In this document: one piece after another, positions 1 to 43,188 of the stretch | Position numbering within the stretch: position 1 is the first letter of the stretch | Layout: each line of letters begins with the position of its first letter | Virus record (IMG/VR): IMGVR_UViG_3300032088_000018 | Coordinates: 1-43,188 of that record | DNA: 43,188 nt | Source: a virus | Taxonomy: Duplodnaviria > Caudoviricetes | Reading direction: 5' to 3' (one strand) | Made by a program: the position numbers and the translations under genes | Notes under the pieces: model-generated | The model's input: the letters and a program-made list of their open reading frames with translations, nothing else | Told to the model about the DNA's origin: nothing | Databases searched by the model: none

Positions 1-2
1 AG

Positions 3-281
3 AACATGACCCCTGAAGTTGCAATGTCAGCAGGAAACTTGGTTGACGAAGCCGAAAGATATGTCGAGGTTCAAGCGAATATGAAATCTACCAAGGATGA
101 TGCCTTTGCTCAAATGGTCACTGCATCTGCAAGAGCTTCACAGGCGAGAGCCGACGCAGATAAGGCATCCGCAGAATCAGGTGGTGGTGGACAGGATGTT
201 GTGCTCGTGCTCAACGAGAGAGAATTGGGAAGAGCAGTTGAGGCTATATTGAACAAGAGAGTAAACTTGAGCGTTAGCTAA
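3..281 (+). CDS. C-terminal end of a probable tape measure/tail protein (5' truncated by the window edge)
   Basis: The frame is open from the window edge. An Ala-rich helical segment ends in GGGGQDVVLVLNERELGRAV, typical of tape-measure C-termini, and lies just upstream of baseplate-like genes. Confidence 0.55.
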   Translation, partial: NMTPEVAMSAGNLVDEAERYVEVQANMKSTKDDAFAQMVTASARASQARADADKASAESGGGGQDVVLVLNERELGRAVEAILNKRVNLSVS

Positions 282-284
282 TTA
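277..284 (+). promoter_or_regulatory. Candidate late-promoter variant GCTAATTA
   Basis: Resembles the ACTATTTA motif seen three times elsewhere and lies 23 nt upstream of structural gene 308. Confidence 0.35.
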
Positions 285-307
285 GGTATATGGGAGAGAA
301 TAAATAA

Positions 308-1045
308 ATGGCTACATTTAAAAGCGGAATGTCAGGCGATGCATCGGACTTGCTGGCAAACGATAAACGGTTGATTATTGATATTTTTCATATTCCAACA
401 AAAACATCCGTCCAGTTCAAGGCTTTTGTAACATCTTATCAGGATAAGTTCGAGTCCGAGTATAACTCAGAAGAAGTTTATGGACGAATGGACCCAATCC
501 AAACCTTCAAGGGCACAAAAAGAAAAATATCTTTGGGCTGGGAGGTTATCTCAGCATCAGAAGAGGAGGCGGTCTCAAATTTGGAGCGCTGCACCACCTT
601 ATTCTCAATGTTATATCCAACATATTCTGAGACGGGAGCTTCAGTCGCAACAACCATTGCGGCAGGACCAATCTTTAGGTTAAAGTTTGCAAACTTGATT
701 CAAGATGTAAGCTCTGGTGCATCTGGGGCTTCTTCGGCTGAATCAAATGGTCTTGTCGGGACCATAGGTGGGTTCACATACGAGCCAGACTTCGATTCAG
801 GCTTTTTTGACGCTGGCATTGGTACGCTATATCCACAGACAATTAAATTGTCTTGTGATTACACTGTAAACCACACCCACGGCTTGGGTTGGGCGAACGG
901 CACCAAGAGAACAAAAAACTTTCCTTATAACCAAGCAGGGGAAACAGGCACCCCAGCAGGAACAGAGACTGGTGAAAAGCCAACAACATCTGACAGCACT
1001 GAAGCTAAAGCTAACGAAGCAGAGATGGAGGGCAAGAAATCATGA
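308..1045 (+). CDS. Baseplate/tail-tube initiator-like protein (contractile tail)
   Basis: The pattern YGRMDPIQTFKGTKRKISLGW...LYPTY...PIFRLKFANLI is typical of tube-fold proteins encoded between tape measure and LysM genes. Confidence 0.6.
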   Translation: MATFKSGMSGDASDLLANDKRLIIDIFHIPTKTSVQFKAFVTSYQDKFESEYNSEEVYGRMDPIQTFKGTKRKISLGWEVISASEEEAVSNLERCTTLFSMLYPTYSETGASVATTIAAGPIFRLKFANLIQDVSSGASGASSAESNGLVGTIGGFTYEPDFDSGFFDAGIGTLYPQTIKLSCDYTVNHTHGLGWANGTKRTKNFPYNQAGETGTPAGTETGEKPTTSDSTEAKANEAEMEGKKS

Positions 1046-1383
1046 GTAAAAGGTATGATAACAGCGCACCTCTGGAAAACTCTGAAGAGATTTACCAAGA
1101 CGCTTTCGAGGCTCGTGGGATAAAAAAGGTCCGACAGTTTGGCACGGCAAAGCTCCGCCACCCAACTGCCCTTGAGAGAACCAATCTTGAGCGAGTCGGT
1201 CATGTTTGGAAGGTTGGAGATAGATTTTTTAAACTAGCTCACAAATATTATGGCGATTCAGCTTACTGGTGGGTCATTGCATGGTATAATAAAAAACCCA
1301 CTGAGTCTCATGTTGAGCTTGGAGAAGTTATTAAAGTTCCACTTCCCTTATACAGGGTTCTGGAATATTTGAGATACGAGTAG
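1042..1383 (+). CDS. LysM/tail-X-like baseplate wedge protein
   Basis: HVWKVGDRFFKLAHKYYGDSAYWWVIAWYN...GEVIKVP matches the LysM/gpX-like pattern. ATGA overlap with the upstream gene. Confidence 0.75.
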   Translation: MSKRYDNSAPLENSEEIYQDAFEARGIKKVRQFGTAKLRHPTALERTNLERVGHVWKVGDRFFKLAHKYYGDSAYWWVIAWYNKKPTESHVELGEVIKVPLPLYRVLEYLRYE

Positions 1384-1389
1384 GATGCA

Positions 1390-3801
1390 ATGGCAGAAGA
1401 ACCAAACAAAGATATCATCACAGATGAGAATAAGGCTGTCCAGGCAAGGCGACTGCAAGAGCAGTGCTTTCTAGTTTATAACTTTGAAGCATTTGCAGAC
1501 TCTAACCTTGAAAATACATTTAGCAACTTTGTACCTCTTCATGGAAACCCCATGCAGATTGTTCAAAAGCTTTTAGCGATTCCAGACCTTAATGCACTTA
1601 TGACAATCAAACCTTATTTGATGTCTACACTTGTGCCTCAAATCCGATTGTATAAGGTGCACTATCCTTCTAGAGACTCTCAGGGCGTTGCCATTGAAAT
1701 TCCCTTTGACGATTACTTGAACCCATCTTCTATTGAAGACATGACTAAATCTGGCTACAGCAAAGGCTTGGGCGCTGGAGTTAAGTCGTTTGAATGGGAA
1801 CTGCTGGGAACAAACCCCGCAGAATCTGACAACAATATTAAAGCAAAGCTTAAATTGCACTTCAATTCCATGCAAGACATGCTTGCTCCTCGTGGCGAAC
1901 ACGAAGGTCAAAAGATATCTTTTCTCAACCTCGTTGAGCCTTCTGCAAAATTTAGCAACGATAGTGGCGACGGCGGCAAGAAGAATTCAGAGGGCTCTAG
2001 AAGTTATAATGAAAAATATTTTAGGATTCGTGTTTCTGTTGGCTACGGCGACCCGACTGGTTCGCTGTGGGATGATGAGCCCAATTCCGCAGGCTTAAAA
2101 GAGGTCGTAAAGAATGCAAGACAATTCTTTAATTTAAACATGGTGTCCCACTCTTTGGATTTCAAGGAGCACGGTGCGGTTGACCTGGAGATAGAATATA
2201 TTGCAGACTCAGAAGGTGCTCTTAGTAGCAAATATGCAGATGTCCTCTTGATTGGCAGGACCGAAGCCATGGATAAAGCAGAAGCTGAAAGAGCGGCAGC
2301 AAGAGAAACCTCCGCTGCTTCTGTCAGCGCAGAGAACGATTCTAATTGCGGCAAAGATGAAGATGATAGGTCTAAAGAGGCAAAAGAGAGCGAAAAAGAA
2401 CTTTTAGAAAATCAGGCTGAAGCTGAAGCTGAAGATAGAGCAATCTTGTATAACGCCCTCCTGTCAGGTTTAGAAAATTCGGGTAAAATTTGGAAAGTCA
2501 GGGTCACCGCAGAAGACCTTGGCATGTTAGACGGTCAACAAGCAACAGGCGATACCGCAGCAGCCCGCCGAACCGCAAAAGATAAGGCTTGGGTAACAAG
2601 TAACCGTGAGAAAGCCGAAGGTGGCTCATTGTCAGATTTACGCAATGCGACTGAAGAGGCTATTGATGACCCCAACGAAGCGGCAGGCTCGTTTAAGCAA
2701 GACGGGGATGCAACGCCAGGACCAGAAGAGCTAGACATCCATTATTTCCATTATGGAGATTTGTTGAATGTGGCACTTCGCTGTTTGTATGAAACGGGAA
2801 CTCCAGAACTAGAGAGATTAAAAGTCATTGCTGGTCCGTATGTTTATTACGACCCTCAGACGAACACACTAAAAGATAATTATAATATGGCAGATATTCC
2901 AATTTCTTTGAACCTGTTTCAAATTTGGTTTATGGATAAGGTCGTCAAGCCTCAAATTAAAAAGTATTCTTTGAAAAAGTTTATTAAAGATTCTGTAACA
3001 AGCCTTGTGGGGGCAGCCATGAACCCCGAGTGCTTTGGTAAAGAGTACGGCAAGGCACCAGCGAACTTGAGCATACAAATGTTGCAAGTACCAGCGACAG
3101 ACAAAGGACAGTGCCGAGTTAGCGGGAAAAACACCCAAGGTAAGATTGGCGGCAAGCGAGTTAAAGACCTTGAGGGAATCTTGCCTTATCCGAGCGCTGT
3201 AAAGGCAGAAAAAGCTGAGTCGTTTCCTTACCTCTTTATTTATGTTTCATCGCACGGTGCAAAGGGCTTCGGTCCACCGTCTGAAGGAGAGGGCTCAAGA
3301 GAGAAGAGGGATGCCAAGCTTGGAACATATCATTTTAGAATCGGCGCAGACGGCGGACTTGTCAAGAAGATTAATTTTAAAAAGTCTGACCAGCCTTTCG
3401 CACGAGAAGCGAGAATGGAGCTTGAAGGCGAACTCGGTGGCGGGTTCCTTAGAGAAAAATATAACGCCGATGTGGAAATGTTTGGAAACGCCATTTTCAG
3501 ACCAGGAATGCATGTTTATATCGACCCCGCCACAGTCGGAGCAGGAGACCCTTCGCAGATAAAGAGCATTGCAGCAATGCTTGGTCTGGGTGGCTACTTC
3601 TTAACTACAAATGTTAAATGCGCCATCGAAGCGGGCAAGTTCCAGACAGACCTTAAGTGTATTTGGACATCAAGTGGCTCAGGAAAGGCTCCCACGGATA
3701 AGAGTAACGAGGGTAGTGACTGCGACGACGGTTCTACTGGGCAACCAGTTGATGGATTGCCCGCTGGCACTGAGATGCCAAAAGTCGGAGACGCAACATA
3801 A
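1390..3801 (+). CDS. Large baseplate hub-like protein
   Basis: C-terminal VEMFGNAIFRPGMHVYID...LGLGGYFLTTNVKCAIEAGKFQTDLKC resembles hub/late-control-D C-termini, and the gene follows the LysM gene. Confidence 0.55.
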   Translation: MAEEPNKDIITDENKAVQARRLQEQCFLVYNFEAFADSNLENTFSNFVPLHGNPMQIVQKLLAIPDLNALMTIKPYLMSTLVPQIRLYKVHYPSRDSQGVAIEIPFDDYLNPSSIEDMTKSGYSKGLGAGVKSFEWELLGTNPAESDNNIKAKLKLHFNSMQDMLAPRGEHEGQKISFLNLVEPSAKFSNDSGDGGKKNSEGSRSYNEKYFRIRVSVGYGDPTGSLWDDEPNSAGLKEVVKNARQFFNLNMVSHSLDFKEHGAVDLEIEYIADSEGALSSKYADVLLIGRTEAMDKAEAERAAARETSAASVSAENDSNCGKDEDDRSKEAKESEKELLENQAEAEAEDRAILYNALLSGLENSGKIWKVRVTAEDLGMLDGQQATGDTAAARRTAKDKAWVTSNREKAEGGSLSDLRNATEEAIDDPNEAAGSFKQDGDATPGPEELDIHYFHYGDLLNVALRCLYETGTPELERLKVIAGPYVYYDPQTNTLKDNYNMADIPISLNLFQIWFMDKVVKPQIKKYSLKKFIKDSVTSLVGAAMNPECFGKEYGKAPANLSIQMLQVPATDKGQCRVSGKNTQGKIGGKRVKDLEGILPYPSAVKAEKAESFPYLFIYVSSHGAKGFGPPSEGEGSREKRDAKLGTYHFRIGADGGLVKKINFKKSDQPFAREARMELEGELGGGFLREKYNADVEMFGNAIFRPGMHVYIDPATVGAGDPSQIKSIAAMLGLGGYFLTTNVKCAIEAGKFQTDLKCIWTSSGSGKAPTDKSNEGSDCDDGSTGQPVDGLPAGTEMPKVGDAT

Positions 3802-5087
3802 TGAAAAGATTTCAAATTAAAAAAGATGCAGCAGTAGATGAGAGTCTAATCCCGAAAGGTGAGAACAGCTTGACATCTCTAGCCGCATTCTATCAGAGAG
3901 GGCTTTACGCTGAGACTGCATACCCAGAGCTATTGCCTGAACCGCTCGACACATACTCAGATTATAATATCTTGTATGGGAGGGTCAATGAATCGGGCTC
4001 GCCAATTATTCTTGCAGAGGACAACTTAAAACAGATTCTTTCACCAAGTGGTGAAACTAAGTTTGTTCTTGATTTTGTTGCTGACGCTTGGAATGAGCTA
4101 GTGGCTCACCATCAGAAGGCGATAAGATTAAAGGCTATAAGAGTCGAGAATACAGTATTCAAGAAGATGGAGCCAAAACAGGCATGGGAGAGCGTTCATA
4201 CGAGATATAATGAACATATGCAGAACCTGTATGGGGTCTTCGTTGGTGACCACCTCTCTTCCCCAATGAACCAAGAGATTGTTGATTTTGATTCTTTTCT
4301 TCGACACTTTATGGGTTATTGCGGCAAGGTCGCAAGGAATATGCCAGTGACGAGAACTGCGTTTATCACATCGAGATATGCATCCCCACTTTCTTCTGGC
4401 TTGATGGTTGAGCTAATCAAGGGCAAGCACGACGACGATTATGGAAAGTACATTGGGTTTATCCGTGACATTAATTTTGATTTTTTCACAACAGCTTGCA
4501 GAAAGTTTGGTTTTTTAGTTGACAAAAATGCTCCATGGCGTATAATAGCAGATGTGAATTCAAGCTATATGCGAAAGAAAATGAACGAGCGGCAAGCGAG
4601 TGTGAGCACCACCAAGGATGTATTTAATTTTTACTATCTTGACAGCATGAGTTATGAGGTTGCAAATATTAAAGGCTTCCTATTTCAAATGTACGAGTTG
4701 TTTATTTCTCAGCAGCCTGATGTTACAAAGCTTAATACCACCTTCAAGGGTAAGGATTCAAAAACATCAATTTGCTATACCGAGAGGCGAAGAATCACAC
4801 TCGCCGAATACGAAGAGAAATACTCTGATGCCTTCTGGATGCGAGTAATCATGTATTTGAGAGCCGTGGAAACAAAGTCGCCACAGACCCAACGAGAGTT
4901 TGAAAAAGTCGTGCAACGAGCTTGCGAGCATTTACATTGGCAGGGCATGGCGACAGCGCTCAGCTATGTTAAAAAAGAATATAGCCACAACCTAGAAGAG
5001 GTTTATAAAAAAAGTTTGAACTTTCACTTGACAAACGAGAAAGTCTATGATAGATTAATACATAAGAAACCAAACTTTCAATTTTAG
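3801..5087 (+). CDS. Hypothetical phage protein (428 aa)
   Basis: Long ORF translationally coupled to the hub gene (TAATG overlap). No recognised motif. Confidence 0.7.
   Translation: MKRFQIKKDAAVDESLIPKGENSLTSLAAFYQRGLYAETAYPELLPEPLDTYSDYNILYGRVNESGSPIILAEDNLKQILSPSGETKFVLDFVADAWNELVAHHQKAIRLKAIRVENTVFKKMEPKQAWESVHTRYNEHMQNLYGVFVGDHLSSPMNQEIVDFDSFLRHFMGYCGKVARNMPVTRTAFITSRYASPLSSGLMVELIKGKHDDDYGKYIGFIRDINFDFFTTACRKFGFLVDKNAPWRIIADVNSSYMRKKMNERQASVSTTKDVFNFYYLDSMSYEVANIKGFLFQMYELFISQQPDVTKLNTTFKGKDSKTSICYTERRRITLAEYEEKYSDAFWMRVIMYLRAVETKSPQTQREFEKVVQRACEHLHWQGMATALSYVKKEYSHNLEEVYKKSLNFHLTNEKVYDRLIHKKPNFQF
4519..4546 (+). promoter_or_regulatory. Intragenic sigma70-consensus promoter
   Basis: TTGACA-16 nt-TATAAT inside ORF 3801-5087. 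Confidence 0.35.
5028..5056 (+). promoter_or_regulatory. sigma70-type early promoter for the polA-tubulin pair
   Basis: TTGACA-17 nt-TAGATT with extended TG, preceded by an A-tract, 38 nt upstream of ATG 5095. Confidence 0.65.
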
Positions 5088-5094
5088 GTGATGA

Positions 5095-6288
5095 ATGCTA
5101 TTTCAAGCTCTTGACAATAAAAAGGATTGCTATGGTGTCTATTGCGAGGGCGAGATTCACCTCGACGAGGCATTCCAGTCAGACCAGCTAACAAAAACAT
5201 GGTCTTATTCTCCTTTTTTAGCTGATTTGGGCGAGATAGAGTATGCCCAGCTATACTGCTTGGGGCAGTCCCTCACGCAGGTCTGCCCGCCAGAACTTGA
5301 GGAACAGTGGTCATCGATATCATCCAAACTCAAGGCGTTCTTGAAGTCTTTCTCTCATGCTAAAATATCTTTAGATGAGCACTGCTTCTTCGACCTTGTT
5401 CCTGAGAGGTTTCTGGTCGAGTTTTGTGAAATTAAAAATGAGATTACAGAGCATGTGATGAAAACTCATAAAAAACCAGAAAATTATGAATTTATGAAGG
5501 AGGTTGTGCGTCTAACCTCAGACATCTCAAGCCAAGCGGTCAATCTTGACAAGAAGCCGCTAAAATCTTGCCTTGGCAGCGCCAAGGGTCGCTCTTTGTG
5601 GAAAAACTTTGATGGAATCAGCAGGAGAATCGTGTACAATCCTTATGGCACAAAGACTGGAAGGCTGACAACCATCAAGACAAGCTTTCCAATCTTGACT
5701 CTTGCGAAAGAACACCGAGCTATTCTCAAACCCAGGAACGACTGGTTTGTCGAGTTAGATTTTAACGCAGCAGAGTTGCGGACCCTCCTTTCACTTGCAG
5801 GCGAGGAGCAACCAATGGACGATGTTCATATATGGAATGTGGAGAATGTATATAATGGAAAATACGACAGAGCTAAGGCAAAACAAAAGATATTCGCATG
5901 GTTGTATAATCCGAAGTCGAAAGACAAGCTGGCGAGTAAAGCCTATAAGAGAGACGAGGTTCTGGAGAAGTATTGGGATGGCACTTTTATAAAGACTCCC
6001 TTTGGCAGGAGAATCGAGGCAGACCAGAAACATGCACTAAATTATATTATTCAGAGCACGACGAGCGATGTCTTTCTGGATAGGGCAATTGCCTTGCATA
6101 AACTGTTAAGCACGAAGAAGAGCACAATTGCGATGCTCATTCATGATTCTGTTATTATTGACCTAGCCAACGAAGACTTGGACATGGTAAAAGAAATGGT
6201 TAATATATTTTCAGATACAAAGCTTGGCTCCTACCGTGTGGGCGTTAAGGCTGGGAAAAACTTTGGTGATTTAAGGAAGCTATTATGA
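5095..6288 (+). CDS. polA: Minimal family-A DNA polymerase (polymerase domain only)
   Basis: GTKTGRLTT (motif 2), ELDFNAAELRTL (motif A), RAKAKQKIFAWLY (motif B), ALNYIIQSTTSD and LIHDSVIID (motif C). Only 397 aa with no recognisable exonuclease domain. Confidence 0.85.
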   Translation: MLFQALDNKKDCYGVYCEGEIHLDEAFQSDQLTKTWSYSPFLADLGEIEYAQLYCLGQSLTQVCPPELEEQWSSISSKLKAFLKSFSHAKISLDEHCFFDLVPERFLVEFCEIKNEITEHVMKTHKKPENYEFMKEVVRLTSDISSQAVNLDKKPLKSCLGSAKGRSLWKNFDGISRRIVYNPYGTKTGRLTTIKTSFPILTLAKEHRAILKPRNDWFVELDFNAAELRTLLSLAGEEQPMDDVHIWNVENVYNGKYDRAKAKQKIFAWLYNPKSKDKLASKAYKRDEVLEKYWDGTFIKTPFGRRIEADQKHALNYIIQSTTSDVFLDRAIALHKLLSTKKSTIAMLIHDSVIIDLANEDLDMVKEMVNIFSDTKLGSYRVGVKAGKNFGDLRKLL

Positions 6289-7154
6289 ATATTGTTGGAT
6301 TCGGTGGAGCAGGCTGTGCCTTTGTTAGCCAGTTGGAGAAGCATAGCCAATATAATGTATACAAGATTGACAAGGGCTTGCCGAGGAAGGGGAACACTTA
6401 TCCCATCAGCGCACAATCCTCTCACGAAGAATACGAAAAGAATCCTCCGAAGCTAAGCCAGTTCATCTCAAGAATGGCTAAGTCTAAGAGTTTGGTATTT
6501 GTTTTCGCAGGAGGCGGCGCAACTTCAGGGGCGTCACTTCAGGTGCTTGAGCAGTTCCACAAGAAATATCCAAAAACAATAGATGTTCTCTACATCAAGC
6601 CAGATGTCAGTTCACTCTCCAAGGTTGCTAAAATGCAGGACAAGATTTGTTATCGTGTCTTGCAGGAGTATGCAAGGTCTGGTGTGTTCCGAAGTATTAT
6701 GTTGGTGAGCAACCCCCATGTCGAGACAGCCTTGGGCAACTTGCCTGTAAAAAATTATTATGAAAACATGAACAGCTACCTTGCTTATATTTTTCACATG
6801 ACAAATGTGTTTAAAAATACAGAGTCTGTAATCTCTTCATCCACAGTTGACAAAGAGCCCCACATTAGGATTTGTACACTCGGAATCGTGGACATAGAAA
6901 AAAAAGAAGAAAAGTTGCTTTTTCCTCTTGACAAACCGCAAATAAAAGACTATTATTATGGCATAACTTCGGAAAGGATTGAGAATGACAACACGCTGCT
7001 TACTTCAATCAGAGAGCACATTTCAGAAGCCTCTGGTGAAGGTGTCGCCTCCTCGTACTCAGTTCATCAAACCTCTTATGAGGCTGATTTCGGATATGTC
7101 GTTGCATGGTCCTCAAATGTGCAAGCATTTCCAGACATTTACAAGTCACTTTAA
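6285..7154 (+). CDS. Tubulin/FtsZ-family GTPase (PhuZ/TubZ-like)
   Basis: N-terminal NIVGFGGAGCAF (T1 loop), FAGGGATSGAS (variant of the GGGTGSG signature) and LVSN...YENMN (guanine-binding helix region). Confidence 0.75.
   Translation: MNIVGFGGAGCAFVSQLEKHSQYNVYKIDKGLPRKGNTYPISAQSSHEEYEKNPPKLSQFISRMAKSKSLVFVFAGGGATSGASLQVLEQFHKKYPKTIDVLYIKPDVSSLSKVAKMQDKICYRVLQEYARSGVFRSIMLVSNPHVETALGNLPVKNYYENMNSYLAYIFHMTNVFKNTESVISSSTVDKEPHIRICTLGIVDIEKKEEKLLFPLDKPQIKDYYYGITSERIENDNTLLTSIREHISEASGEGVASSYSVHQTSYEADFGYVVAWSSNVQAFPDIYKSL
6928..6956 (+). promoter_or_regulatory. Intragenic sigma70-type promoter within the tubulin gene
   Basis: CTTGACA-17 nt-TATTAT with an upstream A-tract, the same context as the intergenic promoters. 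Confidence 0.5.
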
Positions 7155-7172
7155 AAAAAGATAAAAAAGTTG

Positions 7173-7201
7173 TTGACACGACCAAAGAGTTGTGTTATAT
7201 T
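7173..7201 (+). promoter_or_regulatory. sigma70-type early promoter
   Basis: TTGACA-17 nt-TATATT with extended TG and UP-element-like A-tracts. Confidence 0.8.
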
Positions 7202-7228
7202 GTATTCACAATCAGAAAAGGAGAAACA

Positions 7229-7534
7229 ATGATTGGATATAGTGGTACCTTCGTGAAGAGCAATGGTGAAGAGCGAGCGATGAAGTTCGTGAAATTGGCA
7301 GACCTGCCTCAAGGCTTCCTTGACAATAAAGTCAAGGGGGATGATGCAACTGCTCGCCAGAGGAGTCTAAGCGAAGGCTTTGAATTAGTGTGGGATGTTG
7401 ATGCTGATGCATTCCGAGTTTATAATTGGAACACTGCGATTGGTGAAACATCCACCATTTCAGGTTCATACAAACAGGAGGGAGAAAATCATACTTTTTA
7501 CTTTACAGATGATGTAAACGGTGTTAAACTATAA
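7229..7534 (+). CDS. Small SH3/Sm-like (WYL_2-type) beta-barrel protein
   Basis: Start reassigned to ATG 7229, which follows AAGGAG and the promoter. The pattern GTFVKSNGEERAM...VWDVDADAFRVYNW resembles phage WYL_2/DUF2693 proteins. Confidence 0.6.
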   Translation: MIGYSGTFVKSNGEERAMKFVKLADLPQGFLDNKVKGDDATARQRSLSEGFELVWDVDADAFRVYNWNTAIGETSTISGSYKQEGENHTFYFTDDVNGVKL

Positions 7535-7616
7535 CAACAAACAAGATGTTTGGAAGATTTGCCAAACATACTAAAGGGTAATTTACCCGCCATTTAAACT
7601 ATAAAGGAGAATCATA

Positions 7617-8387
7617 ATGGCTATTAATCTAGATAAGATGCGAAACAAACTGACCTCAGTTCAGAACCGAGGACAAGGACGAACTTCACAGTTCTGGCGA
7701 CCAGCAGACGGCGACCAAAACATCCGTATCGTTCCTACTGCGGACGGCGACCCCTTCAAGGAGTTCTGGTTCCACTACAATGTGGGTAAGAACGCTGGGT
7801 TCTTGTCTCCAAAGAAGAACTTCGGTGAGGACGACCCGTTGGACGCATTTGTCCGACAACTCTTCAACGAAGGAACCGAGGACAGCATTAAGATGGCTAA
7901 GAATCTTATGGCTCGCCAGCGTTTCTTTTCGCCAATCATTGTGCGAGGAGAAGAGGAGAAGGGTGTTCGATTATGGGGCTACGGCAAGCAGGTTTACACG
8001 CAGCTTCTTGAGCTTGTGCTGAACCCTGAGTACGGTGACATTACCGACCCAGAGTCTGGAACCGACTTGGTTCTTAACTATGGCAAACCAGCAGGGATGA
8101 CTTTCCCGCAGACAAAGATTATGCCGTCCCGACGGACTTCTGAAATCTGCAAGGATATCACCTCTGAGGAGTGCGCAACTTTGCTGGACTCAGTTCCAGA
8201 CTTTGCAAGCGTGTTTGACCGAAAGACTCCAGAGGATGTTCAGCGTATGCTCGACGAATACCTCTCGGACGATGAATCTGCGGAAGAGCTTTCTTCCGAG
8301 ACCACCCGCTACGGCAGTGATACTACCACTACCTCCCAAACCAATGCTAGTAGCGTGGAAAGTGCCTTCCAAGACCTAATCGGGTAA
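7617..8387 (+). CDS. Single-stranded DNA-binding protein, T4 gp32-like
   Basis: FWRP..G..NIRIVP...DPFKE.WFHY, RLWGYGKQVY, YGDITDPESGTDL and an acidic tail ending AFQDLIG. AAGGAG RBS. Confidence 0.8.
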   Translation: MAINLDKMRNKLTSVQNRGQGRTSQFWRPADGDQNIRIVPTADGDPFKEFWFHYNVGKNAGFLSPKKNFGEDDPLDAFVRQLFNEGTEDSIKMAKNLMARQRFFSPIIVRGEEEKGVRLWGYGKQVYTQLLELVLNPEYGDITDPESGTDLVLNYGKPAGMTFPQTKIMPSRRTSEICKDITSEECATLLDSVPDFASVFDRKTPEDVQRMLDEYLSDDESAEELSSETTRYGSDTTTTSQTNASSVESAFQDLIG

Positions 8388-8405
8388 CAAGCGCACTATA
8401 AAAAT

Positions 8406-8439
8406 ACCCACAGGGGGGCACAGGGTTATCAGGTGTCCC
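8406..8439 (+). repeat. Intergenic repeat copy 1 (putative H-type RNA pseudoknot)
   Basis: ACCC ACAGG GGGGCAC A GGGT TATCAG GTGTCCC. Near-identical copies lie at 9324 and 9886. Confidence 0.9.
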
Positions 8440-8473
8440 ATTTTTTATTACACCAAAAAGGAATTGAATTATT

Positions 8474-8938
8474 ATGAGTAGTCAGGTAAAGAGTGGAAAT
8501 ACGGTTAGTGTGCACTATGTTGGGACACTGAACGATGGAACTGAGTTTGATAGCTCCCGAGCACGAGGCGAAGCAATGTCCTTCACGGTAGGTTCGGGAC
8601 AGTTGATTGCTGGATTTGACCAAGCTGTCCACGGCATGACGATTGGCGAGACGAAGAATATCACTTTGGCTCCAGATGAAGCGTATGGTCCGTTGCAGGA
8701 AGGGTTGACTCAGACGGTACCCCAGAATGCTTTCCCAGAAGGCTTCAGTTTTACGGTTGGAAATCAGGTAATGGGTCAGGGCGAAGGCGGAATGCCCGTT
8801 GTTGCAACCATTAAGGAGGTTCAGGGAAATGAAATTATTCTTGATATGAACCACCCAATGGCAGGCAAGACGCTTAACTTCGATATTGAACTTGTCAGTA
8901 TCGAAGATACTACCACTGGTACTGACACCACCGAATAG
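8474..8938 (+). CDS. FKBP-type peptidyl-prolyl cis-trans isomerase (SlyD/SlpA-like, no His tail)
   Basis: VSVHYVGTLNDGTEFDSS, GSGQLIAGFDQAV, PDEAYG and LDMNHPMAGKTLNFDIELV. Confidence 0.93.
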   Translation: MSSQVKSGNTVSVHYVGTLNDGTEFDSSRARGEAMSFTVGSGQLIAGFDQAVHGMTIGETKNITLAPDEAYGPLQEGLTQTVPQNAFPEGFSFTVGNQVMGQGEGGMPVVATIKEVQGNEIILDMNHPMAGKTLNFDIELVSIEDTTTGTDTTE

Positions 8939-8954
8939 AGATAAGAGATTATCA

Positions 8955-8988
8955 AAACCGCAGGAAGGCACGGGTTTACAGGTGCCTT
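8955..8988 (+). repeat. Intergenic repeat copy 2 (divergent, compensatory changes)
   Basis: AAACC GCAGG AAGGCAC G GGTTT ACAG GTGCCTT. Both helices are retained despite the substitutions. Confidence 0.8.
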
Positions 8989-9028
8989 GCTTTTATAGAT
9001 AAATTTTTCATACGAAAAGGAGGAAAAG

Positions 9029-9313
9029 ATGAAGAACATTATGTTTATTTTGCTGTGTGGCTTTGGTGCCGTGGGTTTCATGACAGCTTGTGAAGACAAG
9101 GGGTCTGATGATACTGCTGCCGAGGTAGATGCGGAAGTGTCTGATAGCGCCGAAGCTGGTGACAGCGGAGAAGCTAGTGACAGCGGAGAAGCTGGAGATA
9201 GTGGAGAAGCTGGAGATAGTGGAGAAGCTGGAGACAGTGGAGATTCAGCAGATTCGGGCGACGGCGAAGCATCTGACACAGGCGACGCAGACGCAGAGTC
9301 GAGCGAAGATTAG
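9029..9313 (+). CDS. Small acidic lipoprotein with EAGDSG repeats
   Basis: Signal peptide with lipobox FMTA-C, followed by an Asp/Gly/Ser-rich low-complexity tail. AGGAGG RBS. Confidence 0.8.
   Translation: MKNIMFILLCGFGAVGFMTACEDKGSDDTAAEVDAEVSDSAEAGDSGEASDSGEAGDSGEAGDSGEAGDSGDSADSGDGEASDTGDADAESSED
9152..9241 (+). repeat. Five tandem 18-bp coding repeats (GAAGCTRGWGAYAGYGGA)
   Basis: Encodes (EA[G/S]DSG)x5 in the lipoprotein. Confidence 0.9.
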
Positions 9314-9323
9314 TATTATTGCT

Positions 9324-9357
9324 ACCCACAGGGGGGCACAGGGTTATCAGGTGCCTC
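9324..9357 (+). repeat. Intergenic repeat copy 3
   Basis: ACCC ACAGG GGGGCAC A GGGT TATCAG GTGCCTC. Confidence 0.9.
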
Positions 9358-9394
9358 ACTCATTTAATTTATTAATAAACTGTATAGGAAAAAA

Positions 9395-9880
9395 ATGACT
9401 CTTAAAAATTATTTTACCGAGAATAACATCTCAGCAGACAATATCGTAACCTTTACTTATGAACAGGGAGCCGATGTATTTCACTTCAATGAAACCCATA
9501 TTGAGACTGCACTGTCAGAAACAGATGTTGTTGAGCGCATGGCAGAGGTGGCGACTTCTGGTCTGACTGCCAACACCCCTTATGGTGGTGCTGTACTCGA
9601 TACCTTGCGTGATGCGAATCTCCTAGAGGGGTACGAGCGTGGCAGCGAAAGCTTTCAAGAGTATGTTGCTGATGCCATCCGTGAAAACTTTTACGATGCA
9701 GAGGTGATTGAGGAATCAACTCAGCACTACGACCATAAGCGTGGCTTCACCACGCTCTCAGCGACAGTCACTGCTCCAGCAGGCGACATTACCAAAAACC
9801 TTCATGCGTACGAAAGCGCTTTCAGCGGTTGGACTGCGCAGGTTGAGTCAAAGGGCGGTACATTTACTTTCGATGTCTAA
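9395..9880 (+). CDS. Hypothetical protein (161 aa)
   Basis: Fills the gap between repeat copies 3 and 4 and has an AGGA RBS. Confidence 0.75.
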   Translation: MTLKNYFTENNISADNIVTFTYEQGADVFHFNETHIETALSETDVVERMAEVATSGLTANTPYGGAVLDTLRDANLLEGYERGSESFQEYVADAIRENFYDAEVIEESTQHYDHKRGFTTLSATVTAPAGDITKNLHAYESAFSGWTAQVESKGGTFTFDV

Positions 9881-9885
9881 ACGAA

Positions 9886-9920
9886 AGTCCACAGGGGGGC
9901 ACAGGGTTATCAGGTGTCCC
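9886..9920 (+). repeat. Intergenic repeat copy 4
   Basis: AGTCC ACAGG GGGGCAC A GGGTT ATCAG GTGTCCC, directly upstream of recA. Confidence 0.9.
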
Positions 9921-9953
9921 AACCCATTATCGATATTTAAAACGGAGTAAGCT

Positions 9954-11078
9954 ATGGCAGCAAAGAAAGTAACAAAAGCAGGTAAATTATCAATCGCTGA
10001 TATGCGAAAGATGATTAATAAAAGGGCAGGCTCAGATGTTGCCTATGACCTAACTCAGGACAATCCAACTGAAGTTAAAGAATGGATTCCAACGGGCGCT
10101 CGATGGCTAGACAGTATTGTTTGTCGTGGACAACTTGCAGGAATTCCAGTAGGAAAGTTTACTGAAATCGCAGGCTTGGAATCTACAGGCAAGTCTTATA
10201 TGGCAGCCCAGATTGCTGCGAATGCTCAAAAGATGGGAATCGATGTGGTCTATTTTGACGCAGAGTCTGCCATCGACCCGACATTCCTTGAGAAGACTGG
10301 TTGTGACCTGGAGAGGCTGCTTTATGTTCAGGCTGAGTCGGTGGAGTTTGTCCTAGAGACTATTGAGGACTTGCTGGCATCTTCAGAAAATAAATTATTG
10401 TTTATCTGGGACTCGCTTGCCTTAACGCCAAGCATGACAGACATTGCTGGGGACTTCAATCCTCTGTCTTCCATGGCGGTTAAGCCACGAATCCTCTCAA
10501 AGGGAATGGCGAAGCTTGTCCAGCCGATTGCAAACGCAGGCGCTACGCTCGTTGTGTTAAATCAGTTGAAGACGAACATCACCAGTAATGTGGCAGAGGC
10601 TATGACGACACCCTACTTCACCCCAGGCGGCAAGGCTATGCACTATACCTATAGTCTGCGTGTGTGGCTGACAGGTCGAAAAGCAAAGGCTTCATTTATC
10701 ATGGATGAACACGGCTTCCGTATCGGTTCGGAAGTAAAGGTAAAGCTTGAGAAGAGTCGCTTCGGAACCCAGGGACGCCAGTGTGCGTTTAAAATTCTCT
10801 GGGGAGATAATATCGGAGTGCAAGATGAAGAAAGTTGGTTAGAGGCTGTCAAGGGCTCGGAGCACCTAACATCTGGGGGCGCATGGTATACATTAACTTA
10901 TAAAGATGGTTCTACTGAAAAGTTTCAATCTTCAAATTGGATTGATAAAATCAAGGAAGAGAAGTTTCGAGCTAGAATCTTAGAGTTGATGGACGAAGAA
11001 ATTATTCTTCGTTTCGACAGTCGTGAGGGTAATGCCAGCGACTACTATGATGTCACCGACCTAGGGGGTGATAAATAA
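9954..11078 (+). CDS. recA: RecA/UvsX-like recombinase
   Basis: WIPTG..WLD, GIPVGKFTEIAGLESTGKS (Walker A), YFDAESA, IWDSLA, LNQLK and TPGGKA. Confidence 0.93.
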   Translation: MAAKKVTKAGKLSIADMRKMINKRAGSDVAYDLTQDNPTEVKEWIPTGARWLDSIVCRGQLAGIPVGKFTEIAGLESTGKSYMAAQIAANAQKMGIDVVYFDAESAIDPTFLEKTGCDLERLLYVQAESVEFVLETIEDLLASSENKLLFIWDSLALTPSMTDIAGDFNPLSSMAVKPRILSKGMAKLVQPIANAGATLVVLNQLKTNITSNVAEAMTTPYFTPGGKAMHYTYSLRVWLTGRKAKASFIMDEHGFRIGSEVKVKLEKSRFGTQGRQCAFKILWGDNIGVQDEESWLEAVKGSEHLTSGGAWYTLTYKDGSTEKFQSSNWIDKIKEEKFRARILELMDEEIILRFDSREGNASDYYDVTDLGGDK

Positions 11079-11100
11079 GTATGTTGAGTGCTTTTTGTCC

Positions 11101-11129
11101 TTGACACCAGCCTCCGCTTATGTTACATT
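11101..11129 (+). promoter_or_regulatory. sigma70-type promoter
   Basis: TTGACA-17 nt-TACATT with extended TG. Confidence 0.7.
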
Positions 11130-11157
11130 GTTATCATCAAGCGGGGGCTTTTTCTTT

Positions 11158-11571
11158 ATGTGCAAGGAATATCGAAGTCTGAAGATGGCTGCAAAGGTTG
11201 CAGAACAATCAGATTATGGAAAGTATAAACACGGTGCTGTTTTGGTGAAAGGGGGCTCAGTTATGAACTTTTCCTCAAACAGCAAGAATCACACCTCCTT
11301 CGGTCAGAGGTTTAGAACAGACCCAGGCATGGCAACACATCATGCAGAAACATCTTGCGTCCTTGGTATGAATAGGGAAGCTACCGCAGGCTCCACGGTA
11401 TATGTGGCAAGAGTAAATAGAAAAGGTCAGTGGAGAATGAGCAAGCCCTGCTCAATGTGTCACGAAGTGATGAAGTTTGTGGGCGTCAAAAGAGTAGTAT
11501 ATACAATCGCTCCTGGGGAATGGGGCACTTATAAAATCGAGGAAGAAGATGCAAAGACTGTTGGTTATTGA
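11158..11571 (+). CDS. Zn-dependent cytidine/deoxycytidylate deaminase-family protein
   Basis: HGAVLVKGG, HHAE and SKPCSMC. Start moved to ATG 11158, downstream of the promoter; 11185 is also possible. Confidence 0.82.
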   Translation: MCKEYRSLKMAAKVAEQSDYGKYKHGAVLVKGGSVMNFSSNSKNHTSFGQRFRTDPGMATHHAETSCVLGMNREATAGSTVYVARVNRKGQWRMSKPCSMCHEVMKFVGVKRVVYTIAPGEWGTYKIEEEDAKTVGY

Positions 11572-12499
11572 TGCTCTAAACTTGTTGTTTAGGAACTATA
11601 TTGTAAATCCGAGCCTGTCCACCAATGGTCAGCCCATCGGGGGTTTGAAGGGCTTCCTACAGTCGCTACAGAAGCTGTGTAGGGAAACCAAGCCAGACCA
11701 AGTGGTTATCTGCTGGGACGGCGCTGGTGGCTCAAAGCGAAGAAAGTCGGTGGTGAAGAGCTACAAGGCGGGTCGCAAGCCGCTTCGGCTGAATCGTGAT
11801 ATTAGAAATCTTTCAGAGGCAGAAGAAGTAGAAAATAAAATTTGGCAACAACAAAGAATCATCGAATATCTAAATGAGATGCCAATCATCCAGTTGATGC
11901 TGGATGGCGTTGAAGCTGATGATATTATTTCTTTTATTGTTCAGGCACCTCACTATTCTGGTTGGCAGAAAGTTATTGTTTCTAGCGATAAAGATTTCTT
12001 TCAGCTTTGCGATGACGAGACGGTCTTGTACCGACCAATTCAAAAAGAGATTTTAAATAAAAAAACTATTACTGAGCGAGACGGTATTCATCCTGTGAAT
12101 TATGCGCTCGCAAGGGCAATAGCTGGGGACAAGAGCGATAATCTTCCTGGCGTAGGTCGTGTCGGCTTGAAAACCGTGGCAAATCGCTTGCCTTTCCTGT
12201 CTGAAGAGAAATCCTATACCCTTGATTATGTTCAGGAATATTGTGAGAATGTCGAGTCTAGCGTTGCAGCTTATACGAACATTCTGGAAAACTTCGAGCT
12301 TGTAAAATTAAATTATAAAATCATGCAACTTTATAGTCCTTCAATCCCCGCTCAAGGCAAGAGGAAAATCAATACCGCAGTTAATAATTTTGAGAACGAG
12401 TTTAATAAGACTGAGATAAGAAAGATGATGATAACTGATGGATTCGGTCATGGAAACTGGGATGAATTATTTCAAACAATGCAGCGTTTTTGTGCTTGA
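11549..12499 (+). CDS. 5'-3' exonuclease/flap endonuclease (T4 RNase H-like)
   Basis: LVIDALNL, ICWDG, YKAGR, EADDII, SSDKDFFQL and GDKSDNLPGVGRVGLKT. Confidence 0.92.
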   Translation: MQRLLVIDALNLLFRNYIVNPSLSTNGQPIGGLKGFLQSLQKLCRETKPDQVVICWDGAGGSKRRKSVVKSYKAGRKPLRLNRDIRNLSEAEEVENKIWQQQRIIEYLNEMPIIQLMLDGVEADDIISFIVQAPHYSGWQKVIVSSDKDFFQLCDDETVLYRPIQKEILNKKTITERDGIHPVNYALARAIAGDKSDNLPGVGRVGLKTVANRLPFLSEEKSYTLDYVQEYCENVESSVAAYTNILENFELVKLNYKIMQLYSPSIPAQGKRKINTAVNNFENEFNKTEIRKMMITDGFGHGNWDELFQTMQRFCA

Positions 12500-12524
12500 C
12501 AAATGAATAAGATTGATATATACT
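12496..12524 (+). promoter_or_regulatory. sigma70-type promoter
   Basis: TTGACA-17 nt-TATACT upstream of the helicase RBS AAGGAG. Confidence 0.75.
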
Positions 12525-12542
12525 GTATAAAAAGGAGTAGAA

Positions 12543-13931
12543 ATGGGTGCAGCAATGGCTGAAGAAAGAAGTGACTTTTCACATTATGGTCCGAGATTCC
12601 AAGAGGGTTTGGCACAATTAATTTTAGACGACAGGGTGTTTGCCGACCAGATTAGCGAAGTTTTAGACTACGAGTTCCTAGAATCAAAATATCTAAAAGA
12701 GTTTGTATCCAAGGTTTTCCAGTACAGGGATAAATACGGCAAACATCCGTCGAGAGATACGATGGCAACTATCGTTCGCTCAGAGTTCGAAAGCGCCAAC
12801 GAGGTTACTCGAACTCAGATAAGAGATTATTTTGCTAGAGTATATGCAAGCTCAACGGATGTTGACGGTGCAGAGCACATTAAAGAGGTGTCGCTTGATT
12901 TCTGTAGAAAACAGAAGCTCAAGAGTGCCATGTTGAAGTGCGTTGGTCTTATTAAGAATTCGAGCTTTGATGAAATTAGCAAGACCATCAACGACGCATT
13001 GAACCTTGGCTCTGACAACGATGCTGGGTATGATTATATTATTGACTTTGAGAAGAGGTTCCAGATTAAGTCGAGAAATCCTGTTAGCACAGGGTGGCAA
13101 CAAGTCGACTCGATTAGTCGAGGCGGGCTAGGTTCTGGAGAGCTTGGCGTCTGCATTGCTCCCACTGGAGCAGGAAAGTCTATGGCTCTTGTGCACTTGG
13201 GTGCGCAAGCTATCCTAGAGGGAAAGACAGTTGTCCATTATACTTTGGAGTTGGCTGATACGGTTGTTGCGACTAGATATGACAGTTGCATCACTGGCAT
13301 CCCTCTTACAAATACATTTGCGAATAAAGATAAGATTTATGATGCAATTAAAGAGGTAGAGGGTCACCTTATTGTAAAGGAGTATCCCACGAAGTCGGCT
13401 ACGACCAAGACAATTGAAAACCATCTAGAGAAGTTGGTTCGTCGTGGGCATGATATTGGAATGGTCATCGTGGACTATGCCGACCTGCTTCGACCAGTGA
13501 GCGTTCAGCGAGAGAAGAGAAACGAGTTGGAGTCAATTTATGAAGAACTCAGAGGCTTGTCTCAAATCTATGGCTGTCCAGTTTGGACGGCATCTCAAAC
13601 CAACAGGAGTGGTTTGAATGCAGAAGTCATCACGATGGAAGCAATCTCTGAGGCTTACAATAAGTGCTTTGTTGCAGACTTCATCTTCTCTCTTTCCAGA
13701 ACCATTGAAGATAAGGTCGCTAACGAGGGTCGAATCTTTATTGCAAAGAACAGAAATGGTCCAGATGGCATCGTGTATCCCATCTTCATGGATACTGCAA
13801 ATGTAAAGATTAAAGTCATGGGTGGAAATGGCACGACCCCTGGTCAGTTGGCAACCCAGACAACCAAACAGCAGGCTCAGACCCTGAAAGATAAATATAA
13901 AAACTTTAGAACGACAGGTAAAGGAAAATAA
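12543..13931 (+). CDS. dnaB: Replicative DnaB/gp41-like helicase
   Basis: APTGAGKS (Walker A), HYTLEL, IVDYADLL, WTASQTNR and KNRNGPDG. Confidence 0.92.
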   Translation: MGAAMAEERSDFSHYGPRFQEGLAQLILDDRVFADQISEVLDYEFLESKYLKEFVSKVFQYRDKYGKHPSRDTMATIVRSEFESANEVTRTQIRDYFARVYASSTDVDGAEHIKEVSLDFCRKQKLKSAMLKCVGLIKNSSFDEISKTINDALNLGSDNDAGYDYIIDFEKRFQIKSRNPVSTGWQQVDSISRGGLGSGELGVCIAPTGAGKSMALVHLGAQAILEGKTVVHYTLELADTVVATRYDSCITGIPLTNTFANKDKIYDAIKEVEGHLIVKEYPTKSATTKTIENHLEKLVRRGHDIGMVIVDYADLLRPVSVQREKRNELESIYEELRGLSQIYGCPVWTASQTNRSGLNAEVITMEAISEAYNKCFVADFIFSLSRTIEDKVANEGRIFIAKNRNGPDGIVYPIFMDTANVKIKVMGGNGTTPGQLATQTTKQQAQTLKDKYKNFRTTGKGK

Positions 13932-13934
13932 ACA

Positions 13935-16364
13935 ATGTATACAGAAGAACAGGTTCGTGAAGCGACCTTAGACTACTTCAATGGTGATGAACTCGCCACA
14001 AATGTCTTTATGACCAAATACTGCCTTAAAAATACCAAGGGGCAGTTCGTCGAGAAGACTCCACTTGACATGCACAGGCGTATGGCGAGTGAGTTTGCAC
14101 GAATGGAAGCCAAGCATGGCGGTCCTCGTGCCCTTACAGAAGAAAAGATTATGAGTTATTTCGATAACTTTAAATATATTGTTCCGCAGGGCTCACCAAT
14201 GATGGGGATTGGAAACGACTATGTTAATGTGTCGCTGTCCAACTGTGTTGTTGTTGAATCTCCCGCAGACAATATCTCTTCTATCGTAAATGCTGGGCGA
14301 GACTTGGGGAACCTATTCAAGCGCCGATGTGGCGTAGGGCTTGACCTCTCAGAACTGCGACCAGACGGAACCCCAGTTAATAATTCGGCTGGAACAACCA
14401 CTGGGGCTTGGTCGTTTGCGGACTTTTATTCTTATGTCTGCCGAATGATTGGGCAAAACGGTCGCCGTGGAGCACTCATGATTACCATGGATGTTAGGCA
14501 CCCCGATATTGAGCAGTTCGTGACGATGAAGCACGACTTGACTAAGGTCACTGGAGCAAATGTCTCTGTGAAAATAAGCGATAGCTTCATGAGAGCAGTT
14601 GAAAACAACGAATCGTTTACTTTGCAGTTCCCTGTCGGTTCCGACACCCCAAGGTACACAAAAGAGGTAGAGGCGACGGCACTCTGGGCAGCAATCGTAG
14701 ATTCTGCAACAAAGACTGCTGAGCCAGGGCTGTTGATGTGGGACAATATTGTTAAGAATCTTCCTGCCAATGAATATGCAGACGATGGCTTTGCTACGAT
14801 TTGCACGAATCCTTGTGCCGAGATTCCACTATCTGCATACGACTCGTGCCGCTTGATTTCAATCAATCTTAAAAACTTTGTTGAAAAGCCCTTTCAGGAT
14901 GATGCAGAATTTAATTATTCTAAGTTTACCGAGGTGGTATCATCTGCGATGAGGTTGTCAGACGACTTAGTTGACCTTGAGCTTGAAAAGTTAGCAAAGA
15001 TTATTGAAGCATCGGACACGGCAGATGAAAAAGAATTATGGTCCAAGTTGTTCGCAGCCGCCCGAGACGGTCGCAGAACTGGACTTGGCACTCACGGCTT
15101 GGCTGACGCCTTAGCTTGTCTGGGCATTGCATATGATTCTGAGGAATCCATCTCCGCAGTGTCAAGCATCTACAGTTGCCTGAGAGATGTAGCGTATCGA
15201 GAAAGCATGAGCCTTGCAACAGAAAGGGGTTCGTTCCCTGTTTTCTCTTGGAATAAAGAAAAGAATAATGAATTCATCCAGCGTCTCCCTGAGTCCCTGA
15301 AGGAAGATATTGCTGCCCATGGCAGGAGAAACATTTCAATCTTGACGAATGCTCCCACGGGGTCGGTGTCGATTCTTTCTCAAACTTCATCGGGATTAGA
15401 GCCAGTCTTTCGCAACTCTTATATTAGACGGAGAAAGTTGGGACATGACGAGTTAGATGTTCAGGCAGACTTCGTAGATGACCTAGGCGACAGGTGGAAA
15501 GAATTTGAAGTATTCCATCACAATGTTCAACAGTGGAGAGGTCTTCAAAAGGTTGCTAATTCTGAATTACCAGCATTCTTTGTCGAGTCTGACCAGATTG
15601 ACTGGGAGCGCCGTGTAGAAATACAACAGGCGATTCAAGATAATATCGACCACGCTATCTCTTCAACTATTAACTTGCCTGCTGGCACCGAACCGTCTGT
15701 GGTTGGCAACCTATATCTCGAAGGCTGGCGTCGTGGCTTGAAGGGAATCACTGTCTATGTTGACGGCTCCCGCTCAGGTGTCTTGGTCACTGCTGACGAG
15801 GCACAGGCTGTGGAGTCTTTCCCCCAACACAGCGCCCCTAAGCGCCCTGAGCAGCTTGAGTGTGACATTCACCACACAACTATTAAGGGTGACAAGTGGG
15901 TTGTTCTTGTTGGGCTCATGGATGGCAAGCCTTACGAGGTCTTGGCTGGAGAAGCCAGCATGATTGAGATACCCAAGCGTTATGACAAGGGTCAACTCTC
16001 GAAGCAAACATTTAAAACGAGAAATAACAGATATGACTTGACATTTGGGTACAATGGTGATAGTATTACTGTGAAAGATGTGGTGAAGGCATTTGATAAT
16101 CCTTCTAACGCCGCTTTCACGAGAATGATTTCGCTAAGTTTGCGTCACGGAGCTAAGCCCAAGTTTATGGTCGAGCAGTTGCAAAAGGATAAGGAGAGTG
16201 ATATGTTCAGCTTCTCTCGCTGCGTGTCTCGTATCCTGAAAACTTATATTTGCGACGGTGAGACACCCAGTGACAAGTCTTGTGAGGAGTGTGGGGCAGA
16301 GGCTCTCATCTATCAAGACGGCTGCGTGACCTGCACATCTTGCGGTTATGCGAAGTGTGGATAA
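13935..16364 (+). CDS. nrdJ: Class II (adenosylcobalamin-dependent) ribonucleotide reductase
   Basis: LSNCVV, GRRGALM, TNPCAE, APTGSVS, SSTINLP and LKGITVY, plus a C-terminal domain with a Zn-ribbon (CEEC...CTSC). No beta-subunit gene nearby. Confidence 0.92.
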   Translation: MYTEEQVREATLDYFNGDELATNVFMTKYCLKNTKGQFVEKTPLDMHRRMASEFARMEAKHGGPRALTEEKIMSYFDNFKYIVPQGSPMMGIGNDYVNVSLSNCVVVESPADNISSIVNAGRDLGNLFKRRCGVGLDLSELRPDGTPVNNSAGTTTGAWSFADFYSYVCRMIGQNGRRGALMITMDVRHPDIEQFVTMKHDLTKVTGANVSVKISDSFMRAVENNESFTLQFPVGSDTPRYTKEVEATALWAAIVDSATKTAEPGLLMWDNIVKNLPANEYADDGFATICTNPCAEIPLSAYDSCRLISINLKNFVEKPFQDDAEFNYSKFTEVVSSAMRLSDDLVDLELEKLAKIIEASDTADEKELWSKLFAAARDGRRTGLGTHGLADALACLGIAYDSEESISAVSSIYSCLRDVAYRESMSLATERGSFPVFSWNKEKNNEFIQRLPESLKEDIAAHGRRNISILTNAPTGSVSILSQTSSGLEPVFRNSYIRRRKLGHDELDVQADFVDDLGDRWKEFEVFHHNVQQWRGLQKVANSELPAFFVESDQIDWERRVEIQQAIQDNIDHAISSTINLPAGTEPSVVGNLYLEGWRRGLKGITVYVDGSRSGVLVTADEAQAVESFPQHSAPKRPEQLECDIHHTTIKGDKWVVLVGLMDGKPYEVLAGEASMIEIPKRYDKGQLSKQTFKTRNNRYDLTFGYNGDSITVKDVVKAFDNPSNAAFTRMISLSLRHGAKPKFMVEQLQKDKESDMFSFSRCVSRILKTYICDGETPSDKSCEECGAEALIYQDGCVTCTSCGYAKCG

Positions 16365-16380
16365 AAAATTAAAAAAGTGC

Positions 16381-16409
16381 TTGACAAACAGTTCTATATG
16401 AGTTATATT
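16381..16409 (+). promoter_or_regulatory. sigma70-type promoter
   Basis: TTGACA-17 nt-TATATT with upstream A-tracts. Confidence 0.78.
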
Positions 16410-16440
16410 AGTGTCACAACCAACAATGAAGGAGAAAACA

Positions 16441-16713
16441 ATGGTTGACAATAACAACGGTGCAGAAAACAATGGCGAGGATACTTTTGAAGAAAAGGTC
16501 GTCAATTATATCAAGTCGCTCGCTGCGATTGAAGAAGCTATGGAGCCCTTCAAAGAGCAGAAACGAGCCCTCAAGGGCAACTATGTCGAAAACGGCTGGT
16601 TGACCAAAGAGGACATCAGCATGGCTGTAAAGGCGTTCCGTCTTGTCAAGGACAATACGGACCCAGAGCAACTGATGGACTATTACAATACTGTAAAAAC
16701 CATCAAGCCATAA
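16441..16713 (+). CDS. Small coiled-coil DNA-binding protein (GapR/DUF2312/T4 DsbA-like)
   Basis: Start ATG 16441 after AAGGAG. The helical pattern YIKSLAAIEEAMEPFKEQKRALKGNYVENG...AVKAFRL fits this family. Confidence 0.5.
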   Translation: MVDNNNGAENNGEDTFEEKVVNYIKSLAAIEEAMEPFKEQKRALKGNYVENGWLTKEDISMAVKAFRLVKDNTDPEQLMDYYNTVKTIKP

Positions 16714-16723
16714 GAGGAGAACC

Positions 16724-16993
16724 ATGAAACCTTTGAACCGACATTTGAAGGTAGCCGTGGTTACGGGTGACACCCAGTCAGATAATGACTCGGGTGTCAT
16801 CCTGCCTAATGGTTACAAAATTGATAATCCGTGGACAACTGCGACTGTTATCGAGGCTAGTGAAGATTGTACCCACTCAGACCTGAAGGGTGCGACGGTC
16901 ATCTTTCAAACCAACATGCTCGTTGATGTGAGTACTGATGGCGAAACCCACAGTTTTGTTCAAGAAAACTATATTGTGTGTTACAATAAGTAA
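16724..16993 (+). CDS. groES: GroES-like co-chaperonin
   Basis: MKPLNRHLKV...SGVILP...ATVI...GATVIF...FVQENYIV matches the cpn10 pattern. Confidence 0.75.
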   Translation: MKPLNRHLKVAVVTGDTQSDNDSGVILPNGYKIDNPWTTATVIEASEDCTHSDLKGATVIFQTNMLVDVSTDGETHSFVQENYIVCYNK

Positions 16994-17022
16994 AACTAGT
17001 TGCTGCAAAGGGGAAACAAATT

Positions 17023-17547
17023 GTGGATTTATCTAGCGTTATATGCGCCGTAATGATGGCGACAAACATGTGGAACGCCGAGACTGCTTGTAAACATATG
17101 AACACAGTGGTTGACGCTTCAGAAGAATACAATGTCCCAGTAGAGTTGATGAACGCTCTTATTATAACTGAAAGCTCATGGTCACCAACAGCAATTAGTC
17201 ACGCTGGAGCTTGTGGTCTGACTCAGGTTATGCCGAAGTACACTGGGGGTGGAGCAACTGGCGGTGTGAAATACACTTGTGAGCAGTTGACCTCGAACCC
17301 AGAACTTTCAATACGCCTCGGGACTAGAGTTTATCGCTACTGGCTAACCAAGTATGCAAAGTGTCACACAAAAGAGTGCAGCAAGTCTCAGCATCGAACC
17401 GCACTCTGTGGGTACAATGCTGGGTATCGCTGCAAAGGGGAAAGCCCCAACAAGCATGGTATGAGTTACGCCAAGAAGGTGCTCGAAAGAGCAGCGAGGC
17501 TTTCACGGCTCATCCGTCGCCACAAAGCCGCACACAAGGTTGACTAA
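17023..17547 (+). CDS. Soluble lytic transglycosylase (SLT) family lysin
   Basis: ALIITESSW.P.AISHAGACGLTQVMP and ALCGYNAG, with a hydrophobic N-terminus. Confidence 0.88.
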   Translation: MDLSSVICAVMMATNMWNAETACKHMNTVVDASEEYNVPVELMNALIITESSWSPTAISHAGACGLTQVMPKYTGGGATGGVKYTCEQLTSNPELSIRLGTRVYRYWLTKYAKCHTKECSKSQHRTALCGYNAGYRCKGESPNKHGMSYAKKVLERAARLSRLIRRHKAAHKVD

Positions 17548-18311
17548 TGCAGGGGGTGGTTCTGGGGGCAGATATTAATGCACTAAGGTACGCTTTCGAA
17601 CATGGCTTGCCACTGCTTTATGTTGACGCCAAGAAGCCCCACCACCTCTCTGAAGACCTGAGCGAGTGGCATCATTTATATTGGTGCCTTTCACTTGCGG
17701 GAAAGATTGTTTTCGCAAACATGGTCACCTCAATCACCGTCAATCCAGACTCTGGCTCATTAAAAGTTATTTATAATAATCGAACAAGAACTTTTGAGGG
17801 TATCAATAAGTTTTATATCTTTGACGAATCGAACATCGCTGGCTTACCCACCTCAATAAGGATGTCCACAGATGTTGTCGAAGTGCTCGACTGGATTAAT
17901 GTGAGGAGTGGCATGAAGCACGAGCACGATAAAATAGAAAACACTTCTCAGTTCATGAAGACTATAATATTTTACCCAACTCTCAGAATTGATGGAAACC
18001 ACGACCTGAAAGATGTTTGCGTGAAGAGTTACTTGGTCGACACTAAGGTTGACCAATTTGAGCATTCAGAACTTGTTGTTAAAATAAAAACGCAAGAAGC
18101 AATGAAGCAAGCTGGCATCAGGGGCGCTGGAAACGGCGTAGGAAAGTTTCTTTCCATAAAGCTCGAATCTGACAGACGGGAAGTCACGCCACTGGGGCAC
18201 CCAGTCTACAGCGACCTTCCAGAGAATTTAATTTTTAGACCTGCTGCACAGTGCTCAAAGTCTTGTGATGATTATTTAAACATTTTAATGCGTGAGGTCA
18301 ACCTTGATTGA
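17547..18311 (+). CDS. Hypothetical protein, possible degenerate Rossmann/FAD-binding N-terminus
   Basis: N-terminal VVLGADINALRYA beta-alpha unit. Coupled to the upstream gene by TAATG. Confidence 0.55.
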   Translation: MQGVVLGADINALRYAFEHGLPLLYVDAKKPHHLSEDLSEWHHLYWCLSLAGKIVFANMVTSITVNPDSGSLKVIYNNRTRTFEGINKFYIFDESNIAGLPTSIRMSTDVVEVLDWINVRSGMKHEHDKIENTSQFMKTIIFYPTLRIDGNHDLKDVCVKSYLVDTKVDQFEHSELVVKIKTQEAMKQAGIRGAGNGVGKFLSIKLESDRREVTPLGHPVYSDLPENLIFRPAAQCSKSCDDYLNILMREVNLD

Positions 18312-19176
18312 ATCGGGTACCCAAACGACTCAGGCGTTTCACCTAGCGGGCATCGTGCCTGTTGCATCGCAACCGCTGGATTTTAGTTTTCCATGGCACG
18401 ACAGCTTGATGCCCATTGGCAAGAACTACCTTGCGGTGGAAAGGGCAGTTTTAGAGTGCGCCTGGGCTGGATGCGAGACCATTTGGGTCGTCTGCCACAG
18501 GGAGATGCAGCCGATAATCAAAGCCCGCCTCGGCGAGTGGATTCAAGACCCAAATTGGCTACTACAAAAAGAGTTGTACCCGAGCACTGTTCAGCGCAGG
18601 CTCCCAATCTATTATGTTCCCATTCACCCCAAGGATAGGGATAGGAGAGACTGCTTAGGGTGGTCGGCATTGTATGGAGCCCTAAGCGCCTATCACATAT
18701 CTAGGAAGATTTCCAAGTGGGTTATTCCAGATAAATATTATTGCGCTTTTCCATATGGAGTTTACGACCCATCCCAGATTAGAAAGCAAAGAAAAAATAT
18801 TTCCAGCAATAGAAGTTTCTTCTTGACAAGTGATGGAAAATCTGTTAAAAATGGAGAGTATTTGGGATTTACTTTTGATGGAGAAGATTTTAAAACTTGC
18901 AGAAGGGAATTGCGCAAAGAGGGAACCCCTGGCTCTGATGATAAGACGGGCAGAATGTTGCCACCAGAAAAAAGATGGTCAGCGAGGTTCTTTTCCCTTG
19001 ACAAAGTTTTTAAACATGTTATAATGAATAAAGAAAGTGGTCATGAGATAGATGGCTACCACAAGATTGACTCTTGGGCGAATTATACAAGATTTATATC
19101 TTCAGGAGAGACTTATGAAAAACCAGAATTTTTTAAACCAAGGAAATGGAATAGAGTGGGAGACACAAGTGAGTAA
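18304..19176 (+). CDS. Divergent sugar-nucleotidyltransferase (NTP_transferase) fold protein
   Basis: LAGIVPVA...PWHDSLMPIG..YLAVERAVLECAWAGCETIWVV parallels RmlA/GalU N-termini but lacks GxGTR. TTG 18304 follows GAGG; GTG 18292 is the alternative start. Confidence 0.6.
   Translation: MIESGTQTTQAFHLAGIVPVASQPLDFSFPWHDSLMPIGKNYLAVERAVLECAWAGCETIWVVCHREMQPIIKARLGEWIQDPNWLLQKELYPSTVQRRLPIYYVPIHPKDRDRRDCLGWSALYGALSAYHISRKISKWVIPDKYYCAFPYGVYDPSQIRKQRKNISSNRSFFLTSDGKSVKNGEYLGFTFDGEDFKTCRRELRKEGTPGSDDKTGRMLPPEKRWSARFFSLDKVFKHVIMNKESGHEIDGYHKIDSWANYTRFISSGETYEKPEFFKPRKWNRVGDTSE
18998..19025 (+). promoter_or_regulatory. Intragenic sigma70-type promoter
   Basis: TTTTCCCTTGACA-16 nt-TATAAT with extended TG. 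Confidence 0.55.
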
Positions 19177-19405
19177 TAGACGGAAAAGCAGGTCAGTTGA
19201 GCAGATTTATGATGACATTTGTTATATTAAAAAAGAACACGCTGGCTTACCAAATAGATATTATATGTTGACCTCCGAGCAGGAACTTTTTTTAGAATTA
19301 TTTGCAGAATCGCTTGACAAACCCCCCCGTGATGATGTATTATATGCTCGTGACGCTGTGGTTGAAGCACTAGAGTCACTTGAAACTTTACTAAAAGAGG
19401 TATAA
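19169..19405 (+). CDS. Hypothetical protein (78 aa)
   Basis: GTG 19169 follows GGGAG and overlaps the upstream stop. The ORF ends just before dnaE. Confidence 0.55.
   Translation: MSNRRKSRSVEQIYDDICYIKKEHAGLPNRYYMLTSEQELFLELFAESLDKPPRDDVLYARDAVVEALESLETLLKEV
19314..19343 (+). promoter_or_regulatory. sigma70-type promoter upstream of dnaE
   Basis: TTGACA-18 nt-TATTAT. Confidence 0.55.
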
Positions 19406-19407
19406 GC

Positions 19408-22400
19408 TTGGAAAATAGAAACTCATCATCCATCCCGTTCGTCGGTCTACACGCCCACTCTGTTGCGGGCTCACCGTTCGATGCCCTCGGATATCCTCAA
19501 GAGCACATGGAGTATGCTTATAATAATGGCATGAATGCGCTTGCACTCACTGACCATGGGAACTGCAACGGCTTAGCTTATCAGGTGCTTCACGCAAAGA
19601 AGATGAAAGATGCGGGTCGAGACTTCAAGCCAATCTTTGGTGTCGAAGCCTACTTTCACCCTTCAATCGACGGCTGGAAAGAAGATTACGAAGAAGCCAA
19701 GAAGGTCAAGAAGAATCGGTCTGCCCTCAAAGACGGTGGCACTGGCGGCGCTGTAGTCGAAGACGAACAGCGAAACTTCAAGGGACTTGTGAATCGGCGC
19801 AACCACCTTATCCTCCTTGCTCAAAACCAGACGGGCTTAAACAACATCTTTAAGATGGTCTCTGATTCATTCTCGGGCGATAACTACTACCGATTCCCCC
19901 GTGTTGATTATGAGTTGCTTGCCAAGCACTCTGAAGGCGTCATCGCCGCTTCTGCCTGTCTTGGCGGAGTCTATGCTGGGTGCATGTGGCGCAACGGCGT
20001 GTACGACGACGACGGCAATCGCACAGGGTTTGATGAGGAGGCTGTGCTTGCGGATATGCGAGAAACCACTCGGGAGATGCAAAAGATTTTTGGTGACCGA
20101 TGGTATGGCGAGCTTCAGTGGAACAACATCCCAGAACAGCACATTCTAAATAATTATATTATTCAGATGTCGAAAGAGTTCGACATGCAGCTAATCTCTA
20201 CTGCCGATAGTCACTATCCAAATCCAGACGCTTGGAAGGACCGCATCCTTTACAAGAAGTTGGGCTGGTTGGGTCGAAAGGATGAGGTGCCGTCCGAGCT
20301 TCCTGCTGGGCTAGATGAGGTGGGTTACGAGCTTTACCCGAAGAATGGCGAGCAAATGTGGGAGAGCTATAAGCAGTATTCCGAGGAAGCGGGAATCCAG
20401 TACGACGATGATATCGTCATGGACTCAATCACACGGACTGCTCTCATTGCATCTGAGTCGATTGAAGATTTCATGCCAGACACCAAGGTCCGCCTTCCAG
20501 ACTTCGTAGTGCCAGAAGGGATGACGGCAACTCAAGCTCTCGTTGCGCTGTCGATTGAGGGGTTGAAGGCAAAGGGCTTCGGCGACAATCAGGAGTATAT
20601 TGCTCGCCTCAAGACCGAGCTTGAAGTTATTGACTCTCGTGGCTTTTCAAAGTATTTCCTGACTATGCGAGCAGTCGCAGATAAGGCTGTCCAGAAGCAG
20701 CTTGTAGGTCCAGGTCGAGGTTCAGCCGCTGGCTCACTGGTTTCCTATGTGCTAGACATTACACAGGTGGACCCAATTAAGTATGGTTTGCTATTTAGCC
20801 GATTCATGCGCTCGGACGCTACGGATTATCCTGATATCGATTACGATGTAGCAGAGCCGATGGAACTTAAAGAGGAGTTGGCTAAGGAGTGGGGCGAGAA
20901 CACCGTTGTTCCTATTTCCAACTGGAACACTCTCCAGCTTCGTTCCTTGATTAAGGATATTTCAAAGTTCTATCAGATTCCGTTTGTTGAGGTAAACGCT
21001 GTTACTGGCAGGATGTTGCATGAGGCTACTCCGAAGGCAAAGCGTAAGCATGGCATTACTGCTGGCGTATACGCTCCGACCTTCGAAGAAGTGATGGAGT
21101 TTTCAGAGTCCCTTCAGTCTTTCTTGCGCAAGTACCCACATGTCAAGACGCATGTCGAGGCTCTTTACGGTCAGGTCCGCTCTTGCTCACGCCACGCTGG
21201 TGGCGTCGTTATCGCTGAAGACTTAGACAAGTATATGCCCCTCATTACCAGCGGCGGCGTCAAGCAAGCTCCATGGTCAGAGGGACAGAATGTTCGCCAT
21301 CTTGAGCCAATGGGGTTCATCAAGTTTGATATTCTCGGTCTGGCATCGCTACGGATGATGGACAACTGTATTAGGAATGTTCTTCGTCGCCACTTCGACA
21401 ATGCCAAGCCATCGTTCGACGATGTTAGAGACTTCTATAATAAAAACCTGCACCCTGATGTCGTCGACTTCGACAACCAAGAAGTGTATGAAAATGTTTT
21501 TCACAAGGGGCGCTGGGCTGGCATCTTTCAGTTTACAGAGGCGGGCGCTCAAAGCTTCTGCGTCAATGCGAAGCCACGAAGTATCATTGATATCTCAGCG
21601 ATTACTTCTATCTTCCGTCCTGGTCCACTATCTGCCAAGGTCGATAGAAACTATGTTGAAGCTAAGGAGAATCCAGATGCCGTCAAGTACCTGAACGACA
21701 CTGCAAAAGAGTTGACAGAGGAGACTTACGGCTTCCTTATCTTTCAAGAGCAGATTGCTTTGCTTGCTCACAAGCTTGGCGGGCTCACGCTAGATGAGGG
21801 CAACCTTCTTCGCAAGGTTCTGACCAAGAAGGGTACTGGCAAGGGCGGCATTGTTGACAAGCTTCGTGAAAAGTTTGTTGCTGGCTGCTCCGAAAAGAAT
21901 ATTTCTATTCGGGATGCAGAAAAACTGTGGGATAAGTTTGAATTCTTCTCTGGTTATGGCTTCAATAAGTCACACGCTGTTTCCTATTCGATGCTATCGT
22001 TTCAGTGTGCATGGCTATTCCACTATTACCCAGTGGAGTGGATTGCAGCCTTCTTGGACAAGGAGCCCGAGTCACGCAAGGAACGAGCAATCAATGCCGC
22101 TAAGAAGCTTGGGTTTGAAATCGAAAAGATTGATATTAATCTGTCGGACAGGGACTGGACCATTGACGGCAACAAGCTGATTCAGCCATTCTCTTCAATC
22201 AAGGGTCTGGGTGATGCAGCGATTGACCAAATCTTGAACAACCGACCGTTCAATACGATTGAGGACTTTTTGTTCAATGAGGATGTTGTATATTCCAAGC
22301 TTAATAAGAAAGCACTCGATGTTCTTGTCAGGTGTCAGGCACTGAATTGTTTGGTTGATGATAGGTTTGACGGTCTTAAGCACTTTTGGTCATCAACTGC

Positions 22401-22845
22401 TGTTGACCGTCCTAAGACAAAGAAGAAGTTCCACGAGAACATTGAACTCTATCGACCCGAGGGCGACTTCACGGTTGAAGAGGTAATTCAATATCAGGTC
22501 GATTTGACTGGGACATTCCCCTTCGACTTGGTTCTTGACGAGGCAGTCCTTGATAAGCTTGAGACGCATCAGATTCCACCACTTGGTGACTTTGACCCCG
22601 ACCTAGGTGTTGCTTGGTTTATTCCGAGAGAGATTATCGAGAAGAAGACCAAGAACGGCAAGGACTATTGGATTGTAAAAGTAATTGATTCAACGAGTTC
22701 CGTTGCTTCTATCAAGTGCTGGGGAGTCAAGAAGGGTGTTGATAATCTTTTTATTAACAGACCATACATGGCTAAGTTAGAATACAGTGAACAGTGGGGC
22801 TTCAGCACAAGAAGCCTTCGCCGTAATTTTAGAGTTTTATCATAA
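19408..22845 (+). CDS. dnaE: DNA polymerase III alpha subunit (family C)
   Basis: PHP domain (LHAHS, TDHG, DSHY), GRGSAAGS, PDIDYD, HAGGV, KFDILGL and GYGFNKSHA. Confidence 0.96.
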   Translation: MENRNSSSIPFVGLHAHSVAGSPFDALGYPQEHMEYAYNNGMNALALTDHGNCNGLAYQVLHAKKMKDAGRDFKPIFGVEAYFHPSIDGWKEDYEEAKKVKKNRSALKDGGTGGAVVEDEQRNFKGLVNRRNHLILLAQNQTGLNNIFKMVSDSFSGDNYYRFPRVDYELLAKHSEGVIAASACLGGVYAGCMWRNGVYDDDGNRTGFDEEAVLADMRETTREMQKIFGDRWYGELQWNNIPEQHILNNYIIQMSKEFDMQLISTADSHYPNPDAWKDRILYKKLGWLGRKDEVPSELPAGLDEVGYELYPKNGEQMWESYKQYSEEAGIQYDDDIVMDSITRTALIASESIEDFMPDTKVRLPDFVVPEGMTATQALVALSIEGLKAKGFGDNQEYIARLKTELEVIDSRGFSKYFLTMRAVADKAVQKQLVGPGRGSAAGSLVSYVLDITQVDPIKYGLLFSRFMRSDATDYPDIDYDVAEPMELKEELAKEWGENTVVPISNWNTLQLRSLIKDISKFYQIPFVEVNAVTGRMLHEATPKAKRKHGITAGVYAPTFEEVMEFSESLQSFLRKYPHVKTHVEALYGQVRSCSRHAGGVVIAEDLDKYMPLITSGGVKQAPWSEGQNVRHLEPMGFIKFDILGLASLRMMDNCIRNVLRRHFDNAKPSFDDVRDFYNKNLHPDVVDFDNQEVYENVFHKGRWAGIFQFTEAGAQSFCVNAKPRSIIDISAITSIFRPGPLSAKVDRNYVEAKENPDAVKYLNDTAKELTEETYGFLIFQEQIALLAHKLGGLTLDEGNLLRKVLTKKGTGKGGIVDKLREKFVAGCSEKNISIRDAEKLWDKFEFFSGYGFNKSHAVSYSMLSFQCAWLFHYYPVEWIAAFLDKEPESRKERAINAAKKLGFEIEKIDINLSDRDWTIDGNKLIQPFSSIKGLGDAAIDQILNNRPFNTIEDFLFNEDVVYSKLNKKALDVLVRCQALNCLVDDRFDGLKHFWSSTAVDRPKTKKKFHENIELYRPEGDFTVEEVIQYQVDLTGTFPFDLVLDEAVLDKLETHQIPPLGDFDPDLGVAWFIPREIIEKKTKNGKDYWIVKVIDSTSSVASIKCWGVKKGVDNLFINRPYMAKLEYSEQWGFSTRSLRRNFRVLS

Positions 22846-22857
22846 AAGGAGAGATAG

Positions 22858-23322
22858 ATGATTATTGAATTTTCAAGAGTTAGACCAGATGTGCGCCCAC
22901 CAGAACGAGCGAACCCATCCGACGCAGGCTTGGATGTGTTTTATAACCCATCAGACCCCACGGTGACAGCTATGCGTGTCGAGCCAGGACAGTCGGTTGT
23001 TTTACAGACTGGTTTGAAGTTTGGAGTGCCTCACGGGTATATGTTGGAGGTGAAGAACCGTTCCAGTATCGCAGCAAAGTACGGTCTTCTTGTCGGTGCA
23101 TGTGTTATTGATTCTGGCTACGACGGGGAAGTGTTTATTAACTTACACAATGTTAGCTCAGAGGTCCGACACCTTGCAGCAAAAGATAAGATTGCTCAAG
23201 TGGTTCTAACTCCCGTGGTCCACTTCCGACCACTTGAGACAAGCGGCGATTTATATAATTGGTATCCGATTACAATCAGCGACCGTGGAGACGGCGCATT
23301 GGGTTCAACAGATGACAGTTAG
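22858..23322 (+). CDS. dut: dUTPase (trimeric)
   Basis: DAGLD, NRSS, VIDSGYDGE, KIAQ and RGDGALGST. Confidence 0.95.
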   Translation: MIIEFSRVRPDVRPPERANPSDAGLDVFYNPSDPTVTAMRVEPGQSVVLQTGLKFGVPHGYMLEVKNRSSIAAKYGLLVGACVIDSGYDGEVFINLHNVSSEVRHLAAKDKIAQVVLTPVVHFRPLETSGDLYNWYPITISDRGDGALGSTDDS

Positions 23323-23572
23323 TAAAAGAAGCGTCGCTCGACGAAAAAAGAAGCAAGCGGAAAAAGAATTAAAAACAAAGATGGGTATGTTTTCTCGACT
23401 CCCAGACAACTGCGGTGCCTGCTTAAAAGATTTTGATAAGCAGGATAAAGAGATGGTTCAGTCATGGACAGTAGTAGTAAAAGAGAAAGAAAAGAAAGTT
23501 AATTTATATTGCCCTGAGTGCTGGGCAACAGCGCAATCAGCCGTTGAACAATTTTATAAGGAAAAAGAATAA
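23312..23572 (+). CDS. Small Zn-finger hypothetical protein
   Basis: CGAC...YCPECW with a basic N-terminus. ATG 23312 overlaps the end of dut. Confidence 0.65.
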   Translation: MTVSKRSVARRKKKQAEKELKTKMGMFSRLPDNCGACLKDFDKQDKEMVQSWTVVVKEKEKKVNLYCPECWATAQSAVEQFYKEKE

Positions 23573-24628
23573 ATGCGAGACAATAGAATTCACGAGGCAC
23601 TTGCATACGATGATGTACTGTTGGTGCCCCAGTATAGCGAGATTGAAAGCCGCAGTCAGGTGAGCTTGACCACCGACATGGGCAATGGGTTAGTTTTAAA
23701 TCTGCCAGTGATTGCTAGCCCAATGGATACGATTTCTGGACCTGCAATGTGCAGTGTTCTGGATAACGCTGGCGGCATCGGCATTCTTCACAGGTATAAT
23801 ACTGTGGAAAAGCAGGTAGAGAATGTCAGGACAGCAATCGACGAGGGCGCAAGGAATGTTGGAGTCGCAGTTGGTGTCACAGGTGACTATCTTCTTCGAG
23901 CGCTCAGCGCTATAGACGCTGGCGCAAATGTGGTCTGCGTCGATGTGGCTCATGGTCACCATGTACTTGTTAGGGAAGCAATTAAGACTCTTCGTGAAGC
24001 CATGGGTCAAGACTTTCACATCATGGCTGGTAATGTAGCAACCCTGGAAGGTTTCGATGCCCTGTCTTCTTGGGGCGCAGACTCCATACGCTGCAATATC
24101 GGCGGTGGCTCAATTTGCACGACTCGTATTCAAACTGGTCACGGCGTCCCTGGGCTTCATACTTTATTCGAGTGCGCCTCAAGTGAGAACGCAGGTCGAG
24201 TAAAGATTATTGCTGACGGCGGTCTGCGGTCATCTGGGGATATCGTCAAGGCGTATGCAGCAGGTGCAGATGTGGTCATGTTGGGCTCTATGCTTGCGGG
24301 AACCACTGAGTCTTGTGGAGAATTAATCCATGAGTATAACCCAGTTACTGGCAAGAGGGAGAGTAAGAAGGTATATCGAGGCATGGCAAGTCCAGAGGCA
24401 CAAAACGACTGGCGTGGTCGGACCTCCAGTATCGAGGGTATCTCGGCTACTGTACCATTTAAAGGTGAAGCCACTCCAATCCTCTCTAAGCTCGAAGGCG
24501 GCATCCGTTCTGGGTTGTCTTATAGTGGAGCAGTGAGTATTCCAGAGCTTCACTCAAAGGCACGATTTGTTCGTCAGACTCCCGCAGGAAGAGCAGAGTC
24601 TGGAGCCCATGTTTTAAAGGGGTACTAA
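23573..24628 (+). CDS. guaB: IMP dehydrogenase/GMP reductase family protein (no CBS domains)
   Basis: YDDVLLVP, ASPMDT, DVAHGH, GNVAT, IGGGSICTT, IADGG, YRGMAS and IRSGLSYSG. Confidence 0.88.
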   Translation: MRDNRIHEALAYDDVLLVPQYSEIESRSQVSLTTDMGNGLVLNLPVIASPMDTISGPAMCSVLDNAGGIGILHRYNTVEKQVENVRTAIDEGARNVGVAVGVTGDYLLRALSAIDAGANVVCVDVAHGHHVLVREAIKTLREAMGQDFHIMAGNVATLEGFDALSSWGADSIRCNIGGGSICTTRIQTGHGVPGLHTLFECASSENAGRVKIIADGGLRSSGDIVKAYAAGADVVMLGSMLAGTTESCGELIHEYNPVTGKRESKKVYRGMASPEAQNDWRGRTSSIEGISATVPFKGEATPILSKLEGGIRSGLSYSGAVSIPELHSKARFVRQTPAGRAESGAHVLKGY

Positions 24629-24630
24629 CA

Positions 24631-24954
24631 GTGCCATATGGAGAGAACAAAAAGAAAATAGTTTTCTATGATACAGATGCCCGCCATGCGGACCTGAAGA
24701 TAAGACTTCAATATCATGGAATGACGCAATCCTCTTTCTTCAGGGCGGTCATTACCGCTATGGTAGACGAGGACGAATTGTTTAGGGACTTCTTGACAAA
24801 CTACAAAGAGAGTAAAAACATACAAAAGAAGACCCATCTGAAAAAGATAAAAGAAGAGCAGCAGTTAGCTGATGAAAATAAAAAGAACTTTCTCCAAAAA
24901 GACGAGATAAGTGATATTTTTGATTTAATTGAAATGGAGCACCCTGACCTATGA
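24631..24954 (+). CDS. Hypothetical protein (possible ribbon-helix-helix-like N-terminus)
   Basis: KKIVFYDTDARHADLKIRLQYHGMTQSSFFR strand-helix-helix pattern. Coupled to the downstream gene. Confidence 0.6.
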   Translation: MPYGENKKKIVFYDTDARHADLKIRLQYHGMTQSSFFRAVITAMVDEDELFRDFLTNYKESKNIQKKTHLKKIKEEQQLADENKKNFLQKDEISDIFDLIEMEHPDL

Positions 24955-25235
24955 GTGATATGCAAAAACCAAATATTAAAGATTTACGAGCCTGTAGCCA
25001 AATGTGCCTTAAACTCGATGTTTCCTGCCCAAAAGAAAATTCAGATTGTCGATATTGGATTGACCACGAGGGCGACTCGAATTGCACCTTTGTAGCAATC
25101 CATAATAACAATGGAAATGCGATGAGCTTGAGAGAGGTGTCGGAAAGACTTGGGGTGAGCCATGTCTGGGTATCGCAGATAGAGAAGAACATGGTCAACA
25201 AATTGAAGAAACAATTTAAGGACTATGCTCTGTAA
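24951..25235 (+). CDS. Stand-alone sigma70 region-4-like HTH protein with Cys-rich N-terminus
   Basis: MSLREVSERLGVSHVWVSQIEKNMVNKLK parallels sigma4 TLxEVGxxFxVTRERIRQIE. Five N-terminal Cys residues. Confidence 0.72.
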   Translation: MSDMQKPNIKDLRACSQMCLKLDVSCPKENSDCRYWIDHEGDSNCTFVAIHNNNGNAMSLREVSERLGVSHVWVSQIEKNMVNKLKKQFKDYAL

Positions 25236-25270
25236 TAACAATTTATAGAGGTGCCTTTTGCGTTCAACGC

Positions 25271-25278
25271 ACTATTTA
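25271..25278 (+). promoter_or_regulatory. Candidate late promoter ACTATTTA
   Basis: The same octamer occurs in the intergenic regions at 32087 and 36855, each ahead of probable late genes. Confidence 0.55.
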
Positions 25279-25358
25279 TAAAGTGTGACACAGCGCAGCC
25301 CTCTTCAATCGTTGGCTGACAGCGAAATAAAGAATTTTTTTAAGGAGAAATAAAAAAA

Positions 25359-25976
25359 ATGAGCAAGAAGAAAATGCTTGAAGAAGCGCAAGTTAGAAGA
25401 ATGTTCGAATTGGCTGGTATGCCTGCCATCGGTGACGGGTTTATTGGTGGAAAGTACGCCAAGCTCGCAGAAGAAGAGGAAGAGAAGGACGAGCTTGAAG
25501 AAGCTGAAGACTGTCCTCACTGCAATGGCGACGCTCCCAAGAGCGAGTGCACTCATGACGCCAAGAACGAGGGCAGCATGAAGTATTCTCGTGAAGAAGA
25601 AGGTGAAGAAGCCATGGCTGACGAAGCCCCTGCTGAAGAGCCTGAAATGGAAATGGGTGCGGAAGAAGCTCCTGAGATGGCAATGGACGCTGCTCCTTCG
25701 TCAGACATTCCACAAGAAAAAATCGAAGCTATCGTTGACGCAGTGCTTGCTGGTATTGAGCAGGAGACTGGCGTCCCACTAGAGAGGGTTCCTGAAGAAG
25801 GTGCTGAAGCTCCCGCTGAAGAGGCTCCCGCTGAAGAGGCTCCCGCCGAAGAAGGTCCAGAGATGGCAATGGGCGGCGAAGAGGAAGAGGAAGATATTTC
25901 TCTTGAGAGTAGAATTGTACAAGAAGTCTCTCGCCGAGTTGCGAGAAGACTTATCCAAATCACAAAGAAAAAGTAA
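25359..25976 (+). CDS. Highly acidic protein, probable head core/scaffold-like
   Basis: Glu/Ala/Pro-rich with EEAPA repeats. N-terminal LEEAQVRRMFELAG and C-terminal LESRIVQEVSRRVARRL amphipathic helices. AAGGAG RBS. Confidence 0.65.
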   Translation: MSKKKMLEEAQVRRMFELAGMPAIGDGFIGGKYAKLAEEEEEKDELEEAEDCPHCNGDAPKSECTHDAKNEGSMKYSREEEGEEAMADEAPAEEPEMEMGAEEAPEMAMDAAPSSDIPQEKIEAIVDAVLAGIEQETGVPLERVPEEGAEAPAEEAPAEEAPAEEGPEMAMGGEEEEEDISLESRIVQEVSRRVARRLIQITKKK

Positions 25977-26023
25977 GTCTAAACTACCTCCCAAGTAATG
26001 CAACTTAAAAACTTTTGTGGCTG

Positions 26024-26055
26024 AAGAAAGCAGGCTAACCCCCTGCTTTCTTTTT
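26024..26055 (+). terminator. Rho-independent terminator
   Basis: AAGAAAGCAGG-CTAACCC-CCTGCTTTCTT followed by a T-tract. Confidence 0.8.
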
Positions 26056-26071
26056 ATCTAAAAGGAGACTG

Positions 26072-26464
26072 ATGGTGGAATATGGATATGTTGTGAGCCT
26101 TTCCCTGCTTGTGGGTGCGCTTATAGGCTGGAACCTTCGAGGGTTTTGGAATAGGTTAATGCTCTCTGTCACTTTAATTAATGTGGCAAGAACAACAGAG
26201 AGGAGTTGTTTGATTATGCTTTCTCGTGCGAGCGAGCACTATCATCATTCGCTTACGATGCTGAAGATGGCTGGCGAAAAGACCGACAAGAAGAACGAAA
26301 TCATCTCTACAATCAACAGTTTGGAATTTACACACACTGAGTGGAAAAAGACAGCAGTCCAGACTATTTACAACATACATCCGTTCAAGTCCACTGTGCA
26401 GTGGTACGACTGGCGAACTGCCATGCAGAGCGTCACGGAAGAAAATCTTTCTAGGAGAAAATAA
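26072..26464 (+). CDS. Hypothetical membrane-anchored protein
   Basis: N-terminal hydrophobic segment YVVSLSLLVGALIGW. AAGGAG RBS. Confidence 0.7.
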   Translation: MVEYGYVVSLSLLVGALIGWNLRGFWNRLMLSVTLINVARTTERSCLIMLSRASEHYHHSLTMLKMAGEKTDKKNEIISTINSLEFTHTEWKKTAVQTIYNIHPFKSTVQWYDWRTAMQSVTEENLSRRK

Positions 26465-26465
26465 A

Positions 26466-27758
26466 ATGAAGCTAGACATGACCCGACTCAAGCAGATTAT
26501 TAAAGAAGAGCTTGATATTGACAGTGCGACCCTTATCGAGGAGCCAGAGCCCTTGGAAGAGAAGAGTATTATGAAAAATAAATATCCTTTTAAGGCTATC
26601 TTTATTTTCGGTCCTGCTGGTGCAGGTAAATCTTTTCTTTCAAAGCAGATTGGGATTCCAAAAGATTTTGTTGTTTCAAATCCTGATGAAAGAATCGAAT
26701 CCGTATTCCCCGCTTTTGGATTGAGTATGGATTTTAGTCAGGGAACATTCGAAAAGGGCAAAGAAAAGGAATCTAGCCCGATTGCCAAGGCGCAGCAGAC
26801 CGCAAGAGAGGTGCTTCAAAACGCAGAGCAGGGGCACACAGCAAACATGCTTGCCATTGCAAATCCTATCGTTTTTGATACGACGGGCGAGAATGTCAAG
26901 AAGATGACAAAGAGAATCCAGTCTTTAATGAAGGTGGGATACGATGTGGCAGTTTTCATGGTCAATGTCCCGACTGATGTCTCTGTTGACAGAGACCAGA
27001 AGAGAAAGAGGACTGTTGGCGAGCCCACAAAATCCATCTCATCACAATATCAGCGTGAAGTTGTTAAGGAAAGAAAGTATTTTGAACTACTTTCGGGACT
27101 TGAGTTCGCAGACATTCTAGGTGGGGATATTTATGCAAACCTCTTTGACCTGAGAACGGGAGAAAAACTTAGTGGCATCACTGATGAGCATGTGGCAGCA
27201 ATGAAGACAAAAGATGGAAAGCCGTTTACCGCTGAATACGCACAGTCTCTACTCGACCAAGCCCGCTCAGATTTGAGCGCTTGGATGACCTCCGAGCCCA
27301 AGAACCCTACTGGCAAGACAATCTTGACGGGCATGAGGGCTTTGGTAAAAGATTCGGGCGGCAAGCTGGGACAAAATATGTTGCAGATTGGACCAGCAGT
27401 TCAAGCTGGTGTAACTACAAACTCGGCTGTCATCGCCGCTGCAAAGAAGCTTGCAGACCTTGGCGGAGCATCAAGCGCACTTGCCTCAACGCAGCGAGGC
27501 AAGAAAAACGCAGGCGAAAAGTTTGGCGTAGAAGACCCAGGCATTCGAGCCATGACTGGTGGACCCAGCGGCAGCCGAAAAAATTCTTTTGAAAAAGAAA
27601 GAGCAGCCGATATAAAGTCTTCTCGTAACAAGTACACCCAAGATGGCGACAAGAACGCCATGAAAGCCAGGAACAAGTCAATCTCAAGCCGTAATAAACT
27701 TGAAGAGGCTATCGCAAAGAAGATTGAAACCCTTCTCAGAAATAAAATGAAAAAATGA
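26466..27758 (+). CDS. P-loop kinase (zeta-toxin/AAA_33-like) with N-terminal acidic leader
   Basis: KAIFIFGPAGAGKS (Walker A), VSNPD, IVFDTTG and FMVNVP.DVSVDRDQKRKR. Leader MKLDMTRLKQIIKEEL. Confidence 0.72.
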   Translation: MKLDMTRLKQIIKEELDIDSATLIEEPEPLEEKSIMKNKYPFKAIFIFGPAGAGKSFLSKQIGIPKDFVVSNPDERIESVFPAFGLSMDFSQGTFEKGKEKESSPIAKAQQTAREVLQNAEQGHTANMLAIANPIVFDTTGENVKKMTKRIQSLMKVGYDVAVFMVNVPTDVSVDRDQKRKRTVGEPTKSISSQYQREVVKERKYFELLSGLEFADILGGDIYANLFDLRTGEKLSGITDEHVAAMKTKDGKPFTAEYAQSLLDQARSDLSAWMTSEPKNPTGKTILTGMRALVKDSGGKLGQNMLQIGPAVQAGVTTNSAVIAAAKKLADLGGASSALASTQRGKKNAGEKFGVEDPGIRAMTGGPSGSRKNSFEKERAADIKSSRNKYTQDGDKNAMKARNKSISSRNKLEEAIAKKIETLLRNKMKK

Positions 27759-27759
27759 G

Positions 27760-28035
27760 ATGTCGGATTATCGGTTAACAGCCATAACAGAGTTTCTTAA
27801 GACACTTTTGGGCGACCCCCGCTGCATTAATATTGCAGACAATGTGGTCCATTGTGAGAAATTATTTATGGTTAACGGAATAATGAAATGGTTGTACAAT
27901 AAATTATCGTCAGAAGAGATTGATATTGACTCAATGAAGGAATACCTTCTACTTATTAATGAGTACCTAGACAACAATATTGAGTTGTCTTGGGAACATG
28001 GCGAATTATCTTATATTAAAAAGGAGACTTACTAA
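27760..28035 (+). CDS. Hypothetical protein (91 aa)
   Basis: Tightly packed ORF between the kinase and clpP. Confidence 0.6.
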   Translation: MSDYRLTAITEFLKTLLGDPRCINIADNVVHCEKLFMVNGIMKWLYNKLSSEEIDIDSMKEYLLLINEYLDNNIELSWEHGELSYIKKETY

Positions 28036-28036
28036 A

Positions 28037-28765
28037 ATGCCTAGGAAGAAGAAAGCAGACGAAGAAAAAGCAGTCGAAGAAGTAGCAACTTCTCAGGACG
28101 ACAGCGTTGAAGAAGAAGTTGAAGAGAGTGGGGACAATCAAAAGTCAATTATCATGCTGCCCCCTCTTATGGACTTGCTCGGCGGAGGGTCAGGCAGGGA
28201 CAAGAAGATTCGCACAATCGGATTGATTGGGGATGTAACAGAAGAGAAGGCTAGCGATGTCATTTATGGCTTGTTGACTCTGCGTGAAACTGGTGTACGA
28301 CAAGAGTTGGAAGACCCCACTGACCCTAACTCAGAAATCGTTGAGACATGTGAGCCAATGGAGATGATTATCTCTACTTACGGCGGCTCAGCAATGGACA
28401 TGTTTGGCATTCATGATATGATGCGAAATGTGCGTGAGGATTGCGAGATTCACACCGTAGGCATCGGCAAAGTCATGTCCGCAGGCGTACTCATTCTTGC
28501 TTCGGGAACGAAGGGCAAGAGAAGAATCGGCAAGAACTGCCGTGTAATGATTCACTCAGTCGTGGGTGGTACACATGGTGCGATGCACAACCTTGAAAAC
28601 GAGATGGATGAAATTCGCTGGATACAAGAGAGGTATATTGAAACTCTTGTTCGTGAGTCAGACATGACAAAGGCTATGGTTCGCAAGATGCTTAATAGAA
28701 AAGTTAATATTTATCTCACTGCTGAGCAAGCGGTAGAGTACGGAATTGCAGACGAGGTATTTTAA
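28037..28765 (+). CDS. clpP: ClpP-family protease
   Basis: ISTYGGS, GIGKVMSAG (Ser nucleophile), RVMIHS (His) and YLTAEQAVEYGIADEV. Start ATG 28037 after AAGGAG. Confidence 0.9.
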   Translation: MPRKKKADEEKAVEEVATSQDDSVEEEVEESGDNQKSIIMLPPLMDLLGGGSGRDKKIRTIGLIGDVTEEKASDVIYGLLTLRETGVRQELEDPTDPNSEIVETCEPMEMIISTYGGSAMDMFGIHDMMRNVREDCEIHTVGIGKVMSAGVLILASGTKGKRRIGKNCRVMIHSVVGGTHGAMHNLENEMDEIRWIQERYIETLVRESDMTKAMVRKMLNRKVNIYLTAEQAVEYGIADEVF

Positions 28766-28768
28766 ACA

Positions 28769-30427
28769 ATGGCTAACTGGAACTTGTTGGTTGAGAATTA
28801 TTTTTCCAAGAAAGATATTCTAACCTTAGATAAGATTGATGACTTGGTGCTTGAGGTCTTGAAGGAGTCTACGACTCTTTATGAGAGCAATAGAGGCGTC
28901 GCACATCAATCCAAGATGGGCGCAGTAATCACAGATGAGTCTGGGAATAAGCTGATGCTATCTTCTTTTAGTTTCCTTGAAGTTGGAGACAGGTCCGAAG
29001 TTGAACTTGAACTCAAAGACGATAACGGTGAGCCTGTGCTGAAGGTTGGTGATGAAATTAAGGATACCAAAACTCTCGTAGCCGTTACCGATGAACTCAC
29101 AAAGGATTCAGAAGTTCTCTATAGGCATCCAGAAAAGCTTACCAATGCAGTCAAAGCGGTAATCATTGTTTTCGCCGAAGACGGTAAAAAGTCTTTCATA
29201 AAATATACTAAGAACAGTCCTTTTTGGCAGGAAAAAGATTTTACACTGAAAACTGGCTATGCCTTTTCAGGAACTCAATCGTCAAAAGAGATTCTTGATG
29301 TTGGACCAGACCTTTTCATCAATCCATCCAAGATAAGACCCGTGACGCAACTGCCATCTGCATTGTCAAGTGATGTTCTGAATAAGATAGGTGATAATAA
29401 ACTCGCAAAGAGTTTGATTGAGTATCTCAAAGCTGCTGTTGGCGGCAGTGGACAACTGCCCCTCCTAAAATTTGATTCAGAGGAGAGCAGGAAAAAATAT
29501 CTGCCCTCGATTTATAAGTATTTTTCAGAAGTTGTGGGTCCAATATTCCTGGCAACCAAAAATGCAAGGTTTTTAACAGGACCAATTGACGAAGCAGAGA
29601 AAGCATTATTAGAACCCTACGACATCAAGGGCTTTACAGCTAACGAGGGAATCTATTACCCGACCTCAAAGACCGAGAAGTTAAAAGACAGTGTACTTGC
29701 TTTTGGCGAACAAGAAGTCTATGTCAGTTCAAAAGCAAAGTCTGGCGCAAACCCAAGTCTTGCCGAGCTTTACAAAGGTCTGAACAGTCTCTCCGCCGAA
29801 GACAAGGTTGCACTGGTAGGACAATTTGGACCAGGCAATGCGCTAAACATTTACAACAATGGCGCAGAGGGAGCCCTCGGTATTATAGAAATTTTAGCAG
29901 ACAAGAGATACACCTACGCCACTATGCCATTCGAAGCGGCAAAGTCACTCGGTTTCCCGCAGCCTGCTGCAAGCTGGGATGCTGCGAAAGAACTGATGAA
30001 AACCATGGTGAAAAACAGGTGGAAACCCAATACTTGGGCAGAAATTGTTAAAGCAAATCCACAGGTCGTGCAGGAGTTGAGGAAATATAAGAAAAACCTC
30101 AACGCCGACACTACTAAGCCAAATTACAGAGAGGCACTACATATTCTTGCTGGTTTAGCGATTGAGGTCCAAAACATGGTCAATAGCTCAGGCGAAATTA
30201 CAAGGTTTGCAAAGGCGATGTATAACAGGTTCCCTTTGGTTCAGATTTATGCGAAGCAGGGTGCCTACAAGCCAACAACGGCAAAAGACGGCTCCCCTGC
30301 CTTAGAGTCTGCCCCACTTAAACTAATTTACCCAGCACAGTTCAACGGCGAAATATTTATTGACGCCAAAAAGAATTATTTCGCTACAGGCAACAAGGGT
30401 AAGATGACTATAAAGATAGTCTACTAA
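28769..30427 (+). CDS. Hypothetical 552-aa protein, possible PD-(D/E)xK-like nuclease core
   Basis: YPTSKTEKLKDSVL...VYVSSKAKSG weakly resembles a D...xSxK nuclease motif. N-terminus WNLLVENYF resembles the leader family. Confidence 0.55.
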   Translation: MANWNLLVENYFSKKDILTLDKIDDLVLEVLKESTTLYESNRGVAHQSKMGAVITDESGNKLMLSSFSFLEVGDRSEVELELKDDNGEPVLKVGDEIKDTKTLVAVTDELTKDSEVLYRHPEKLTNAVKAVIIVFAEDGKKSFIKYTKNSPFWQEKDFTLKTGYAFSGTQSSKEILDVGPDLFINPSKIRPVTQLPSALSSDVLNKIGDNKLAKSLIEYLKAAVGGSGQLPLLKFDSEESRKKYLPSIYKYFSEVVGPIFLATKNARFLTGPIDEAEKALLEPYDIKGFTANEGIYYPTSKTEKLKDSVLAFGEQEVYVSSKAKSGANPSLAELYKGLNSLSAEDKVALVGQFGPGNALNIYNNGAEGALGIIEILADKRYTYATMPFEAAKSLGFPQPAASWDAAKELMKTMVKNRWKPNTWAEIVKANPQVVQELRKYKKNLNADTTKPNYREALHILAGLAIEVQNMVNSSGEITRFAKAMYNRFPLVQIYAKQGAYKPTTAKDGSPALESAPLKLIYPAQFNGEIFIDAKKNYFATGNKGKMTIKIVY

Positions 30428-30435
30428 AATAATCC

Positions 30436-30464
30436 TTTACAAGCGTCTCAACTTGTGTTATATT
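30436..30464 (+). promoter_or_regulatory. sigma70-type promoter for groEL
   Basis: TTTACA-17 nt-TATATT with extended TG. Confidence 0.7.
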
Positions 30465-30495
30465 GTACATACTTAAAATATCTACTGGAGGATAA

Positions 30496-32076
30496 ATGAG
30501 CAAGGTATATGATTCTAACCTATCGTTAATTAAAAAAATCGCTACAGGTGTCAACAGTTTGGCTGACAATGTAGGCGCAACACTTGGACCAAAAGGTCGC
30601 AATGTTATTTTACAAAAGGCTGGAGAAAGACCAGTCATTACAAAGGACGGCGTAACTGTTGCATCTTTTGTTTCCTTTGAAGACCCCTTTGAGAATCTCG
30701 GTGCTCAGGTCGTCAAGCAAGCCTCACAGGTCACTGCCGACGAAGCTGGCGACGGCACGACGACATCTACAATGGTTGCTAGGGGCATCGTCGAGGGTGC
30801 CACGAGACACTTGATTGCTGGAGTCTCCCCTGTAGAAATCAAGAGAGGTATTGACAAGACTACAGAATCTCTTCTGGAGCACCTCTCTGACGAGGCAACA
30901 CCCCTTAAATCTTTCGAGCAAGTTAACCATGTTGCAGTTGTTTCTGCTAATGGTGACCAGAAGCTCGGTGGCTTAATTGCTCAAGCGGTCGACCAAGTTG
31001 GGAAACACGGTGCGATTACAATTGAACCAGCCAACTCTCATGAAACAACGCTTGAACTTATCGAAGGGTTCCAGTTCGATGCTGGGTATTTATCAAATAC
31101 TTTCGTCACTGATAGGCGTCGATGGACAATGCGACAAGAAAACGCACTGGTCTTGGTTTACGATGGAACTATCTCAGCAGTGGAAGAGATTTTCCCAGTT
31201 CTTCAGATTGTGGCGAGGGAAGGGCGAGCACTGACTGTAGTCGCAGAGGATGTAAAGGACCAAGCTCTTGCAGCTTTGATTGCTAATGTCTCTCGTGGCT
31301 CAATGAAAGTCGCAGCAATTAAAGCCCCAGGATATGGCGAAGAGCGCCGAGCCTGTCTATCAGACTTGGCTTTATCGACTGGTGCGACATTCATCGGTCC
31401 AGCCAACGGAGTTACGCTGACAAATACTAAGTTAAGTGACCTGGGTACATGCGCAACCATCGAGGCAAAGAAGAATTGGTCAACTTTCGTCGGCGGCAAG
31501 GGCGACGGCGATGCAATTGAGCAAAGAATTGAAGAGTTAAAAGAAGAAATCAAGCAAACTCCTTCAATGAAAGAATGTGAAGCGATTCAGAGAAGAATTA
31601 ATCGACTCGCCAGTGGAATTGGAATCATTAAGGTTGGCGGCACAACTGAGGTTGAAATGATGGAAGCCTTGCACAGGGCTGACGATGCCCTTAAGGCGGT
31701 TAAGTCTGCTCAAGAGCAGGGTGTTACCCTTGGCGGCGGCATGGCTCTCCTAAGAGCAGCCGTGGCAGTTGAGGCGACCCCTACGACAGCACTTACCCAA
31801 GCCGAGCTTGTTGGGCGTCAGATTGTTATTGATGCATGTAAGGAACCAATCCGCCAGATGTGTGCCAACGCAGGTACCTCCGCTGATGTCATGATTAAAA
31901 CCTTGACAGAGGTCGACGACGGCTACGGTTACGACTTCGCAACTAGCACTGTAGTTAATATGCTGGAGTCTGGAATTATTGACCCAGTAAAAGTAACAAA
32001 AACTGCCCTTACGAATGCTGTGTCCGCAGCAGGGATACTTATTACAACTTCTCACGGGATTGTCGAGATAAATTGA
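30496..32076 (+). CDS. groEL: Chaperonin GroEL
   Basis: TLGPKGRNV, ITKDGVTVA, AGDGTTT, KAPGYGE, GGGMALL and GIIDPVKV. No GGM tail. Confidence 0.95.
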   Translation: MSKVYDSNLSLIKKIATGVNSLADNVGATLGPKGRNVILQKAGERPVITKDGVTVASFVSFEDPFENLGAQVVKQASQVTADEAGDGTTTSTMVARGIVEGATRHLIAGVSPVEIKRGIDKTTESLLEHLSDEATPLKSFEQVNHVAVVSANGDQKLGGLIAQAVDQVGKHGAITIEPANSHETTLELIEGFQFDAGYLSNTFVTDRRRWTMRQENALVLVYDGTISAVEEIFPVLQIVAREGRALTVVAEDVKDQALAALIANVSRGSMKVAAIKAPGYGEERRACLSDLALSTGATFIGPANGVTLTNTKLSDLGTCATIEAKKNWSTFVGGKGDGDAIEQRIEELKEEIKQTPSMKECEAIQRRINRLASGIGIIKVGGTTEVEMMEALHRADDALKAVKSAQEQGVTLGGGMALLRAAVAVEATPTTALTQAELVGRQIVIDACKEPIRQMCANAGTSADVMIKTLTEVDDGYGYDFATSTVVNMLESGIIDPVKVTKTALTNAVSAAGILITTSHGIVEIN

Positions 32077-32086
32077 TGACCTTGTA

Positions 32087-32094
32087 ACTATTTA
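32087..32094 (+). promoter_or_regulatory. Candidate late promoter ACTATTTA
   Basis: Octamer in the intergenic gap 45 nt upstream of ATG 32140. Confidence 0.55.
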
Positions 32095-32139
32095 CTCAGG
32101 AATGAGGGTTACTAATCATTCGTTTGGGAGGTAGTAAAT

Positions 32140-32589
32140 ATGAAGGATAATATGAACGAGGAGAGTCACATCTCTCAGCAATTATCAGAAGTGTTGCGCC
32201 AACTTGGTAACATGCGTGAGGAAGTCGGAGATGTGCGTGAGCAGGTCGACGCCACCAAGAGCCATCCTTCTCAAAATGGTGGATGGGATGGGCTCATGGA
32301 GCTTGTCAAGAAGACAAACGACCACCTTGAGAAGATTGACCAACGCTTGGATGTGATGGAGCACACTTTGAATAATCCCCAGGAAGGGGCGATTGCACAG
32401 GTAAAAGAGTTGAGAGAGTGGAGAGAGCGAGCCAACGCAACTCTCGATGGAAACCGAATGCAGGATGAGCGACTCCTTCGCTTGGAATTGCAACTACAAA
32501 TCTACAATAAGGTCACTTGGGCAATCGGTCTTGGTGTATTGGGCTTGCTTGTCAAGGCTTTTATGTCACTTATCGTACCAGGAGCTTGA
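32140..32589 (+). CDS. Coiled-coil protein with C-terminal transmembrane helix (holin/XhlA-like)
   Basis: Heptad-rich body ending in VTWAIGLGVLGLLVKAFMSLI. Confidence 0.55.
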   Translation: MKDNMNEESHISQQLSEVLRQLGNMREEVGDVREQVDATKSHPSQNGGWDGLMELVKKTNDHLEKIDQRLDVMEHTLNNPQEGAIAQVKELREWRERANATLDGNRMQDERLLRLELQLQIYNKVTWAIGLGVLGLLVKAFMSLIVPGA

Positions 32590-32617
32590 AATATTAAATA
32601 AAAAGCTAACTTTTCCC

Positions 32618-32646
32618 TTGACAAGTACTGTCGATAATGGTATATT
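32618..32646 (+). promoter_or_regulatory. sigma70-type promoter (no substantial ORF directly downstream)
   Basis: TTGACA-17 nt-TATATT with extended TG. Confidence 0.75.
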
Positions 32647-32724
32647 ATGTATGTTGGATGGGAGAGTTGTCTAAGTAATAGATGAACAAGCCGATATTAG
32701 CGGCAAAAAAAGTTCAAATAAAGC

Positions 32725-32753
32725 TTGACAAATAAGGTCACTTAGGCTATATT
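32725..32753 (+). promoter_or_regulatory. sigma70-type promoter
   Basis: TTGACA-17 nt-TATATT with an A-tract upstream and a GGAGG RBS downstream. Confidence 0.8.
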
Positions 32754-32779
32754 TAGTATGTGAGATGGAGGTTTTACTG

Positions 32780-33559
32780 ATGAGCACACTTCGTAAAAGA
32801 CTTGAGACGCTTGTTGCCAACCCTAGGCTTAAAGCTAGCGGTCGTGACTTGCAGTTTGCAGAGTCACTTCTGGCATATTATGAACGCACTGGTCGCCTCA
32901 CCAGCGGTCGCCGTACTTGGATTGATAAGCTGGAAGCAAAGTATGCTGCCGATGCTCCTGACTTGAGCGACCAAACGCTTGGTTCCCGCATCGATGCAGT
33001 CATGCCGTTGACTGACCCGAGGTCGTGGGACCGTGGTTTCCTTGAGAGCTTGCAGGAGCAAAACCGAACTCGTGGCAGCCTCAGCGCCCGCCAGATTCAG
33101 ATTCTAGAGAAGATTGAAGACAATCATTCCGAAGAAGTCATCGCCCGTCGAGCTACTTGGGCGGATGACTATGATGCTGTCCGTGCTGAGCGCATGAAAG
33201 TGGCTGCTGCATATTATGCCGCCAACCCTCCGTACTTTGGTGACCTTGCTCACAGTGTCTTAAATGTTGATGGCTTCGTCCCGACCGAAAAGCAGTACCG
33301 CTCGCTGACTGAGAACAAGTATGCAGCTAAAGTGATTGCGGCACACTTCGCTGAGCCATCGTTTCCAGTCGGCTCCAAGGTTGAGTGGCGCTCCTCTGCT
33401 GGCGCTCGGTACCGTGGCATGAAGGGCTTTGTGATGAAGGTCAATGCCAAACCAGTCACTAATGCTGCTCGTGGCACCAAGGTATACATGGTCTTGCCCG
33501 TTGGAGCAGCGGTCCCCGTCTTCGCTGAAGAGCGACACCTCAAACGAGGTCGATTCTAA
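32780..33559 (+). CDS. Early hypothetical protein (C-terminal SH3/KOW-like barrel)
   Basis: ATG 32780 follows GGAGG; 32765 is the alternative start. Two FxESL..Q/Y....G.LS/T repeats, then FPVGSKVEW... Confidence 0.7.
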   Translation: MSTLRKRLETLVANPRLKASGRDLQFAESLLAYYERTGRLTSGRRTWIDKLEAKYAADAPDLSDQTLGSRIDAVMPLTDPRSWDRGFLESLQEQNRTRGSLSARQIQILEKIEDNHSEEVIARRATWADDYDAVRAERMKVAAAYYAANPPYFGDLAHSVLNVDGFVPTEKQYRSLTENKYAAKVIAAHFAEPSFPVGSKVEWRSSAGARYRGMKGFVMKVNAKPVTNAARGTKVYMVLPVGAAVPVFAEERHLKRGRF

Positions 33560-33572
33560 ATAAAATTATTGA

Positions 33573-33601
33573 TTAACAGTATGCACCATAGGGTGTATAC
33601 T
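33573..33601 (+). promoter_or_regulatory. sigma70-type promoter
   Basis: TTAACA-17 nt-TATACT. Confidence 0.6.
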
Positions 33602-33639
33602 TGTATATAAATATAAATATAGTTTTGGAGTAAAACCAA

Positions 33640-34086
33640 ATGCGAGTAAACATACAATACACGGTAGAGGTGGAGCAGATTCCCGAAGAGATGAAAAAGC
33701 TCTTGGAATATTCAGTTGTCCGCCAACTTAGAGAAGCAGCAGATAGGGTTCATCGTATGGACACCGCAGCGGCTTACCAGTCGCTACTATCTGAGATAGA
33801 GTCGATAAGGGAACTCTTGTTGCAGTCCGATGAACGACTTTCAGATGTTGAAGGTATCATGAGGGGCTATCATGCTCAGCAAACATCTCAGGTTTACCCT
33901 GAAGCTGACCCAGTGGCTACCCCTACAGGTGTCGACCCGCCAACTCAGCTACCAGTTGACGAATCTTCAATGGGAGTGATTCAAGCCCGTTTGGCTGAAC
34001 ATAAAATGGAGACCGATGCCCTCAAGAGGACATTCCAAAACTGGGGCGCAGGTGACGACTCTGCTGATGAAGAGGGGGACAAATGA
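33640..34086 (+). CDS. Hypothetical coiled-coil protein
   Basis: GGAG RBS. First gene of a translationally coupled run. Confidence 0.7.
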   Translation: MRVNIQYTVEVEQIPEEMKKLLEYSVVRQLREAADRVHRMDTAAAYQSLLSEIESIRELLLQSDERLSDVEGIMRGYHAQQTSQVYPEADPVATPTGVDPPTQLPVDESSMGVIQARLAEHKMETDALKRTFQNWGAGDDSADEEGDK

Positions 34087-34352
34087 TTACCTCTGATTAT
34101 GTAGAAAAAGGAAGACTAGTTTATATTCCATCGGGCTCAACACTGATAGTTCGTGATGATGATGCAACGGGTTTTTATGTAGAGCGCTATGTAAAAATAG
34201 AAAAGCCAGCAAATTGTATAATCATGTCGAGCGAGGTAAAGAATAATTTGTGTGAGATTTTATACTGTGGAAAATTGTGGCATGTTAAAGTTTCTGAAGC
34301 ATACGCAGTGTATGGTGAAGATTATAAAGTAAAAGGAGAAAGCGCATGTTAG
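34083..34352 (+). CDS. Hypothetical protein
   Basis: ATGA-coupled to the upstream ORF. Confidence 0.62.
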   Translation: MITSDYVEKGRLVYIPSGSTLIVRDDDATGFYVERYVKIEKPANCIIMSSEVKNNLCEILYCGKLWHVKVSEAYAVYGEDYKVKGESAC

Positions 34353-34660
34353 TAACTCTTGTAGAAGTTGTAGAGCAAAGGCAACAATACACAAACTCCG
34401 CCGAGAGGCTAAAAGCTTACAACCTCAGAGAGGTCACAGTTAATCCTGACCATGTTGTATGTTTGCGAGAAGACCATCAGATGTTAAAGATGCTCAGCGA
34501 GGGCTATCTTCCAGAAGATATCGACGGTCGCCAACAGTTCACAAGGTTGTATCTCGACAGGGGTCAGTCTGGTATTGATATTACGGTTGTTGGCAGTGTC
34601 CAGACTGTGAAAGCCAGCCTCGGTGTGAATGCGGGAAATCGTGAGGTGCTCAATGGGTGA
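34346..34660 (+). CDS. Hypothetical protein (FlbD/SwrD-like beta fold possible)
   Basis: AAGGAG RBS. Motif VTVNPDHVVCLRE...ITVVGSVQTV. Confidence 0.6.
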   Translation: MLVTLVEVVEQRQQYTNSAERLKAYNLREVTVNPDHVVCLREDHQMLKMLSEGYLPEDIDGRQQFTRLYLDRGQSGIDITVVGSVQTVKASLGVNAGNREVLNG

Positions 34661-34934
34661 GTCAAGGTTCGAAATCATTGCTTGGGATGGTTGCCCTTGG
34701 TGCGATAAAGCATATGACCTGCTAAAGAGTGGGGGCTATACGGTATCGATGGTCTTGCTGGGGCGGGACAGCCAGCAGCTTAATGAAGCAAAGGCTTTAC
34801 GACAGTGGCAGACTGTCCCGATGGTTACTCAGTATATTACCTCCGACGAAGGCTCCGAGGAAGAGTTTTTTATTGGAGGCTACACGGACTTGTGCTCACA
34901 CTTGAGCGCAAAGGGAGAGAATGAAATTGGCTAA
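34653..34934 (+). CDS. Glutaredoxin
   Basis: CPWC active site, QTVP and FIGGYTDL. ATG 34653 follows GAGG. Confidence 0.88.
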   Translation: MGESRFEIIAWDGCPWCDKAYDLLKSGGYTVSMVLLGRDSQQLNEAKALRQWQTVPMVTQYITSDEGSEEEFFIGGYTDLCSHLSAKGENEIG

Positions 34935-35436
34935 GACGGCAAAGAAGAAAGAAAAGTTTCACTTTGATGTTTCAGGGCTGACACCAGTTGAGTGCACCTT
35001 GCTTAAACAGACAGAGTTCCTAGGCTATCATAATCGAGATGAAGAGGTTGAGTATAGAGAAGGAAAATATCACGGGTCTATGTTTTGGGAGGTTGATGAG
35101 TTCGGCTCAAAAAAGTGGGTTGTCTGCGTTCGAATCGCAGTTGATTGGGAAAAACACTTTGCCGATGGAACCACCAAGCAGGAGCTTTTCGGCAGATGCA
35201 TTGCTCATCTAAATCTTCCGCCAAAGCGAATGAAGTTTCAACGACGCCAAACAAAGCCGAGATATGGGAAGCTGTCCCCAGTGTCTCATTGGATTTATCC
35301 AAAAGAAGAGGACGGTGTAAAATATTTGTCTGCCCTCGTGATTACCGACAAGAAGCGATGCCGTTACTTCTTCGGACAAGGACCAGCAAACCTAACCATG
35401 AAGTCTGTCAGAAGAATGCGACAGAAGAGGGATTAG
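34921..35436 (+). CDS. Hypothetical basic protein
   Basis: GGGAG RBS and overlap with the end of the glutaredoxin gene. Confidence 0.65.
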   Translation: MKLAKTAKKKEKFHFDVSGLTPVECTLLKQTEFLGYHNRDEEVEYREGKYHGSMFWEVDEFGSKKWVVCVRIAVDWEKHFADGTTKQELFGRCIAHLNLPPKRMKFQRRQTKPRYGKLSPVSHWIYPKEEDGVKYLSALVITDKKRCRYFFGQGPANLTMKSVRRMRQKRD

Positions 35437-35445
35437 AATTAAAAG

Positions 35446-35823
35446 ATGTCAGATGAAAAGCTATATGTTATACCAGCAGGCTCGCTTGAAAAGATAAGAG
35501 AAGAGTTGCTGGAGCTAAAGACCACCTCAAGCTGTCTTTTAAAATACTATGCTGAACTCAGAGAGGTCGATGTGTGGGATGACTCCCCAATCATTCACCT
35601 GTGTGAGCTTTATTGTGGAAGCTCTTCAATGGACGGGCTACTCACGAGCCTCAGCGAAGACCCTGGTGTGGAAGTACCACAGCAGTACTTGGATATGATT
35701 GCAGACGGAGATGTTGTTATCAGCAATGCTGATTATGTCGCTATATTAACACTCTTGGAGTCCTTGAGGAGTCTCAAGTCTAGCACTGCAATCAATTATG
35801 GCATCTCTTTTGAGGTGCACTGA
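35446..35823 (+). CDS. Hypothetical protein
   Basis: Tightly packed ORF coupled to the downstream gene by TGATG. Confidence 0.62.
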   Translation: MSDEKLYVIPAGSLEKIREELLELKTTSSCLLKYYAELREVDVWDDSPIIHLCELYCGSSSMDGLLTSLSEDPGVEVPQQYLDMIADGDVVISNADYVAILTLLESLRSLKSSTAINYGISFEVH

Positions 35824-36752
35824 TGAACGCCCACGAGAGGTTCAAGGAATACGCTGGTGATAAGTGTTGGCAAGCTCACATCTCTGATGTTAACAGAGAA
35901 ACTGATTTGGAACTGGCAGGCTTAACTGCGCAAAAAACTTCTCAGCTAAAAGTCTCAGATTTTGAATTTGAATATGTTCCCAAAGAGGACAAGCTTGTTT
36001 GCTCCGAGATTAGGCAGTTCATCGAACGACACGAGTGGCTAGGCAAGATGCCAATTTGGTCCACTCACAGGTTCACTGCTCGACTTAAGGGTTGCGGCAC
36101 TTTGGCTGGTACCATTGTCATGGCGACTCCGTATACCTTCTCAAACCTCTTAGGCAAGGAAAACCGAGGCAAGGAGAAATTAATTGCACGGGGTGCGTGT
36201 ATTTCGTGGTCACCTAAAAATCTTGGCTCATGGTTGATAATGCAGTCAGTGCGTTGGATGGTGCAGCATACTGAGTTTAGATTCTTTACAGCTTACAGCG
36301 ACCCTGAAGCGAAAGAGCTTGGCACACTCTATCAGGCTTGTAACTTCCATTACCTTGGGCAGAAGTTTGGCACGGGCAATCAATACCTAGACCCAGCTAA
36401 ACCAGACCGTGGGTGGTTTGGCGCATCGGGCTTCAGCGATAGAAGTCAAATTGTGCGGTATGCAAAACAGTTGGGCATGACATGGCAACCCGAGTGGTAC
36501 AAGTATGTGGGTTCGAAGAAGAATTATCGCAAGGTAGACTGGAAGGCTATTCCTGAGAAGGAAGCTGCCATGCTTAAACAAGCAAGAAAAGACCATCGTG
36601 CTCGTTGTCAGCAGCGACCATCACCTTCGAAACATAAGTATGTTTATATTCTCGGTGCGAGCAAGCGAGAAACTAAAGCATTGCTTAAGAAGTTTGCAGA
36701 AAATAACCCGAAGAAGATTAATTTAGAATATCCAAGGGCACGAGGAGTTTGA
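35823..36752 (+). CDS. mom: Mom-family (GNAT fold) DNA base-modification enzyme
   Basis: FIERHEWLG, RGAC...PKNLGSWLI, AYSDPEAKELGTLYQACNFHYLG and KHKYVYIL resemble the Mu Mom family pattern. Confidence 0.75.
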   Translation: MNAHERFKEYAGDKCWQAHISDVNRETDLELAGLTAQKTSQLKVSDFEFEYVPKEDKLVCSEIRQFIERHEWLGKMPIWSTHRFTARLKGCGTLAGTIVMATPYTFSNLLGKENRGKEKLIARGACISWSPKNLGSWLIMQSVRWMVQHTEFRFFTAYSDPEAKELGTLYQACNFHYLGQKFGTGNQYLDPAKPDRGWFGASGFSDRSQIVRYAKQLGMTWQPEWYKYVGSKKNYRKVDWKAIPEKEAAMLKQARKDHRARCQQRPSPSKHKYVYILGASKRETKALLKKFAENNPKKINLEYPRARGV

Positions 36753-36854
36753 ACTCTCGCTGCTCCTTCTTAATTATTGTGGACATTTACATAAAATCCA
36801 AAAAAGATGAAAAAAATAGCATTTATTGACAAACATCTTTTTGTGCGAGACAGA

Positions 36855-36862
36855 ACTATTTA
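36855..36862 (+). promoter_or_regulatory. Candidate late promoter ACTATTTA
   Basis: Octamer 47 nt upstream of the operon starting at 36910, which contains the leader-bearing proteins. Confidence 0.55.
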
Positions 36863-36909
36863 TTGAGTGAAATAATAACAGATTCCCCCCGTGAGAGGAG
36901 ACTTACGAT

Positions 36910-37305
36910 ATGAGTGAAGATAATGACGAAAAGTCTTTACAGGCAGAAGAGCAAGAGAAGGAGAGAGCAGCACAAGATGAGTTGCTCCCCTCAGCACCAC
37001 CAAAACTAGCAGCCCGAGGTATTCGAACATTCACCGTTGCCCGACGGTTCGATGAATCTGGCGTCTCGGGCACGGGTGTTGTCATCGAAGGCGTTGTATT
37101 GGCAACTGGTCAGTGCATTGTCCACTGGCTCTATCCGCCGCCTCGTGGTGGCATTGCAATTTTTGACTCGATGAACGACTTTATCAAGGTCCACATCGGT
37201 CCACACCCAGCAAATAAAACAATTATCACTTACCAAGACGGCGAACAGCAGACATTTGGGAATGATGACGAAACCACACCAGAAGCTCAAAACGAGGCAG
37301 AATAA
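36910..37305 (+). CDS. Conserved phage hypothetical protein
   Basis: GAGGAG RBS. Motif RRFDESGVSGTGVVIEGV...G.CIVHW. Confidence 0.75.
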   Translation: MSEDNDEKSLQAEEQEKERAAQDELLPSAPPKLAARGIRTFTVARRFDESGVSGTGVVIEGVVLATGQCIVHWLYPPPRGGIAIFDSMNDFIKVHIGPHPANKTIITYQDGEQQTFGNDDETTPEAQNEAE

Positions 37306-37707
37306 ATGCAGAGTCTTATAAAAAACCTACGCCCGATTTATATCGAGGAATCTAGATTCCCAGTTTGGCTGAGCAAGCTGGTCCCTATTGAGGTATGGGC
37401 TGTGAGTATCGGACCCTTTGTATGGTGCCGAGGTATATTATCTACCACTACAAAGCGCCACGAGTGTATTCATTTTCACCAGCAGCTAGAATTATTGTTT
37501 GTAGGCCAGTGGATTTTGTACGGTTTGAGCTATTTATATAATAGAATTATAAAGAGAATGGACGGTCCTACAGCCTATCGGTTTAATGTGTTCGAAGTAG
37601 AGGCTTATACTCATGAATCGACAGTACATTACTTAAGAAACAGAAAGACCTTTGCTTGGGTCAAATATATAAAGGGAAGTGAAGAAGATGAAACTCAAGG
37701 ATTTTAA
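37306..37707 (+). CDS. HExxH zinc-metallopeptidase-like protein
   Basis: RHECIHFHQQ...AYRFNVFEVEAY, with a hydrophobic segment. Confidence 0.65.
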   Translation: MQSLIKNLRPIYIEESRFPVWLSKLVPIEVWAVSIGPFVWCRGILSTTTKRHECIHFHQQLELLFVGQWILYGLSYLYNRIIKRMDGPTAYRFNVFEVEAYTHESTVHYLRNRKTFAWVKYIKGSEEDETQGF

Positions 37708-38875
37708 AAAATTAAATGAGAACTGGAGTCAGTGGGCTGCACAGGGGTACCCGTCGGGTCCGAGGGCAGACCTATACGATGCTATTCGTGACTACTCTAA
37801 GGAGTTGACGGGCAGCAGAGAAACTTATGGCGACTTTGATAAGCTAGATTCAATGAGCGACGAGCAACTAGAAGAATATTATGCTGGCATGAAAAACTCA
37901 CCAGAAGCACAAGCTGTGGTTGACGATGCTGCGGCAGAAGAAGAAGCCGCTATGGGCGTTGATACCGAGTACGACAAGATGCCCTCACAGTCTGGCATGG
38001 GCAGGGGAATGAGAGAGTCCGCAGGCGGCAAGCTTCAGTACTCTGTATCAAACACTGGCTATGGCGATGTGTATGAGTTCTTCGACGAGAATGGCGAAGA
38101 GACAGAACAGACTCTAGGAATGATGGTTCTCGACTTGGCTGATGCTGGAGTGGGCGGCTGGGCACCCGAAGAGCAAATTAGTAGAATGATGGCTGTCAAC
38201 GCAGACCCAAGCAAGAATCAAGGTGGAATGCAGAAGTGGGATAGCAGCGTCTTTGAAGACTATTATGGTGCAGACAACCAAAAGATTCTTCAGGCTTGGG
38301 CTAAGATGAGCGGCATGGAGCTTGAGCAAATGCCAGAAGCCGAAGACGAGTATGAAGACGACGGCACCAACGACTTTGAAGAATACTATAGCGAAAGCAA
38401 GAAGCGCAACAAGGTTCACGAAGGGCGCTATCATTTCGCAAACTCCTTCGACCAGCTTGACATTGGAGAAGACCCAAGAGCACAAGCATTCGAACAGTGC
38501 ATAAAAATTCTTAATGAGCTAACCTACGATTCCTTAGAGGGCGACGCTGCATCTTACGCAGATGATGCTGCCCGACTGCTCTGGAAGGCATCAGAAGAAT
38601 TAGATTATAAAAGAAATCAAGTGGGCAATGTTGAAGAAGCACTCAGCCCAGAAGACGAAAGAGCCAGTGAGCAGGCTTATGCGATGGGCTTCAAGAAGGG
38701 CAAAGAGGGCATGGCAGTTGTTGATGTTTGTAGAGGCTTGACTGGTATCGGACACAAGGCTTGCATGGCAGGGCATCAAGACGGCGCTAACGAGTTCAGG
38801 CAGTCGCTTGCAGAGCGTGTACGCCAGACTGTGGTGCGAAAACTTACAGAAGCCAAAGGAGCCGAAAAGAAATGA
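37688..38875 (+). CDS. Acidic multi-module protein, probable virion-internal
   Basis: Leader MKLKDFKKLNENWSQW and C-terminal LAERVRQTVVRKLTE. GTG 37679 is the alternative start. Confidence 0.65.
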   Translation: MKLKDFKKLNENWSQWAAQGYPSGPRADLYDAIRDYSKELTGSRETYGDFDKLDSMSDEQLEEYYAGMKNSPEAQAVVDDAAAEEEAAMGVDTEYDKMPSQSGMGRGMRESAGGKLQYSVSNTGYGDVYEFFDENGEETEQTLGMMVLDLADAGVGGWAPEEQISRMMAVNADPSKNQGGMQKWDSSVFEDYYGADNQKILQAWAKMSGMELEQMPEAEDEYEDDGTNDFEEYYSESKKRNKVHEGRYHFANSFDQLDIGEDPRAQAFEQCIKILNELTYDSLEGDAASYADDAARLLWKASEELDYKRNQVGNVEEALSPEDERASEQAYAMGFKKGKEGMAVVDVCRGLTGIGHKACMAGHQDGANEFRQSLAERVRQTVVRKLTEAKGAEKK

Positions 38876-40305
38876 AAAACCTACTAACAGAGTGGCGAAA
38901 ATATCTTAAAGAAGAGGAGGGGTCGGATTTTAAAGTACACACGATGTACAACCCTGAAACGGGAGAGTCCGACGAGGCTCAGTCGGAAGACGAGCACAAC
39001 TCTCTTGCAGAGAAGGGATATGTTCATGTAGACCCAGAAGCTGTCAGGCAGACCCTTGAAGCCGAAGGCGGCGCAGCAGGGCTCGAAGCTATAATGGGCG
39101 CTGTTGATGCAGAAGAAGAAGAGTTGCAAAAAGCTATGATGGCTATGCCAGATGTGGCACAGCATGAGAATGGTGATTATGTTATGTCTGATGAAGCCGA
39201 GGTGGAGGTTAAGAAGGAAGCTGCCGAAGTTAAAGATAAATACGACGATGAGGTCGAGCGACGAAGCAAGAAGACAATGAAACAGGGCTTGGCTTTCATG
39301 AAGAGCGAAGAAAAGCTGCAAAGCTTCGTATCGTCGATTATTGACGAAGTACTGTCTGAGGACTGTTGGGACGGCTACGAGAGGAACCCTGATGTGCCAG
39401 AAGGCGAGCAGGGCTCTTGTAGGGAGAAAACTAACGAAGGGGCTGAAGGTGGTTTTAAAGTAGGCGAGTTCGTTAATGTTGTCGATGGTTCACTTAAAGG
39501 CGCTACTGGCAAGGTTATCGAATTGACTACTACTACAACTGGTAGAGAAGGTTATGTTATTGAGCTTTACTCCGACGCCAACATGAAAGTCTTCGGACAA
39601 AGAGGCGACGAAGTTATTGCTCTTGCACAAGACTTAGTATCTGGTGGCACCTCCGATGGTATGGAACTCTACGACATCGACGAGGGCGAAGGTCTCTGGA
39701 AAAACATCCACGCAAAGAAAAAGAGGATGAAGGCTGGTTCGGGCGAAAAGAAAGCAAAGCCTGGGGATGAAGACTATCCAGAGACTCTAGATATTGATGA
39801 GGCTGAGTTGACCGAACGAGGCTCGCCACTTGAGAGTGGTCTCCAGACCGCAGTCCAAGATTTTATTATAGAACAGATGCAAAAAATGGGCTTGAATGCT
39901 GGCGACCCAACAGACCGAGATAGAATTAAAAATCAAGTCATGTCGATTGTCAGCACCGCCATTTCAGCCATCGGCTTGGACGAATCAAAGAAGGTGGACG
40001 ACAACCTCCAAGAGAATGTTGCAACTTTCATCGATGACTTCTTTATTAAAGAGGAAACAGACAAGGAGCGCATGAAGTGCAACAGTCCTCGTTACATTAA
40101 GAAGGGTGAGCCTGGATACGGCAAGAAGCAGAAGGTTGTTAAGGCTTGCAAGGACGGCAAAGAAAAGATTATCCGCTTTGGTGATGCTAATATGGAAAAT
40201 AAAAGCGACAGCAAAGACAACAAGTCGAACTTTAGAAGTAGGCACAATTGCGATGAGAAGACGGACAAATTCTCAGCAGGATACTGGTCTTGTAAAGATT
40301 GGTAG
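38872..40305 (+). CDS. Acidic mosaic protein, probable virion-internal polyprotein
   Basis: Leader MKNLLTEWRKYLKEE. Modules CWDGY, a KOW-like FKVGEFVNVVDG, GLWKNIHAKKKR and C-terminal FRSRHNC...GYWSCKDW. Confidence 0.7.
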   Translation: MKNLLTEWRKYLKEEEGSDFKVHTMYNPETGESDEAQSEDEHNSLAEKGYVHVDPEAVRQTLEAEGGAAGLEAIMGAVDAEEEELQKAMMAMPDVAQHENGDYVMSDEAEVEVKKEAAEVKDKYDDEVERRSKKTMKQGLAFMKSEEKLQSFVSSIIDEVLSEDCWDGYERNPDVPEGEQGSCREKTNEGAEGGFKVGEFVNVVDGSLKGATGKVIELTTTTTGREGYVIELYSDANMKVFGQRGDEVIALAQDLVSGGTSDGMELYDIDEGEGLWKNIHAKKKRMKAGSGEKKAKPGDEDYPETLDIDEAELTERGSPLESGLQTAVQDFIIEQMQKMGLNAGDPTDRDRIKNQVMSIVSTAISAIGLDESKKVDDNLQENVATFIDDFFIKEETDKERMKCNSPRYIKKGEPGYGKKQKVVKACKDGKEKIIRFGDANMENKSDSKDNKSNFRSRHNCDEKTDKFSAGYWSCKDW

Positions 40306-40312
40306 GGGGTAG

Positions 40313-40543
40313 TTGATGTTTCTTACAAAGCACTTAAAAGAAAATAACGAAACCTACTTTGGTCACTTGAAGTTCGCAGGAAGGGTGGGGCTCTATCTTT
40401 CCTTGGCTTCAATTTGTTATTCGGTTCATGCAATCTTGCCGTTCATCCCAATCCCAGCCCGTTTTAGTTTTGAGACTGTGGTCAACAAGTGCATTGCTTG
40501 GCACAATTATACTGTATTAAGAATGGACACAGACGAACAATGA
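40313..40543 (+). CDS. Small membrane protein (DUF6356-like)
   Basis: HLKENNETYFGHLKFA followed by a hydrophobic helix and VHAILPF. Confidence 0.6.
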   Translation: MMFLTKHLKENNETYFGHLKFAGRVGLYLSLASICYSVHAILPFIPIPARFSFETVVNKCIAWHNYTVLRMDTDEQ

Positions 40544-41208
40544 AGAAACTATTAACAGAGTGGCGGAAGTTCTTAGCCGAGGGCACCGACCCACGAATTC
40601 AAAAGCAGATTAATATGTTACTTGCCCTTCCAAAGGGCATCGGCATTGTTGGCGACTCTGAAGATTCCTTCGGTATGTCATTCAAGTATGCTGAGTTGCA
40701 CGAGAATGGTTACGATACTCTTGGCGACGATGGCAATGACGAAGGCATCCCTTATGGCTCCGTGGACATCATGGAGACTGAATCAGACGCAGAAGGTCCA
40801 TGCTTCGGCGGCTTCACAGTTATCGGAAGCAGCGCAGCTAAGGGCTGGGGTCCGCTCCTTTATGAGGTTGCAATTGAGTGGGCTTCGCAAGAAGGCGGAG
40901 GGCTGACGGCAGATAGATTCTCAGTATCTGATAACGCTCAGGCTGTTTGGGACAAATATGGAAAGAGAGGGGATGTATCGGGCAATCAAATGGATGTGAG
41001 TCACAACCCCGAAGGGGCAGGTGCAAGGTTAAACAAGACAGTTCCCCAGCTTACACCAGATGACGAGTCTGACGACTGTGACCAAGCCCGAGCTATATCA
41101 AAGCATGGACCCGACTGGCACAAAGACCCGACAACAAGAATGTATAAGAAAGATAACCCAGAGGTGATGCAAGCCCTCAAGGCAGCGGGGAGGCTGTTCA
41201 TCGCATGA
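40540..41208 (+). CDS. Leader-bearing GNAT-fold protein
   Basis: ATG 40540 (ATGA overlap). Leader MKKLLTEWRKFLAE, then KGWGPLLYEVAIE...LTADRFSVSDNAQAVW (acetyl-CoA-binding-type motif). Confidence 0.65.
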   Translation: MKKLLTEWRKFLAEGTDPRIQKQINMLLALPKGIGIVGDSEDSFGMSFKYAELHENGYDTLGDDGNDEGIPYGSVDIMETESDAEGPCFGGFTVIGSSAAKGWGPLLYEVAIEWASQEGGGLTADRFSVSDNAQAVWDKYGKRGDVSGNQMDVSHNPEGAGARLNKTVPQLTPDDESDDCDQARAISKHGPDWHKDPTTRMYKKDNPEVMQALKAAGRLFIA

Positions 41209-41591
41209 AGCTATTGATGGAAAATTGGAGAGGGTATCTATCTGAAGGCGAATGCACGAACGCTACCGTGCTTGCTATCGCTGACCACTTTGGTGATGAG
41301 GTTCCACAGGATGCTTGCCTTAGCCATACCACTGGCATTGATATGTTCATGTATCTCAAGAGAGACATGGGATATAAATTAAAAAATGAGTACGGGTGGA
41401 TGCAGAAATCCGTAAGGGAAGGGTGGAAGCCAACACTGAAGAAATTTATTGAAGACCACCCAAAGGGTGTCTATTATCTTTCATCAAGAGGACATGCTAT
41501 GGCATTGATTGATGGGCAGTTGGTAGACACGGCTGAGTTCATCAGGTTGGGGAGAGTTCTAGTAGTTAACGCAGTGAGTATTGAGAAGTGA
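41205..41591 (+). CDS. Leader-bearing papain-like (Cys-His-Asp) protein
   Basis: Leader MKLLMENWRGYLSE, then ECTNATVLAIA...GHAMALIDGQLVDT. Confidence 0.6.
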   Translation: MKLLMENWRGYLSEGECTNATVLAIADHFGDEVPQDACLSHTTGIDMFMYLKRDMGYKLKNEYGWMQKSVREGWKPTLKKFIEDHPKGVYYLSSRGHAMALIDGQLVDTAEFIRLGRVLVVNAVSIEK

Positions 41592-42367
41592 AACACTTAA
41601 TGGAAAATTGGCGCAGGTTCATCACTGAGAGCGAGAAAATCGCTCTCGGTCAGTGCTACCCGTTTGCCAACAGAATGGCAACCAAGTGGTCAAATGACCA
41701 CATAGACAAGACTAAGCCTCCTGGCAAGGGAGTTCACCCAGACATTGACAATAAAGATAAATTCAAAGTTGTTCACGGAAAGGTCACAGACAAATTTAGT
41801 GGCGAGAGTTATAATCACGCTTGGGTTGAAATGGAAGATGTGGTGTTTGATGACCAAACCAAACACACGAAGCCTGACGGGATTCCAAAGGGCACATACT
41901 ATGAACTTTACCAGCCAGAGGTACACGCAGAGTATACAGCCGAAGAGTCTATGATTAACTGCATGAAGTCTGGTCACGAAGGTCCGTGGAATGAAGACTC
42001 CCAGTTGCAAGAAGCAATCACTCTTGACATTGAAGTCGGAGATATTGTTCTTGGCGGTAAATATAAAAATAAAAGAATTGAAGTAAAAGAGATTGGCACC
42101 GATGAGATTGGTCAGCCGACCATCAACGGCAAGTCTCTTTTAAAGTTTAGAATTGAAAAGCATCTTCCCGATGAAAAGAAGTCGAAGAAGACACTGGAAG
42201 CAGAGAAGAAACAGGAAGAGGGCAAGGATTTTCAAAAAGATTCTTCATACATTAAAGACCACGAAGACAACAAAGAAGAATTAATTGGTGATGGAGGTCA
42301 GGACAATACTGAGCCTTATGAGAAGGAACCAATTAAAAAACGCAGCAAGAGTGCTCCGCCCGCCTAG
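41588..42367 (+). CDS. Leader-bearing transglutaminase-like (Cys-His-Asp) protein with a second module
   Basis: Leader MKHLMENWRRFITE, then GQCYPFA...VHG...HAWVE...VFD. A second module starts after LQE (IEVGDIVLGGKYKNK...GQPTING). Confidence 0.62.
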   Translation: MKHLMENWRRFITESEKIALGQCYPFANRMATKWSNDHIDKTKPPGKGVHPDIDNKDKFKVVHGKVTDKFSGESYNHAWVEMEDVVFDDQTKHTKPDGIPKGTYYELYQPEVHAEYTAEESMINCMKSGHEGPWNEDSQLQEAITLDIEVGDIVLGGKYKNKRIEVKEIGTDEIGQPTINGKSLLKFRIEKHLPDEKKSKKTLEAEKKQEEGKDFQKDSSYIKDHEDNKEELIGDGGQDNTEPYEKEPIKKRSKSAPPA

Positions 42368-42374
42368 TTAATAC

Positions 42375-42560
42375 ATGGAGTCAGAAAGAAAGCAAAAGCC
42401 TTATCCATATAAGGCTGCCGAGTTTACGACAGAAGAACTTGAGAAGATGAAGAGCATGGCGTCTTTGCGTGAGTACAATGTCTTCCATGATTGCAATCAT
42501 ATAATCTATTCTCTGACTGTCCAGTTGATTAAAGAAAGGGCGGCAAATGAAAAACCTTAG
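42375..42560 (+). CDS. Small hypothetical protein
   Basis: Fills the gap between ORFs and is preceded by CCTAGTTA, a late-motif variant. Confidence 0.5.
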   Translation: MESERKQKPYPYKAAEFTTEELEKMKSMASLREYNVFHDCNHIIYSLTVQLIKERAANEKP

Positions 42561-42729
42561 AAAGACATTGAAGGTGGTGTTGCTCGTGGCAACTGGCGTG
42601 AATCTTGCACTGTTCTCGTTTGGGCTTTCTCTCGGGTCTTCAGACATGTACTTGTTGGCTATTGCCTCTGCTGTGTTCTGCTTCACTGGGTATATAAGCC
42701 TCTCACTTGATGAAAACGACGAAAGGTAA
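42547..42729 (+). CDS. Small two-helix membrane protein
   Basis: Two hydrophobic segments in 60 aa. Confidence 0.55.
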   Translation: MKNLRKTLKVVLLVATGVNLALFSFGLSLGSSDMYLLAIASAVFCFTGYISLSLDENDER

Positions 42730-42733
42730 CATC

Positions 42734-42976
42734 ATGGCTTGGGACATTCTATTGACATTCACCTTGGCATGTGTTATTTATATTCAATATGTTACAATAA
42801 AAAGCCACAAAAGAAACATCTTTATTCTTGCTAAAAAGATTAGAGAAAACTCTGCAACCCCGCAACAAGACACTAAAAATTGGCAACCAAAGATTATTGA
42901 AGGTGAACTTGATATGTTCCATAATGGGAAGAGAGCCTCTATCAAAGCGGTCTTTTATCCAAAAAAAGTAATTTAA
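42734..42976 (+). CDS. Small membrane-anchored protein
   Basis: MAWDILLTFTLACVIYIQYV N-terminal TM. ATG 42734 follows AAGG. Confidence 0.55.
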   Translation: MAWDILLTFTLACVIYIQYVTIKSHKRNIFILAKKIRENSATPQQDTKNWQPKIIEGELDMFHNGKRASIKAVFYPKKVI

Positions 42977-43026
42977 ACCTAATAAATCACGATTTTGACC
43001 ACTACCTATTAATGGAGGTGGAAAAT

Positions 43027-43188
43027 GTGATAAAATCTTTGTTTTTGCCGTTGATACTCTTGTTGGCTTCCTGTAGCTGCGGCGAAAAGTACCGCCTAAT
43101 CAAGTCCTGTTCTTGGAAAGCCGATAAGAATATTGGTTGCATTGGCAGTGATACATTCTACGATGAGGTCGTAGGCGAAGCTCGTCTT
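43027..43188 (+). CDS. Putative lipoprotein (3' truncated; not in the ORF track)
   Basis: GGAGG RBS, GTG start and MIKSLFLPLILLLASC lipobox. The frame is open to the window end. Confidence 0.6.
   Translation, partial: MIKSLFLPLILLLASCSCGEKYRLIKSCSWKADKNIGCIGSDTFYDEVVGEARL

Follow-up and report, generated by a model that had tools for sequence, protein, structure and literature searches.

The window, by which we mean the whole 43,188-nt stretch of viral DNA analyzed here, contains an operon in which four copies of a small RNA pseudoknot lie in consecutive intergenic gaps between the gene for a gp32-like single-stranded DNA-binding protein (SSB) and a recA/UvsX-like gene (Table 1). A single upstream promoter is predicted to drive the operon with all four copies, and an RNA-library contig that starts at 7208 weakly hints at transcription from this site. 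The first gene of the operon has no Pfam or PHROG match, and its resemblance to WYL_2 comes from an ESM Atlas neighbor cluster in which 22% of members carry that annotation. The SSB has no match among solved structures. The FKBP gene is missing in the closest relative, L001, and a search for its homologues indicated no host. The next accessory gene has weak, low-complexity matches in Pfam and PHROG, and its product would, judging from the translated sequence, be lipoprotein-like. No informative family match was obtained for the conserved hypothetical gene that follows. The recA gene is the final gene ahead of the next promoter-like site.

Table 1. Genes, promoters, and pseudoknot copies of the ssb–recA operon in the window
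Feature	Position	Strand	Basis
Sigma-70-type promoter, TTGACA-17-TATATT, extended −10	7173..7201	+	Predicted; 11/12 consensus
First gene of operon, WYL_2-like by resemblance only	7229..7534	+	ESM Atlas neighbor cluster
gp32-like single-stranded DNA-binding protein gene (ssb)	7617..8387	+	Pfam gp32, E 2e-11; PHROG 1192
Pseudoknot copy 1, A-A subtype	8407..8439	+	Motif search, family model
FKBP-type peptidyl-prolyl isomerase gene, accessory	8474..8938	+	Pfam FKBP_C, E 6e-25
Pseudoknot copy 2, G-G subtype	8957..8988	+	Motif search, family model
Small acidic lipoprotein-like accessory gene	9029..9313	+	Hydrophobic N terminus, Cys, then SGD/SGE repeats
Pseudoknot copy 3, A-A subtype	9325..9357	+	Motif search, family model
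Conserved hypothetical gene	9395..9880	+	Common in the same ssb–recA island of relatives
Pseudoknot copy 4, A-A subtype	9888..9920	+	Motif search, family model
recA/UvsX-like recombinase gene	9954..11078	+	Pfam RecA, E 9e-36; PHROG 97
Sigma-70-type promoter-like site, TTGACA-17-TACATT	11101..11129	+	Promoter scan

The four copies sit on the + strand where a first-pass annotation had placed them: the motif matches four times at up to three mismatches compared with 0.59 expected, and none of 100 shuffles reaches four matches. A family model, trained on 40 copies that include these four, scores them at 54–59 bits, and the next match in the window scores 8 bits. In copy 1, stem P1 pairs 8407–8409 with 8423–8425, loop L1 spans 8410–8414, and stem P2 pairs 8415–8421 with 8433–8439, with A8422 as the junction base. 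Copy 2 differs from copy 1 by compensatory changes in both P1 and P2. The following start codon is 34, 40, 37, and 33 nt away from copies 1 to 4, respectively, as had been noted. Distances from the previous stop, which had been given as 18, 16, 10, and 5 nt on the basis of an extended P1, become 19, 18, 11, and 7 nt when counted to the 3-bp P1 core.

These copies belong to a family of 32–33-nt H-type pseudoknots, with 422 distinct instances in related contigs of uncultured, marine phages. Both stems covary across the family, which supports the proposed H-type RNA pseudoknot in the + strand transcript, and P2 contains 96 G-U wobbles versus 2 A-C mismatches, which favors one RNA strand. P2 has 7 bp. 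P1, initially described as having 4–5 bp, is held at 3 bp family-wide, with a fourth and a fifth pair being optional. L1 has 5 nt with the consensus RCRGG, the junction has 1 nt, and L3 has 5–7 nt. The loop words had been called invariant, but among 230 cores the third base of L1 varies, with ACGGG present in 14, and 22 have an L3 that closes with UAG. The junction base is coupled to the first base of L1, the combination being G-G in 145 cores, A-A in 80, A-G in 5, and G-A in none, a covariation that also divides two subtypes differing in L3 length and that shared descent could therefore yield as well. Outside the knot, the flanks are variable and no base is conserved except a preferred A directly past P2. 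Compensatory changes distinguish copies within the same genome in 22 of 44 loci. One knot per gap is the rule, but tandem copies occur; many phages have a single copy, 10 whole records that were searched have 0–4 copies each, and up to five are found in one island. No competing or alternative fold was seen.

The family is uncatalogued in Rfam. The Rfam 15 covariance models gave no match in the window at the gathering score, none over the four copies at E values up to 10, and only tRNAs in 16 related loci; no ribozyme family matched in any of these scans. A literature search found no description of the motif, nor did a term look-up in two 2026 genome-language-model preprints and in motif papers from 2010 and 2017. 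Short motif words are absent from four supplementary files of a survey of more than ten thousand viral candidate RNAs (PMC10690425), the remaining files of which may contain the motif. Cultured phages gave no motif match, and the nearest cultured-phage proteins are not close relatives, with 36% identity for SSB and 33% for RecA. A pattern scan of 5 of the 64 parts of GTDB led to 120 matches that were examined, of which three have both stems and two (L363 and L364) the full motif. The latter are on contigs within metagenome-assembled genomes, one of which (that of L363) also has a 38% SSB match, and they are probably phage contigs in bins; the matches from these 5 parts provide no evidence for a cellular family or a host.

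Among 402 copies, the knot lies a median of 8 nt (quartiles 7–12) past the upstream stop and a median of 26 nt (quartiles 22–31) ahead of the next start; 335 copies start 5–13 nt past the stop, with a floor of 5 nt and one copy at 0. The upstream gap is thus the tighter one, which speaks against the initial view that the element is tied to the downstream leader, as do copies with a promoter, terminator, or tRNA behind them. It may also be that neither gap is more than the minimum allowed. Of 116 distinct SSBs, 66 have a knot after their gene, whereas a knot is upstream of ssb in just 1 of 109 loci, and that copy precedes a promoter-like site. tRNA genes come after the knot in 4 of 422 copies (6, 7, 16, and 25 nt away) and before it in none. 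Sigma-70-like promoters follow 18 copies, compared with 4.0 (maximum 9) in shuffles, and 8 of the 18 are convincing by eye; a separate canonical terminator lies downstream of the knot in L161, L162, and L173. Directly upstream, promoter-like sites are found in five copies, and in L138 and L500 the −10 box ends 7 nt before the knot, which would put the knot at the 5′ end of the transcript. In total, promoter-like sites adjoin 23 of 422 copies, and none is inside the element. Outside the ssb–recA island, knots follow an Hsp20 gene and an AAA ATPase gene. Knots also come after Cas4-like genes, and they occur on contigs whose upstream gene lacks a gp32 match. Genes downstream of knots include recA, FKBP, small lipoprotein-like, and hypothetical genes as well as tRNAs. 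Because about 96% of copies lie between two co-directional genes, a 3′ role and a 5′ role are indistinguishable for these copies. RNA-library contigs from 8 of 14 runs include none that covers a copy of this phage and one from a relative that spans a copy. A readthrough or frameshift element was also considered and rejected: gap frames are distributed 84/71/61 among 216 with no conserved frame, the stops are TAA (128), TAG (101), and TGA (26), and a slippery site is present in 9 of 257.

The slot after ssb is not always filled by a knot. By automatic call, a plain hairpin occupies it in 34 of 116 phages, and ssb runs straight into the next gene without any structure in 13 of 116; a quick SSB tree forces at least seven state changes. 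The hairpins are terminator-like, with at least five T in the first 8 nt in 18 of 21 compared with 84 of 257 knot copies, and the knot itself could be a leaky intrinsic terminator in which P2 serves as the hairpin, P1 tunes or stabilizes it, and successive copies step transcription down from ssb to recA. The rise of the T fraction to 0.68 at +5 and the copies at operon ends, ahead of promoters, are consistent with this idea. We nonetheless consider it unlikely. The U-tract is weak and late, 190 of 230 cores have an A directly past P2, and no more than 35 of 257 copies have a tract that is both proximal and full. A separate terminator comes after the knot in three cases, and four or five efficient terminators in series would starve recA. 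A terminator scan of the + strand called no copy, although its loop limit of 8 nt is exceeded by P2.

An action on the downstream gene would also be compatible with some of these features. The knot could be a 5′-leader element, either a standby site for ribosomal protein S1 and the 30S subunit, for which tisB is a precedent (PMC7708055), or a 5′ shield of a processed message, as in papBA-type structures (PMC5927463). The U/A-rich single-stranded tract, the 22–31-nt spacing to the start, and the copies right past promoter-like sites in L138, L500, L451, and L508 would fit, but where the knot is followed by a tRNA, a terminator, or a new promoter there is no leader for it to act on, and we give this possibility a low weight. 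The ribosome-binding sites downstream of the knots in the window are not sequestered, which also weighs against a leader role, and, as the first-pass annotation had stated, there is no overlap between knot and Shine-Dalgarno sequence. That annotation had also raised a translational operator at which excess SSB would nucleate and repress the genes that follow. In T4, T2, and RB69, a small knot beside the gp32-like gene is likewise followed by an unstructured AU-rich tract leading to the ribosome-binding site (PMC3014915, PMC535899); such a tract is present here, with several UUAA(A) repeats that are not in every copy, and knots are concentrated in the ssb operon. The analogy fails on position, however: the T4-type knot is upstream of its ssb gene, whereas the knots described here come after ssb, are repeated after further genes such as those for Hsp20, the ATPase, and Cas4-like proteins, and precede tRNAs. 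The zinc finger of T4 gp32 matters for knot recognition, and the window SSB has no Cys in residues 41–110, where the T4 zinc-finger sequence is located. An SSB operator thus seems quite improbable. STAXI (RF01728; PMC2864571) also consists of small pseudoknots near single-stranded DNA-binding protein genes, but it has two or three tandem knots with UUCG loops in Enterobacteriales; the phage knots usually occur one per gap, UUCG is absent from their cores, and the STAXI model does not match.

In fold, the knot resembles the guanidine-III (ykkC-III) riboswitch (RF01763; PMC5696562), which is H-type with a 7-bp P2 and in which the first purine of L1 pairs with the junction purine (A5-A19), a pair that is predicted for the phage knot as well. 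The two also share C as the second L1 base, GG late in L1, an L3 that ends in AG, C-G and G-C pairs at triple-forming positions, and the occurrence of tandem copies. A guanidine-III-like aptamer, in which folding and hence protection or termination would depend on a small molecule, is nevertheless an improbable reading, and the earlier suggestion of a riboswitch fares poorly. The phage knot is shorter in L1 (5 versus 7 nt), junction (1 versus 2 nt), and L3 (5–7 versus 10 nt); no ACGA word occurs in its L1; all of 230 cores carry A at the position equivalent to G17; and in most copies A also replaces the other ligand-binding guanine. Neither 92 nor 25 distinct viral matches include an intermediate form (G- or ACGA-bearing, with both stems), and the Rfam guanidine-III model does not match. 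The downstream genes are unrelated and are not emrE/speB-type or otherwise guanidine-related, and no alternative fold was seen. The large number of invariant bases, the copies in consecutive intergenic gaps, and those beside tRNAs could also suggest that the knot is a small self-cleaving ribozyme by which the polycistronic message is divided into its cistrons; this is very unlikely given a length of just 32–33 nt, the near absence of conservation outside the knot, the lack of a ribozyme family match, and the replacement of knots by plain hairpins. Least plausible is that the early transcript carries the knots as decoys for a type III toxin of the host, in the manner of a ToxI/CptI-like antitoxin. 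Type III antitoxins are H-type pseudoknots of 36–45 nt (PMC4627078), and the knots are early, multicopy, and conserved in sequence, but the ToxI model (RF02519) has no match at the copies and one chance match elsewhere (7.5 bits), the flanks, which these toxins grip and cleave, lack conservation, and there is mostly one copy per gap. Finally, the element could be mainly a DNA-level recombination site for cassettes, like PeSL or attC, with the RNA fold being secondary. In its favor, L001 lacks exactly 918 nt relative to the window, from copy 1 to copy 3, in one clean case of a copy-to-copy indel, and knots are associated with longer islands: inserts of more than 200 nt precede recA in 39 of 64 loci with a knot after ssb versus 4 of 27 hairpin loci, relatives among these not being independent. 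PeSL cassettes of T4-like phages (PMC4122927, PMC2839356) are likewise bounded by short intergenic repeats at which indels break. However, PeSL joins a sigma-70 promoter to a stem-loop, whereas the phage element is a pseudoknot without an internal promoter. The bias toward G-U over A-C in P2, the compensatory differences between copies of one genome, which reduce homology, and the many phages with one copy only make a primary role in DNA highly unlikely.

What the comparison shows directly is the pair of stems, the strand they form on, where the knot lies, and that plain hairpins can take its place. We favor, with a probability of about 0.5 and on comparative sequence evidence, a reading in which the knot is a constitutive read-through barrier that would protect the upstream cistron at its 3′ end and would secondarily act as a recombination joint for cassettes. 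This reading draws on the placement of knots directly past stops, after ssb and not before it, and ahead of tRNAs, promoters, or terminators; on the hairpins that swap into the slot; and on the weak U-tract together with up to five copies in series before recA. The role as a cassette joint draws on the L001 indel and on the longer inserts of loci with a knot after ssb. A processing or nuclease-blocking role had been among the options listed at the outset, and it is supported as a possibility. Permanently folded, the knot would keep exonucleases from attacking the upstream message at its 3′ end and would still let RNA polymerase read on. Invariant L1 bases could form base triples in the P2 major groove, and a pair of the leading L1 purine with the junction purine could lock the 3′ strand of P2. 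The long early transcript would be cut downstream, by an endonuclease acting within the U/A-rich tract or the following gene, or by RNase P where there is a tRNA next to the knot, or it would end at a downstream terminator. Exonucleases moving 3′ to 5′ would then stall at the knot, and ssb and each accessory cistron would be kept as stable units. Placement between the footprints of terminating and initiating ribosomes would allow the knot to stay folded. Near-identical copies would provide short homologies for the gain and loss of accessory genes, likely as a side effect.

Intercistronic 3′ protective structures have precedent (PMC5927463). Like those of the malE-malF type and like intrinsic terminators, the knot lies just past a stop inside an operon, may occur several times per operon, and exchanges with plain hairpins; it differs in being a sequence-conserved pseudoknot rather than a hairpin, with a weak and delayed U-tract, and protection is predicted here. 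The near-invariant loop and stem bases are unexplained by protection alone, since a plain hairpin would serve equally well, and they may reflect a protein or ligand partner. Exonuclease-resistant RNAs (xrRNAs) are similarly compact pseudoknots, in some cases in tandem, that are proposed to stop exonucleases without the help of proteins. Known xrRNAs, however, are from eukaryotic RNA viruses and block 5′-3′ enzymes, whereas the knots described here are from a DNA phage and their position points more to 3′-5′ enzymes. In a bolder proposal, which we hold to be speculative and rather improbable, a triplex-locked, guanidine-III-like pseudoknot would be the phage counterpart of xrRNAs at either end of a message, a nuclease barrier that is protein-free or gated by a factor, with a core that binds a ligand or protein and so ties the stability of SSB, RecA, and accessory mRNAs to the state of infection.

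Overall, this RNA family is uncatalogued and very compact, its comparative support is unusually clean, and it is cheap to make and test. Its likeness to guanidine-III offers a natural test of a riboswitch-like scaffold without a ligand or with another ligand. Should the knot stop exonucleases but not transcription, it would amount to a portable 32-nt mRNA stabilizer and a phage counterpart of the knotted nuclease barriers of eukaryotic viruses. For the phages themselves, the knots mark where accessory genes are swapped between ssb and recA.

All four elements called by the first-pass annotation are present in the window, and a 17-letter pattern with up to 3 mismatches finds exactly these four copies there, where 0.59 are expected. 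Each is an H-type RNA pseudoknot (knot) of 32–33 nt with stems P1 and P2 and loops L1 and L3. The copies occupy consecutive gaps of a single operon, predicted to be early, with the order promoter, small gene, ssb, FKBP, lipoprotein-like gene, hypothetical gene, and recA. The 43-kb virus record, about 24% complete, belongs to a large phage that encodes a gp32-like SSB, RecA, DnaB, Pol III alpha, and GroEL. Sequencing runs that match it are marine, many of the metagenome matches are TARA contigs, and no close relative was found among cultured phages.

Knot copies and predicted promoter of the ssb–recA operon
Feature	Position	Strand	Basis
Knot copy 1	8407-8439	+	seen in window sequence
Knot copy 2	8957-8988	+	seen in window sequence
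Knot copy 3	9325-9357	+	seen in window sequence
Knot copy 4	9888-9920	+	seen in window sequence
Predicted promoter of ssb-recA operon	7173-7201		

Related loci (L-numbers) were collected via SSB and RecA, and a pattern without a pairing requirement matched them 172 times, always on the coding strand, compared with 1–5 matches in five shuffles. In the viral collection, about 1000 stretches are estimated from a pattern scan. With the 5' arm of P1 left free in the pattern, a P1 of at least 3 bp forms in 131 of 132 viral-collection matches examined and in only 12 of 120 from GTDB. Including a metagenome scan, we count 422 distinct instances (3-bp P1 in 404, 7-bp P2 in 397), a motif whose invariance is partly a product of the search patterns used. 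A pattern-free reading of the slot just after the ssb stop codon, together with a covariance-model search of 60 loci, gave one further variant only, with two extra U after L1. A conserved two-hairpin region with no Rfam match directly precedes this variant in L045:6790-6915, L059, L129, L140, and L133. The knot is present in 8 of 10 whole records, 0–4 times each and mostly clustered; tandem knots, two per gap and about 8–14 nt apart, occur in L002:6781-6860, L417, L419, L440, L465, and L476.

Comparison of copies establishes both the fold and the strand. In 230 unique cores (aligned knot sequences), the strongest column pairs are the outer P1 pair (C-G 123, A-U 77, G-C 11, U-A 9, wobble 6, mismatch 4), the middle P1 pair (C-G 221, G-C 8, U-A 1), three P2 pairs, and the first L1 base against the junction base that lies between the P2 5' arm and the P1 3' arm (G-G 145, A-A 80, A-G 5, G-A 0). 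Among 40 copies hand-picked for diversity, 98.7% of cells are paired versus 85.6% in shuffles (0/500) and 24–53% when partners are slid; counts of pairs and of pair types in these copies do not exceed shuffles (35/500 and 52/500). P1 changes on both sides between copies of one genome at 22 of the 44 loci having at least two copies. Oppositions in P2 comprise 96 G-U versus 2 A-C, which favors + strand RNA.

No Rfam family matches the knot, with Guanidine-III, STAXI, and ToxI also searched individually. The nearest architecture found is guanidine-III, in which, as described in PMC5696562, an A5-A19 pair closes P1, L1 makes triples on a 7-bp P2, and G7 and G17 bind guanidine. The knot may be built in the same way, but it is not a member of that family: the positions matching A5-A19 covary as G-G, A-A, or A-G, an A invariably stands in for G17, 216 of 230 cores have A as the third L1 base, and ACGA is absent from L1. 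Variants intermediate between the two were sought, and none was found. That the knot senses a ligand is quite improbable, and a ribozyme is more improbable still.

From four copies, the knot had been tied to the downstream start codon. This tie is not borne out over 402 copies, in which the upstream stop lies a median of 8 nt away (floor 5 nt; 335 within 5–13) and the next start a median of 26 nt (quartiles 22–31). Given the footprints of ribosomes, each gap may be little more than the minimum that keeps the knot clear of a ribosome terminating on one side and another initiating on the other, so spacing alone is not decisive. A tRNA gene follows the knot in 4 of 422 copies and precedes it in none. 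Sigma-70-like promoters follow 18 copies versus 4.0 in shuffles; eight are judged convincing (L080, L161, L206, L249, L270, L409, L437, and L511), and the rest overlap with either an ORF or a ribosome-binding site. A separate terminator follows three copies, with a fourth call (L412) falling within the next ORF. Counter to this evidence, a promoter-like site precedes the knot in five copies; in L138 and L500, its −10 box ends 7 nt short of the knot. A role as downstream leader or 5' shield, for which tisB offers a precedent (PMC7708055), seems improbable to us. A knot lies upstream of recA at 51 of 118 loci and after it at 1 of 114.

Outside the island between ssb and recA, the knot comes after Hsp20, AAA ATPase, and Cas4-like nuclease genes. 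Contigs with another gene set (uracil-DNA glycosylase, Cas4-like nuclease) also carry it, with G-C replacing the usual P1 pairs (L228:1039-1677 (-), L242, L183, L258, and L270). In L012, L030, L089, L091, L095, L109, and L271, a CA-repeat tract (ACACACAC) lies between knot and ribosome-binding site in the leader of one small conserved gene family of about 70 codons.

In T4, the operator of gene 32 precedes that gene (PMC3014915, PMC535899), whereas a knot occurs within 260 nt upstream of ssb at 1 of 109 loci, and a gp32 operator has little probability. The gap that precedes ssb contains two short inverted repeats (window 7546-7569 and 7576-7588), which are candidates for the true leader element of ssb. 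SSB relatives have three cysteines within residues 41–110 in 24 of 116 cases and none in 79; a zinc site seems to be a feature of some of them but not of others.

In the slot, the knot is exchanged for hairpins. After 116 distinct SSB genes, automatic classes give 66 knots, 34 hairpins, 13 directly coupled genes, two cases of a second pseudoknot type, and one other, and mapping the knot label on a quick SSB tree takes 13 changes, seven of them forced by well-supported branches. A terminator-like U-tract follows 18 of 21 slot hairpins (hand-picked, one per near-copy group) versus 84 of 257 knots, in which it begins late, behind a preferred A. The knot thus takes the place of a gene-end structure yet looks like a poor terminator, consistent with up to five knots in series before recA; a leaky terminator is an unlikely reading.

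The second pseudoknot type (CCG, 2-nt loop, RGCAGAC, CGG, A/U-rich loop, GTCTGCY, usually then U's) has a short first loop, lacks the junction base, has no Rfam match, and occupies the same gaps (L007:6779-6815, L086:3738-3772, L118, L123, L164 (two), and L230). Long hairpins within the first 75 nt past the ssb stop in L088, L094, L096, L105, L106, and L107 share a loop word, TTCCCCC, that resembles an anti-Shine-Dalgarno sequence. The post-ssb hairpin of L026:3840-3885 starts with the letters of the knot P2 5' arm and is possibly a knot turned into a hairpin.

There is support for a secondary role as recombination joint. Alignment of the closest relative, L001, covers window 7603-8448 and 9325-11078; what it lacks is exactly the 918 nt spanning copy 1 to copy 3. 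With 8 rows reassigned by hand and 27 hairpin loci remaining in which recA could be seen, islands hold inserted genes at 39 of 64 knot loci versus 4 of 27 hairpin loci, which are kin and so not independent. The knot-bounded cassettes resemble PeSL cassettes (PMC4122927), without the promoter described for the latter. As the main role, a DNA recombination site is highly improbable. The products of many inserts are small proteins of secreted or lipoprotein-like type whose tails are acidic and of low complexity (e.g. window 9029-9313, L027, L039, and L108).

We favor, at a probability of about one-half, a barrier to exonucleases at RNA 3' ends. L1 would occupy the P2 major groove and lock P2, the polycistronic RNA would be cut or terminate downstream, and 3'-5' exonucleases would halt at the knot. 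Intergenic structures, such as one after malE, are described as stalling 3'-5' exonucleases (PMC5927463). An antitoxin decoy is the least probable reading. Readthrough and frameshifting were checked at the knots and are unsupported. No description of the motif was found in the literature searched or in candidate-RNA papers, the largest viral catalogue being covered in part. The knot is a real, uncatalogued RNA family, in which a new fold probably serves a familiar kind of function.
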